Part shown: piece by piece, positions 1-64,000 of the stretch | How the letters are laid out: every line of letters begins with the position of its first letter | Position numbering within the stretch: the stretch's first letter is position 1 | Source of the DNA: Rhina ancylostomus | Taxonomy: Eukaryota | Length of the DNA: 64,000 bases | Assembly (NCBI GenBank): GCA_030265395.1 | Contig: JARFYF010000094.1 | Coordinates: forward strand, 20,021,526 to 20,085,525 | Direction: 5' to 3' | Notes under the pieces: generated by a model | Told to the model about the DNA's origin: nothing | The model's database searches: none | What the model saw: the letters and a program-made list of their open reading frames with translations, nothing else | Translations under genes and position numbers: made by a program

Positions 1-360
1 TAAAGCCATGCCCTCTCCTATCCAAAAGTCTCTTAAAAGTCCCTATCGTATCCACTTCCACCACTAATTCCGGCAGCCCATTCCATGCACTCACCACTGT
101 CAGAGTAAAAAACTTACCCCTGACATCTCCTCTATACCTAATCCCCAGCACCTTAAACCTATGTCCTCTTGCGGCAACAATTTCAGCCCTGGGGAAAAGC
201 CTCTGACTATCTACCCAATCAATGCCTCTCATCATCTTATATACCTCTATCAGGACCCCCTCATCCTCCGTCGCTCCAAGGAGAAAATGCCGAGTTCACT
301 CAACCTCCTTTCATAAGGCATGCTCAGCATTCCAGGCAGCATCCTTGTAAATCTCCTCTA
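1..360 (-). mobile_element. CR1 LINE, 3' part of ORF2 and 3' UTR (truncated at window edge)
   Basis: Minus strand gives the CR1 ORF2 C-terminal pattern (LERRRMRGxLIEVYKMMRGID, GHRFKV, KFFTLTVVSAWNGLP); CpGs retained, so relatively young. Confidence 0.85.
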
Positions 361-599
361 ACGTGGTAAAAGATTTATATGTTCATCTACAGACTGCAGA
401 ACCTAGATTTTCACCTAGCTGAGCCAATGTGAACAAGGCAGACAGTTAGAGGTGTGTGCCTTGTTCCCACTGTGTTTTTGCTCCATCCCACCTTAACTTC
501 ATGCAAAACAGGTGCCATTCTTATCTCTCACCTGTTTACATTATTACCATTCCAACCATAGCCAGAGAACCATGAGAAATGTTTTCACTTCTCAGGAGA

Positions 600-690
600 A
601 TTTCAAGCACTAACTGGAGGAGCAGCACCTCATTCTCTGTCTTGGAACCTTGCAGCCTAACGGCATGAACATTGAATTCTCCCACTTAAA
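600..690 (+). mobile_element. Penelope-like element, end of GIY-YIG endonuclease ORF (fragment)
   Basis: Translates LEEQHLILCLGTLQPNGMNIEFSH, the same C-terminal motif seen at 41780-41860, 46645-46720 and 56876-56921. Confidence 0.75.
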
Positions 691-3600
691 GCACAATAAT
701 TAATTTGCTGCAACTCATTTAATCTTGAGAAGCCAGGCCAATACATTAATAATTTGTTATCTCTGTTGATGTGGAGGCATTGCTCAAAGAGGTACTTCAG
801 CCAACAACAGGTTGGGTTATCAGACAAAATGGGGTATTTTGTAACTGAATACAGTTCTTAAATTATTTCAGTTTCATGCTGCAGTCTTTTGACAACATTT
901 AACAAGTAATGTCTAATCTTCCATTGTCCAGTGAAAAGCTACAAAATTGAATCAATTTTGCTTCTCAACTTGAAACTCATAGATGGGTTATTTCACACAT
1001 AATGAAAAGTTAGGTACTGACTTTTGATCAGCTAGACATCTGTTTCAGGGTTCAAGTCAGATATTTTCAACACTGGAGATTTCATCTGAAAGATTACTAC
1101 AATAAGAAGGCAGAGTGTTTATCACTATGTCTAGTACTGTAGATGTGGCAATATTGATGAGATAACATCACTGTTCGACTTTATTAAAGTAACATACAAC
1201 ACTGATGCATACTTAAAAATGCTTCTTATCCAGCTGAATTTTGGACAGGAAGGGAAATTAACCCCTAAGGCAACCTCAATATTTTTTCCAAAGCTATGAT
1301 TAGGCACATCTCGGTAAGTTCTGTAAGGTGTAATTGTCACTACACCACAAAATAGCAACCCAATTTAGTCCTGATAGCTCTGGCCAGGAAAAACACATAT
1401 ATACCAAATATCTCATTTGGGGCTATAAGAAATTTAGGACAAAATCCACTAAAGTTCCTTGTAAAGTGTAATCAAGCATCACATTCACTTCATTTTAAGT
1501 CTGATGTTTCTATTCCTGTTAGTTTGGGAGGTTACATTCTTTATATTGGTTCTTGGGGGTAGGAAGGAGAGTTAAAGAATCACCATGTACTGCCTTACAG
1601 CCCTATATTTCCCCTGTTTATACGGAGACCTCTGCAAGAACCAGTTGAGGTAACATGTCAATGGATTTGGAAATACATATGTGCAAGTGCCATCTTGATC
1701 ATATAGGGCTGGTTAATGACTTTTTCAGTTTTCTTTTCAAAAAATGCTAAAAGAAATTGGAAATTTCAGCATCAAGTCTGTAGTCATTAAGCAAATAAGC
1801 AGGATGAGTGTAGACTGTTTACAGGAATAGGAAAGATAAAATGTAAATGCATCTTTATCTAAACAGGGTTCAAGCCTAAACACTATATAACCATTTAATT
1901 ACCTAAGACACCAAAGTGCTTTGACTGGATGTCAGAGCAATGATGATGGGAGGCCTGTGCGTAACTTTTGGAACCTTAGTATTGAGCAATTGAATCTTAA
2001 TGATACGTGACAGATTAAACAAAGTATTAGTGATGCTGTATTAGTTGAGAATTATGATTCACAAGGTTNNNNNNNNNNGCTTACCCGAGGAAATCGAGCG
2101 AATGCAATCCAGGAAAGTTTTCTAGAATGTCACAATACCATTGACTCTGGTTAGCGTCTGAGATTCAGAAGCCCACGGCAGAAAAAAACAGTAAGTTTTA
2201 TCCAGGTAGAATCTACGAATCTCTCAATACCCCAAACATTTTGCAGATAGTTAAAATTATTAATACCAATAAATCTAAGTGATCTGATTTCAAACTTATT
2301 CATCATTGAGCACAAAGTTCTAAAAACAATCCTTTTGCAAAATCTAGGCCTACACATATCAAATTGGATAAATCAGCATATCAAAACAATTGTGCATATT
2401 CAATTGAGATTTCTGGGATTTGAAGGACAGTTGCCTGGACTTGGAACTGCTGTGTGGATTCTTGTGAGTTAGAGTAGCATAACTTTGATTTATATACTTT
2501 ATGCTTTAGATGCACGTTGGAATAAATTTAAATGAAATGAATGATTGCCATTAGCAAATAACCACACATGAGTGTTCTGCACATCAGTACAATAAGTAGA
2601 TTTTGTGTGGGAACTGGAAGGCTATGCGATGCATCCCTTTTATCCTTTTTGTCTGTGGGATAGGTTTTGTGGCAATGATTTTAAATGTCAATTCTCAATG
2701 CAATGCTCCCCACTCCTGCCTCACTTGCCAGTTTTCCCATCCCCAACACCACCACACCCCCCCGCCGTGACCTGTGTATTTTGTGGATTAAATAATATTA
2801 TGTTTTATACTACTTGCTTTTGGAAACCACCAGAGGGTTTACTTGGAACATGGTAGAGCTTCAAAAATATGTGCAAGATATGATCATAAAACTTCATTGG
2901 CAATAACATGTAGCCATGTATTGTTGGGTTGTCCAGTGCTACAAGGAATGAAATTAACTTTGAAAATGAATGCTGCTCAATTGTATCCAAATTAGAAGAA
3001 ATAAAGCTAAGCCAAGATAATAACTGGATCAAGCATTGAAGGAATAGCTTCTGCAAAAGTGCTATCACCATGTTTGAAACAAATCTTCAGATATTTTGAC
3101 ACTGCCTGTTTATTGCAGGTAGGCCAGACAGTGATAATAATTCTGATTCTGAAAAGCACAAGTGTTGGTGATGTGCACCAGCTTAGACTGGATGGGGATT
3201 TGAACCAGTGAAATGTGGAGCAGACCATCAGTGAAGATATTTCACACAAACTAAACAGTTTCTATCCTTCAACTCAATGATAGGTGATATTACTGAAGGA
3301 GTTTATACTCTGAAAATACAGCAAAGGAGGCCCAAAGCATTGTTTTTGAAAAATGGCAGTTCAAACAAAAATAAGAGAGCAAAATATGCATAAATATCTT
3401 TTTGTAACACTGCACAACAAAATTGTTAACGCATTGAAAAAGAATGTATCTATGGCATAACCATGCATGACACCCAGGGTTATTTTCCCTCTGCTGTTTC
3501 TCACCTATTTGTAAAATAACGCGATTAACAAAATGCAAAAATATGTTACAAATTGTGTAGTATGACCTGTGATGGTCTTGTCAGTGAATTTATGGAATAT

Positions 3601-6600
3601 GCTTTCACCATTTTAAGATGACAATAATACATGCACTGTTAGTGGCGATAGATAAGCCAGATGTTATAGTCACAGAAAACAAAGATGTTTGTAGGCTTTA
3701 TAAATGGTTGTCAGTTCCCCTTTAATTGCCCTGTCATTATGAATGGGGTAGGGTTGAATATGGACAGCCTATTCAAAACAAAGCTCAGACTATTATAATG
3801 GAGTTTGCATCTCAGTAGTCTGGTTACAGAATGAAAAATAATCTCTCATTGGTAAATCCTCAGCTACAAAGAAACCACAAACTCAAAAGAAAAACCAGAA
3901 AAAAAATGAGTTGTGGTTTCATGTTCACTGTTACTGTTTTCCTTAGAATATTCAAATGAAAATTGTCATTTTTTGACAATGTTGAAATAAATTCTCCCAC
4001 TTTTTGAGACAGTTTTATCAAGGGCTCTGTTTCACTTATCATAGAATTTGTTGAGATTCATAAGGTTAAGGAATGAGGTATAAAATCTTTTAGACATAAA
4101 TTTAAATCACATCATATTATTCAATAATTATTTACTAAAGCAGCGCCAAGCTCCAAAATATTTTGTGGAGCTGACATTTTTGTTAAATAAGGAAAAAAAA
4201 TGCATACAAATCAGAACAGACAATTCAAAGCAGTTATTTTGTGCATAATGAATTTTCAGAAAAAAACTGATGAAGGAACAGAAAGCTTTAGAAGACTAAA
4301 GCTTCTGAAAGCTTCAGTTTATATTACTGGCCTCTCTCTGCCCTTCCACACAGCTTAGTATTTTCAACATAACATTTTGGCTCTTTAAGTCAGATATAGA
4401 TTGTCACTTTCTCTTGGATAGGTGTGAGAGTGACATAATGACTTCAGGGGTTCAAATCCCACATTGCTTGCGAATTATTAGGACTCTGGTCTCCAGGGAT
4501 TCTTGTGTATGTCCCAGAAGTCAGGTGAGAGTGGAATTGGAAGAATATGGATAACACTTTTCCTATACCATTTGAAACCATTTGTGAGTAACAAACAACA
4601 AGAATGAAAGAACTAAAAACATGGATAACATATTTCAAGTAAGGTTAAAGGGATCAGAACCCTGCAGGTGTCAGAACAATTTCAGAGTTCACAGTGACTA
4701 GGTTGACCTTATTGTTCAACTGGACTACATGAAGTATAATATAGAACCAAACATATTTAAGTGAATTAGTATTAATTGCTGTTCAAAAGGTACAAGAACT
4801 TGAAGGAACAATGTTCCTTTTCCTCCTAAATCTGATGAGATAAATGTGATGTTGTTGAACCCCTTTTATCCAACTGTTCTTAGCAGTCCTTAGTTAAATA
4901 AAATGCGCCATGGTCTCCTAACTTATTCCAGTAAACTGATAGAACAAGACTGTCTTTGTATTCAGCACTAATCTAGCCATCTTACTTAGAAAGGCAGCAG
5001 ATGAATAATGATCTGGGAAATGGAAATGTTGCACATGCAGGGGGTACTTTTATTGGTATTAGGCATCACTATTGGAGTGAAGAAGTAAACATCCCTGTTA
5101 CCGAGCCTTTCCTTGCCTTACCTGTTTACATATAATTTTAAAATGCAAAGTAAAATGTCATATTTAAAAATGTACAGGTAGTATAAATTATGATCCACCA
5201 TGGACTTATTTATTATTGATCTGTTTAGTAAAAGTACGTACAAACAAACCATACTGCAAAAGTTTGTGATGTACTGTGCTAAAGGGGGAGCTGTGAAGAC
5301 TTGTTGCATATTATTTTGAAAACAGTACATAAAGTACAAATCAAACAAAAGAGATACTGTTTCTTTCAAATTGTAGAAGATTGAAGTAAGGAATCTGATC
5401 AAATAAATTTCAGACAAGCAATGGCCTTTGTTCATCATTTGGGGTTCAACTTGAAAACAGAAAAAACATTACATCTTCAGTGCTGTCTCTCATTTGTCTG
5501 TAAATTCTATTCAAGTTTTAACATGAAGACTTCAAACTAAAAGGTAGCTTTAGGACATGTTTATAAAATGAAAGTAGAATGTGGTATTATTATCTGACCT
5601 CAAAATTAATTAACTCTTTAAGACCTGATAATCCAGAGGATTTGACTTCTGCTAGTTATTTCTGGAATTTAATTCATACTAACATAAAATAAAATAAGCA
5701 CTGAAAACATCAAAAGATTTGTTAGCAGTCTGCCTATAAATGTAACTCAGCAAAATGAATTATGAAGTCTTATTACAGTTTTAGGATGTGATATATCCAA
5801 CAGGAACCATGAACCATTTCCTTTGAGCAGCTGCTCACCTCGACAAAGTGTCAGTGCTTTGATTGATGGTAACTGGTTTGTAATTTTCCCCTCATTCTGT
5901 ATGATTACAGCACAATGCAAAATTGTTAACTATGTCTTCATGAAATTAATGTCTTCACTACACAATTTCCTGAGACAAAAAAGAAGCCAAAAACATCTGT
6001 GTTCATTGCACTAATTAAACCTTACATCAAGATTTAGATGACTTTATCAGTATGTGTATATTACTTGATGGTTCTTTTGTTTTGTCATTTTAGAGGGGTT
6101 TTGTGCCTTTAAGACATTTAGAATTATGCTGTCAATTTTACATTTTTAGATTTAAACCCATAGTTGTTCATTGGTTGCAAGAAGCTGATGATTTGATGGC
6201 TATCATGGAGAAATAAGCATTAGTTGATGACTTAGGTGTTGTGCTCTTTTTCCTTAAAGATGTCCAACAACACTTGTTATTAAAATGCTATTTAAAATTA
6301 CAAGATGCAATGCTGCTGTTGGAATAATGACAGTGGTTAGTTATAAAATAGCAAGTTCAGGCACTGCAGGTATATGTTGAATAAATTAATGTCAACAGAA
6401 TTATTTAACCTAATGACCAGCAACTCAACAAGTGTGTTATTAACTGTTCAGATCTGAGCAAGTTGCTGAACTATTTATTATCAACAGAATGGCAACCTGA
6501 AATAAAAGTAAGGGTCTTGGTTCATGTGTAAATTTAGTTCCAGTCCTTTTAAGAATGACTTGTTGACATTTTCTTCAGTATTTAGTTATTTGCACACCAC

Positions 6601-8102
6601 CGGTTAAATTATTCATCTTCTGAAAGTCACCTTCTTGTACATAAAATATGGACCCAGACTAATTTATTTTTATCTGTAAGGTCACAATAGAGTAATAAAT
6701 AGGATTATGAGCTAGAACAAAAAGGTGTGCTTTCTTCCAGACCAGTGATCTGCATTCTAGTTACAAGTTCACCATTTGTTGATAAAGTGAAAACAAATCA
6801 TATTGTCCAATTGTCTTTTGCACTTTGTTACTCACAGAAGTCAATGTACCTATCGTAAAATATTGTAAAAAAAAGTCTAAAATAACAAATATTTTACCTA
6901 TTGAATGTATGGTTGGTCTGACAAACATAATCAGTTTGCTGATTAAAGTCAACCATAAGCTGTTAAAAATTAAAAGTTAAAAAAAATTGTGAAATATTGG
7001 AGTAGCTTTTTAGCAATATACCATGGAACAAACAATAAAGCTTTTACTAGATATAAAGTCAAGAGTCACAATGTTTATTCAAGTACCTAACTAGAGTCAT
7101 GGTAAGATTCCCTAACAAAGCAAATACTGAATTTTTGCCAACTTTGATCATTTTGGATTAATGTCTAGTGCGGGTTGTCAATATCTATAATTTGATGGCC
7201 CTTCATCTTCCAGCATTTAGCTGAAGAAGAAAAAATGTGCAAGAATTAATGCCTGGGGCAGACAAACAGATGGTGGTTTCCACCTTCAGTGTGTGGGCTG
7301 CAATCAGCGTGAAGATCGGTGGGTTCCAAAATACCTGGGCAAAATGTTCCTCCAGAATATCCCCCAGACAATGAAAGTGAAAATTGAGCTACAGTATTGA
7401 TAAATTTAGTCTACAGTTCAAGGGATTTGTTGCTGATCTTTACTTACACAGCCCCTTGTATTTTTATGTATTAACATAAGATTAATCTTCACAAATGATT
7501 TCAGAATATTTTACACGAGAAATTTATCTCTTTGTCAGTGGTGTTAAAACCTAGAAAGTAACAACAACACATTGAATTGTTGGATGAAGAATACAAACAC
7601 TGTCACTGTAATATAATAAGGCTGAATTCCCAAGCATTAATGTGGTATGCTTGATATTTCAGGACTAGGTTATTCAACTATCTGAGCTCATTTCACCATT
7701 TTGTGACACTATGTTATCTATATCTTAACTCTATCCACCCCTTATAGTTCCATATCCCTTACTACCCATGAGCCTAGATATTGCTTTGTAACTTTTAATG
7801 GCATCACAAGAGTGCTGGTATCATTCTAATAACTGTTGGTGAAAGTCACATAAATAGAGTGGTACTCAGTTTCCAGGCTCTCACTGAACATCGCCAGGTT
7901 TCCCTGTGTAATGCTATACTGTATTGGTTTCAGCACTGATCTGTTGCAAGTTCTCACCACTGCTGGCATTTAGCAGCACTTCTCCAGCTGCAGGTGATGT
8001 TGCTGCTCAGCGAGCGGATGCTGCAGTGATGGGTGGGGGAGACAAGTTGAAGTAGGTGATAGGAAAACGGTCATGGAGGTTCAGGGGGAACTGCATAGGC
8101 CG

Positions 8103-8250
8103 GTGAAGTATGATGCCTGCAGGAGGCATGTTCTTAGTGTGAGGGTGCCACAGAGATCTTCCAGTGATATAGCCAGGTGCTTCTGGCAGGAGTTTGCCAG
8201 GCAGGTCTCCATAACGAGTGAAACTACACGAACATCAACACTTTAGGAAG
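8103..8250 (+). pseudogene. Decayed Myb/SANT-like ORF fragment, probably PIF/Harbinger ORF2
   Basis: Frame from 8103 reads VKYDACRRHVLSVRVPQRSSSDIARCFWQEFARQVSITSETTRT, resembling the W-x-E-x-A-x-x-V-S-x-x-S-x-x-x-R-T trihelix motif. Confidence 0.35.
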
Positions 8251-8602
8251 TTTTGCCTCCTTCTGTGGGCTGAAGGAACCGTTGATGAAGTCTTTTCCCT
8301 TTGAATATGGAGTTTGTGTGATTTCCCCCCCTCCCCTGGCCTTATAGAGCAGGGAGCAGAAAGCTGTGAAATGTGGCAGGGATCAGTGGCAGACTATAAC
8401 CTTGACCATCACAGACAAAGCAGTCCAGACAAATTTGTAAGACTGTATTTGAGGTCACAATTCTCAACAAGGAGAGCAGTATTGGCCTTTAAGTAGCACG
8501 TTTTTAGGGGAGCAGCGACAGTTAGTGTTGCTTGTTCTATAAATAAACAAGAACTGTCATTTTTCAGACCAGTGAAGTTGAAATTCATGTTGAAGATGAA
8601 TT

Positions 8603-8705
8603 AGAGTCATAGAGTAATACAGCATGGAAACAGGCCCTTCAGCCCAACTTGTCCATGCCGATCAAGGTGCTTTCCTGAGCTGGTCCCATTTGCCTGCATT
8701 TGGCT
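8603..8705 (-). mobile_element. CR1 3' terminal fragment
   Basis: agagtcatagag...acagcatggaaacaggcccttcagcccaac...cccatttgcctgcatttggc; near-identical layout to the CR1 3' end at 49630-49740. Confidence 0.75.
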
Positions 8706-9844
8706 TATTGTGTGTGTTACACTGCTGATAATGTTATCTGGGGGAATTTCATGAAGAAAAAATGACATATGAATATTCTACTGAGAAGTCAGAGATCAAA
8801 TTTCTTGAGGCTTCCAGAAAGGGAAAATGGTTTAACCAATTTTCAACTGCCCAACACTTAGATGAAACATTCAGACATTTGGTTCATTTCCATTTGCAAC
8901 TGGAGGACTACTTCTTTAACTCCTGCTTGGGCAAGCCTTCATCCTCCCATTAAAGGCCACTTTTTCTAGTTGAGACCAACTTGGTTTCTTCAGTGTGTGT
9001 GCATGCTTCAGTTTTGAAACAACGACATTCAGCGTGCATTATCTCCTGACTGACATCACTGCAGTGTGTTCAGTGGCTTACATGCATTGGCACAATGTGC
9101 TCACTGAAGCCAGCAATTAAATTTCACATACTGCCAAGCACACTTTGTGATTGATTTTGCATTTCCATTCACTCCTGGGCCGGACCTTCTGAAAAAGCAG
9201 AGCTCCCTTTGTGCTGCACCACAGGATTGGTTTGAATCACATGTGCAGTTCCCTGGAGTGGACTGTGAGTCCATGACTTTCTGAGTCGTTGGCAATACTG
9301 CTACTATTGAGCTGAATGTAGTGCAATGTAGGTTGTTCATGACATTAGTTGTGTTTCACTGTTTCACTGTTTACTTTAGACATAGTTGTTCACTATTATT
9401 TTACAATGATGCTGAAGGAAATGGCTTTAGGGCAATACCTGATTATGCCTGATAACTGAAAGCAATGTTAAGAATGCTGAACATAAAGTTAATTATAGGT
9501 ACTTGGAGGATGATGCTTTTCTAATGCAGTCTACTCACGACTTACATAAAACCAAATTCATAATTCTAGTCTTTATCCTCCCTAATAAATATTTGGCAGA
9601 TTATTTGCTACACAGGAGCCTCACAAGTTAATACTAATCATCAAGTGTAAATATAATGCCATTAAAAGAAAATACTAAGCTCTGAAAGAAAATTGGAGTT
9701 AAACAATACTTAGAAGGTATAAGTGATTTGAACATATGACACAAAATAATCCAATAAATGCTTCCTTAATTTCACCTTGTTCAATATATCTTTTTCTTTT
9801 ATATACATTATTTGCTGCAGACACTCTACAAGTCAAAGGGTTAG

Positions 9845-10500
9845 GACATCGAATTGTCACAGCACAGAAAGAGGCCATTTGGCCCATTGGGTCTATGCAA
9901 ATTCCTAGTAGGCCTTCTCATGAGTCCCATTCCTCCAGTCTTTCCACATAGCCCTGCAAATTATTCTCTCTCAAGTGCCTACCCAAATTCCTTTTCAAGA
10001 CACAGACTGATTCTGTTTCCACTACCCATATGGCAGTGAATTGAGATAACAACCACGCTCTCAGTACATCCCTCTGGTATCTTTTTTACAAAATTTCACA
10101 CATCCCTCTGGTATCTTTTTCACAAAATTTCAAGATTTCAAGATTTCTTTATTTGTCATTGTACTGTTGCAGGACAACAACACAACGAAATTACGATGGC
10201 ACTCCCTTNNNNNNNNNNNNNNNNNNNNNNNNNNNNNNNNNNNNNNNNNNNNNNNNNNNNNNNNNNNNNNNNNNNNNNNNNNNNNNNNNNNNNNNNNNNN
10301 NNNNNNNNTTATGACTATAAAATAAAACAAACATACTTACACAAATATAAGGTATATAAAAAAAATAAGAGGCAGTGTGCAAATGTACCATTATAATAAT
10401 AGTAATGATGATTTATGTGTTCCCTGATCCTTGATGAGCCATTAATGGGAACAACATCCCTCCATCTATCCTAACTAAACCACCCATCCTGTTCACAATA
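9845..10500 (-). mobile_element. Old CR1 3' end, interrupted by a Rex1/Babar tail and an assembly gap
   Basis: acagcacagaaagaggccatttggccc...ccctgcaaattattctctctcaagtgcctacccaaattcc is a CR1 3' UTR pattern; similarity resumes at about 10420-10500. Confidence 0.55.
10128..10208 (-). mobile_element. Rex1/Babar-type LINE 3' tail running into a gap
   Basis: Short tandem tail (ttcaagat)n followed by tttatttgtcattgtac, the same organisation as the Rex1/Babar tail at 47735-47800. Confidence 0.5.
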
Positions 10501-10534
10501 CTCATAGTGCCCTGGGTGGAGACAATTATAATAA

Positions 10535-10800
10535 TAAGCTAAAATTTGCTGATGATACCAAGCTTATGATACTGGGTGTAGCCAGCTGATAAAGGTAAGA
10601 AAGTAAACAGCAAAAAGGCAAGTCTGGAGCAATTAAAAATGAAATAATAACTTTAATGTATTTATAAACAAGATAATAAATATTGGAAACAGCAAGATGT
10701 GCCTGATGAGAGAATTTTTTTATATAAGAATATATATAATCCTCTACAGAGGTAATTAAATGCTGGGATCAATTTTATGAGCTTTTGATTGTAACTGTCA
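10535..10800 (+). mobile_element. Highly decayed CR1 RT fragment
   Basis: aaatttgctgatgataccaagctt = KFADDTKL, the CR1 RT catalytic motif. Confidence 0.55.
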
Positions 10801-11126
10801 TTCTGCACTGCAATATTGGCTGCTGTTTGTGTTCTCATCATAGTCTAATTAAACCCAATTAACTTCGTTCACTTGATGGTGAATAAAGCTGGAGAATGTG
10901 TATAAGTGCCTTAATCATCAAATCTTGCATTTCTGAGTTCCATTGAAGATGTCTGCAGCCTCCCTCCAGAAACCCCTTTACCACCTACCTCTGTGGCTCC
11001 TGGCATTAGTGTCCAACAGAAAAGGCCGTTGTTTCCAATAGCAGCACTTGCATCCACCCTCATCCACTTGGCAGCTATGCACCCCACCACTGATACCATA
11101 CCTTCCTCTGCCTTGCTACATCTAAT

Positions 11127-11392
11127 GGGGCGGCACGGTAGTGTAGCGGTTAGCGCAACACTATCACAGCGCCAGCGATCGGGGTTCGATTTCCATCGCT
11201 GTCTGTAAGGAGTTTGTATGTTCTCCCATGTCTGCAAGGGTTTCCTCCGGGTGCTCCGCTTTCCTCCCACATTCTAAAGACGTACGGGTAGGTTAATATG
11301 GGGTTTAAAATGGGCAGCGCGGACTCGTTGGGCTGGAAAGTCCTGTTACCACACTGTGAATAAAATTTATAAAATTAAAAAAAAAATTTAAA
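11127..11392 (+). mobile_element. tRNA-derived SINE with V-type central domain
   Basis: 5' ggggcggcacggtagtgtagcggttagc (A box), ggttcgattt (B box), central gtttgtatgttctccc...gggtttcctccgggtgctccgctttcctcccaca, then aataaa and an A/T-rich tail. Confidence 0.85.
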
Positions 11393-13489
11393 GAAATCAG
11401 GTGGAGGGAGAATTGCAAAAACAATCAGTAATGATAGGAAATTAAATAAGGCACCTTTCTGTAGAATACTGGCATTGTAGACATGCTGGCAGCAGTTCCA
11501 GTTGAGTGAAGCTCATTCATAAATAGATGTTAAGACCTGATTCAGTCTTCTCTCAGATGGAATTTAGTACAAGGTACTTAAAGTACTCGATGTAGTTCAG
11601 ATGAAATTACTGTCCATATCCAGTGGCCTCTGTGTACTACCAAATCACACACAGAAATGCCAGCATTGATTTCAGCCCACAGACATTTGCTCTATTTTGA
11701 ATATAGCTTTTCATAGTGAATAACTAGGACACCCTGATGTGGATGTGTCAACCAAACATGACACATTTCCCATAACATCCCACCAAACATTTATAATTGG
11801 CACAATTATGAGGTTCATTCATTCGTGCCACTTACTGCAAAATATGGTTCACTCCTTCAAATCATGAAGCACCTCCTCACTAAATTCCCATCTTCAATGG
11901 TGACCTCAAATCCTTAAGTGGAGTTGGAACCAATTTACAGACTCAGAAGGAAGAGTACAAACTGAAAATAAAATTTTTTCTAAAGAGAATAAATTGATTC
12001 TTGCATTGTTTTTTGCTATTAATGCATTGTATTAATCTGGTTCTGCACAAGATAGCACGATATTGCCTTGCAAGTGATGTATTAATTATTTCATCAAAAT
12101 ATTTTAAATTTGTAGGACATGTGGTTATAAATGCCAAAAAGGCTAACTGCATAATAAAGCATATTATGAATAAATGTTAAGTAAAGTTTAATTCAATCCA
12201 TGATAGCTTCATCAAATTATAATCTATAGAATTATTTGTTTTTAGGAATCAGTGAATAATTGAGGAAAATTTAAATAGAAAAAGTACATTTCAGACTTTG
12301 CTCAAACCAAAATCTGTTGTAGACTTAGTTTTCCTAACTAGCATAATCCATATTGAAAAGATATTACATATTCAAACAACTGAACAATATATTGTGCTAC
12401 CATTTGGTACATGCTTTTTCAACATGAACACACCTTGAATCCTTCTTCAAGAATTCAGACTTTGACAGTTCAAGTATTTTTAGTTTACAAGACTAGTCAT
12501 GCTAACACAGTGAGTATTGGCCACACAGCTTTGTTGTANNNNNNNNNNNNNNNNNNNNNNNNNNNNNNNNNNNNNNNNNNNNNNNNNNNNNNNNNNNNNN
12601 NNNNNNNNNNNNNNNNNNNNNNNNNNNNNNNNNNNNNNCTTTGTTGTAAAATTCTCCACCTGTGCCACTTTAGTTTTTTTACTGATTATGGGATTTTGGG
12701 CTTCCTTTGAAAGAAAAACCAAAAAATAAACAAAATAATAATCTAGACATGTTCTTACACTGTGGAGATCATTTTATAAGTTTTTGAAATGCAAAGGAGT
12801 TTGACATTTATTCTTTCTGGGTACTGACATGTAATATTTTTTAAAAAGTGAAGCATTTACAGAAGTGAAAATTCCTGTGATCTTTTCACAATTTATGTTA
12901 TGAAGAAATGATTATTCAGTCATTATTTGTGATTAGTTTCTTATATAAATCAAAGAATTTTAGCTTCATAATTTCAGTATTGGGTAAACCCTGAAGCATG
13001 CACTCTGACCTTCAATTCTGTGAAGTTATCACATCCAGAAATAATTCTTACCTTTTAGGCTCATCTATATCACTTATCAGATCATCAAGGACCTTTGTTA
13101 ATGGCAATAAAAACTCAGTGATAATGTACTATCCTATTTTTTTAAAACATTTTTAAAGTAAAAATTGATTTCTCTCATGTGGGTTATTTAAATTACACAT
13201 GAAATGCAAAAAGGGCTTCTTTTATAATGAAATGGTGTTCAGGTCACAGGGAGCTTTTCCAGAGGCATCTATTCAGAATGAGTCTTTAGAACAAAATTCT
13301 GTCATCCACATCCCCACTGTCTCCAGTAGCTCATCTCTAATGACATATGTATAGCTCTGGAAAGGATGCAGAAAGACAGAGCATGTGCATGAATGGGTCA
13401 GATGCTGGCAGCAGGAGGTTTGAAAGAGCAAGGAGAAGCATACTCCCACACACACCCTCACAATGACAGTGAGGGAGATCCATGACTGA

Positions 13490-15648
13490 CATCACAGTTC
13501 GGGAGTGACCTGTTGCAAATGGAGGCAGCTGACTGGTAAGTAGCAACAGGGAAGTATTTCTACCTTTTTTTAAACTACTTTCATTTATAAAAATAAAAGT
13601 AAACGTAGGGACTTTAGATTGTAGTACACAGTTTTTGGAATGGCATAAAGTTCCAAGCAAAGTTGGAACTCTACACCGGAGGGAGTAACTACAGAGCTTA
13701 ATCATTGGATACTTCATATCATGATAGCTTGGCTCTGTAGCATCTTCCTCCTGCACTTTGCGGAAATGACAGGCATTTCCTGTGTACCCTGTTGCAGCTT
13801 CTGGCTGACTGCACAGCAGGATGGTGAATGGATTCGATATGGAGCATAATGGATGGCACATTTAGCGAGGTGATCACACTGCTAGCAATGGCTGTATGGA
13901 CAGAAAAGGGCTGGGTGACCCTTAGGCAGAGAAGTAGACACAGGCAGATGGCGTGGGAATCCCTTGCAGCCATTGCACTTTAATCAGGTATATCACCTTG
14001 AATATTATTTTGAGAGGGTGGATGGCTTCCCAACAGCCAAGGTTGCAGTATCACAGGTGGCACAATGGAAGGAAAAAGACAGGGAGAGCTCAAGTGATAG
14101 GAGATACAATTGGAAAGGGAGTAGTGACAAACAAGTATCCAGGATGGTACGTTTCCATGCCCCCCCCCCAGTGCGAGGGTTCAAGAATGTCTCAGAGCAG
14201 CTGCAAGACATTTTGAAGGGGGAGGGCGAACCACCAGTTGTCATGGTATATGTCAGTACCAACAACATACCTAGCAAAAGGGGTTGAGATCCTGCAATAT
14301 AAATTGAGGACTTAGGAACTAATTGAAAAGCAGGATCTCAAAGTAATAATGTCAGGATTACTTACTGTACTGTCTGCTAGTGAGTGTAGAACCAAAGAAT
14401 AAACCAGATGAAAGCATGGCTGGAGAATTGGTGCAGCAGAGAGGGATTTAGATTTCTGGGACATCAGGGTCTGTTTTGATCTGTACAAACAAGAAGGGTT
14501 ACGCCCAGGCAGGACTGGAACTGATATCCTCACAGGAGCACTTGTAGGTGCTGCTGGGGAGGATTTAGACTAGAATGGCAAGGTACGGGAACCTGAGCAG
14601 GGAGATTGAGGAGGAGGAAGCAAGGATAGAAATGAAAGAAAAAGTAACACTGGAATGTATCAAAATCAAAGCCAAGGAGCATTAGGGCCATAGTGCGAAA
14701 TGATGCTAAGGTGACTAAGAATGTTAAAAAGTCAAGCCTAGAGGCATTGTGTCTCAATGCATGGAGAAGACAAATTAACCACACAAATGGATGTAACTGG
14801 ATACGATATAGTTGCGATTGTGGAGACGTGACTGCGAGGTGACCGAGGATGGCAACTAAATATCCAGGTGTGTTCAATATTTACGAAGGACATGCGAAAA
14901 GGAAAGAAGGTGGAGTAGTAAGGAAGAGTGTTAGCTCAGAGAACCTTGAGGTATAACTTGTATGGGTGGAGTTAAGAAACGCCAAGGGGCAGAAAAGTGC
15001 TTTTATATACAGACCCCAAAACAGTAGTGGTGATGCAAGGGATGGCATTAAATGTGAAATTAAGGATGTATGCAATAAGAGTACAACAGTAATTATGAGT
15101 GATGTTAACTTACATACAGATTGAGCAAACCAAGTTAGCAATAAAAGGGTAGAGGAGGAATTCCTGAAGTGCATTTGTGATGGTCTCTGGACCAATACAT
15201 TGAAGAGCTAACTAGAAAAAAGGTCATCCTAGACTGGGTATATTGTAATGAAAAATGATTAATTAACAATGTTGTTATGCAGAGTACCTTGGGAAAGAAA
15301 GAGGATCTCATGGAAGACTATGACATTCTAATGGACCGAAAAGATTATGTGCAGGGAGGATGTTCCCAATAGTGAGCCCAGGACCAGAGGTCACAGTCTA
15401 AGGGGGTAAGCCCTTTGGGACTGAACTAAGGAGAAATTTCTCTACCGATAGAACACTGTTGAAGCCAAATCATTGGATATATTCAAGAAAAAAAAATAGA
15501 TAAAATTCTTAGGGCTAGAGGATCAAGGGATATGGAGAGAAAGCAGGAACAGGAAATTTGATCAGCCATAATCACATTGAATGATGGAGCAGGCTTGAGG
15601 GGCCAATCAATCTCCTCCTTCACCTACCGTCTATATCTCCATGTTTCC
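13490..15648 (+). mobile_element. CR1 LINE with 5' UTR, decayed ORF1 (SGNH-esterase type), ORF2 endonuclease and 3' end; RT domain absent
   Basis: ORF1-like: VIGDTI, VSEQLQDILKGEGEPPVVMVYVSTNNI (about 14090-14270). APE endonuclease-like: ALCLNA, DIVAIVET, WVELRN, IYRP, DQYIEELTRKKVILDWV (about 14740-15290). Then an abrupt jump at about 15300 to RGDLIE-like C-terminal sequence and the CR1 3' UTR. Confidence 0.85.
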
Positions 15649-17193
15649 CTGTCTTGATTCTAACTGGCCATAAATAATTTTATTCAAATGTGACTTACAC
15701 ATTCTTCTACTTTGAACAGTGTTCATATTTAAATTGCAACAGGAAGAGAATTATGGACCTCTGGACATGAGATATCTCTTAATCGAGGCTTATGGAGTAG
15801 TGTTGACAGTGTGTAAGTAGGTGCATGGTGAGGTGGAGGGGGTAGTGCTGTTGTTGGTTGGATGTAGCAAAGTGGCTTAAGGTTCTACTGTTTGTGGTAT
15901 TGAGTGTTGCATAGTGAAAGGGCAGAAGGTGCAAGTGCCAATTCAACACCATGAAAGCAGGTGCTCTGCAGGATTCACTTATGAAGGATTTCCAAAGTGT
16001 TAGGAAGTGGGAACCACTGAAGACTAGAGATGACAGGTGATAGGTGAGCAGATCTGGATAAACTGTAGCTCTGGATCAGCAACAGTGGAAATGAGGCAAA
16101 GATGAAGACTAAAAATTAAATCTTTTCAGTGTCAAGCTTCCCACATTCAAGTTCAGCCAGAGTAAGTAGCCAGGAAAACAGTCGGATTCAGAGGCTGAAG
16201 AACAGATTCTGGCAAAATGAAGATTTATTACATTAGATAAAATATAATTTGTCTAGTGAATTGTGCTGTTCCAAAATATTGAAGTATAGCACCTGGTGCT
16301 TCTTAGCAGGCAGGCTTATTGGAGTATGATTTGCCTCTTATCAGTATAGTGTGATAATACGATACATGTGTCTTTGCTCACCAATGTCTGCTGTACAGCT
16401 CTCTCAGCCATACCTGAACAACCCCCTAACTCCAGACCCTGGTCTTAATCAATCTCAACCTTGAGAGTTGTCACTTTCCTGCACTCAAGAACCCTTCTCT
16501 CCTTAAATGAAATGAAACAAAGGATGACTTTTCACTATCTTTAGGTTGTCTCACATGAGAATCAGTTTTCTGTCATAAATAATATCACTGATACTTTATA
16601 ATCTGAATAGCTACAGATAGGTTCTTCACCTGAACAGAAGGGCTGATTAATTCTTCAAAGCCATTAGCAACCAAAGCTTCACCAACTAGTGCTTTGGGCT
16701 TTTTGGAGATAATGAGTGAAATCATCATTGCTGTCAATTTTTTTAACCTCTGGTTCTTTCTTGGATTCCATCAGAAATATTTCAAAGGTATAATAGTCCT
16801 CAATATGTTAATTGCTTCAATAACCACCCATCAGCTGCAATACAGGTCTCTGAGGAAGTTGCATTCAGGCATCAAATTGTAGTTCTATTAAATTTGTGCA
16901 TGAGGGCATGGGACTGGACTACAATTGCAATCAATAATTCATTAATGATAACTGTCCAGGAATCCCAAGCCACATGTTCTTCAGGGTTAAAATCACCCTT
17001 TGAAAAAGAAAACTTATGAATGTATATGGAAATTGGGAAGGATTCTCTCACTATTTTCTCAGTACTGTGAGAGAAGTTTTTGAAAATTGTAATNNNNNNN
17101 NNNNNNNNNNNNNNNNNNNNNNNNNNNNNNNNNNNNNNNNNNNNNNNNNNNNNNNNNNNNNNNNNNNNNNNNNNNNNNNNNNNNNNNNNNNNN

Positions 17194-18064
17194 TTCATGA
17201 AATTCTGCGCCCATTTTTCTCTAAACATACCTTTCCTCATTGCAGCCAAAGTTTTATTTTAACTTAATCAGTCCACAGGACTGGTTTCCAAAATGCATCA
17301 GCCTTGTTTAGATGTTCCTTTGCAAACTTCTGATGCTGAACTTTGTGGTGAGGATGCAGGAAAGTTTGGAGAAAAAAGGGTGCAGAATTTCATGAAAAGA
17401 ACACTGCAACTTTTAAGCACGAGGGTGGATCATGCTTTGGGCTTGTGTTGCAACCAGTGGCATGGGGAACATTTCACTGGCAGAGGAAAGAATGAATTCA
17501 ATTAAATACCAGCAAATTCTGGAAGCAAACATCACACTTTTTTTTCAAAAAAATACTGAAGATGAGAAGAGGATGGCTTCTACAACAGGATAATGATCCT
17601 AAACACCTCAAAATCCACAATGGACTACCTCGAGGCACAAGCTGAAGGTTTTCCCATGGCCCTCAGTCCCCTGACCTAAACATCATTGCAAATCTGTGGA
17701 TAGACCTCAAAAGAGCAGTGCATGCAAGACGGCCCAAGAATCTCACAGAAATAGAAGCCTTTTGCAAGGAAGAATGGGCAAAAATTCCCCAAACAAGAAT
17801 TGTAAGACTCTTAGCTGGCTGCAGAAACTGTTTACAAGCTGTGTTACTTGCCAAGGGGGGTGTTACTAAGTATTGACCATGCAGAGTGCCCAAAATTTTG
17901 CTTTTGGGCCCTTTTCCTTTTTTGTTATTTTGAAATTGTAAAAGATGGAAATTAAAAAAAAGTAATCTTGCTTAAAATATTAAAGAACCATGTCTTTTAC
18001 TTGCTTAGCTATTCACAGTAAAAGAAATTTTGACCAGGGGTGCTGAAACTTTTGCATGCCACTG
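17194..18064 (+). mobile_element. Tc1/mariner (IR/DR type) DNA transposon remnant: C-terminal transposase plus right TIR
   Basis: Plus frames give WLLQQDNDPKH, SPDLNIIANLWIDLKRAVHARRPKNLTEIEAFCKEEWAKIP and a stop at 17874-17876. The TIR has two direct repeats (about 17878-17901 and 18034-18055) and ends cactg followed by TA (18065-66). Segment 17194-17363 is the upstream transposase part (FAKEHLNK..FWKPVLWTD) in inverted orientation. Confidence 0.9.
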
Positions 18065-20051
18065 TACATGTGACTAACAAATAAATATTTTGTGTGATTT
18101 TCATTTAAAAACCAAATGACCAAATCATTTAGAAATCAAATGTTGGTATGTAAGCAACACTAAGCGAAGAAAACATTTACCTTTCTGCTGATATCAAAAC
18201 TTGATGCTTTTGAACTGAATAAAAATGTAGCTCTCTAAGGCTTAGCTCAAGGTTATCTCATATTATATGGTCAGACAGCTGTAACAAATATGACCTACAT
18301 ATCAAGTGTTTCCACTGGTTAGAGTTTTGAGCACATTTTTAAGCCCAGTTATGTTTCTACATTCTGCACGTCTTTTGACAGACCTGATCTTGACAGTTAA
18401 TGAAAGATCATTTTTAAAATAAAAATGACTAGAAAATGTGTTTACTGATAAAAGCCATTATATGCTACTGATACGAGGAACATCCTAAATAGGTAGTAGA
18501 TATTGACATCCATATTGTGTTAACCATTAAGTTCTGCAAGTTTTAATTAGTGACAGATTGAAAGAATCTTTCAAATGTTCTTGGGATCCAGTCATTGTGT
18601 TGGTCAGAATAATGACAGGGAATTATGTTGAGACAGTGTACATAGTGTTCTGATCTCCATTTCAGTTATTGCAGGAACAAATCAGTGGTGATAGATTCCA
18701 ATAAGTATATTTCCTTGTATATGCTTACTCAGGGCTGATTTTCTTTGAAAATATTATACACTTTGACCACTTCTTAAGGGACCAGTAGGAGAATTAAATG
18801 TAAACAATCAGCATCATATGGAGTGTGATCAGATCCATTTGCTAAAAATTAACCTGCCATGAGCAAGATTTGAGAGGAGAATAATTCCATTCCTCATTCT
18901 CTCTGCACCACTCCTTAACACCCCTCTTACCTAGCCCCCACCTCTGTACCCTTAAGAGAGCTGTGGAAATAAAATATGAAACAGGACTACTGCAGAAGGC
19001 AGTTAATGCACTGTTGATTAACTTAAAAAAAAGACAACTGAATACATTTTAGATTGCAAATTAGATTAAAGGTCACAGGTATAAGTATGGTTAGAGATAA
19101 TCAAATATGGTGTGGAGCATAATAGCTTCTGTCCTGCTGTAGTCATGGAAATGTCATCCATGAAAAACAATCAATCAGAGATGAATATTAAATATTTAGG
19201 AACCAGTAGTTTACCAGAAATTTATTTGATTGCCTTTTGAGGCTTGACAAGAATTTTTTTAGAATTTACCAAAAGGCATTTCTCCCCATTTATTTATCTC
19301 AGATTTCACAATTGCCTCATATACTAGCTGGCTTGTTAACCTTTTTGCTTGCTTACTATGGATAAAATACATTTTACCCTCACCAATATCTTCCTTTTCC
19401 TCGTCCAAAATATTTGGAACCATTTCTCACAGAACCCAATCTGAAGTTGTGCTGATTTAAGTTGGTATGGCTTAACTGCCCATTCAGTACCATGTGTGAG
19501 CTTTGCAGTATTGGGAAAATTTATCTTTATCACCAACATTGAAATCATTCTTAAACACAGAATCAGATATGTTGAAAGAATGAATGTGAAAGTACTTTTC
19601 CCTTTTACAGTCAAAGGTTGTCTTATTTCACTTCAGAGTGATATTGACGTAGTATTAGTACCCAAAATAGGAAGAGATCATTAGAACCATGGAAACCTTT
19701 TGTAACTAAGTATACCACTGATCCAATCTTAATCATATGAGGAAATATTTTGATAAATTTGGGAAAAGAAGCTCTGGCTAATTCATCATAAATTCACCAA
19801 AGATTCAAGAGGCTGCAGTCAGCCACAATGCTTCCTAATCACAACAGAGGTGTTAATTTACCCTTCATAATTGGAAATATCCTCTTCTTCCAAAAACATG
19901 GGAAGTTCTTTTACAGAACAATGATGAAGCCATGCTCATTGTGCATTCAGTAATCAGTTCCAATGAGCACTTTGAGGGGAAATAATCATTCACAAACAAA
20001 CTATTTTCTCGTCCAAGTCTAAAATGTAATCACTTGCAATTAAAATTTTTA

Positions 20052-20155
20052 AAAAATAAAGACTTGCATTTATATAGTGTCATGCATGGCCATAGGACAT
20101 ATACGAGCATTTAACAATCAATGAACTATGTTCATTGTCATGTAAGAAAAGCACC
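20052..20155 (-). mobile_element. L2-type / Deu-SINE 3' tail fragment
   Basis: aaagacttgcatttatatagtg...caatcaatgaac is approximately the reverse complement of the tail at 58445-58560. Confidence 0.5.
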
Positions 20156-22409
20156 GTCATGTATTTTTTCCCAGCTACATTCCCACACTTCCCTCTTTGG
20201 CTTCCAGCACCAGGTTAGGTTTATAGTCTCAACTTTTTCTCATAACCTTTTTTCTCAGAGGTTACTTCAATCCAGACTTATCCCATGACCAGAAAGGTGA
20301 CAAGAAAGCCACTGATCTTTGGAATATAAGGAGCTGGTATTGAAAGTCAGGTTGCACTGGAAGTTTACTGCTTTTCCAGAGGTTATCTGAGGAATTTACT
20401 AAAAGGACTCCTAGTTCATTATTATAGAATACTGTTGATACTCTTGATAAAAACATTCAGCACTTAATTCCTGATCAATAACTTTCTTATTGACTGCAAT
20501 AATCCCAACTGATATGTCACTGGAGAGTAGTTACTAGAAGTTCTGTTGCATGTTGCATCAGAAAGTGATTTGAGAAAGGTTGACAACTCTGATTCTTTAT
20601 ATTGTGGAGTCCTGATTTAAGCCATGGCAGTGTGGGAAGTTACAATGTGAAGGGCAAGTAGTACCTCACAGGAAGAGGATAATATAAAATAATGACCCTG
20701 CATTCTGCTAAAAATAGTTCCATTTAAAAATCTGTCCTCATGGAAATTACTCATGTCCTTCTCGTAGATTGCGAAAAGGAAAATAAAACATTGGATTTTA
20801 GCTTAGTCAGTATCCCAAGCACAGCCATGTTATCAAAAAGAGGTCAAATAAACATGGAAACAGGGCCACAGATGAATTGTTATTGGCATTTAGCCATATT
20901 AGCAGTACCATTACTTGTTTGCTTACAGGCTTAGATTGAAAATCAAGGAAGATGGGGCTCATGTTTAATCTCTCTGTTGTAAAACAGAGTCCACTCAATA
21001 TTGGCAATCTAAAGGATCCATTTAAATGAGTTCAGGATGAAAGCTCAGCCTAAAAGAATTGCCCATTATGCAGCCTCAAACGTGTTCTAAATTGTAAATA
21101 GTAATATTTCTCATATCAACTCCATCTTGTCTTCAAATGGTCCAATTTGAGCAACTTAACAGAGACCAGCATACCATTTAGTCACTGTGGTTACATGGAT
21201 TGATACAATTACTTTAAAACTTAATTAGACTTCACCTTTAACCTTCCAAATGAATAAGCTGTTAACAAACACACACAGATGGTGTTTGCGAAGTTACATG
21301 CTAAAAGCGTCAGTCTGTCAATCTGTCAGACATATTACATGAAAAAGTTTGGGATATGAAAGCCAAAAATGCATAATTCCTCTGTTGGGAGTGAGTAATT
21401 ATTTGGAGATTTAGTTTCAAAGTCATTTCATTATATGAATGGAAAGAAAATCATTAGAAATTAAGCATAGTAAAGTTTGCATCCAAATCTTCAGTATTCA
21501 CCTGTAAAACATGCACAATATCAGGACTCTCATAATTTCAGTATTGTATTGTTTTTGTTAATATCGAGAGTATACAAAATCATTCACAGAATGTCACCTT
21601 CTCAGTATCTGTGAAACTTTGCTCAGAGTTTACAATAGAAATTACTCAACTCATGATATCTGATTGTAATATAACAGAGATTGCTTGATTCACGACACTA
21701 CGATTCAGTGCTGGAAAATTGAATATTATTATACTTTTGTCACCTAAAAATTGGATTAGTTAGCACAAAGTTTTTTCAGTGCAAACTCAGCTGGAAATCG
21801 ATGCTTTTACATGAAGGATGCACTTTATCTTTAAGAATCGTGTGGTTAAGGAAACTGGACCTAGCAATTCCAGTCGTGATATGTGCCAGTGCAGACCAAT
21901 GGTTAGGCAAGCAGAACACGTGTGCAATGATTTTAGTTTTTGTGAATGGTCTCAATTTTCTGTTTCAGAAAAAACGTAGGCCATTCACACATGTTGCCAG
22001 TTCTTGACCTAGTTCCTCTTTGCCATGGGGGCTTCTCTGCTGGTCCTGCTGGGTGTACTGGTCAAGCTGGAGGAAGTCCCTGGTAAACCATTGTAAGCAG
22101 AAGTGTTCCCCTCCTGTTCTTTGCCACAAGGGAAATTTTATTCTCCATGCTGAAATGACCTGGGTCTCCTTGTTCAATTGCTGTATACTTGCATATGTAC
22201 TTGAGTTGCTGAGAATGTATAAGAAGTAAGAGGGCAGCTGGAGATCTGGCTGCCATAGCAGGTTAGATGTCTGTGTGTGAGAGTTCAGGACTGAGGGGTG
22301 TAGGTAGTGGGCTGGTTGCGTTTGTCGGCAGGATGAGTAGGGGGCACTTAAAGCTATCAGGGCAATGACGTTGACAAAACCCATAGAATAATGCATCGAT
22401 GTGTTGGGC

Positions 22410-23008
22410 CCCTGGCCATCAACATCTCAAAGGATCTGTCTTGGGTCCAACACATTGATGCAATCATGAAGAAGGCACAACAGCGGCTCTACTTCATTAG
22501 GAAGAGATTTTGTGTGTCACCAAAGACTCTTGCAAATTTCTACAGATGTACAATGGAGAGCATTCTGACTGGTTGCATCACCGCCTGGTATGGAGGCTCC
22601 AATGTACAGGATCGAAAGAGGCTGCAGAGGGTTGTCGACTCAGCCAGCTCCAACACAGGCACACCCCTCACTGTCATAGAGGGCATCTTCAAGAGGCAGT
22701 GCCTCAAGAAGGCGGCATCCATCATTAAGGACCCTCAGTATCTGGGACATATTCTCTTCTCATTACTACCACTGGGGAGGAGACACAGGAGCCTGAAGAC
22801 CCACACTCAATGTTTTAGGAACAGCTTCTTCACCTCCACCCTCAGGTTTCTGAACAGTCCATGAACCCACGAACACTACCTCATTATTCCTCTTTTGCAC
22901 TATTTATTTATTTATGTAACATAGTAATTTTTATGTATTATACTGTACTGCTGCCACAAAACAATAAACCTCACAACATATGTCAGTGATAATAAACCTG
23001 ATTCTGAT
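22410..23008 (+). mobile_element. Rex1/Babar LINE, 5'-truncated (C-terminal ORF region and 3' UTR)
   Basis: ORF 22391-22864: ISKDLSW..HIDAIMKKAQQRLYFIR...LANFYRCTMESILTGCITAWYG...DRKRLQRVV...FSLLPLGRR.RS; 3' UTR ends aataaacctgattctgat. Confidence 0.9.
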
Positions 23009-24055
23009 AATGATTGAAAATGAATGCAGAGAAGCCTTCTAGTTAAAGTAATTCATGGGAAGTTTCCAAATCCAGGCTACCCTCAATGTCAACTGTTCTG
23101 GCTGAGCACAAAAGAAGGCCCTCTAAAAAACAGTGGGGTGAAGGGTGCAGAGCAGCTCAACTGAACTATTTTTACTGGGAGATAATGTTGAGCACTAATG
23201 TCCATAGTCATGAGTTACAATTGGGAAAACATCAGTTATCCAATGTGAGCACTTCTAGAATTGTCTATAACTTTCTAATTGGTCAATTAAACACAATCTT
23301 TCCCCACTCTGTTGTGGCATTTAGCTAAGATGGTAGGCCTCAGATTGTTAATAACTATAATCTTAAATTTTCCCTTTATGAATGACCACAAATAGGATCC
23401 TTAAGATGAATATTGTTTCAAGACAATGGCAAGGATGTGATTTACCTACTTGTCGTTAAATATTGTGACAGATATAGCCATATGTAAACACACACAAAGA
23501 AGACTGTTAAGCTGGGGTATTGCTTTATGAGTAGTGATATATGCAATTGCTATGCCTTGTGCACTGAATTAGATGCGAGATTACATTGATGCCAGGGTTA
23601 GAATGTACACAAACATAAAGCTAAGTCTTGTGTAAACGGCTCTCACTATAATGCTGCTCTTGAGTGCTGTACCTGATATCAGCAAATCTCCAACAAATGA
23701 TTAACATGATGTTTCTGCCTGTGTTGTTTTCAAATGATATTTACCACAAATTTGCCAAAGTCAAGACTCACGCATGAAAACGTTTTTATTAGGAAGTGTT
23801 TCAGAATTAGGAAAAGCTTGATTTCTTTAATTTGAAGAGGTGTTTCCATTTACTGTGCTGTCCTGCCTTGACAGAGGGAGAAGAACAATACGGTAGCATA
23901 CCACAGGGATTCCTTTCTAATTACATTTACAGTGAACTCTTTGCAATTGATGCATGTGGCTTCATTACAGTCCATTTATAGCTGATGTTGTAGAAAGGAA
24001 CTAAGCCCCTCATAAAAAGAAACATCCATCATATTTTTATTTTGTTGTTTTATAT

Positions 24056-24410
24056 GGCCATTCAGCCCATTGTGTATTTGCCAGCTTTCAGAGCCCTCCC
24101 CCACAACCTATTCTCTTTCACACACCCATCAAGCCTCAGTTCTGCTACCATCATGGTTAGCAAGGACTAGTTGGGTTTGAGAACACATTTCTATGTTGTA
24201 CAGCTCAATGACAAACATACACAAAGGGTAATTTAAAGGTGCAAACAAACCCACCAGCACTTCTTTGGAATCTGGGAGCAAAACACAGCACCTGAAGAAA
24301 CCCAAATGGTCACAGGGAGAACATGCAAACTCCACATGCAAAGTCAAGATCAAACCCAGGTTTATTGGAGCTGAGCAGCAGCAGCTCTGACTTCTATGCT
24401 GTTGTGTCAC
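24056..24410 (-). mobile_element. HE1-like SINE (V domain, CR1-like tail)
   Basis: Reverse complement of the pattern at 24942-25290: ggccattcagccc tail, gggagaacatgcaaactccaca V domain, decayed tRNA head at about 24340-24410. Confidence 0.75.
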
Positions 24411-24941
24411 TGTTATGGTACCACAATGTTTTTTTAAAATTTAATCTGTCAGCTATCTTATGTGGTGGAAATCTTTGCATTAAGTTGCTGCAAATTTCAC
24501 ATACATTGAGTTTATATTTGTTGGATATAAGCTCCAATGAGGAAACATCATTTCCAGAGAGGTTGAAATTTTTTGAAGCCTAGTTTTAGGCAGAATTGTA
24601 AATGCAAATATTAGTGTTCATGCTCTTTGTATCTCAGAAGGAAACTCATTACTACTTCAATAATGTCTCCATGATTGTACAAAATATAAACTAAGTGTAT
24701 GTGAAGTTTGCAGCAACTTAATGTGAGAAAGCAATTTACTCCATTGTGCTTTCTAATGGAACAGATTCCTATTAATATCTAAATGGATAAATGGTATGGT
24801 ATGGTAATCTATTGAAAATCTTAATTGAAAAATAAACTCTTTAGATTGTATTACTGGTTTAATTCTTAGAGCACTCCTGAACATTGGAAGGTATTGATGG
24901 GATGAGAAAACTGGAAACAGTACTTGAGCAACACTAATGGT

Positions 24942-25290
24942 GGGCAGCACAGTGGTGCAGCTAGTAGAGCTATTGCCTCACAGCTCCAGTAACCCAAGTT
25001 TGATCTTGACCTCTGGTGCTGTCTGTATGGAGTTTGCATATTCTCCATGACCATACAGGTTTCCCCCATATGCTCCAGTTTCCACTCACATCCATAAAAC
25101 ATGGATTGGTAGATTAATAGGCTGCTGTAAATTTCCCCTTGTATAGAATGGATGGTAGAATCAGGGATGAACTGATGGGAATGTGGGAAGAATAGGTTAC
25201 AGGTAAAGGTAGTGGGGGATTGGTATTTCTCTGTGAGCCAGCAGAGATTTGATGGCTGAATGGCATCCTTCTACGCTGTAAGGAAACATG
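24942..25290 (+). mobile_element. Full-length HE1-like SINE
   Basis: gggcagcacagtggtgcagctagtagagct..gcctcacagctccag tRNA head; tggagtttgcatattctcc V domain; 3' gatggctgaatggcatccttct tail shared with CR1 3' ends. Confidence 0.85.
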
Positions 25291-26579
25291 GAACATTATA
25301 GGCAATCTCTGATTTCCGATGTGATTAGATTTAAAAAGTGTGGATCATTGTCATACTTTATATTACTTCCTAGTTCAAAGTATTATACTTGAGAGGGGGA
25401 TGTGTTGATTATTCTGCTCTCTAACCAAACCTTCCACTTGAGACTTTTTTGTGTCTGAAGTGCCCAACTGATTTTCACAGGTTCACAACAAGCTTTCACT
25501 GCATCAGTGTAGTGTATTGATCCTTGAAATGAAAGAAGAGTGTCCAAATCCCTACATTTATGTTCCTTATCAAAGTAATCATATTAATGGAATAGAGAAC
25601 TCAGAAATCTTACAACCTTTGTGATTCATGCTCTTGAAGATGAATTGATGAGCTACCTTCTTGAATTATAGATTTAGTTATCCAGTCTGGCCTCAAATGC
25701 AGCAGTTTGTTGAAAGGATATTCAGCTGGGCAAGTTTACACCATAACCCCTCAAAAAAAGGCAGCAGATAAATGCTTGAAGGAAAATGGAAAAATGTAAC
25801 TGTTCATATGCAAGACTGATGAGCCAGTTAACATGTCTGGCTCACAAGAATTGATTCTTGATATTTTTTCATAAATATATAGAATTTGATGATCAGCCAA
25901 CATTCCTCTGAGCTGTCAGGACTGAGTCATCAGGAAGATAGAGAAGGAAAGGGAAGTTTAATTTTATGAAAGAAATGCACAGTGATAATTTGAGCACTGC
26001 ATCCAAACTGCATAACCCAATGAGATTGCAGCAGTGTTTTAATACATATGAATGTACAGTGGCTTAGGATGGACAGGTTCAGTAAAATAGGCACTCAGTG
26101 ATTATTCATATCAATTGAAGACAGACGTTCCTGTTTGTCCTGGAAAGGGAGTGGTAAAGACAGCCAGGTTGATCCAGAACATCTTGCTGGTGCAGTTGAT
26201 GCAGCTTCTCTCTCCCCCTACCCAGTGAGGAGTGGTTAGGGGGATTGGTGTCCTCTGAATCCCTTGCTTTTTTACTTAGTTGAATTTCACTCTCACATAT
26301 AAGCTATAATGAGAAAAAGTAATGGGGTCTTCCATTCTGCAATGTGGATTTATCCATGGTTTTATTTTACTTCTGTATAAGTTATTATATACAATTACTT
26401 AACTTTCATGGCATATAATATCTAGCTTCTATTTCATGCTTGTCTCAAATTCCTGCTGCTCTGTGACAAGCAAATAAAAGAGTTTGTCTTTGTTCAGTAC
26501 CTTGCTTCAGTATATCTTAAGTTTCATGGCTAACCTTTAAAACTTGTCACTAGGGCAAAGTTGAATAAACAGCAGCAGG

Positions 26580-27145
26580 TTGTTCCACAAACAGCACTAA
26601 GATAAATAGCCAGATAAAGTGTCTTAGCGATGATGGTGGAGGGATAATTATTGACCAAATCATGATAGGACACTATCTGTCTTTGAGTATTTTAGAATGA
26701 GGCCATTCACCCACTGGGTGTCTACCAGCATCAGGGCAGCAACTCCATTTCTCCCATTCTCTCTCTCTTTATTTTCCATACCTCTGCAACTCATGTTTTT
26801 CCACACATTGTCATCAACTTTCCCTTGATTCCTTTAATTTTTTACCTACACTCGGAGGTAATATTTATATGGTAACCAATTAACCTACCAGCATGTCTTT
26901 GGAATATGGTTGAGAAGCAGACCACCTGGAGGAAGCCCACATAGCCATGGATGCTCTAACTCCTGCATTATCGCCCACTCTTAGAGCAATGGGATATTTT
27001 ACCTCCTCGGAATTATAACACCTTTACAGGTTCCTCAAACTCTCAGTACTGTGTTGAAGTATTAACCTAAATTGTGTGTTAAACTTCTAGAGTGGAGCTT
27101 GATCCTTCAACTTCCTGATGAAGAGGGATAATTCCACATTGAGGT
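26580..27145 (-). mobile_element. Deu-domain (SacSINE/AmnSINE-like) SINE remnant split by an HE1-like SINE
   Basis: ccacaaacagca...gatggtggagggataattattgacca (26580-26690) and gcaatgggatattttac...ctcagtactg...gagtggagcttgatcc (26985-27140) resemble consecutive parts of recalled Deu-SINE consensus. Confidence 0.5.
26699..26977 (-). mobile_element. HE1-like SINE (internally deleted)
   Basis: gaggccattcaccc tail and ccaattaacctaccagcatgtctttggaa...ccacctggaggaagcccac V domain. Confidence 0.7.
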
Positions 27146-29071
27146 ATACTTGACACAGAAGGGTTCTACCTGTGAATTCTATATTTTTAATAACTAAATG
27201 GCAGGAAGATTAATACAACAGAGGTCAGTTTTAACATTGACAAAGGAATTGGCAAATCCCAGTGATCAAGACTTTTATTTCATTTATCTTGCCTGTTAAA
27301 CTGCATTTTTGGCTAATAGTCCCTTATAATAATTCTTATATAGTGAAAGCCAGAATATCACATGCTGTAGTTAACTTCAGAATGCACATTTCAGTCAATC
27401 TTTGTTGGAAACAGTTGCTGGCAGCCTGCAATAATTCTTTTACTTTTTATGTCCAATCCCTCTCCCCTGTCATGAAGTGATTCAGTCTAACAGTTTCACT
27501 TGTGTTGGCAGTCCTTTAGTATCATCCTTCATGTATAAATCTATGTAGCAAAGTCCATTGGACTATTTGATCACCAGATCAGGCCAAAATGATCCTTTAT
27601 TTGTCTATTTGTCTCTTTGTCTATTTGTTAATTTGTCTCCAAGGGTATATTTGATAGAGTTATTTGATTGTGATTATAGATGGAAACATTGGCAGTTATT
27701 TTCCTCCTTTTCCCTGAATAGGGACAATAATGCCAAGTATTCTCCTAAATCCCTTCAACTCAGATTCATCAGTCAATGTAGATCAAAAATTGTCCTGAAA
27801 TTCTGCTTTGAATGACTTGTTACCACCACTATTTTTTCAATATTGGAGGTTAAATAGCTCTCTAGTACAGGATGAACTTTTCATGGCATTCCTCAAATAA
27901 ATATCTTCCTGGCTTTCTTATGACAAGCTACCAAAGTGCATTTTAGGAAATAAATTACCATCCATGGAGAGAGCACGTCAAAAAGATTAACAAATTAAGA
28001 AGGTGCTGAGGTATTAGGGCAGACCCATAAGATTTATGATTTGGAAGGTTTATCCTCTCCTTGTAACCTTATGTGCAACTGGAAGCTCTGCTGGCTGAAA
28101 AAGCAAGGCATTCTCTCCCAGACAGCACACTTCCATGAACTTTCCTAAACACATTTTAAGCATTAAAGGAAAGATAGAAGCACTAACAGATGAGAATACA
28201 AATTTATGTGGAAGTGGAAGAAATGATCAACCTGGTGACAGCTATTTTTTCTACCCGCAAACACATAGATTCACTTACATGATGATAGTTTAATATTTTG
28301 TTTAAATACAGCACTTGTAACCAATATGTAAACTTACTGCCATAAAATTTGATAGTATTGTGTGATGCCTTAAAGATTCTTGCTCTAGTTGTCCCAATCA
28401 ATGAATAATTTTAAATGTGTTTCTATTCACTGAAGTCAACATTTAAGATTAAATTCTACGGATGATTTTTCCAGAGTTAATTTTTTACTTCAGGCATGTC
28501 TTACTTTTTTTTCAGGAACATTTCTTCTGAGATTTATTCCCAAGGTTTCTCACCCTCTGACTTATTCTCATAGATATCTGATTTCCAAAATTTATCCTTC
28601 CAAATGTAATNNNNNNNNNNTGTAATCAGATTGGCTTCTGGCTGCTGCTGATCTGATTTCCAGCTAAAGAGATCTGCACAGTTTCCGCTGTGCTCATCAT
28701 TTGCACAACACTTTCCTCTTGTATGTTTTGGGGTGGAATTTAATTGGACTCTGTTTAGGAGTCTGGCCAGGTACTATGTAGGAAATGCTTACTCCATCAG
28801 GTGGCTTATTGGAAGACTTAAGTTAGGCCATAAGTCTCTTTGATATTTATACCAGCTTCTACCTCATGTCACAAAACTCATGTATTGAAGGTGATGTATA
28901 TTGCCATGTCTCACTNNNNNNNNNNNNNNNNNNNNNNNNNNNNNNNNNNNNNNNNNNNNNNNNNNNNNNNNNNNNNNNNNNNNNNNNNNNNNNNNNNNNN
29001 NNNNNNNNNNNNNNNAGGTGATGTATATTGCCATGTCTCACTGCTAATGGTTACATTTCAGGTTAAGGAGT

Positions 29072-29259
29072 AACCCACCCTGCCTCCCTTCTTTTTTCCA
29101 CCTATCACTGCTCTGCTTTTCCCTCCTATATATCGAGCTTCCCCTTTTCCAATCTTCAGTCCTGAAGAAGGGTCCTGACCCGAATCATTGACTGCCTGCT
29201 TTTCTCCACAGATGCTGCCTGGCCTGCTGAGTTCTTCCAGCATCATCGTGTTTTTCATC
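29072..29259 (+). mobile_element. Penelope-like terminal repeat (pLTR) fragment
   Basis: Pyrimidine-rich stretch, hammerhead-like motif, then ctccacagatgctgcctggcctgctgagttcttccagcatcatcgtgtttttcatc, near-identical to the reverse complement of 56501-56557. Confidence 0.8.
29157..29194 (+). ncRNA. Decayed minimal type I hammerhead ribozyme motif
   Basis: CAGTC-CTGAAGA-A-GGGTC ct GACCC-GAAT-CA-TT-GACTG: stem I (CAGTC/GACTG), CUGANGA box and stem II are intact; the GAAA box and the minimal stem III/cleavage triplet are mutated. Confidence 0.6.
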
Positions 29260-29379
29260 ACTCTGACAATGTTGAGGAAGCTTATCATTATTCTTAGCTC
29301 CACTTAAAACAAAACTTACTTCTTGTTATTGCCTGCAGGAGTCACTAAAGAATCCCAAGCAGAGAAGGCCCAGAAGCAA

Positions 29380-29500
29380 TTAATGGTAGATATTGGAAAC
29401 CTGAAATTAAAAAAATGGAGAAAATATTCAGCATGCTTAGGTATCATCCATGGAGAGAGAAACAATGTTAACATTTCAGGCTGATGACCTTCCATTAGAG
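29380..29500 (-). mobile_element. Older Penelope-like pLTR tail
   Basis: agatattggaaacctgaaatt...attcagc...catccatggagagagaaacaatgttaacatttcagg resembles the reverse complement of the pLTR tail. Confidence 0.5.
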
Positions 29501-30284
29501 AAGGTCCAGTGTCTACGATGTTAATCAGAAACACATTCTCCAGAGGAATGCTCATATAGAAGATAGGCTAGTAGTACACAGAAACCCTGATAAAATAAAC
29601 TATTGAAGACTAATCACTATTCCTTTTACCTCCTGCAGCTCTCTCAGATTCAATCTTACTAATTTTTGTTTAGAATACCTCTTTGGATCAACTTCCTCTG
29701 ACACTACTATTTAAGTTCAACTCTCTTTAATGTTTTTTATTTTCCTCCTCTTACTTCGTAATGGTCTTTTGTCCTTTTCCTGCTTTTCTACTTATCATTC
29801 CAGTTTTTACTCTTTGTTCTTGCTTCCTTCCCATTTATCTTCATAAATTCCTATAATTATGTATCTTGCTATTCCAACAAACTTCTTTTTTTCCTGTCTT
29901 CACCTCTCATCTAACTTCCTTGTTCATTCACCCAAGTCTTGTTAGTTAACTTACCAACTCTTTTCCCAGTTGCAAAGATAAAGGTCTGATTTTCCTGAGA
30001 AATGCCACAGTTCCTTGCAGAAATACCAGCATTTCCCTCCACAGCAGTCAGTAAACTTATGCCCCCCGCTCAAATGTGTGCAAATGAGCTGAATGCTGCT
30101 GATTTGCTGATTGTGGTTTGACTCATAGAGTGCAGCATTGGAGCCCCAACTTCCTGCAGTTTCCCAGCAGTATACAGGGATATTTGCCATTGTATTACAA
30201 TGGTGTTTTTTTTTGGCTGTAAACATATTTGGGCTATCCCGAAGGCATGAAAGTTCCTACATAAATATAAGGCATTCTTCCTTT

Positions 30285-30470
30285 ATGAGTCACATTTCAA
30301 CAGCACTACCTAAGCCCATAACCTGTACCAGCTAGAAGGACAAGTACACAAGACATTTAGAAATGCTATCATCATGGAGTGCTGCTCCAAGTCACATAAT
30401 GTCCTGCTTTATGGCACATACACAAGTGGCTACATCTGGAACTTGAAAAATGATGGCTAGGACCATTCTA
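30285..30470 (+). mobile_element. Decayed LINE 3' fragment (CR1/L2 group)
   Basis: ttcaacagcactacctaagccc...ctagaaggacaag...ctccaagtcaca resembles a common elasmobranch LINE 3' region (from recall only). Confidence 0.4.
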
Positions 30471-33019
30471 ATTAGAACATTTTGTATTATTCACAAGTGG
30501 CTCTTACAAATTGCTTCTAGCATTTAGGTGTGTTCAATGACCATTTACAAGAGTCAATGAATGATTTACATTGGAAGGACAATGAAGATAATTGGAGAGA
30601 ACAATCTGAGCAGTATGAGCATCAATCAGGATTTTATGATGTTTAAAAAGTAAAATAAATGTTCACAGGTGGATATTGTATTCAGTAAAGAAATAAATTA
30701 ACTTTGGTACTGATGGAACATGGTAAAATCATCAGTTCTGAAAGTTTTTTAGGTAATAATTTGTTTGGAAAATCATATTAATGCATTCAAATTACCTTAT
30801 TGTTTCATATTGCAGTAGGCTTTATTTCTCTTGTCTGTTTTTAAGGGTAAAGTCCTTTGCAGAATGTGAATCAACTGATTACAATTCTAGCCCTTTAAGC
30901 TGAAGTGTAACTATTATCAAAATACTTAATTAGTCCATAGTGGGCGCAAGCAAAGATTAACTATATCATTGAAGCAGTCAGTTAGATGAAAACATAAATA
31001 AATAATGAGATAAGCTGAGTAAACAAAAAAAAAGAACATTTCCTCAGGTTGTGTCATTTATGTAAAATATTTTGAGGCCCTTCTGAGTTTACTTAAAAAG
31101 TGTATTGATGGAATATATACAGATGATATATTTTTGCCAAAGTATTTATTTAGTAATTTTAGACTAGTGGTGCATAACCAATTCAAAACCCTTCTGAATC
31201 CATTCATGCAAATGCAGGAGCCTTAAACTTCTTAAAATGCCCTCACAGCTGTTACTCTGTGTTCAATTCTTGGACTCTGTAACAGTTCAGAAATGGAATG
31301 GCAAATTTCTTAAGTTTCCCAGCAGCTACAGTGGGATTCTTAAGTGCTGAAGCTGTGACAGGTTAGATCTAGGGCAGGTTTAGTGATTCCATTTATCTCA
31401 TTGAAGAACAGTTCTGAGGGAGATAAGTACATTTCAAATCACTTAATTTCTTTTTGAATTAGTTTAAATAACTTAAATCCATTTAAATACATCCAACTTC
31501 TTAATTATCCTGCAGTGCTTTAACTGATCTAATTTTATATTATAATTTGTTCTTTAAATTATTTTAAAACATTTTAGTAGCAATATTTTAATAGTTTTAT
31601 TATTTTTGAATGCTTGCAAATATCAGCTACATTCATAGCCATTTGAAGTTTTTTGACATTTTTGGTAGCCAGTAAGTTTGGGTCAAGTTGGGTTGGTTTG
31701 AGTTAAGTGTGGGTGGGAAGAAGGGGGATATTAAAGGCTGGCAGTGTTGTTCATGTGGTTTATGTGGCTGCAAAGTTGCACAGGTTCTTGCTGGTCAGGA
31801 ACTAGCTTCAGGGATCTGACTGGTATGATGGTGTTCTCTTTGTCAGAAAGCTCTATCAGAAGTAAAGTTCCACAAGGTTCTTTCTGGAGAGGCAGGAACA
31901 GCAAGAGCCCTGGGTCTTTCAATTGTGTAGAAGTAATTTGCCTTCCATACAATGAGACCAAGCACTCTCGATCCTTGGGAAGTGCCAATGGCTCTGAACA
32001 GTTGAGCACCCAAAGGAGCGAAGTGGAAATTTTGGATGAAGAAAGCATCCCTTAAAGGCAGATGACCTAATTCCTTACACATCAGCAGCAAACATGTTGG
32101 AATCTCACCATCCATTTGCTCCAGGTATAGGAGAAAGGAACATGGGTGATTCACAAATCAATGGGAAAGATATGATAATGGAATAGTCATATATAATTGT
32201 AGCAATAGAGCTAATATTACCACAGAGGTAGAATAAATTATTATGCTATATGTTCCATTGAAACTTTAAAGAACCTAGGGTACTAAAGGACATTTGTTAT
32301 CAGTAGAACTGTATAATATTGTGTGTAGTAATTTAGAACAGAGCTCAGAAAAGTAGCACTCATCATTGGTTAGACAGGACTCTGTTTTGGTTCATCTCCC
32401 CTGTTTCCTGTTTAACTAAGTCAGTTTTGACTCTGTAGGAGCAAGGCAGCCTCTAAACTGCACTGAACTACACTGATAATAATTGTGGTCATGAATTACT
32501 GAGAAAGGTTAAATGTTCAAAAACACTTATTACATTGCTGATAAGCAGTAGCACTTCAAATATGACCGACTAGCTGGGAAAAGGAAACAAGTGCTTTGTT
32601 TTCTCCTTTTTAAAAAAAGGGGGTGGCTTAGAGAGTCTATCTTGTAGGGCAATTTTTATGCACACTGCACAATATCATTAAAGAAGATCATGGACAAATG
32701 AAGCAGGTCCCTGGCCACGCAATCCAGTGCTATGAACCCACCCCATGTGTATTTACTGACCAATGCAAGCCTGCCCTTCAGGCCCAAGACAATCCTTGAA
32801 ATCCTTACCCCACATCCACCTCAACCAAAGCCTTGACTCTCCCACCCAGTAACCTGCAGGCAGGACATAAGGTCTGTTTTCTTCATCTGCTTTGAGAGTA
32901 CAAAGAAACGGCCTTTCACATATTGATTGTCTCTCACTTACCAATTGTGTCCTCATACTTCCAATTTAACCTGCACTACCAGAAACTAGGGAACTTCTGG
33001 GCCTAGCAGCCAGGAATGA

Positions 33020-33080
33020 AAACATAGAACATAGAAAAACTACAGCACAATTCAGGCCCTTCGGCCCACAAAGCTGTGCC
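33020..33080 (-). mobile_element. Extremely 5'-truncated young CR1 insertion (3' tail only)
   Basis: (aacatag)2 microsatellite tail followed by tacagcacaattcaggcccttcggcccacaaagctgtgcc. Confidence 0.75.
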
Positions 33081-36000
33081 AAAAACATTTAGTGGTGATC
33101 AGTAAAACTAATCAGAAATGGTTATTCTCACTTTTTGTGGTCTTGAAGATAAAAAGCGTGGGCTGAATCTTGCTGACCAATAGCCAGAAGTTTGTTAGAG
33201 AATTTCAGACTATCAATGGCTAATGCCTCAGCAAGTCTCAGACGAGCACAGCCAGACATAGGAGTCTGAGACATGCTCAGCGTTGAGTGCTGAAACATCT
33301 GTTCTGCTCCATTAAGCCTAACAGGGACCTGCTGAGGAAGGGATCAGGATACACTTCACATCTGGTCCCTCAGAGTTATGTCAGAGGGGCTGATGTGTGA
33401 ATGGCAATCCAATTTATTTGAATAAGGTCACGAGCCCTTTGGAGAAAGGTAACTGTTTGACATTTAACTTAATTTTAATATTTTTAACTACTTGTTAGTG
33501 TTTTAATGTGTTTTTGTTAATTCATTTTTAAACTTGTAATCTTTTTTAAATTATTTAAATACATTTAAATAGTTGTTAAATATCTTTGACTATGAGACAC
33601 ATCTAAGAGTAGTTCAATGGTCTTTTTCAGCCAATGAGTTGTCAAAAGCTATTAGGTCATTTAGAGTCCAGGCCTCAGGACAGGTTGCCTGAGGTCTAGT
33701 CACCATTTGGAGATGTCCCTGCTTCACTGCACATTTCTCAGCAACAGTGGGGGGAGGAGGTGTCAGGTTGGCCAGCTCTCCACATTTAGAAAAAGTAAGT
33801 GCAGGAGGACAGGGACTGCAGAGAGCAAATCTAGGAATGGGTCAGCTCCAGGATAGTCCAGCAAATGCAGGTAGATGGGGTCCAGAGGTAGTGAGGCTGG
33901 ACAACAGGCCAGGCCCAGGATAATGTCACCCAGCATGTTTCAGTCTACACAAATTACAGTAATATTGATTGTAATATTTAAATGTGATATTCATTCTGGC
34001 AGTGGGCAGTTATGGTCTGTCACATCACAACATTGCCTGTGGTTACAGAACTTTATTTAAGTTTACAAGTTAGCTGTCCACAAAATTTAGTAGATATTTA
34101 GCTGTCAAATTATTGATCTGTGATTGTTTTAAAGCTTATACTCACTTCATTTTTGTAAATTTCTGTAAATCATTGGTACTAAGGTACAGAAGATCTAGAA
34201 GACAGATTCTTCATTCCACGGGTCATTGTCACAGATCAGCCAGACACAGAGGGAAGCTGGTGCTTGAAGCTTAAAGTGCAGTGGGTGCAGTGAAACTGAG
34301 AGTTAACAAAGGGTACACTGGCTGCTGTTCAACAGTTCAGGCAAGAACCATGGCCAGTGCTGTACTAGGATGTTGTACCACTAGCAGGCGATACAAGTCT
34401 GTTATCAATGTCCTAATGGCTGGCACATCTGCAGCCGAATTTGAGAGGACAAGTCACATCTCTTTGTTGCAAAGAATACTGCAGTAGTATGGTATCCAAG
34501 AATAAGGACAACCCGCTCTGCATATTCCTAATTGGTTTCAGAGGAGCCTATAAAATCTGCACTATGGAGAAATATAGGAATTCATCAACAACACTAGAAT
34601 CGCTGATACAGTAGCAATCAGAAAGCTGCCTAGCTTTTGTCCATGAAGTGACAACATGTAAAATGGTGTATGTATCCTGTTCTCACTTCAGTTAGAATAG
34701 GAGACAGAGTCTGTGTTACAGGTGCAGTGAGAAACAAGAAATGGATGTGTTGCAGTACAGGCAATTTAAATAGATGAAAATATGTTCATGCTAAATAAAC
34801 AGATTCATACATGAACATCATGACTGACCAGACTTTATATTTCCCTTTGTCTAGTTTCTTAGTTCAGCAGTCCACTTCCAGACCACACTTTGGGCAAATT
34901 TCCAATATTACTGCTATGAGAATGTCAAAAGGGCATTTTAAATGGGATGAGCTAGGCTGTCCAAGTGTATAACATAGACCTGTCTGTGCTGCATATACAA
35001 ACAAATGACTCAGTCTCATGGAGACCCCAATAAATGTTATGAATTATTAACACAATTCATACGTAAACTGCTTTTAGAATTAGAGTCTGGAAGTGACCAT
35101 ATTAAACACACTAAGGCCCCAGTGTTTCAAGTGATTAAAGTGATTATGTAAGCGTTTGTAATTAAATATTCATGTGTTTATACTTTGAACAGTTCTAGTA
35201 CTTTTAGTAGTTCTTCAGTTTTTCATCAGATGTGGAGAGACTTATGGACCACATATCACAGGTCATGCACCATGCTTGGCAAACATCAAAAGCCTGTGCT
35301 CACTCCTTAGAAAATCAATTGTTTTCCCGAAGGAAACAAGCATGTGGTTATGTACTGCTGGTTTAAATTGACAAAAAACAAATGAAAACTGTTCCAGAAC
35401 GGACAGTGGTGCAAGCTGACCTCAATCTTCAGAGCTGCGCATGCCAGTGATCACAGGGTTTATATGTAAATGAAAGCATGGTTTATGTTTAAGCTATTCT
35501 AAGTCTGATAGAAAAGCCTTTGTAATTTGATTTTTTGAGATCCAATTAAGTTACTGAGGTACCCCATTATTTCTGTGCAGTCCAGCTTAAAAAGAAATTG
35601 TTGCACCCTGTCACAAAATATCACTTGGGTGAAAAGAAAAACCACAAGCATTAATATTGTTAGTGGTGCATGAAGTGTAATAGTTAACAAATATCACAAA
35701 AGACACAGCAAAACCCTATGTATACTAACAAATGTAACATTTCTGTCCCAGTTCATAGATATTCATCCATCTATTTCCACTTTTTTAAAAAGAAATCATT
35801 AGTTGGGAAAATCCTTTTACAGTTTTACAACAGCAAGTGCAGATTGCAAACTTCCTCCCAACGCAGGCAATCAATGACTGAAGTCTGCTACATACAACAT
35901 AAACCTGAGCATGAATTTAATTACCTAATGCATGGCAACGAGAAGAAATATATATATAAGAACATAATCTTGATGCCTTTTTTTTAAACAAACATGCATA

Positions 36001-36529
36001 ATATGGTGCATCTTGCTGACAAAAGGACAATGAAGCCAAAGCTTGAATAGTGTTTGAAGATGGAATAACATACAGCGATAGTTGGTAACTAATGCAACCG
36101 TATGTTGGTTTCTTTCTTGATATGTATTTGAACTTTATGTTATAATGACAGATATGAGCATCTATGGAGGGAACAGCCAACATTTTGAGTTCATAGATGT
36201 CTGTAGAAATAAATAATAGGTATGATTCTGAAAAATCAATTGATCATTCTTTCTTCCAAAGCTGACTTACCCTCCATTCCCAGCTTCTTTCTTTTCTGAA
36301 TGGGTTGCATACAATGTACTGTGTTTAAGATATTAAATACATATTTTTGGTGGCGTTAACAGTAGTTTCCTTGATGATCTGCTTGTAATTCCAACCATTT
36401 TTGAAAATTACATGCATCAATTACTTAGGTAACTCCAAGTCTTTCAAAACATGGAATATTATGATAGTTGTGGCAAATGTTGTTATTCTTGATGCATATG
36501 AAAATTATTTTGCGGTAAAATGTTACAAT

Positions 36530-37320
36530 ATTTCTGATGGCAAGCTTGCTAATTGTGACAAAATTATGACCAGTATTGTGCAAGGCTGTTAGAAAGTACA
36601 TGGTCTTTGGTTGGAAAATTAGGTGGCAACTTAAGTTCAATGCGTTAAGATCCAATGTACCTGAAGTAACACATTTTGGGAATATGAATGATGTAAGAAG
36701 GGAAGAATGAAAAAGCTGAGGGAAACTGATGTGTTAATAAACAGGTTATTAAAGTGATAGTGACAGCCAATGAAGATAAAACATTTCATTGTGGCTTGAA
36801 GCATGGAACAACATGGAATGAGGAGAAAATGTTCATTTTATATGTGTCAGTAGTTTAAGTGCAGTATTTTGTGCAGTATATGCATTGCATTTTAGAGAGA
36901 ATGAAAGCAATAAAATCCTATAAAATACATTCATCCAGAAGTTGTCAGTAGAATTACAGTAATGAGGGAAGATTTGAGGAAAGCTTTCTCAGAGGGGGTA
37001 ATAATGTAGAGAGGCAATTTGATAGAGATGTTCAATGTTTTAAGGGACTGCAATAGGGTATGGTAAATAATATTAAGTGGTTAGATGGTGAAATTGTTTC
37101 ACTGGTCAGTGACATTGTAACACAAGGGCATAAATCTACGATAACCACAGAAACAATGAGAAAATAAAAAAAAGGATGCTAAGTATAAAAGACTAGGAAA
37201 TTTTCTACTGCACATTGAAGCAGAGTCTGTAAATTATCTTAAAAGGATAGTAATGACTATAAAGTAGAACATTAAAGGGTACGGGCACCAAACAGGAGAT
37301 GGAAGTTGATCCTTGAAGCA
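36530..37320 (+). mobile_element. Very old CR1 3' half
   Basis: Residual motifs in the expected order: tctgatggcaagctt (ADDTKL-like), cagtattttgtgcag (EYCVQ-like), ggcaatttgatagagatgttcaatgtttta (GDLIEVFKIL-like), acaagggcataa (TRGH). Confidence 0.5.
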
Positions 37321-37914
37321 AAACATTAATACAGAGTCCAGGAAATTGGAATTCTTAAAAATGCCTCCAAACCACCAGCACCTCTCAACTTGCATTTAAA
37401 AGTTAACTTTGCAATAAATCAGAAATGTAAATCTGGTTCTTTTATAAAAGCTCAAGATATTTATGGATCAGGAAAGCCATTCATTAAAAGCTTTAAATCT
37501 TTGATTTCTTTTGTTTCTGAAATCAACGCAAAACTTCCATTATTCTTCCTATAATTCTATAAGATTATTTATTCAGAGCCACCTGAAAAGGTTAAGTTTT
37601 TACTATCTTTCTTCATAACTCAGAAGTTTAACGTTCAACCGTGTCTGTTTCCTGGAATGCCCCTAATGCATGAATGTTTCCCTTATCTCTCCATGATCAG
37701 AACTGAAAAAAATACTTCAAGTTCAGCCTAATGATAGCACATGTCGGTTCTGTTTTTGGACCATTAAAACACCGTTGCTTGGTGCAGCCATGCTGAATCA
37801 TCTCAATTTATTGGGATCAAAGTTTTAGATCACCATCTCAATGCAACAACACAATTGAATATTTTTATTGCTCTTGGCAGCATGTCTACATTAGTAGGGA
37901 AGCACAGGATCCCT

Positions 37915-38595
37915 ACATTGGAGCTAATGTGCACAGTTCATTAAATGTAGCCAGACAGATCAATGATGTGGTCAAAAGACATATGGAATGCTATCTTTTA
38001 TTAGCCAAGACATTTTATATTAAGGTAATGCTAAAATTGTACACAACAGTTAGGCTTCAGTTTGAGTACTGCATATAGTTCTGATCACCACATTAGAGGG
38101 AAGAGGTGATTACACAGCAGAGAGTGCAGAGGAATTTACAAAGATGTTGGGATTGGAAAATTGTAGCTATGAGGAAGGAATGGAAAAGTTAGGTTGCTTT
38201 CTTTGGAACAAAGGAGTCTGATGACAGACTTGATACTGGTATATAAAAGTATGAGAGGCCTAGATAGTGTTAATAGGGCAGGCTTGTATCCCTTAGCAAT
38301 GGGTCAATAAACAGAGACAACTGATTTAGGAGTTGTAGAATGATTAGAGGGGAGATGAGGGAAGTGTTTTTACCCAGAAGGTGGGAGTGGTCTGGATCTC
38401 ACTGCCCAAGAAAATGGTAAGAACAACAAACCCTCCTCACATTTAAATAATATCTTGAAGTGCACTTGAAGATTTGTGACCTGCAAGTTATAGACCCCAG
38501 TGCTGGAAGGTGGGATTAAGATGGAGTGCTCTCTTTTGAACAGAACAGGCAGGATGAGCTGAATAGCCTGTCATAAATTTTTGACTATTCTATCA
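37915..38595 (+). mobile_element. CR1 LINE 3' part
   Basis: VHSSLNV..Q...VVK, YGMLSFIS, FEYCI.F.SPH, ERVQR, YEEG.EKLG.FSLEQR, VYKSMRGLD motifs with stops and frameshifts, followed by CR1 3' UTR. Confidence 0.8.
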
Positions 38596-39799
38596 TTTCT
38601 GTTCTTTATCTAATAGATTGTACTGCCTATTTCTGCATTGGATAGTTTCCCTCAAAGGACCATGCATATAGCACAGTCAGGCCCTTCTTCTGTTAATTTT
38701 CATTACAAGCTATCCAGACACACATCCACAAAAGCCAAATCACTAAGCCAGGATCAGGAGGAAGAAGAAGTGGAGGAGGAAGAACATACTGTAACATTGC
38801 ATCTGACACAACTAAGCACCAGCCCAGACACTGGCACTATGAGAGCAGAAGAGAATTAGTTAATGAGAGAAATAACCTGACAGTAGTTGGCCGCAGTCAA
38901 GCAGGAGGCAAAGGATACCTAGTGCTTGGTCACCACATTACAGGGCAGATGTGATGTCACCACATTATTGCTTTTGGTACATGAAATATCAGTGAGCTTG
39001 AAGGATGCTATGAAGTCATTGAATCACATCAGCTAATAGATTCTCTGTTTCTTCATCATTGAAGGATGAAGCACAGTGTTAAAGGAATTGTGTGTAATAA
39101 ATATCCCTGATAATGTATTGAAGTAAAGATGCAACCATAGCCTCTTGATCACATGACCTCACAACATTCAGAGAAGATGAACAGTGTATGTAACTCACAC
39201 TGTCCCTGAAGTACGGATGCACAGTGAGGAGCGTGGTTTACTCAAAGGTGTCCACTCATTGCTGGGTATTTATGGATGANNNNNNNNNNTGAGGGAAATG
39301 AAATCTCAGCTTTAGTGGCCACTGCAGTTAAAGCAACCTGATGTGCAATGAGTGGCTCAATGTCACAATGGCTCAAGTCACCATCAGGCAGTTTCCCAGC
39401 ATCTTGTTCACACTTCTGCAATGATCACTTGTTATATCATCCCATTTGGTAGCAGATGCCTTTGGGGCCCTTGTTAGCTGCAGTTCAAGAAAAAGTAATC
39501 AAAGGCCTCCAACACTAATCTTGCCAGGGCTAGGAATAAAAGAATTTATCTTTTTAGTGCCCACTGCCTCTCCTCCTCAGATCCTGCAGTAGTATGGCTT
39601 GCTGACTGTCAGGTTCAACTTACCTGGGCCATCAAGTGAAGACCCTCGAAAATGAGATGGGAACTCTGCTGTCATCACCCCCATTGAATTAGGACCTTCA
39701 TTACAATCTTATTAGAACTTACTTAGAGGTACTCCTGCTGGGCTCTATCATTGTCTCCTCTGGTTTGTGACTGTTTTACAGTTGAAACCACAACACATT

Positions 39800-40420
39800 T
39801 AACCCAGAATAAGGCAGGAGTATTGTTAGACTAAGTTTGACTCCAACCCACAAAATAAGAGAGAAGACCAAATGACCTGAAACTCACTGAAGATGCACGT
39901 CTTAAAAAAGGGGAAAAAATAGAGAGACCAAGAGGTTTTGGGGGGTGGTGCATGGGGGAGAGGAAATTTAAACTTTAGGATCTGAGCAAGTCAAGCAAGT
40001 AAATTTAGGAATGAGAAAGGGGCCAGAATTGGAGAGTGCAGATTCCTCAGAGATTTATTGGCCTGAATAAAGTTATGGAGATATAAAAGGCTAAAGCCAT
40101 AAAGGAAATTGAACATAACGATAAGAGTTGTGAAGCTGAGCAATTGCTTAAACAAAAGCCAATATGCAGACAGAAATCCCTGAGGTGATGGATATGGTCA
40201 TAAGATTATAGGCAGCGGTGTTTGGGATGGCCTTAGTTATATGAGTGATAGAACAGGAAGGGCAGCCTGGAATGTATTAGAATTGTCAAGTGCAAAGGCA
40301 ACAATGGCTTGGCTGAGGGTTTCAGCAGCAGATGAGCCGAGGATGTGCAAACTTGGGCATTATTATAGAGCTGGGAGCAGGTAGTTCTGGTGATTGTGAG
40401 GACTTGTGTGTAATAAATAT
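39800..40420 (-). mobile_element. L2 LINE 3' fragment
   Basis: Minus strand 40340-40260 reads LGSSAAETLSQAIVAFALDNSNTFQAA, matching the L2 motif LS..AAETLIHAFVTSRLDYSN.LLAGLP. Confidence 0.7.
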
Positions 40421-40677
40421 TACTGGTATGCATTGAAGTGAGGATGTTCTGTAAATTCACATACCTTCAACTGCTTTCTTGATCACAAAATATCACAAAA
40501 GGGTTGTGTATTTTCGAATAGAGCTTTAAGTAGATGAGTTATGTTTATGGGATGAAATAAAGTGTGGAAGTCACTTCTTGTAGCATGAAAAATCATTTTG
40601 CAAACTTTGCAAATGAAACCTGATCGACAGTTCTAGGAACTGTAACCTGCTCAGGTAAACAAGAAACTATTGTTTAA

Positions 40678-40830
40678 TCAGCGGTCAGGGAGCATCTATG
40701 GAGGGAAATGGAGAGTCAATGTTTCGGGTCGAGACCCTTCATCTGAACTAGTCCAGATGGAGTCCAGATGAAGGGTCTTGATCAGAAACGTCAACTGCCC
40801 ATTTCCCTCCATAGATGCTGCCTGACCCAC
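40678..40830. mobile_element. Palindromic Penelope-derived element next to or inside a CR1 fragment
   Basis: Arms ggtcagggagcatctatggagggaaatgg...gacccttcatctg and cagatgaagggtc...ccatttccctccatagatgctgcctgacc are reverse complements; minus-strand CR1 sequence (IKDNIVGHLEKVKVIRQGPHDFV) adjoins at 40828-40910. Confidence 0.8.
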
Positions 40831-41414
40831 AAAGTCATGTGGACCTTGCCTGATTACCTTGACTTTTTCTAAATGACCTACTATATTGTCTTTGATAGTA
40901 GCTTTTAACATTCTCCTTTCTAACAGTGTGAGATTATCAAGCTCTGCTTGTGTGGTGCTTCAACTAATTAATATTTTCCAGCAGACTAACAGTGTATTCT
41001 AAAGGAAAATAGCCATACATTTTTGTGTTTTTTTTCTAATCTGTTAACAAAATTATTTCTTTTGCTATTTCCAGACAACTTTGGGCAAAACACATTGTAT
41101 TTAGCTCTGTGAGATTCCATGAGAAGAAACTTAATGTTTAGAAAACAAAATGATTTCAGTTTAATTTCTGAGATAGCAATTCATTACTTTTACTCAGAAC
41201 TTATCAGTTTTCTCCTTTATTGAAACTAAGGTCTGTCCTTAACTCCATTTTAACAGTATAGTGGTATCTTGCTCATAATGACAATGCACAGTCTGAATGA
41301 GCATGTTATAGGGTATGCATGCATGGATATCCAATGAATGGGCTTAGCAGTATTGAGCTTTATAGTTCAATAATTTAAATTATTGAATCATAAAGCTCAT
41401 TTTTGCTAAGCCAA

Positions 41415-42495
41415 ATCATATTTCCACCAGCTGCAATGAGATTCCCCCACCAACCACATCTTCTCCCTACCCCTTTCTGCCTTCTGCAGAGACCGCTCCT
41501 ACCATGACAGCCTGGTCTGCTCATCACTCCCCACCCATCCCTCCCTGACCCCTGGCACTTTCCCCTGCAATCATTTCTTCTTACATCTCCTCCCTCACCG
41601 CCATCCAGAGACCTGGTGAAGCAGATATTCACGTGCACCTCCTCCAACTTCATCTAATGCATTCAGTGCTCCCAGTGTGGCCCCCTCTACATCCTCAAGA
41701 CCAAGCACAGACCTGTCCTATTCCCTCACTGACCTGTCCGCCCTGGCCTTCTCTACTGCCAGGGTGAAGCACAACTCAAACCAGAGGAACAACACCTCAT
41801 ATTCCACCTGGGTAGTCTACAACCCAATGGCATGAATACTGAATTTTCCAATTTTAGGTAACCCTCCCCTCTGGTGGGTTGTNNNNNNNNNNNNNNNNNN
41901 NNNNNNNNNNNNNNNNNNNNNNNNNNNNNNNNNNNNNNNNNNNNNNNNNNNNNNNNNNNNNNNNNNNNNNNNNNNNNNNNNNNNNNNNNNNNNNNNNNNN
42001 NNNNNNNNNNNNNNNNNNNNNCCCCTCCCCCTCCCCCTCCTGGTTCTATCCACCCAGTACACCCATGGTTCCACCTGCCATTCACCTGTCCCCTAATGGT
42101 TCCCATTATCACCTCTTTTACATCAGATTCCAGCACAGGTTGCCCTTTCTGTTTCTGCTTGTCACCGTCCAGCAGCTATCTTGAACCTTCATGCTCCCCT
42201 CCCCCCACCTCCCTCCATCTCCATTTTCTCTCTGTGTCTGCCTCCATCTATCATTCACCTGCCACTGTCGCCCAGCTCAACTCTCCCTGCCCTCCTCTAC
42301 TTGGCACAACGTGCCTGTCATAAACACCCCTCCTCAGTCCACCAATCACTGCAGACCCCTGTCTCACTACTCCCCTTCTCTTTATACTGGCCACTCTCAG
42401 TCCTGATGCAGGGTTTCAACCCAAAACATCGACAATTCCTTTCCTCCCCCAGATGCTGCTCAACCCACTGAGTTCCTGCAGAAGATTGCTTGTAA
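41415..42495 (+). mobile_element. Penelope-like element 3' part: GIY-YIG endonuclease remnant plus pLTR
   Basis: GTFPC...FTCTSSNFI*CIQCSQCGPLYI..TK...KPEEQHLIFHLGSLQPNGMNTEFSNFR* (ends 41860), then a C-rich UTR, hammerhead-like motif at 42398-42433 and agatgctgctcaacccactgagttcc tail. Confidence 0.85.
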
Positions 42496-44639
42496 GCCCA
42501 GTCAGATCCTGACCATATATCCACAAATGCACACGGTGTAGCATGGTCATTCGGTGATTATCAGGGCAGTTACTCAGTTGTCTACAGATTCATCCCAATT
42601 CTACCACATCACCCACCCTGGTCTAATGTTACATTCACCTTTTCTACTACTGAGAGCCTTCAATACCTTCTCCTTTCTCTGCATTCCTCCTCACCTACAG
42701 AACATGGAGGACAACTGTGAAATCATTTAATCATAGGATCTTATATCATAGAAGGTGGGATTCATTGCACTGAAGATGTGTGAGTGTATTGAAAGACCAT
42801 CCTGGTTATTTCTTTAAATTTACAAATGCCTTTCTATCCAGTACTTAACTAATTGATTTTTGTAAAACCCCACTGAATCTGCTCACACCAATATTATCAG
42901 ACAATGATACAAATAGTTGAAAGAGGTTTTCCTCAATTCACTTTTGGTTCTTTCCATTTGCAAATCTGAATATTTTGCTCCTTGCCTTTGTCGGATCCGG
43001 TTATTTTCAAATCCAGAGGTTCTTTCAGGAATCCAAGAATGAGATGGAAACAACATGGTGCTTCACAAAAGAGTATGGGAAAGGTTTAAAACAAAGAAAC
43101 GTTCACAGAGCANNNNNNNNNNNNNNNNNNNNNNNNNNNNNNNNNNNNNNNNNNNNNNNNNNNNNNNNNNNCCCCCCCCCCGGCGTTGGGAGGCTGGTGA
43201 AGAGAGCAAGGGAGAGATTAACAAAAAGTGACACCTTTTATCACTGAGATAAGAGGTACTCCTTAGCTAACAATAGTCCATTCAGAAAACCTATTAGATA
43301 CCTATGGCAAAACCAACCAGTGAGAAAACAGATATTCACCTGATGGACGAACCAATAAACTAGGAAGCGGCCATTCTTTGTGCAGCCACTTGAGGTGTAT
43401 TAAACTCTATACATGTTAAAAAAAGACTACTTAAAACAGTCGAATCCAACACTATTAGCAATAGAATCAGTTCCTCTTTATACATTTTGTCATCACAGAA
43501 TGGGCTCTGATCTAAGATCTTTCTGCTTGCATTGGCTCCAATCCCCCCTTATTAGCTTGTCTGCTCATTCAGGAGAATTTAATTATCCTATATTTTACTG
43601 TTTCACTTTTCTAACTTAAAAAAAGCTGGTATCAGTTCACAACTAAACAAGCCTACTGCCTTGCTTTTCAATGCCAATGTGGTATACAGGTTCTTGCATT
43701 AGGAAGGTTCCAAGTATGAACTGTAATGGTATTACTCTCATGTCAGCAAATCAAATGCACAAAATGCATTCAGATGTGTGATAAGAACTTGCTGAACTTT
43801 TGAGCCTATATGGTCACACTCACCAGTGGGTTGCCAAATGAACATTACAAAATTTCAATGAAACTGCAGTGAGCTGTGTCTAATAGAGCGATGAGCTCAG
43901 TTTGGACAAGTCAATAAATATTGCACAAATGACCACTTCAGCGTAGTTTCGCATAAACTGCTGTCACACAGCTAACTCAGTTAGAATAAATGGTTAATCC
44001 CAGGATGTGAGTTTTAATTCTGCCACTCTTGGATGATGTGGTCATGCTTTCTATACTCAGCTTCTGACCAAAACTGAAAGACAATCTTGGCAGCCACGCA
44101 ATGGATTTGTGAATTAATTTCATCCATAAACAGGAAGACATTATTTCATGTCACGCAGAGGTTTTAATCCTGCATAATCCTTGTTATGGCTAAAACTAAA
44201 TTTGTTCACCCTGTGTGCTGTGAAAGAATTGAGGACTTTCCAAGTACTGGAGCTGCCTGGTTCGTGAAAGCTGTCAGGTAGGGTAGATAAAAGAAAGAAA
44301 TCGATCGAGCCAGTTCAATTTACTTCCGGTTTTATCTCAACGAAGCAAACATTCCCCATGATTTTCATCTGGTTACAGGTTGCATCACCCATTATTCTTT
44401 GTTACTTTAGTGTCAGATAAACATAACCTTCACTGAAATCAATTGATTTACGGACCTTTGCTTTAGCAATGAGTAATAAGATAGACATAGTTAACAACCT
44501 AAAGGTGTGTAAACACCTATCTGATATTGATCACAATATGATCAAGTTTAATGTAATGTTTGAACGGGAGAACATGAATTTGTTTCTCAGATTTTGGTGA
44601 GGCTAATTCTAACTCAATGAATCAGAGACTCTTCTGTCC

Positions 44640-45110
44640 ATGAGAAGCTGAGCAAATCGGTTAACAGAGAATTAGTGGAATGTTTTCAAAAAAGTCTTTA
44701 AGGCAATGCAGAGTCAATTTACACCCCTCAAGGAGGAAGTGGTGTACTTGACCAAAAAAAAGCTTTTGATGATGTAAGAAATATGGACAACATAAAATTA
44801 AAAGAACTCAAAGCTCACACAGATCCTACTGACAAGGAGATACAGGGAGATAAAACAGTTACAGGAAGAAAGGAGAGAAAGAAACTTGCAAGAGATATCA
44901 AAATCAATAAAATATATTCATAAGTATATTGGAAGGAAAGAGAATAGTCAGTAGTGATTTGCAGCCTTTAAAAATTGGTAACCATGATAATGGAAATGAT
45001 AATAAGGAAATGGATATATTGAATTATTACTTACTTCTAAAAGAAAGAGGATAATTTGCTGCACGTTGCAAGCAAGTTAATATTGAAATTACAAGTCGGC
45101 CAATCAAAGA
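44640..45110 (+). mobile_element. Decayed CR1 ORF2 mid-region (between endonuclease and RT)
   Basis: KLARDIKIN..., KYIGRK, PLK, NKEM.ILNYY pattern, parallel to the minus-strand ORF 51176-51421. Confidence 0.55.
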
Positions 45111-45149
45111 GGTTAATTCTTCTCATGAATCATCATTCAATCATACTTA

Positions 45150-45225
45150 TAAAAAACAGAAAATGCTGGAAACACTCAGCAGGTCAGATAGCATCTGTGG
45201 AAAGGGAAACAGTTAATATTTCAAG
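45150..45225 (-). mobile_element. Penelope-like pLTR tail fragment
   Basis: aaaaacagaaaatgctggaaacactcagcaggtcagatagcatctgtgga. Confidence 0.7.
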
Positions 45226-46639
45226 AACAATTTTCCTTTCGCTAGCTTTTCCATTTCTAATGAAGGATCTTTGAGCACTCAAATATGAAACTAATTTAAC
45301 ATTGCAAAACTATTACCACTTACTGCATCATCTTGTCTTGGCAATCAAAGGATCTCTACATTATCAGGCATGAATCATTGAATCTGTCACCAATCTGTCA
45401 CCAAAGAGCTTTTAAAATACCTCTAACTTAAATAACCTTTAGTCTAAAAAAAATCAGTGGAACATACAGTAGCAAATGGTTATTATCTTTTCTAATGATC
45501 TGAAATTTACAAATAATTTGATAAATATAAATGACTTCAACAATTGAGCATTAGCCCATTGGTTACTTCACATGCTTTCAGTTCTAAGTGTGAGCAGACA
45601 TGTGCAGGAATACAGAACTGTGAGCATTAACCAGCAGTGGATGATGTCCTCAGTAGAAAGTTCTCAATGAAATGCAGTTGCAGGTGAGAAATGGGTATTG
45701 GGGGTGTTGGCGGGAGCCGGAGGTGGAGGGAGTGATTGAGTGATTGATGGTGGGATGCAGGATGCAGAAACAACTTCTTTACTGCAGTTCCTCAGTTTTG
45801 CTTGAAATACAATATTATACCAGGGAATACAAAAGGCAGAGTTAAAAACAGAACTGACAAAGCTGTCTTATTCATTTTGTTTAAGATATCTTATCTATAT
45901 TCACACACAAGCCCACCACAGCTGTCAGCGTATCCTCATAGGAGCACTGGGATTGCATGTTTAGCTCCAAATCATACCTGAAATCATATCCAATATAGAT
46001 GGAACTGAATACCAAATAATATATAGTAGATGGAACTAAATTATTGAGTTTAAAAAATCTGGATTTTGATTCTCATCAACAAATATTGTTCACAAGAAGA
46101 GGGCAAAGAATGGGAAGAGTTAAGCAGCAGTGCCCTTCCAGACCTCTCAGAGCGCAACTCATTCTAGATTTCCAGCAAAATGCAATATTATGCTTTTCAA
46201 TTATTGTTTAATTGTTGGCCACTCCTCTCCCAGAAATACCCACCCTGAAGTAACTCTGCTCCTCTCTCCCACAGGTCATTTTTAACATGTACACCCTCAA
46301 CAGTTTCAGTTTCCCTTCTTATTTCCTGCTAAAGTACTGCCCAAAACCTGCTGCCACCACCATAACTCTTTCCTTACCAAATGTCTGATTTATTCTATGT
46401 GGGTTCCAACTGCATATTCCAGTCTTCAAATTTCCAGGATTTTATGAATCACTGTACTCATTGCAACATAAGATCTTTGTTTAATGCCATTTGTCAGCAC
46501 ATATATGCTCTCTCTTTTTCTCCCTCTCTCTCTCTCCTTCTCCACCAGCACAAACACATTCAATTCTCTCTACCTTAAAGCTGAAATGTAAATAGAACTG
46601 CCAATGCAATAAATATGAAGTAAAAGCAGAAATACTATT

Positions 46640-49030
46640 CCAACTTGAGGATCAGCACCTCATCTTCTGTCTGGGCACGTTGCAGCCTTTGGGACAATAT
46701 CAAATTCAACAATTTCATGTAACTCACTCTTCCTGTTTGTATCAGAACTTAACAGTTCTCTGTAAGTTTATCCATCTATTATATTAATTCAGGTTTTTTT
46801 CTCTCCACAGGCAATTCTTGAGTTACTCAGCACTTTCAGTATTGTCCTTTTGGTTTCAGAATAGTTATTACTTGCCTTCACAATTCTTACATGTCCATTT
46901 GTTTGTGTTTGGTCTCTCTAACTGGCCTCATTAACCTATCAACCTGACAACTTCATCAACAGCTTATCCCCACATCGGCCCTGGCCTCACCCTACCAGTG
47001 ATATTCTCTTTGTCCTTTGCAACACTCCCCACACTCTATATTCNNNNNNNNNNNNNNNNNNNNNNNNNNNNNNNNNNNNNNNNNNNNNNNNNNNNNNNNN
47101 NNGACCTTAAATATTAAATCTATTTTTCTTTCCATAGATATTGTCTGCCCTACTGAGTGTATTCAGCATTTTCAATCTTAGAGCTGTCCTGGACCATTAT
47201 TCCTCCTCATCCCTTGATACATCTGGTGCTTCAAAGAAAGATTTATTCCTTTCATGGATCAAAGATCATAAATTTCAACAACACTTGAATTTTAACATTC
47301 ATCCACTTCTCCCCCTGACCTTATCTCCACACCATAGTCCCACAGTCCTTATTGTGTTTACAATATCCCCTCTCTGACCCTGATCAATTTATCTCAGAAG
47401 AGGCCACAGTTTCATTCCCCTATATCCTCATCTGAATGAATTCTGAATCCAGCAAGATGTTACACTTTTTTTTCCAACTTCTCCATACCCATTTCTTTTT
47501 ACTCCAACCTCCAGGCCCTTTCTCCTATCTTCAGAATTCCCAATTCATCTGTACCACTTCTTCTTCCTTCTTACCCTCACTGGACCTATTCATTTTTAAC
47601 TGCTAACATAACATCTCAATTCTTCCATTGTCCTTTCTCAACCTCACTGACCTACTTCTAATTGTAGCACTCGGCTCACAAAGAACTAACTTCTTTATAT
47701 GTCCCTCTGGAACATGACATCACCACTGATCAATGGTCAAAGTCAAGTTTATTGTCATATGCACAAATACATGGATGCATAGGTGCAATGAAAAACTTAC
47801 TTTCAGCAGCATCACAGGCACATAGCATCAGATACACAACATTCACAAGAAATACATAAACGAACAACATAAATCATACAAGAAAGAACACAATTAGGAC
47901 AAAAAAAAACAAAGGGCTTTGCAGTGCAAAGTAGTCAAAGTGGTCATAGTGTTGCTATACCTATATAGTGATTAGGGTTATGCAAGTTGGTTCAAGAACC
48001 AAATAAGTTGAAGGGAAGTAGCTGTTCTTGAACTGGTGGTGCAGGACTTCAGGCTTCTGTACTTCCTGCCCAATGGTAGCTGTAAGAAGATGGCATAGGC
48101 CAGATAGTGGGGATCTTTGAAGATAGATATTGCCTTCTTGAAGCAGTGCCTCCTATAGATACTACCCATGGCGGGGAGGGATGTGTGAGTGATGTATTGG
48201 ACTGAATCCATTGCTCTCTGAAGCTTCTTCTGTTCCTGTGCATTCCAATTGCCATTCCAGACCATGGTGCAACCAGTCAGGATACTTCCAACATTACATC
48301 TGAATGAGTAGGTCTTCGATCTGAAATGTTAACTGTTTCGTTTTTCACAGAAGCTGCCTAATCTGCTGAGATTTTCCTGCATTTACTAATTTTATTTCTT
48401 TTTACAGCATTTGCAGTTTTTTTTCACCATTACTGAACATTTGGCCATTATCTCCCAAACAGTCACTAACTCATTTCTTCTGGAGATTTTCATTCTACAG
48501 CCTTCAGCCTGGTACACTACCAATGCTCTCTTTCACCTTGATGGTTTTCGGTGTTCTTGTGCCAGCTGCCTTATTTTCACCATGGAGATTCAGTTCTTCC
48601 ACACCTACACCCTGAAGGTCCTTTGTTTCTCCCCTGAAAAAAAGACCCAACCAGTCCCCTCCACCACCATCTTCCTTCACCTGCGTGAAGTCGGTCTCAC
48701 ATCAAACAACTTTTTCTTTAGCTCCACTCACTTCCTTCAAATCAAGGGTGAAGCTGTGGAAGCCTGACAGGGTCTAGAACTATGCCCAGGTCTTGGAGAG
48801 ATTTATGGACAGTCCATGTTTAAGTCCTGCTCAAGCTCCCTCCCTCACCTCTTCTTTGTGGTACACTGATAGCCACTTCCTGCTGTTGTACAGAACTGAA
48901 ATGTTTCATCAGCTTTGCTGCCAATTTCCACCCTGATGTCAGTTTTGCACAGTCCTTTTCTGACTCTTACCTTCCCTTTCTTGACTGTCCATCCTCCACT
49001 TTCTCTGGGGTTGCTGAGTGTATTCATTAT
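46640..49030 (+). mobile_element. Cluster of decayed Penelope-like sequence (ORF end, pLTR tails, RT remnant), interrupted by a Rex1/Babar LINE
   Basis: LEDQHLIFCLGTLQP at 46645-46690; pLTR tails at about 47100-47175 and 48310-48420; ORF 48411-48767 has TTIFLHLREVGLTSNNFFFSSTHFLQIKGEAV, a Penelope RT motif region (NNF.F...HFLQ.KG.AMG). Confidence 0.7.
47735..48300 (-). mobile_element. Rex1/Babar LINE, 5'-truncated
   Basis: ORF 47978-48265 (KKLQRAMDSVQYIT.TSLP...IYRRHCFKKAISIFKDPH...LPLGRKYRSLK) is homologous to 22391-22864; tail gtcaaagtcaagtttattgtcat. Confidence 0.85.
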
Positions 49031-49628
49031 ACAATGAGTTAGTTACAAACCAAGCAAAATCACAAAAGAAGAATACAAAAACATTATAATCATTTGTTTT
49101 GTTACTTTTGGTGCCCACCCTGGACCCTAATCCAACTCAGAAGGTGGTGCACTGGCAAGACATAGGGAGCACACTGCCCAACATGATGATCTATCAAGTA
49201 CCCACTGCACATCTTTCAAGCAAGCGCTGCAAAATGCACATGCGCACTGGGTGATCAAATTTCTAGGCCACAATATTTAGAGCATAAAGTTGAACAAAGG
49301 CTGATATTGTTATCAGCACTGTTTAGTTCTATTGCCAAAACTGGATTCAGTCTTGATTCCATGCTCAAGGAATTCTGGAATGTACACGTCCACTGTACAA
49401 GTAGATACATAGGACATTCACTCATAATTTCCAACATGAAACAACATATTTGAAGCATTACTTCACTTTTTCCTTATCATTGCTGTTACAGGTAGTCGCC
49501 AGGTTAATCTTAAAATGATGTATTCACATTAGAATTTCTTTCTTCAGACCAAATCCTGCTTCAGGCTAACCACCTCCCCCTCTTCTCTAAAAGGGAAATC
49601 TATGATGAAGCTCATCTTAAATCACACC

Positions 49629-51380
49629 ATAGAGTCATAAAGTTATACAGTGTGGAAACAGTCCCTTTGGCCCATCTCATGCATGTCAACCAAGGTGCCT
49701 TCCCGAGTTAGTCCCATTTGTCTGCATTTGGCCCATATCCCTCTAAACCTTTCCTATTCATATACCCATCCAAATGCCAGGTTTCCATTAAATTTTTCCC
49801 CTCACACCTTAAACTTTTGCCCTGTAGTTTTAGACTCTCTGAACCTGGGGAAAAAGATTGTAGCAACCCATCTTATCAACACCCCTCATGATTTTGTAAA
49901 CTTCTGTAAGGTCACTCCTCAGTCTCCTTTGCTCCGAGGAAACCAGACCCAGCCTCTCCAATCTCTCGTTATAACTCAAACCCTCCAGTCCCAGCAACAT
50001 CCCTGTGAATCTTTTCTGCACCCTCTCTTGCTTAATCACATCCTTCTTATTGTACAATGACCAGAACTGCACACAATATTCCAGGTGCAGTCTCCCCAGG
50101 GTCATGTACAGCTGTAACGTGGCACCCAACTCTTGTACTTAATGCCCCATCCAACAAAGACAAGTGTACCCAATACATCTTCTTCATCACATTGTCTACC
50201 TGTGTCACCACTTTCAGGAAACTAAATACTTGTACCCCTCAATCTCTATGTTCTTCAACACTCCTTAGGGCTCTGTCATTCACTGTGTATGTCCTGCCCT
50301 GGGTAAATTCCCAAAATGCATCACTTCACACCAGTCCAAGTTAAATTCCATCTGCCATTCCTTGGCTCACTTTTCCAGTTGATCTAGATCCTATTGTTAC
50401 GTTAGACAATCTTCCTCACTGTGCACTATATCACCAATTTTGGTGTCATCTACAACCTTATTAACCATGCCAACAACATTCTCATCCAAATCATAAATAT
50501 ATTTGACAATTTGACAGGAACCCAGTACCAATCCCTGCAACAAACTTGTGACAGGCCACCAATCTGAAAAACTACCACTACCACCTTCTGTGTCCTTCCA
50601 CCAAGCCAATTTTGTATCCAATTAGCTAGTTCACCCTGGATCCCATGTGATCTAACTTACTGGACCAGCCTAACATGCAGGATATTGTTTGTTAAAGTCC
50701 ATATAGATAATGTCTACCACCCTACCCCCATAAGTCCTCTTGGACACTTCTTCTAAAATGCAATCAAATTCGTGAGACATGACTTCCCATGCACAAAGTC
50801 ATGCTGACTATTCCTAATCTGTCTTTGTCTTTCCAAATGCAGATAGATCTGGTGTCTCAGAATACCCAACAGTAATTTTGCCATCACTGAGGTTTGGTCC
50901 ACCAGCCTGTAGTTCCCTGGCTTGTCCTTACATCTCTTCTTAAATAAAGGCACAACAATAGCCAGTCTTCTGGTATCTCACCCATGGCCAACAGAAGTTC
51001 AAAAACCTCTGCTAGGGCCCTGGCAATTTCTTCCCTTGCTTACCACAATGTCGTAGGATAGACTTGGTCATGCTCCATGGATTTATCAACATTTATGCAT
51101 CTCGAGACTGCCAATACCTCATCTTTCATAATGTCAATATGTTTCAGGACATCACGATTCTCTTCCCTGAATTCCCTAGTTTCCATGACCTTCTCTATGG
51201 CAATATATAGACAAGAAGTATTCACTTGTGATGTCATCCATCTCCCATGGCTCCACACATATATGACCACATTTATCCTTAAGGAAGCCTACTCTCTCCC
51301 TAATTACCCTGTTGCTTTCATTATACTTATGGAATATTTTAGGATTCTCCTTTACCTTATCTGCCAGGGATATCTCCAGC
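49629..51380 (-). mobile_element. CR1 LINE ORF2 (RT domain and C-terminus) with 3' UTR, frameshifted
   Basis: Consecutive minus ORFs: LADKVKENPKIF (51176-51421), PLFKK..KDKPGNYR...SQHDFVHGKSCLTNLIAF (50753-50953), PVTS..QGLVLG...DLD...KVVDDTKIG (50397-50621), LEYCVQFWS...ERVQKRFTGMLLGLEGLSYNERL (49830-50129). Confidence 0.95.
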
Positions 51381-52268
51381 CAACCTGCAGGACAGAAAGC
51401 ACTGAACAATGCAAAATTCAACCAATCTCAATGCTATAACAAATAGTGAGGGGTCATGTTACCAATTACATGATCAAACTTGTTTACTGTAGTTAGCAAG
51501 TGTTAAAATAACCCAAAAAGTGTCATGAAAAGTAACAGTATTGAAGGACATATGGAATAGGAAGAATTTTAAAGATGACATACAGTGACATTCTTTGAAT
51601 AAAAACATTCTTTTTATGAACTGATATTGGTCCCTTCCAGAGAGGAGGAAACCTCAACCTCACTAACTTTAAAATCATTAGCTGTAAATCTGAACACAAT
51701 TGAAAGACATCATTCAGATAAATGCTCATCATCTGTGGATTTAAAACACTGATTTATTTCCTTTCCTTAGTGCAAACACCCAGGCCATATTTAAAATTAC
51801 TTTCGCTGTCTACCAATGACTTAGTGCTGCTCTTTCAGGTGCAGACTTGTTATTTTCCTTATGGCCACACCTGCTTGCATGTTCTCTCGTCTAAACCCTC
51901 TGACCTCATCTGTCTCCCCTTTCAAAACTGTTCCATTTCCCCATAATGACAGTCAGTCACTGTTCTCAGTCGCCATCTCGTTTATCTGGGCATCAATAAC
52001 AATTGCTGGAGAAAAACGACATGCTGGAAGTACTCAACAGGTCGGGTAGCATCTGTGGAGTAGCTACACGCTGCGTCATGGCAATCTTTTGAATTGATTT
52101 AAATGTTTTTCAGTGTTCAAATTGTTTGTACATTTTTAAATTTAACATTAGTTATAAAAGTTTAACAGTCAATTATTTTTAAAATAGTTTTAAAATCTTT
52201 TTGAATATTTCTGAATAGTAGATTTATTGCCAGCAAGTAGAGTCAGATCATGTGACTCAGTGATCTGT

Positions 52269-52833
52269 TGTGGCGACTTACCTTTCATGAACTGGCTCCC
52301 AGGATCGCGAGTGTCGTCGGAGGCCCCGACACAAGATGGTGCGGGGCACTCCTTCTTTGTTGGGCTAGAGGAGCCCGTGCGCGGGAAGGTCACGTGACCT
52401 GCATGTGACGTCAGCGCAGGAACTGTGTTTATTAAAGGGGCAGCGCATCCCAGTCGTTCATTCGACTCTTGGACTTCAAACAAGTGTCTCGTATCTTTAT
52501 TCAGTGTAGCTAGCTGCTACATTGGTGACCCCGATGGGCCCAAACGTTTTTGGACCCACGATGCCTGAACAACAAGAGGTACTGGCAGTAGCCCTTAAAC
52601 TGCCCACCTTTTGGACCCTCCGGCCTCGTGTCTGGTTCGACNNNNNNNNNNNNNNNNNNNNNNNNNNNNNNNNNNNNNNNNNNNNNNNNNNNNNNNNNNN
52701 NNNNNNNNNNNNNNNNNNNNNNNNNNNNNNNNNNNNNNNNNTTATTAAAGGGGCAGCGCACACCAATCGTTCATCGACTCTTGGACTTCAAACAAATGTC
52801 TTGTGTCTTTATTCAGTGTAGCTAGCCGCTACA
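52269..52833 (+). mobile_element. Gypsy-type LTR retrotransposon: 5' LTR, PBS, gag start, gap, end of 3' LTR
   Basis: 5' LTR 52269-52521 (TGTGGCG...GCTACA); its last ~90 bp recur at 52742-52833 ending CGCTACA. PBS TGGTGACCCCGA at 52523. Gag-like MPEQQEVLAVALKLPTFWTLRPRVWF from 52561. Flanks ctgt/ctgc are a near 4-bp TSD. Confidence 0.9.
52523..52536 (+). promoter_or_regulatory. Primer-binding site complementary to tRNA-Trp 3' end
   Basis: tggtgaccccga(tg) versus the canonical tRNA-Trp PBS TGGTGACCCCGACG; 1 nt downstream of the LTR end. Confidence 0.85.
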
Positions 52834-53199
52834 CTGCCAAAATTTTTCATTCCACCAATTTTATGGGAAGCACTTTTTCTGCCACACCCACCCTGCCACA
52901 TGCCGAGGTTTACAAGTGGAAGAGCCAGGCACTACATGCAGCCTCACCTGCAAAGATCTGGCCACCTCCTCATGTAAGGTTATTGAACATTAATGATGCT
53001 CCTCTCTCCACAGATGCAGCCTGACCTACTGAGTACTTCCAGCATTTTCTGTTTACTTCAGATTTCCAGTGTCTGCATTATTCTGTTTTAAGTTAAGTGC
53101 AAACTTGGTCAGAGATCAGCAGTGAGCATGGCAGCTGACTGCTTCTCACCAAGCCTGGACCAGTTCCATTTTCACTAACTGTCTCCTGATGTTATACCT

Positions 53200-53490
53200 G
53201 TGGCAGCATGACAACAATATTAGTTCCAGTTCCCCTCTCCTTATTCCCCTGCAACTTATTCTTGTTCACACATGCACATCCATGCCCATCAACTCTTCAT
53301 GGATTTTATTTTTGCCATTAACCCACACTTAGGGGTAATTTACAGAAGACAATTAACCTAACGAGCACATTTTTGACATGCAGAAGTAAATCAGTGCACC
53401 CAGAGGAAACCCACGTGGTGATGGAGAGAATGTGCAAACTCGGCCCAGTTCCTCAGGTCATGACCAAACCAAGGTCCCTGGAGCTGTGAC
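53200..53490 (-). mobile_element. HE1-like SINE, head interrupted by a palindromic element
   Basis: ggggtaatttacag...caattaaccta...gcacccagaggaaacccac...ggagagaatgtgcaaactc...ggtccctggagctgtga. Confidence 0.75.
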
Positions 53491-53496
53491 TCTCTG

Positions 53497-53737
53497 GAGC
53501 AACACACACAGAATGCTGGAGGAACTCAGCAGGCCAGGCAGCATCTATGGAGGAAAATGAACAGTCCACGTTTCAGGCCGAGACTCTCCATCAATCCTAA
53601 TGAAGGGTCTCAGCCCGAAACAGTGACTGTTTATTTCCCTCCATAGATGCTGCCTGACCTGCTGAGTTCCTCCAGCATTTTATGCGCATTGCTCCAGATT
53701 TCCAGCACCCACAGTCTCTCTTGTGTTTCCATTTTGT
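53497..53737 (+). mobile_element. Palindromic Penelope-derived element with 12-bp TSD
   Basis: Two ~100-bp inverted arms meeting at about 53595, plus a single-copy 3' tail; tgtgactctctg at both 53485-53496 and 53738-53749. Confidence 0.9.
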
Positions 53738-54239
53738 TGTGACTCTCTGTATCACTTTCTGAGTATTTTGCTCTGCTTAATCACTCTATTTCTTCTTTTT
53801 ATTAACATGGCATCTTTTTCTCTTTCCCTTGCTTTAGCTTTTTGATATACTTCACAGATCCTTTCGTGTAGAAGTTGGGCTAGAATTGTGCCATAAACAG
53901 GGCCAAATGGGCCATCTGGAAGCCTGTGGGAAATCTAGAGGTAAGTGCTGTTTGTCTGTCAGTGATATTTTAATCAAATCACTGTATTACCAAATAATTT
54001 CCTAATTTCTCATCACATTAGCAACTGGTGAAGTGTTGACAACTTGCATTATGTGATTTCAACACCACTGTTTAAAGGGAAACTCCAATATGCAATTGGA
54101 AGCAGTTGGAAGTGGGAAGAAGGGATAAAAAAAATCAGCCAATGAAAGGTAGAAGGTCAAAGGCTGCATGCTTCCTCTGCCACATGTCCCTTGATGTGAT
54201 GCAGGGGACTATGAGGATCCAGAGAGAGATCCCTTCACA

Positions 54240-55200
54240 AGCAATGAGCAGAAGAGTTTACCTGGAGATGCCAAGAAGGGAGAATTAATGGTGCTACAAG
54301 AAGTCAGCAGCAGTAAGATACATGCTCCTGGATATAATGCTCATGAGAACAGTGGTGTATTCACCTACTTCCTATTATCATTCCAACTTTCACCCTCACT
54401 GTACTTCAGCGTATCACTATTACAAGAAGGTAAACCCATTCCTTCCAATCCATACATTTGTCCCCTATCGCCATCAAGCTCATTCTTATCCAATGCTATT
54501 CCCTTTTCCTTGTAAGCATTCTCAGCATCAAATGCTCTGCATACTTCCATTATAGTCATCCCCTACCTATTAGGACAAAGCTGGCAGGCAGAGGGAAGAG
54601 GACCTCCGACCATTTCATAGCTAACAAATGTAGAATAACAGGGTCTGAAAATGAGTGGAGTCTCAGCATGCCTGGTAATGAGGGGTTCCCAGATACCCAG
54701 GCACAAAATTAAATATCAGAATGCCACATGGCATTCAAAACTATTTCACCCTGACTTAATGTCAACAATAATTGAAATAAGATAATGTGCACAATGATAA
54801 CATTATACATTCTTACCTAATGTATTCACTCTTCTTCTTACACAGTGTATTCATGCATCTTGAGGGAGTTGACTAAGTAACTGGTAATGACTTCTTGGAG
54901 GAGATGAATCTCTCTGGAGTTGTACTTCCATGCACAGCTTAGATACTCAGACTCCGCTGAGGGAGATGGTTGAATCTGGCATAGTGACTCATACTAGCCT
55001 AGACTAAATAGTGGAGAAAGACATTGGACGGTCCAGAGAACTACAAGCTGTGCTCTCCTTATACCTGTTCTACCCATACCATTAGTCTCACTCATGGTTC
55101 TCTTTTTTCCCTCCTTGCAGAAGGGACCACAGGCACAGGAGAGGCACAGAGAGCCATGGAGGTCCACAATGCTGTACCTCAGGCCCCAAAGACAAGAATT
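54240..55200 (+). pseudogene. Heavily decayed PIF/Harbinger transposase
   Basis: Motifs in the expected order: SRRVYLEM, GFPDTQA...CHMAFK...*LNVNI (compare GFP.VQG.IDCTHVAIK...SLNVQ), *LLGGD, IVEKDIG. Confidence 0.5.
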
Positions 55201-55699
55201 ATCCTGGGGCAGTGGCATAGAATGAACAATATTTGGCAGGCATTCCTGTTATGATGCCTTCTTCATTGGAGCATCAAATGTGTCAACCACAGGAGAGTGT
55301 GGCGTCTTTTATTAATGGATCACTATGAACACCTGTTTGTATAGAATGCGCGGAACTACTAATCCAGGACAATCAAATAATGGCAGGAAAGCTGTAGGCT
55401 CCAAAACCATGAAGGTGTTCTTCTAGAGTATTTCAGGTGTTGAAGCACAGAGCTGAGCTGCCTTGATCCAACTTAGCTCTAAGCACAAGCTGTTGCACCT
55501 TATTGAAGTGCTCAGAAGAGTTAACTTTGCAATTGTAGAATGGGACACATGTGGGTGTGTTGAACATTGATATGACATCAAGTTTCTGTTTTATATAGAG
55601 TTACAAAATTCTTCACTGCTACTTTCAGTTTTAGGATGACTCATCCATACTGAGCAATGGAAGTTGCTGGTTGCAGGATTGCTCTGTGTTAGCAGGAGA

Positions 55700-56260
55700 G
55701 GAAAAGCAATATTGGTGGAGAGTCTAACATCTGTGAACCTAGCCACCACTGACAGGCCTCATGTGATACCTTTGCAATGTTCTTGCATTTTGCAGCTCCT
55801 TTCCCTTCAGCCTCATCTTCCTTCTGGGGTGGCTCCAGGCGATGCCTTCTCCCTCCTGTAGATCTAACTACTTGCTGTTGCACAATGTTTTGCAGAGCAC
55901 AGCACCTCCAACCAGTCCTGTGCCTCTAAATCTGTCCAGGTATTTGAATCACATATTTTGCATGCCATTGAATTGCTTGAAAACACATCTGGTGATGGTA
56001 TGGTATTCATTTTACAGCTTGTGGGCCTCATTCCTCGGGTTTCTGAAAGATGCCATCAGGCACTTTTTAAGTGGCTGTCCTTTTCTCCAAGGGGCTGGCC
56101 AGCAACTTTGCTTTCAGGTGCAAGTAGATGGGGGAAGGTAACTGCTACAGGTCAGAGGCATCATGCCAGCTGCTTGGCAATCTTGCACACACCTACAGAA
56201 ATGATCTTTTGTAATTGTACTCCAACTGCACAATGATGGACTGTGTCATTTTGAAAAGCA
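55700..56260 (-). pseudogene. PIF/Harbinger (HARBI1-like, DDE) transposase C-terminal remnant
   Basis: Minus strand: QSIIVQLEYNYKRSFL*VCARLPSSWHDA ... GQPLGEK/QPLKKCLMASFRNPRNEAHKL*NEYHTITRCVFKQFNGMQNM*FKYLDRFRG ... CCALQNIVQQ, collinear with the HARBI1-family consensus. Confidence 0.8.
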
Positions 56261-56460
56261 ACACTATATATTTTCCTCTACACAGAAACCACCAATAGAG
56301 CACACTGCACTGGCCAGATACCAGAAGAAAGCAAATCCCCATCCTGAAAGCTGCAAGACTGTGTGGCAGCTGTCAATGAGGTGAACAGCAAGTGGTGTTC
56401 TTTCACGATGGACAAAAATACAAACTATTGGCCTACAAATTTGCATGTGCCATCTTACAG

Positions 56461-56925
56461 AAATAAAAGAGAAACAAGGGACTGCAGATGCTGGAATCTA
56501 GATGAAAAACATGATGATGCTGGAGGAACTCAGCAGGCCAGGCAGCATCTGTGGAGAAAANNNNNNNNNNNNNNNNNNNNNNNNNNNNNNNNNNNNNNNN
56601 NNNNNNNNNNNNNNNNNNNNNNNNNNNNNNNNNNNNNNNNNNNNNNNNNNNNNNNNNNNNNNNNNNNNNNNNNNNNNNNNNNNNNNNNNNNNNNNNNNNN
56701 NNNNNNNNNNNNNNNNNNNNNNNNNNNNNNNNNNNNNNNNNNNNNNNNNNNNNNNNNNNNNNNNNNNNNNNNNNNNNNNNNNNNNNNNNNNNNNNNNNNN
56801 NNNNNNNNNNNNNNNNNNNNNNNNNNNNNNNNNNNNNNNNNNNNNNNNNNNNNNNNNNNNNNNNNNNNNNNNNNNAGTACCTAAAGTGGGAGAATTCAAT
56901 ATTCACACCATTAGGCTGCAAAGTC
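56461..56925 (-). mobile_element. Penelope-like pLTR spanning a sized gap
   Basis: ORF end LQPNGVNIEFSHFRY (56921-56876) right of the gap and pLTR tail (actgcagatgctggaatc...gctggaggaactcagcaggccaggcagcatctgtggag) left of it. Confidence 0.8.
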
Positions 56926-57299
56926 TCTTACAGAAGTAAAACATTGTTGCATATCTCCTATTTTATGTTCAAATGTGACAGCTGAGCAGGCACATGCATG
57001 AGTTTCCATTTAAGCGTTCATGAGGTGAGAGAGGACAGATGTGTTGGAGCGTAGCCTATCCAGACATTGCTCCACCAAGAAGAGCAGATAGAGTGTGGCT
57101 CTTTGGTAAGGCTGGAAGGATAAGGGTTAGCATGCTGAATCCTTGCTTGCTTCCTGTAGCACGGTTCATGTAGGTGGCTGTGGTGCCTGGCATGTATGCC
57201 TGAGTCATCCAGGAAGAGGGGTGTGATCTGTACAAATGGGGATAGGAAGGCAGGTTGCTTGAGGATGCCTTTGGTGTGAGCTGTGTTCTTTTCCTTCTC

Positions 57300-57935
57300 A
57301 GGCTGTCCCCCAGGATTGAAGAAGACTTGCTTGCACTCCAGTTCTTTTGGCCCTGAGGTGACTGAAGAGTCCAATATGGAGTCCTGCAGATTCTACCACA
57401 GATGGGGCAGGAGGTGCCTGATGGAACAGATGGATGGGTGGCTTGTGAGGTGAAGTAGATGGGTGGGTTGTTTTTGAGGTGTACTAATTTGATCGCACAT
57501 TTAAGCTAGGCCCCCCAACATGTGGATTTGAGCTTCTCAATATCATCGCAAATGCAACTTCTCCACTTTGAACAGTCATGGGCCAAGGTTCCAAAGGATT
57601 TCCACCTTTTCAGTGAGGTTTTAAGAACATCCTTGAACCTTAACCATATGTTCATTTGGTAATCTCTTCCCATGACATAGCTCACAGTGACAGGTCTAAT
57701 TTGGGAGTCTGGTGTAGGGCATGCAAATGACTTGGCCTGCCCTTTGGAATTGGAATGTAATTAGAGCAGCAGTCCCGTGGATGTTGGCTGGGGAAATGAC
57801 ATGGAATCTAGTTCATTGGATTTGGAGGATTTTGGGGATGCAAAGTTGGTGGTATCTCTCCAGTGCTTTAAAGAGCCTAGCCACCTGCTACAGGTAGTCT
57901 AAGTCTCAGAAAGGCATAGGAAAACTGGGATTAGT
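57300..57935 (-). mobile_element. RTE-clade LINE 3' fragment
   Basis: Minus strand: SET*TT.S, AGQVICMPYTRLP, ELCHGKRLP, FKDVLKTSLK, matching the RTE C-terminal consensus (WAGHV.RMPD.RLPK...EL..GKR..G..KRFKD.LK). Confidence 0.75.
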
Positions 57936-58444
57936 TTTATGAGAAGAAGGTGGCAGCTTTGTATGTGGATATAATATGATTGGCCCTTTAAATAAAATTT
58001 TGAGCCTTCAGCATGAGTTAATTCTTATTTGAATAAAGAGAGACTGTGGTTTTTCAGACCAATGTGGATTANNNNNNNNNNNNNNNNNNNNNNNNNNNNN
58101 NNNNNNNNNNNNNNNNNNNNNNNNNNNNNNNNNNNNNNNNNNNNNNNNNNNNNNNNNNNNNNNNNNNNNNNTAAAATCCAACTGATGACGCGCTTTGGAT
58201 ATTGCATAATGTTTCACATCGTTTGGGTGAGGTTGATACTGGAAAAGTAGTGCTGGTGAATGAGAAAATCTTAGCCAAATGTGAGTAGAACCTAGAAATA
58301 TGCACAGTCTTGCACCGCACTGGATTGGTGCATTTTCAGCAGAGCAAAACTATTTTTTGGCCTTGTGCAGATGAATTTCTCAACCTCAATGTACTAATTC
58401 TGTTGCACAAGAAATGTTACAGATATCTTTCTCCCTTTAAACCT

Positions 58445-58560
58445 ATTTTCATCCACAGTACAATAGTGACTGCTTTTCAAGCGTACTTCATTGGCTGTGA
58501 AGTGTTTGGAGACATTCTGAGATTATGAAAGGAGTTTTTGAAATGCAAATCTTTCTTTCA
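58445..58560 (+). mobile_element. L2-type / Deu-SINE 3' tail
   Basis: acaatagtgactgcttttcaagcgtacttcattggctgtgaagtgtttggagacattctgag...gaaagg...aaatgcaaatctttcttt. Confidence 0.65.
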
Positions 58561-59145
58561 TTTTCACTTTTGAATAAATTGCAAGTTTGTACTGTTTTGG
58601 TCAGTCATGATTGTGATGTCATTACAACATGGCCCAGTCTATTCAGGAAATACTGGAAACAAATACTTATGCTGTTGAGATCTGTATTGTCTGTTGTTAA
58701 TTCTGTTATTCAGCTTTGGTTATTATAATTGGGTTCCTGCCCATATCTATCCTTTGTTAATGCAAATAGAACTTCTTTCATAGACTCCTCCATATCAATG
58801 CCATTGCTTACATGGCTTTTGTTTTTAATAATTTCCTGTTCTTCTCTAGGTTTCCTGCTATGAGCCTCAATCAACCAAAAACAGGCTCTGATATATTTTG
58901 TTTCTAACTGTTGGCTTTGTGACACTACCATGTACTTAGTGATTTTCCTTCTTTGTATCTTCAAGACATAAATGCACTGTTCTTCCAGCAGCCACAGAAA
59001 ATCAAGTTTCAGAAGTCACAAATGAACCTGACACATGACAGCAATTAGGTGAAATCATTGTTTGCACCACTTCTTGATGTTATCTGGAGTGATTTTCTGA
59101 TTGAATCAAATGCCAGTGGAAGATCTGAAGCCTTCCTTAAGAGTG

Positions 59146-59376
59146 GAGGCACAAGAGACTGCAGATGCTGGAATCTGGGGCAACACAAAAAGCACTGGAG
59201 GAACTCAGCAGGTCAGGCAGCATCCATGGAGGGAAATGGACAATTGATGTTTTGGGTCGAGACACATGGCTGAAGATGATTCCCAATGGACAGTCTCGAC
59301 CTGAAATTTTGACTGTTCATTTCCCCCGAAGATGCTGCCTGACCCACTGAGTTCCTCCAGTGCCTTTTGTGTTGCT
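59146..59376 (-). mobile_element. Palindromic Penelope-derived element with perfect 15-bp TSD
   Basis: Inverted arms (gcaacacaaaa...ctggaggaactcag..ggtcaggcagcatc / gatgctgcctgaccc.ctgagttcctccag..ttttgtgttgc); ccttccttaagagtg at both 59131-59145 and 59377-59391. Confidence 0.9.
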
Positions 59377-59624
59377 CCTTCCTTAAGAGTGCATTCTTAT
59401 ATGTCATTCAGGTGGGATATGCATTCAGTGTCTGTATTATGCTCTGGTATCTTTTCCATGCACTACTTGGCCACTTTATATTTTAAAGCTATGCAGCATG
59501 TGACAGACATTATTAATCTTGTGGTTTTGAACCATAAGACTCTCAATGGTCTGAATCTGAAGTTTTGCTATAAAGTTCCACTGGTAAAGTTAAAGTATCA
59601 TGGCAGGTGCTTGGGGGAAAAGGG

Positions 59625-59900
59625 ATTGGTTAAATAACTGGGCTGTCAATTTAGATGTCTGGTTTGATGATCCAGAGGCTGGAGTTTAAATCCCACTATG
59701 GCAGCTTGGGAATTTAAATTCCATAACAGTGGCCATAAGATCACCAGATTGGCCCAAAAACTTGTCTGATTCATTAATGTCCTTTAGGGAAGGAAATCTG
59801 CCCCTTTCCCCCGCCTCGCCAACAGCCATGTGGTTGACGTGGCCCAGCAAGCTATTAAGTTCAATGGCAATTAGGAATGGGCAATAAAGACATGTCTTGC
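59625..59900 (+). mobile_element. tRNA-derived SINE of a second family
   Basis: B-box-like gagtttaaatccc, central ctgattcattaatgtcctttagggaaggaaatctgcc, tail ggcaattaggaatgggcaataaa. Confidence 0.6.
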
Positions 59901-62900
59901 AAGCTGTGACTGTTAAACCCTTGTATTTGTAATTAATTATACAGATTTACTGATGTGAACAACGGCTGTTTTCCATATTGCCACATCCTATCCATAAGGC
60001 ATGTCCAGAACTGTAATCTGTCTTAAAGAGGAAGTACACAGAGTATTCTTCAAAAGGATATGTACTAACGTTGCATAACAATAACATATCAACATTGCAA
60101 AATCCCATGAATGAGTGATTTAAAAAAAAACTGGCCAACTCAGGCAGTGTTGGCCATAGACCAGTTGTAACTTGAAATAAAAGTCCATTCTGTATTTATC
60201 AGCCATTGTATTATATCTAAGGAGCCAAATGGGCATGCACATACTATCTGCATTGTTCAATAATCAATAGTATAGAATAATCTGCTGAAACCGGTAAAAA
60301 TATCTATTGACAGGAAAGATGAGAGTCCCAGAACAAAGCATCAGTCACCGTTTTGTTAGATATATGCACAGCAAATTGACTTTGTGCAGATTGTTTCCTC
60401 TGGTAGTCTTGAAGAAAGTAGAAACATAAAAGTCGAAGGTCATAGGCACCTTGTCTATCAGCGATACTGCTGGAAATTCTCTGCATTTTTACACAAGGAA
60501 AATGCAATGCTCTAATTGTGTCACAATGTTGATCCAGATCAAACTCACAGAGAACCCAAATGCGGCACACCAATACACGACTAGAGTCAGGANNNNNNNN
60601 NNNNNNNNNNNNNNNNNNNNNNNNNNNNNNNNNNNNNNNNNNNNNNNNNNNNNNNNNNNNNNNNNNNNNNNNNNNNNNNNNNNNNNNNNNNNTCCAGCAT
60701 GGAATTCATGTGCTGGACAACAAGGCATTAATGGAGCCAAATTGAGGGCCAGAACTCAGAACCATGACAAATTGTTTCTCTACCGTGTGGTTCTGAGCAG
60801 ACAATGCCAAGCAGCTGCAATGGCAGACGTTGCCTACGGTTCCATGTCATATCTCATTGTCCTGTTACATTATATCCAACAGGAGGGAAGCAGTAAGAGC
60901 AATCCTACAGTTTACAAGTCCATGGAGCAAGAATAAGTGGAGAGTGCAACATTTGTGGAATTAGCTCCTGACATGCGAGAACCTGGCTGGCCTATAATGC
61001 TTATTTGAAACTGGCAAGGTTTATACACGACACAACATGCACATTGCAATTGCCTGTGGTATGTATAAGAAGATTTACATTGCTAATGAAGATGTTGCAA
61101 AAGAGTGTGTCGCTAGAAGGGAATCAGGACAAAGTTTTCAAGAGTGGAGCTGAGTAGCAGAATAGAAAGAGAACATATTTCTGAGTAGAAAGAGAACGTA
61201 TTAAAGAATTTATCGTACACATATGCACAATTCCAGACAACGGAAAACCAGCAAGAATTTGCAGAAGACACTGAAGAATTTTCCCCTCAAATATCAGGAT
61301 TGCATGCACTAAAAATCATATTAGCAATTGTTCATTCACATTGTAGTGTACTATTCAAGCTTTAGGTGAATTGCTGGTAAAATAATTGCTGTTCATGTCT
61401 TTATGGGGAGTTTTTTTTGCACATTGCCACATATACTTCTGCTTCAAATTTTTTCCCAAGGAGCCAACAAGTTAATACTTGTGATGAGCATGCTGGTGCC
61501 AAAATGCTCAGTTTTAAAAATTAATATCAGTTCTATGCTTTGTCTTGCCCAACCGTCAAAGTTTCAGGCAAACAAATTGATTTACGTTGACAGCATACAT
61601 TCCCACTCCACACCCGCTTCTCTCCCCCCACCCCCAATCCTGCCATCCCACAACCAAAGCAGGGGGAAAAATAGTTGATTTTAAACCAAAAAGTGTATTG
61701 TGTACATTGTAGATTTTTTTTGTGTCTTTTATTTGATAGAAGTTCTGGCATTGTTTGTTGTTTATTGTTAATGTCCAAGCTAGATGTGCATTTTTTATGC
61801 ATGTTGTCGCAAAGCTTACTGGCAAGCAATAGATGCTTCATTCAGATAAACCATGAGATAATATTTGAAAGAAGGAATTCATAGTTAAATTAAACATTTT
61901 GCATAATATCCTTTTCGAAACGTCAAGAAGAATTGCCAGAGGGAAAGAGCATGAACACTCCTGATCACTTGTTACTTTGGATTTTAAATTACAGCACTGA
62001 GTCACCAGTTTGACATTCCAAAGCAAATTCAGCCAGATTAATGAGATCAATGAATAATCAAGTAAAATTTTTACAAAGACAATTATGCAAATGTATAAAG
62101 TTTACTGCCTTTTGCAGTCAATTGAATTAACCAGAGTTACATGGATATGTATGATCATATTCCTTAAGAGATCATTCAGTTTTATTTAGTGCAAATAACT
62201 AAAACATGTTTTTCCTCAAAACAGATAGAAAACCAGGGTTTGAAAGCTAGTGTATTAATCATATTCTAAAACATAAACTAAATTTACTAATGTGAAAATA
62301 ATGTCAATTTTCTTAAAATTATTTCAAAAACTTTGTTTATTTTCAAAAGCATAAAATAATTTTTGAATATTGACATTGGGACATTGCATTGCTATCAGAT
62401 GGTACAGTGGGCATTGAAATTTTACTGTAGCCATTTTTATAGAGAATGGTGCTGGCAGGTACACAATCCCTTTGGATAAAGACTGGCTGATCCAATGGAT
62501 GAAAATGAGTGGGAGTAATTCATACTAGGTCACCAGCACCAAACCCAGGCAGGAGATGTATACCACTGGTTGTACACATTATTCAATATTCAGTTCTTTT
62601 GGAGCCACTGCATGTGTGTGGGGTAAGTACAATCAGTGGGAATTATTTTCACACACTTTCAGTGCTAGCAATCAGAGACAAACTTCTCTTTTAATATGCC
62701 ATCATTATTCCCTTTAACTGGGTTCACAAAGCCTGCCCTTTATATTGATGACTAACATACTTTATTTCAATACAATATCTTGACCAAAAGCCTGCCAAAG
62801 ACAGAAATTTACCTAAGTATATGATTAACCTATTAAAATAACTGGTTGCATTTATTAAGTTGCAGAGATAAAAATGACCACTTCAATTTGTTTTGAGATT

Positions 62901-64000
62901 TAAGCAGTAATCCTGTCCTTTTTCGGTTGTAATGAGATAAGATTTGAAAAATTAAAATAAATGTCTCCTAAGCACTCCTTTGATGGGAGTTGTGCAAGTT
63001 TTCAGTAATACATTTAGAAGGGAAGTTTCTTCCAGCAGAGGCTTCAGGCTCAGTATTGGGGTTTGTATTGTTAATCTTCTTAGGGTGATAAGTGACAGTG
63101 GTTTGTTCATTGGATTCTTTGCCTTTCTAAACTCCAGCAAGCACAGCCATTGACTTGGATGTTTGCCATCACAAATAGTGCTTGCATGAAAGAAATGTGA
63201 CTTTTTTTTGTCATTGTCGCCTTACAAATGGCTTGATTTGGGATGCCATTTCCTTTCACACATAAATACTTACGAAGGATCTCCAGCTATCTTTGTGGCA
63301 AACCCTGACAAACTCTGTCACTTTGACCTAATCTGGTTTTCTGCGCAGCTGTGTTGAAAGTCACTTTCGGTTTTATCACATTTTAATGCAAACAAGGCCG
63401 GAAGGGTTACTTGTTTGGCTTAAAGAAGCTGTGACAGTTTGTGTGAATGACTGCGCCCGTAACTGTGCAGAAAAATGTGATGGGAAGCTTTATCACTGCT
63501 GTGTGCATGACAATTTGAAAATTATTGCTTCATTCAGGAGCGATTTTCTCTCACTGGGGCTACCACAAACATAGTCTCCTCTGACCAGCAAAAGAGTGCC
63601 CTGAATAATTTACCAAAGAAAGATATTTAATTCTTTTGTCTGTGTTTAACCCTATTCTCCATGATGTAGTCTCAAACAGAAAGTGAAAAATGCTGAAATG
63701 AACAGAATTAACTTGATGTAAATTTATTGAAGAAGAAATCCAGAGTCTTAAAAATAACTGCACAAAGATAACATCAAACACAAATGTTTTGCAGTGAAAA
63801 ATGAATGTCTCATCTGACATTAGGAATTTGATAGCAACTAGATAATGTTCCTGGAGCAATACATTGCTGCCATTCCATTGTCTAAAATCAATTGCTCCAG
63901 GACCAAACTTAAATTAAAAGCCAGGGCAATTGTATCTGTTTCAGCTTCAAGTCAGCAAAATAAAAGATTCTAAAATCATGACAATCACAAGAAAATAATT

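What the first reader, a model, noticed from the sequence alone, without database searches (positions are those of the whole stretch)
59131..59391. Short fold-back Penelope-derived insertion with a perfect 15-bp TSD, turning at the hammerhead-like motif
Seen: a ~230-bp element made of two inverted copies of the Penelope pLTR tail, flanked by ccttccttaagagtg on both sides. The same design occurs at 53497-53737 (12-bp TSD) and 40678-40830, and probably 52015-53090. In the three clear cases the turn lies at or within the hammerhead-like motif. Established: Penelope-like elements often have inverted termini and carry minimal hammerheads in their pLTRs. Inference: a recurrent turn point, similar size and clean TSDs suggest either a non-autonomous hairpin family mobilised in trans, or ribozyme structure directing template switching during reverse transcription. 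This is the best candidate for an under-described system here.
Basis: partly seen in the sequence, partly recalled or inferred. Interest (0 to 1): 0.7.

Follow-up and report, generated by a model that had tools for sequence, protein, structure and literature searches.

The report
Two-ended Penelope insertions mark transcript start
This mirror-image repeat is a real but dead stub of a known kind of jumping gene (Penelope-like), one of many that were each built separately; their ends suggest that both cut DNA strands likely primed copying, which likely ran off the start of the element's RNA rather than stopping at its ribozyme.

Summary
In detail: exact 15-bp TSD, a head-to-head pair of Penelope pLTR ends, a 34-bp tail on one arm only. 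The parent is a Neptune/Nematis-type PLE, and this layout is published. There is no hairpin master: 95 of 95 junctions differ and no column separates the two arm types. The ribozyme cut site is not the turn: 0 of 264 arm ends lie at it. The clustering is real but sits 4 nt upstream of the CUGAUGA box (mode 24 of 264), also in single-arm copies, 30 nt below a TATA-like box. An extra G precedes it genome-wide (667 G, 436 T, 362 A; control site 157 G, 192 A), so it is likely the RNA 5' end. In 58 of 64 pairs one arm has the tail and one lacks it, and 35 of 68 are non-nested, which fits separate priming from both strands. No RNA data were available. The scan had already noted the fixed stop and two-strand priming on other DNA of this genome; I found no note or paper with the start-site/extra-G reading.

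The parts
59131..59145 (.). left target-site duplication, 15 bp
   Evidence: exact match to 59377-59391; two occurrences in the window
59146..59263 (-). tail-bearing pLTR arm, reference 1121 to 1004; 59146-59178 is the 34-nt tail
   Evidence: alignment to the family reference
59264..59292 (.). 29-nt junction filler; 59268-59280 is an exact 13-nt antisense copy of the element's 3' UTR (reference 821-833), 59285-59293 matches reference 1024-1032
   Evidence: shuffle p 0.003
59293..59376 (+). tail-less pLTR arm, reference 1004 to about 1088
   Evidence: arms identical at 71 of 85 columns
59377..59391 (.). right target-site duplication
53485..53749 (.). second insertion: 12-bp TSD (53485-53496, 53738-53749), tail-less arm 53497-53591 (-), tail arm 53592-53730 (+) starting at reference 989, then a short run-on into the element's downstream sequence
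40678..40830 (.). third head-to-head pair; both arms start at reference 990, 11-nt filler repeating the arm start, outer ends lost, no TSD
52006..53077 (.). two older-subfamily arms (52006-52060 minus, 53003-53077 plus); not shown to be one insertion
   Evidence: no TSD

Best explanation
The element is a dead, individually formed head-to-head insertion of a Neptune/Nematis-type Penelope-like retrotransposon, likely made when both nicked target strands primed reverse transcription at two internal sites in the RNA leader and the short cDNAs, which likely tend to run off the RNA's 5' end, were joined. SHOWN (reference coordinates): the order 3' UTR, TATA-like box (960-965), A990, minimal hammerhead (989-1026), outer ends at about 1087 and 1122, and an ORF start about 35 nt further on; staggered TSDs of 10-16 bp; one tail arm with one tail-less arm; inner ends peaking at A990 with an extra G; unique junctions. 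FROM PRINT (anole Poseidon in vitro, PMC11167929): both strands are cut and extended, two internal RT starts bound the tail, and the ribozyme is dispensable. INFERRED: A990 is the capped transcription start; each arm is a separate cDNA; the inner ends are trimmed and joined by host repair; the stubs cannot move again because they lack the downstream ORF-start sequence that the anole protein needs. In the 59131 copy both cDNAs were lost back to 1004 and patched with 29 nt, partly copied from the element.
For: Parent element: longer copies run into a GIY-YIG ORF end (PF01541, E 0.0098, below the curated cut-off) with a CX4CxxC linker readable in 5 of 30 ORF-end loci and cysteines between GIY and YIG. 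TSD: 43 of 75 tail/no-tail pairs, lengths 10-16, mode 14-15, against 0 of 148 swapped-flank controls. Two outer ends: 58 tail/no-tail, 2 tail/tail, 4 no/no of 64 classifiable among 80 pairs (p 9e-12). Non-nested arms in 35 of 68 pairs. Inner ends: 264 arms, 24 at A990, 77 at 986-993, 9 at 1018-1025, 0 at 1022; rate per nt 0.069 against 0.0048. Extra G: 19 of 28 arms; 12 of 19 after removing element-templated junctions, against 31 of 110, p 0.007; genome-wide exact counts 667 G, 436 T, 362 A, against 157 G and 192 A at a control position, p 1e-10. G is not a subfamily variant: 1 of 41 read-through arms. A TATA-like motif lies at -34 to -23 in 24 of 39 read-through copies and in 0 of 39 at -22 to -11. 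An untemplated 5' G is attributed to copying of the cap for L1 and SVA (PMC3287187, passages).
Against: There is no RNA evidence that A990 is a start site. An extra G shows only run-off from a physical RNA end; RT terminal-transferase activity on an uncapped end would look the same. Only 24 of 264 ends are exactly at 990, and 62 of 264 arms extend upstream of 986, so longer read-through RNAs were also templates; the finding's own filler copies sequence 160 nt upstream of 990. The pyrimidine tract plus CAG at 989-991 also resembles a splice acceptor, and D. virilis has an intron end at this spot (PMC4209133). Non-nested arms could arise by later deletion at a palindrome centre. The biochemistry cited is from the Poseidon clade, where the RT starts lie inside the ORF; here they lie upstream of the apparent ATG. 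Copies are about 8% diverged from the reference, so arm ends are uncertain by a few nt.
Confidence: 0.62

Rival explanations
1. Same dead PLE stubs, but the second arm is made by cDNA snap-back (self-priming) from one primed strand, with later loss at the hairpin centre.
For: Self-priming was proposed for PLE inverted junctions (PMC3846280) and snap-backs are seen with R2 proteins in cells (PMC11371274). In 33 of 68 pairs the tail-less arm is nested in, or within 5 nt of, the tail arm. The arms share subfamily markers.
Against: In 35 of 68 pairs neither arm contains the other; 22 differ by more than 20 nt and 14 of those keep a TSD. Tail-less arms show the extra G themselves (7 of 10 at 990, some element-templated) and end at a fixed site near 1087, which single-arm copies share.
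Confidence: 0.15
2. The pile-up at 986-993 is not a transcription start but a splice acceptor, or an RT pause at the base of helix I or the pyrimidine tract.
For: Pyrimidine tract plus CAG at 989-991. The D. virilis intron ends at the 5' end of helix I (PMC4209133). Ends spread over 987-992.
Against: The mode is 990, not 992. The preceding base is G. No recurrent upstream exon is seen in 95 junctions or in 30 loci read. A pause inside a template would not give a position-specific extra G.
Confidence: 0.13
3. Hammerhead cleavage or folding directs the turn.
For: Inner ends do fall within the motif's span in 58 of 95 pairs. A first pass without CpG tolerance showed 11 of 100 anchor arms ending at 1020-1027.
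Against: That bump largely vanished with CpG-aware scoring: 0 ends at 1022, and 0 of 41 in the intact-core subfamily at 1018-1025. The subfamily marked by a changed core (CAGATGA) still peaks at 986-993 (41 of 109). Direct tandems rejoin at 987-996 or upstream, not at the cut site. HHR mutants insert normally in vitro (PMC11167929).
Confidence: 0.06
4. A non-autonomous hairpin master replicates in trans.
For: Narrow size range (5-95%: 128-288 bp) and clean TSDs. L247 and L326 share about 30 nt of junction. The arm tree needs 19 label changes against a shuffled mean of 23 (25 and 40 of 500 shuffles as low), with one supported 4-row group of tail arms.
Against: 95 of 95 junctions are distinct, no diagnostic column exists, and cross-copy identity is the same for tail-tail, tailless-tailless and mixed comparisons (0.804, 0.798, 0.801). 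L326 abuts an assembly gap. Three of the four grouped tail arms come from one similarity-selected set (ascertainment likely, not checked).
Confidence: 0.04

Closest known systems
Insertion units of EN+ Penelope-like elements (Craig et al. 2021 PMC8557442; Arkhipova et al. 2013 PMC3846280; Schostak et al. 2008 PMC2377424)
   Same: Inverted 5'-truncated copy next to a direct copy, 30-40 bp tail on one end only, TSD, partial tandems, promoter in the pLTR.
   Different: Here most units are pLTR-only (about 130-290 bp) and the truncation point is strongly preferred. D. virilis Penelope has a TATA-less promoter and an intron before the ribozyme; this family has a TATA-like box and likely starts 4 nt before the core.
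Neptune/Nematis clade PLEs
   Same: C-terminal GIY-YIG with cysteines between GIY and YIG, and an upstream CX2-5CxxC linker.
   Different: No RT-based tree was made, so Neptune and Nematis are not separated. No microsatellite targeting is evident in the 38 TSDs listed.
Anole Poseidon PAc mechanism (Frangieh et al. 2024 PMC11167929)
   Same: Two internal RT start sites bounding a tail; both strands cut and extended; ribozyme dispensable.
   Different: Different clade. PAc start sites lie 111-118 nt inside the ORF; here they lie upstream of the apparent ATG. The parts read do not derive inverted pairs from the two sites or report a preferred 5' end.
Opposite-strand minimal hammerhead pairs (Cervera and de la Pena 2014 PMC4209133)
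   Same: Dual min-HHRs 100-700 bp apart on opposite strands, and many solo motifs attributed to truncated PLEs.
   Different: That work proposes HHR cleavage and circular templates; the junctions here do not fall at the cut site.
Full-length L1/SVA insertions with an untemplated 5' G (PMC3287187)
   Same: Extra G at the RNA 5' end, attributed to copying of the cap.
   Different: In L1 this marks full-length copies. Here it marks 100-135 nt products, because priming starts near the RNA's 5' end.

Membership tests
EN+ Penelope-like elements | C-terminal GIY-YIG endonuclease with cysteines between GIY and YIG, upstream of the pLTR | tested here: met
   Motif read in longer copies; Pfam PF01541 E 0.0098, below the curated cut-off
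EN+ Penelope-like elements | Telomerase-like RT in one ORF with the endonuclease | tested here: inconclusive
   Only decayed ORF start and ORF end were recovered; no full-length copy and no RT profile test
EN+ Penelope-like elements | 30-40 bp tail on one end; inverted 5'-truncated copy | tested here: met
   Outer ends at about 1087 and 1121-1122; 58 of 64 pairs heterotypic
EN+ Penelope-like elements | Partial direct tandems (pLTR, ORF start, pLTR) | tested here: met
   26 of 30 loci fetched with the ORF start have a downstream direct pLTR copy
EN+ Penelope-like elements | Minimal type-I hammerhead in the pLTR | tested here: met
   Family reference holds core boxes and helices I and II at 989-1026; intact CTGATGA base in 21 of 61 arms covering 995. 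Read by eye; Rfam gave no hammerhead hit in 52000-60000. Core absent from the 59131 copy
Neptune/Nematis clade | CX2-5CxxC linker upstream of GIY-YIG | tested here: met
   L096, L104, L112, L115, L120; definition from PMC8557442
Neptune/Nematis clade | Placement by RT phylogeny | not tested
   No intact RT recovered
Penelope/Poseidon clade | Absence of the CX2-5CxxC linker | tested here: not met
   Linker present
Non-autonomous hairpin family (MITE- or SINE-like master) | Shared internal junction and arm-specific diagnostic changes across copies | tested here: not met
   95 of 95 junctions distinct; no diagnostic column; one shared junction, next to a gap
Retrozymes (HHR-circularised non-autonomous elements) | Unit junctions at the hammerhead cleavage site (definition recalled; see also PMC6155905 legend) | tested here: not met
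   0 of 264 ends at 1022; tandem junctions at 885-996, one at 1047
Existing Dfam/Repbase family | A consensus already describing this family | not testable with these tools
   No Dfam or Repbase access

The most novel reading that the evidence does not exclude
These stubs are a genome-wide fossil record of the Penelope insertion intermediate. One RNP uses the two tail-bounding start sites in a coordinated way, one for each nicked strand. It copies only the 100-135 nt capped leader, like retroviral strong-stop DNA, and the two cDNAs are joined head to head or jump onward into the ORF start to make tandems. This would explain the inverted pLTR, the one-sided tail and the mass of solo hammerhead stubs with one mechanism that needs no ribozyme, and would map the promoter of a vertebrate Neptune-type element from DNA alone.
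Probability: 0.5. Interest if true: 0.6.

Novelty: new member of a known kind. Interest (0 to 1): 0.38.

Why it matters
The element is not a new system. But how PLEs make inverted repeats and one-sided tails is described as unresolved (PMC8557442), and this genome holds very many such pairs (40 in 0.87 Mb of random DNA; roughly 100,000 by crude extrapolation). Their end statistics give sharp predictions: a start site at A990, two coordinated priming sites, no role for ribozyme cleavage. These can be tested with CAGE data and the existing in vitro PLE assay. The result also warns that hairpin or hammerhead scans in such genomes will call these stubs new families or microRNA precursors.

Tried and rejected
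Rfam scan of 52000-60000: only sub-threshold hits (mostly miRNA-like hairpins), no hammerhead model. A search meant to reach the Penelope ORF used a stretch that turned out to be an unrelated LINE; its loci served as extra background. A Pfam accession I recalled was not in the library. PDB sequence search: nothing relevant. ESM Atlas unavailable. A second Pfam scan of ORF pieces did not run, so the ORF start has no family assignment; that it resembles PLE N-termini is my recall. An apparent end cluster at the ribozyme cut site was rejected as CpG decay breaking the alignment. I guarded against other subfamilies diverging upstream of 990 by using young, pattern-anchored copies and a quality cut: of the 148 copies from the random, LINE-anchored and window sets, 90 were dropped. 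My first clade label, Poseidon (in the notebook), was dropped. Filler templating: 6 of 27 fillers match the element at p<0.05, and 2 of those are missed arm pieces, so it is occasional. The arm tree had only 78 columns and is weak. Searches that found no paper with the start-site or two-strand reading. Supplement search of PMC11167929 found none of four terms in 3 text files; its supplementary figures were not visible and may bear on novelty. Arkhipova 2006, Evgen'ev and Arkhipova 2005, Pyatkov 2004, Dfam and Repbase were not read.

Full report
Observation. The 15-bp direct repeat is exact at 59131-59145 and 59377-59391 and occurs nowhere else in the window. The 231 bp between fold as one long hairpin (z -13.7). 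The arms are unequal: the left one carries 34 extra bases. Both stop at the same family position (1004) and are separated by a 29-nt filler, so the CUGAUGA box is absent from this copy. The copy at 53497-53737 has a 12-bp TSD and the same asymmetry. The copy at 40678-40830 has lost both outer ends and has no TSD. The 52015-53090 case is an older subfamily without a TSD and is not shown to be one insertion.

Parent element. I fetched related loci from the window's own genome (2.2 Gb), 100 random 10-kb stretches, and the remaining 70 of the first 100 of 171 exact pattern hits. A reference of the element's last 1122 nt was built in a script. Longer copies run upstream through a pyrimidine-rich 3' UTR into an ORF end with a GIY-YIG motif (Pfam PF01541 E 0.0098, below cut-off), preceded by a CX4CxxC linker in 5 of 30 loci. 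By the definitions in PMC8557442 (passages) this is Neptune or Nematis, not Poseidon. Some copies run past 1122 into a shared sequence with an ORF start about 35 nt on; 26 of 30 such loci have a direct pLTR copy downstream, each at its own junction. The random sample held 130 insertions, 40 of them head-to-head pairs, in 874,966 called bases. Earlier notes call the host a ray; I did not test that.

No master element. Among 104 well-preserved pairs, 95 have a junction free of N, and all 95 differ. No column separates tail arms from tail-less arms (best p 0.011 over 99 columns). The two arms of one copy agree at subfamily markers more than permuted pairs do (22 of 25, 49 of 63, 51 of 68; p 0.0005 each; of three other columns two were weaker and one showed nothing). 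Against this: L247 and L326 share about 30 nt of junction, with L326 beside an assembly gap, and a weak 78-column tree shows borderline clustering of arm type (19 changes against a shuffled mean of 23).

Outer ends. TSDs of 10-16 bp (mode 14-15) were found in 43 of 75 tail/no-tail pairs and in 0 of 148 swapped-flank controls. Outer ends fall at about 1087 and 1121-1122. Of 80 pairs sampled without regard to the tail, 64 could be classed: 58 tail/no-tail, 2 tail/tail, 4 no/no. In 35 of 68 such pairs the tail-less arm reaches more than 5 nt further 5' than the tail arm, so neither arm contains the other. Simple snap-back cannot produce that without later deletion.

Inner ends. With CpG-tolerant alignment, 264 arm ends from 183 insertions peak at A990 (24), with 77 at 986-993, a declining tail downstream, 9 at 1018-1025 and none at the predicted cut (1022). 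The peak is present in tail arms (19 of 81), tail-less arms (33 of 81) and single arms (25 of 102). A first pass without CpG tolerance had suggested a bump at the cut site. The intact-core subfamily has 0 of 41 ends there. A990 lies 4 nt upstream of the core box and about 30 nt below a TATA-like motif (24 of 39 read-through copies, 0 of 39 in a control interval). The base before A990 is G in 19 of 28 arms, and in 12 of 19 after removing element-templated junctions. Whole-genome exact counts give 667 G, 436 T and 362 A, against 157 G and 192 A at position 994 (p 1e-10). Of 30 of these loci read, 2 were plain read-through copies; the other 28 had 18 G. An untemplated 5' G in L1 and SVA copies is attributed to copying the cap (PMC3287187, passages). 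Still, 62 of 264 arms extend upstream of 986, so longer RNAs also served as templates.

Mechanism. The anole Poseidon protein cuts and extends both strands, starts RT at two internal sites that bound the tail, needs sequence downstream of them, and does not need the ribozyme (PMC11167929, parts 1-2 of 4). Applied here (inference): a staggered cut gives two primers; one starts at 1122 and one near 1087; each copies toward the RNA 5' end at A990; the two cDNA ends are trimmed and joined. That yields a head-to-head pair with one tail and a TSD. The hammerhead lies near the turn only because it is the first thing in the transcript. Confidence 0.62. Rivals: snap-back 0.15, splice acceptor or RT pause 0.13, ribozyme-directed 0.06, master element 0.04. 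No RNA data could be had to test the start site.

Known and new. The inverted truncated copy with a one-sided 30-40 bp tail and TSD is described in PMC8557442 (passages), PMC3846280 (passages), PMC2377424 (parts 1-3 of 4) and PMC8969392 (passages). Opposite-strand minimal hammerheads 100-700 bp apart are in PMC4209133 (parts 1-2 of 4). PMC11371274 and PMC6155905 were seen as passages. Earlier notes of this scan reported the same family, the fixed stop before the ribozyme and two-strand priming on other DNA of this genome; I had reached these readings before looking (notebook). A word search for the start-site/cap reading found no note, and paper searches found no paper with it. Subscription papers, the supplementary figures of PMC11167929, Dfam and Repbase were not seen.

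Verdict. A real feature and a new member of a known kind. Interest 0.38.

Noticed in passing
L381-L410 (also L125, L279, L363): Many internally deleted direct tandems: pLTR, 110-630 nt of ORF start, then a second pLTR; 9 of 26 second copies begin at 987-996, 16 further upstream, one downstream. This suggests RT jumps back into the ORF-start region.
   Followed up: partly
L247 and L326, junction next to the pattern match: Two unlinked copies share about 30 nt of junction; L326 abuts an assembly gap. Rare duplication, secondary mobilisation or mis-assembly.
   Followed up: no
family reference 995 (e.g. window 40761-40775): A major subfamily has CAGATGA instead of CTGATGA in the hammerhead core (39 against 21 arms), so it likely spread with an impaired ribozyme.
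   Followed up: partly
window 52266-52835: LTR-type element (two similar repeats, tRNA-primer-like site after the first, assembly gap inside) lying between the two older Penelope arms.
   Followed up: no
window 41420-42492, 605-687, 46640-47172: Older, longer Penelope copies that include the endonuclease end of the ORF.
   Followed up: no
window 41334-41419: AT-rich 86-bp palindrome (84% self-match) directly upstream of the Penelope ORF fragment at 41420.
   Followed up: no
L004:1-1010: A LINE fragment with a readable RT frame directly upstream of a Penelope 3' end; the family is abundant in the genome.
   Followed up: no
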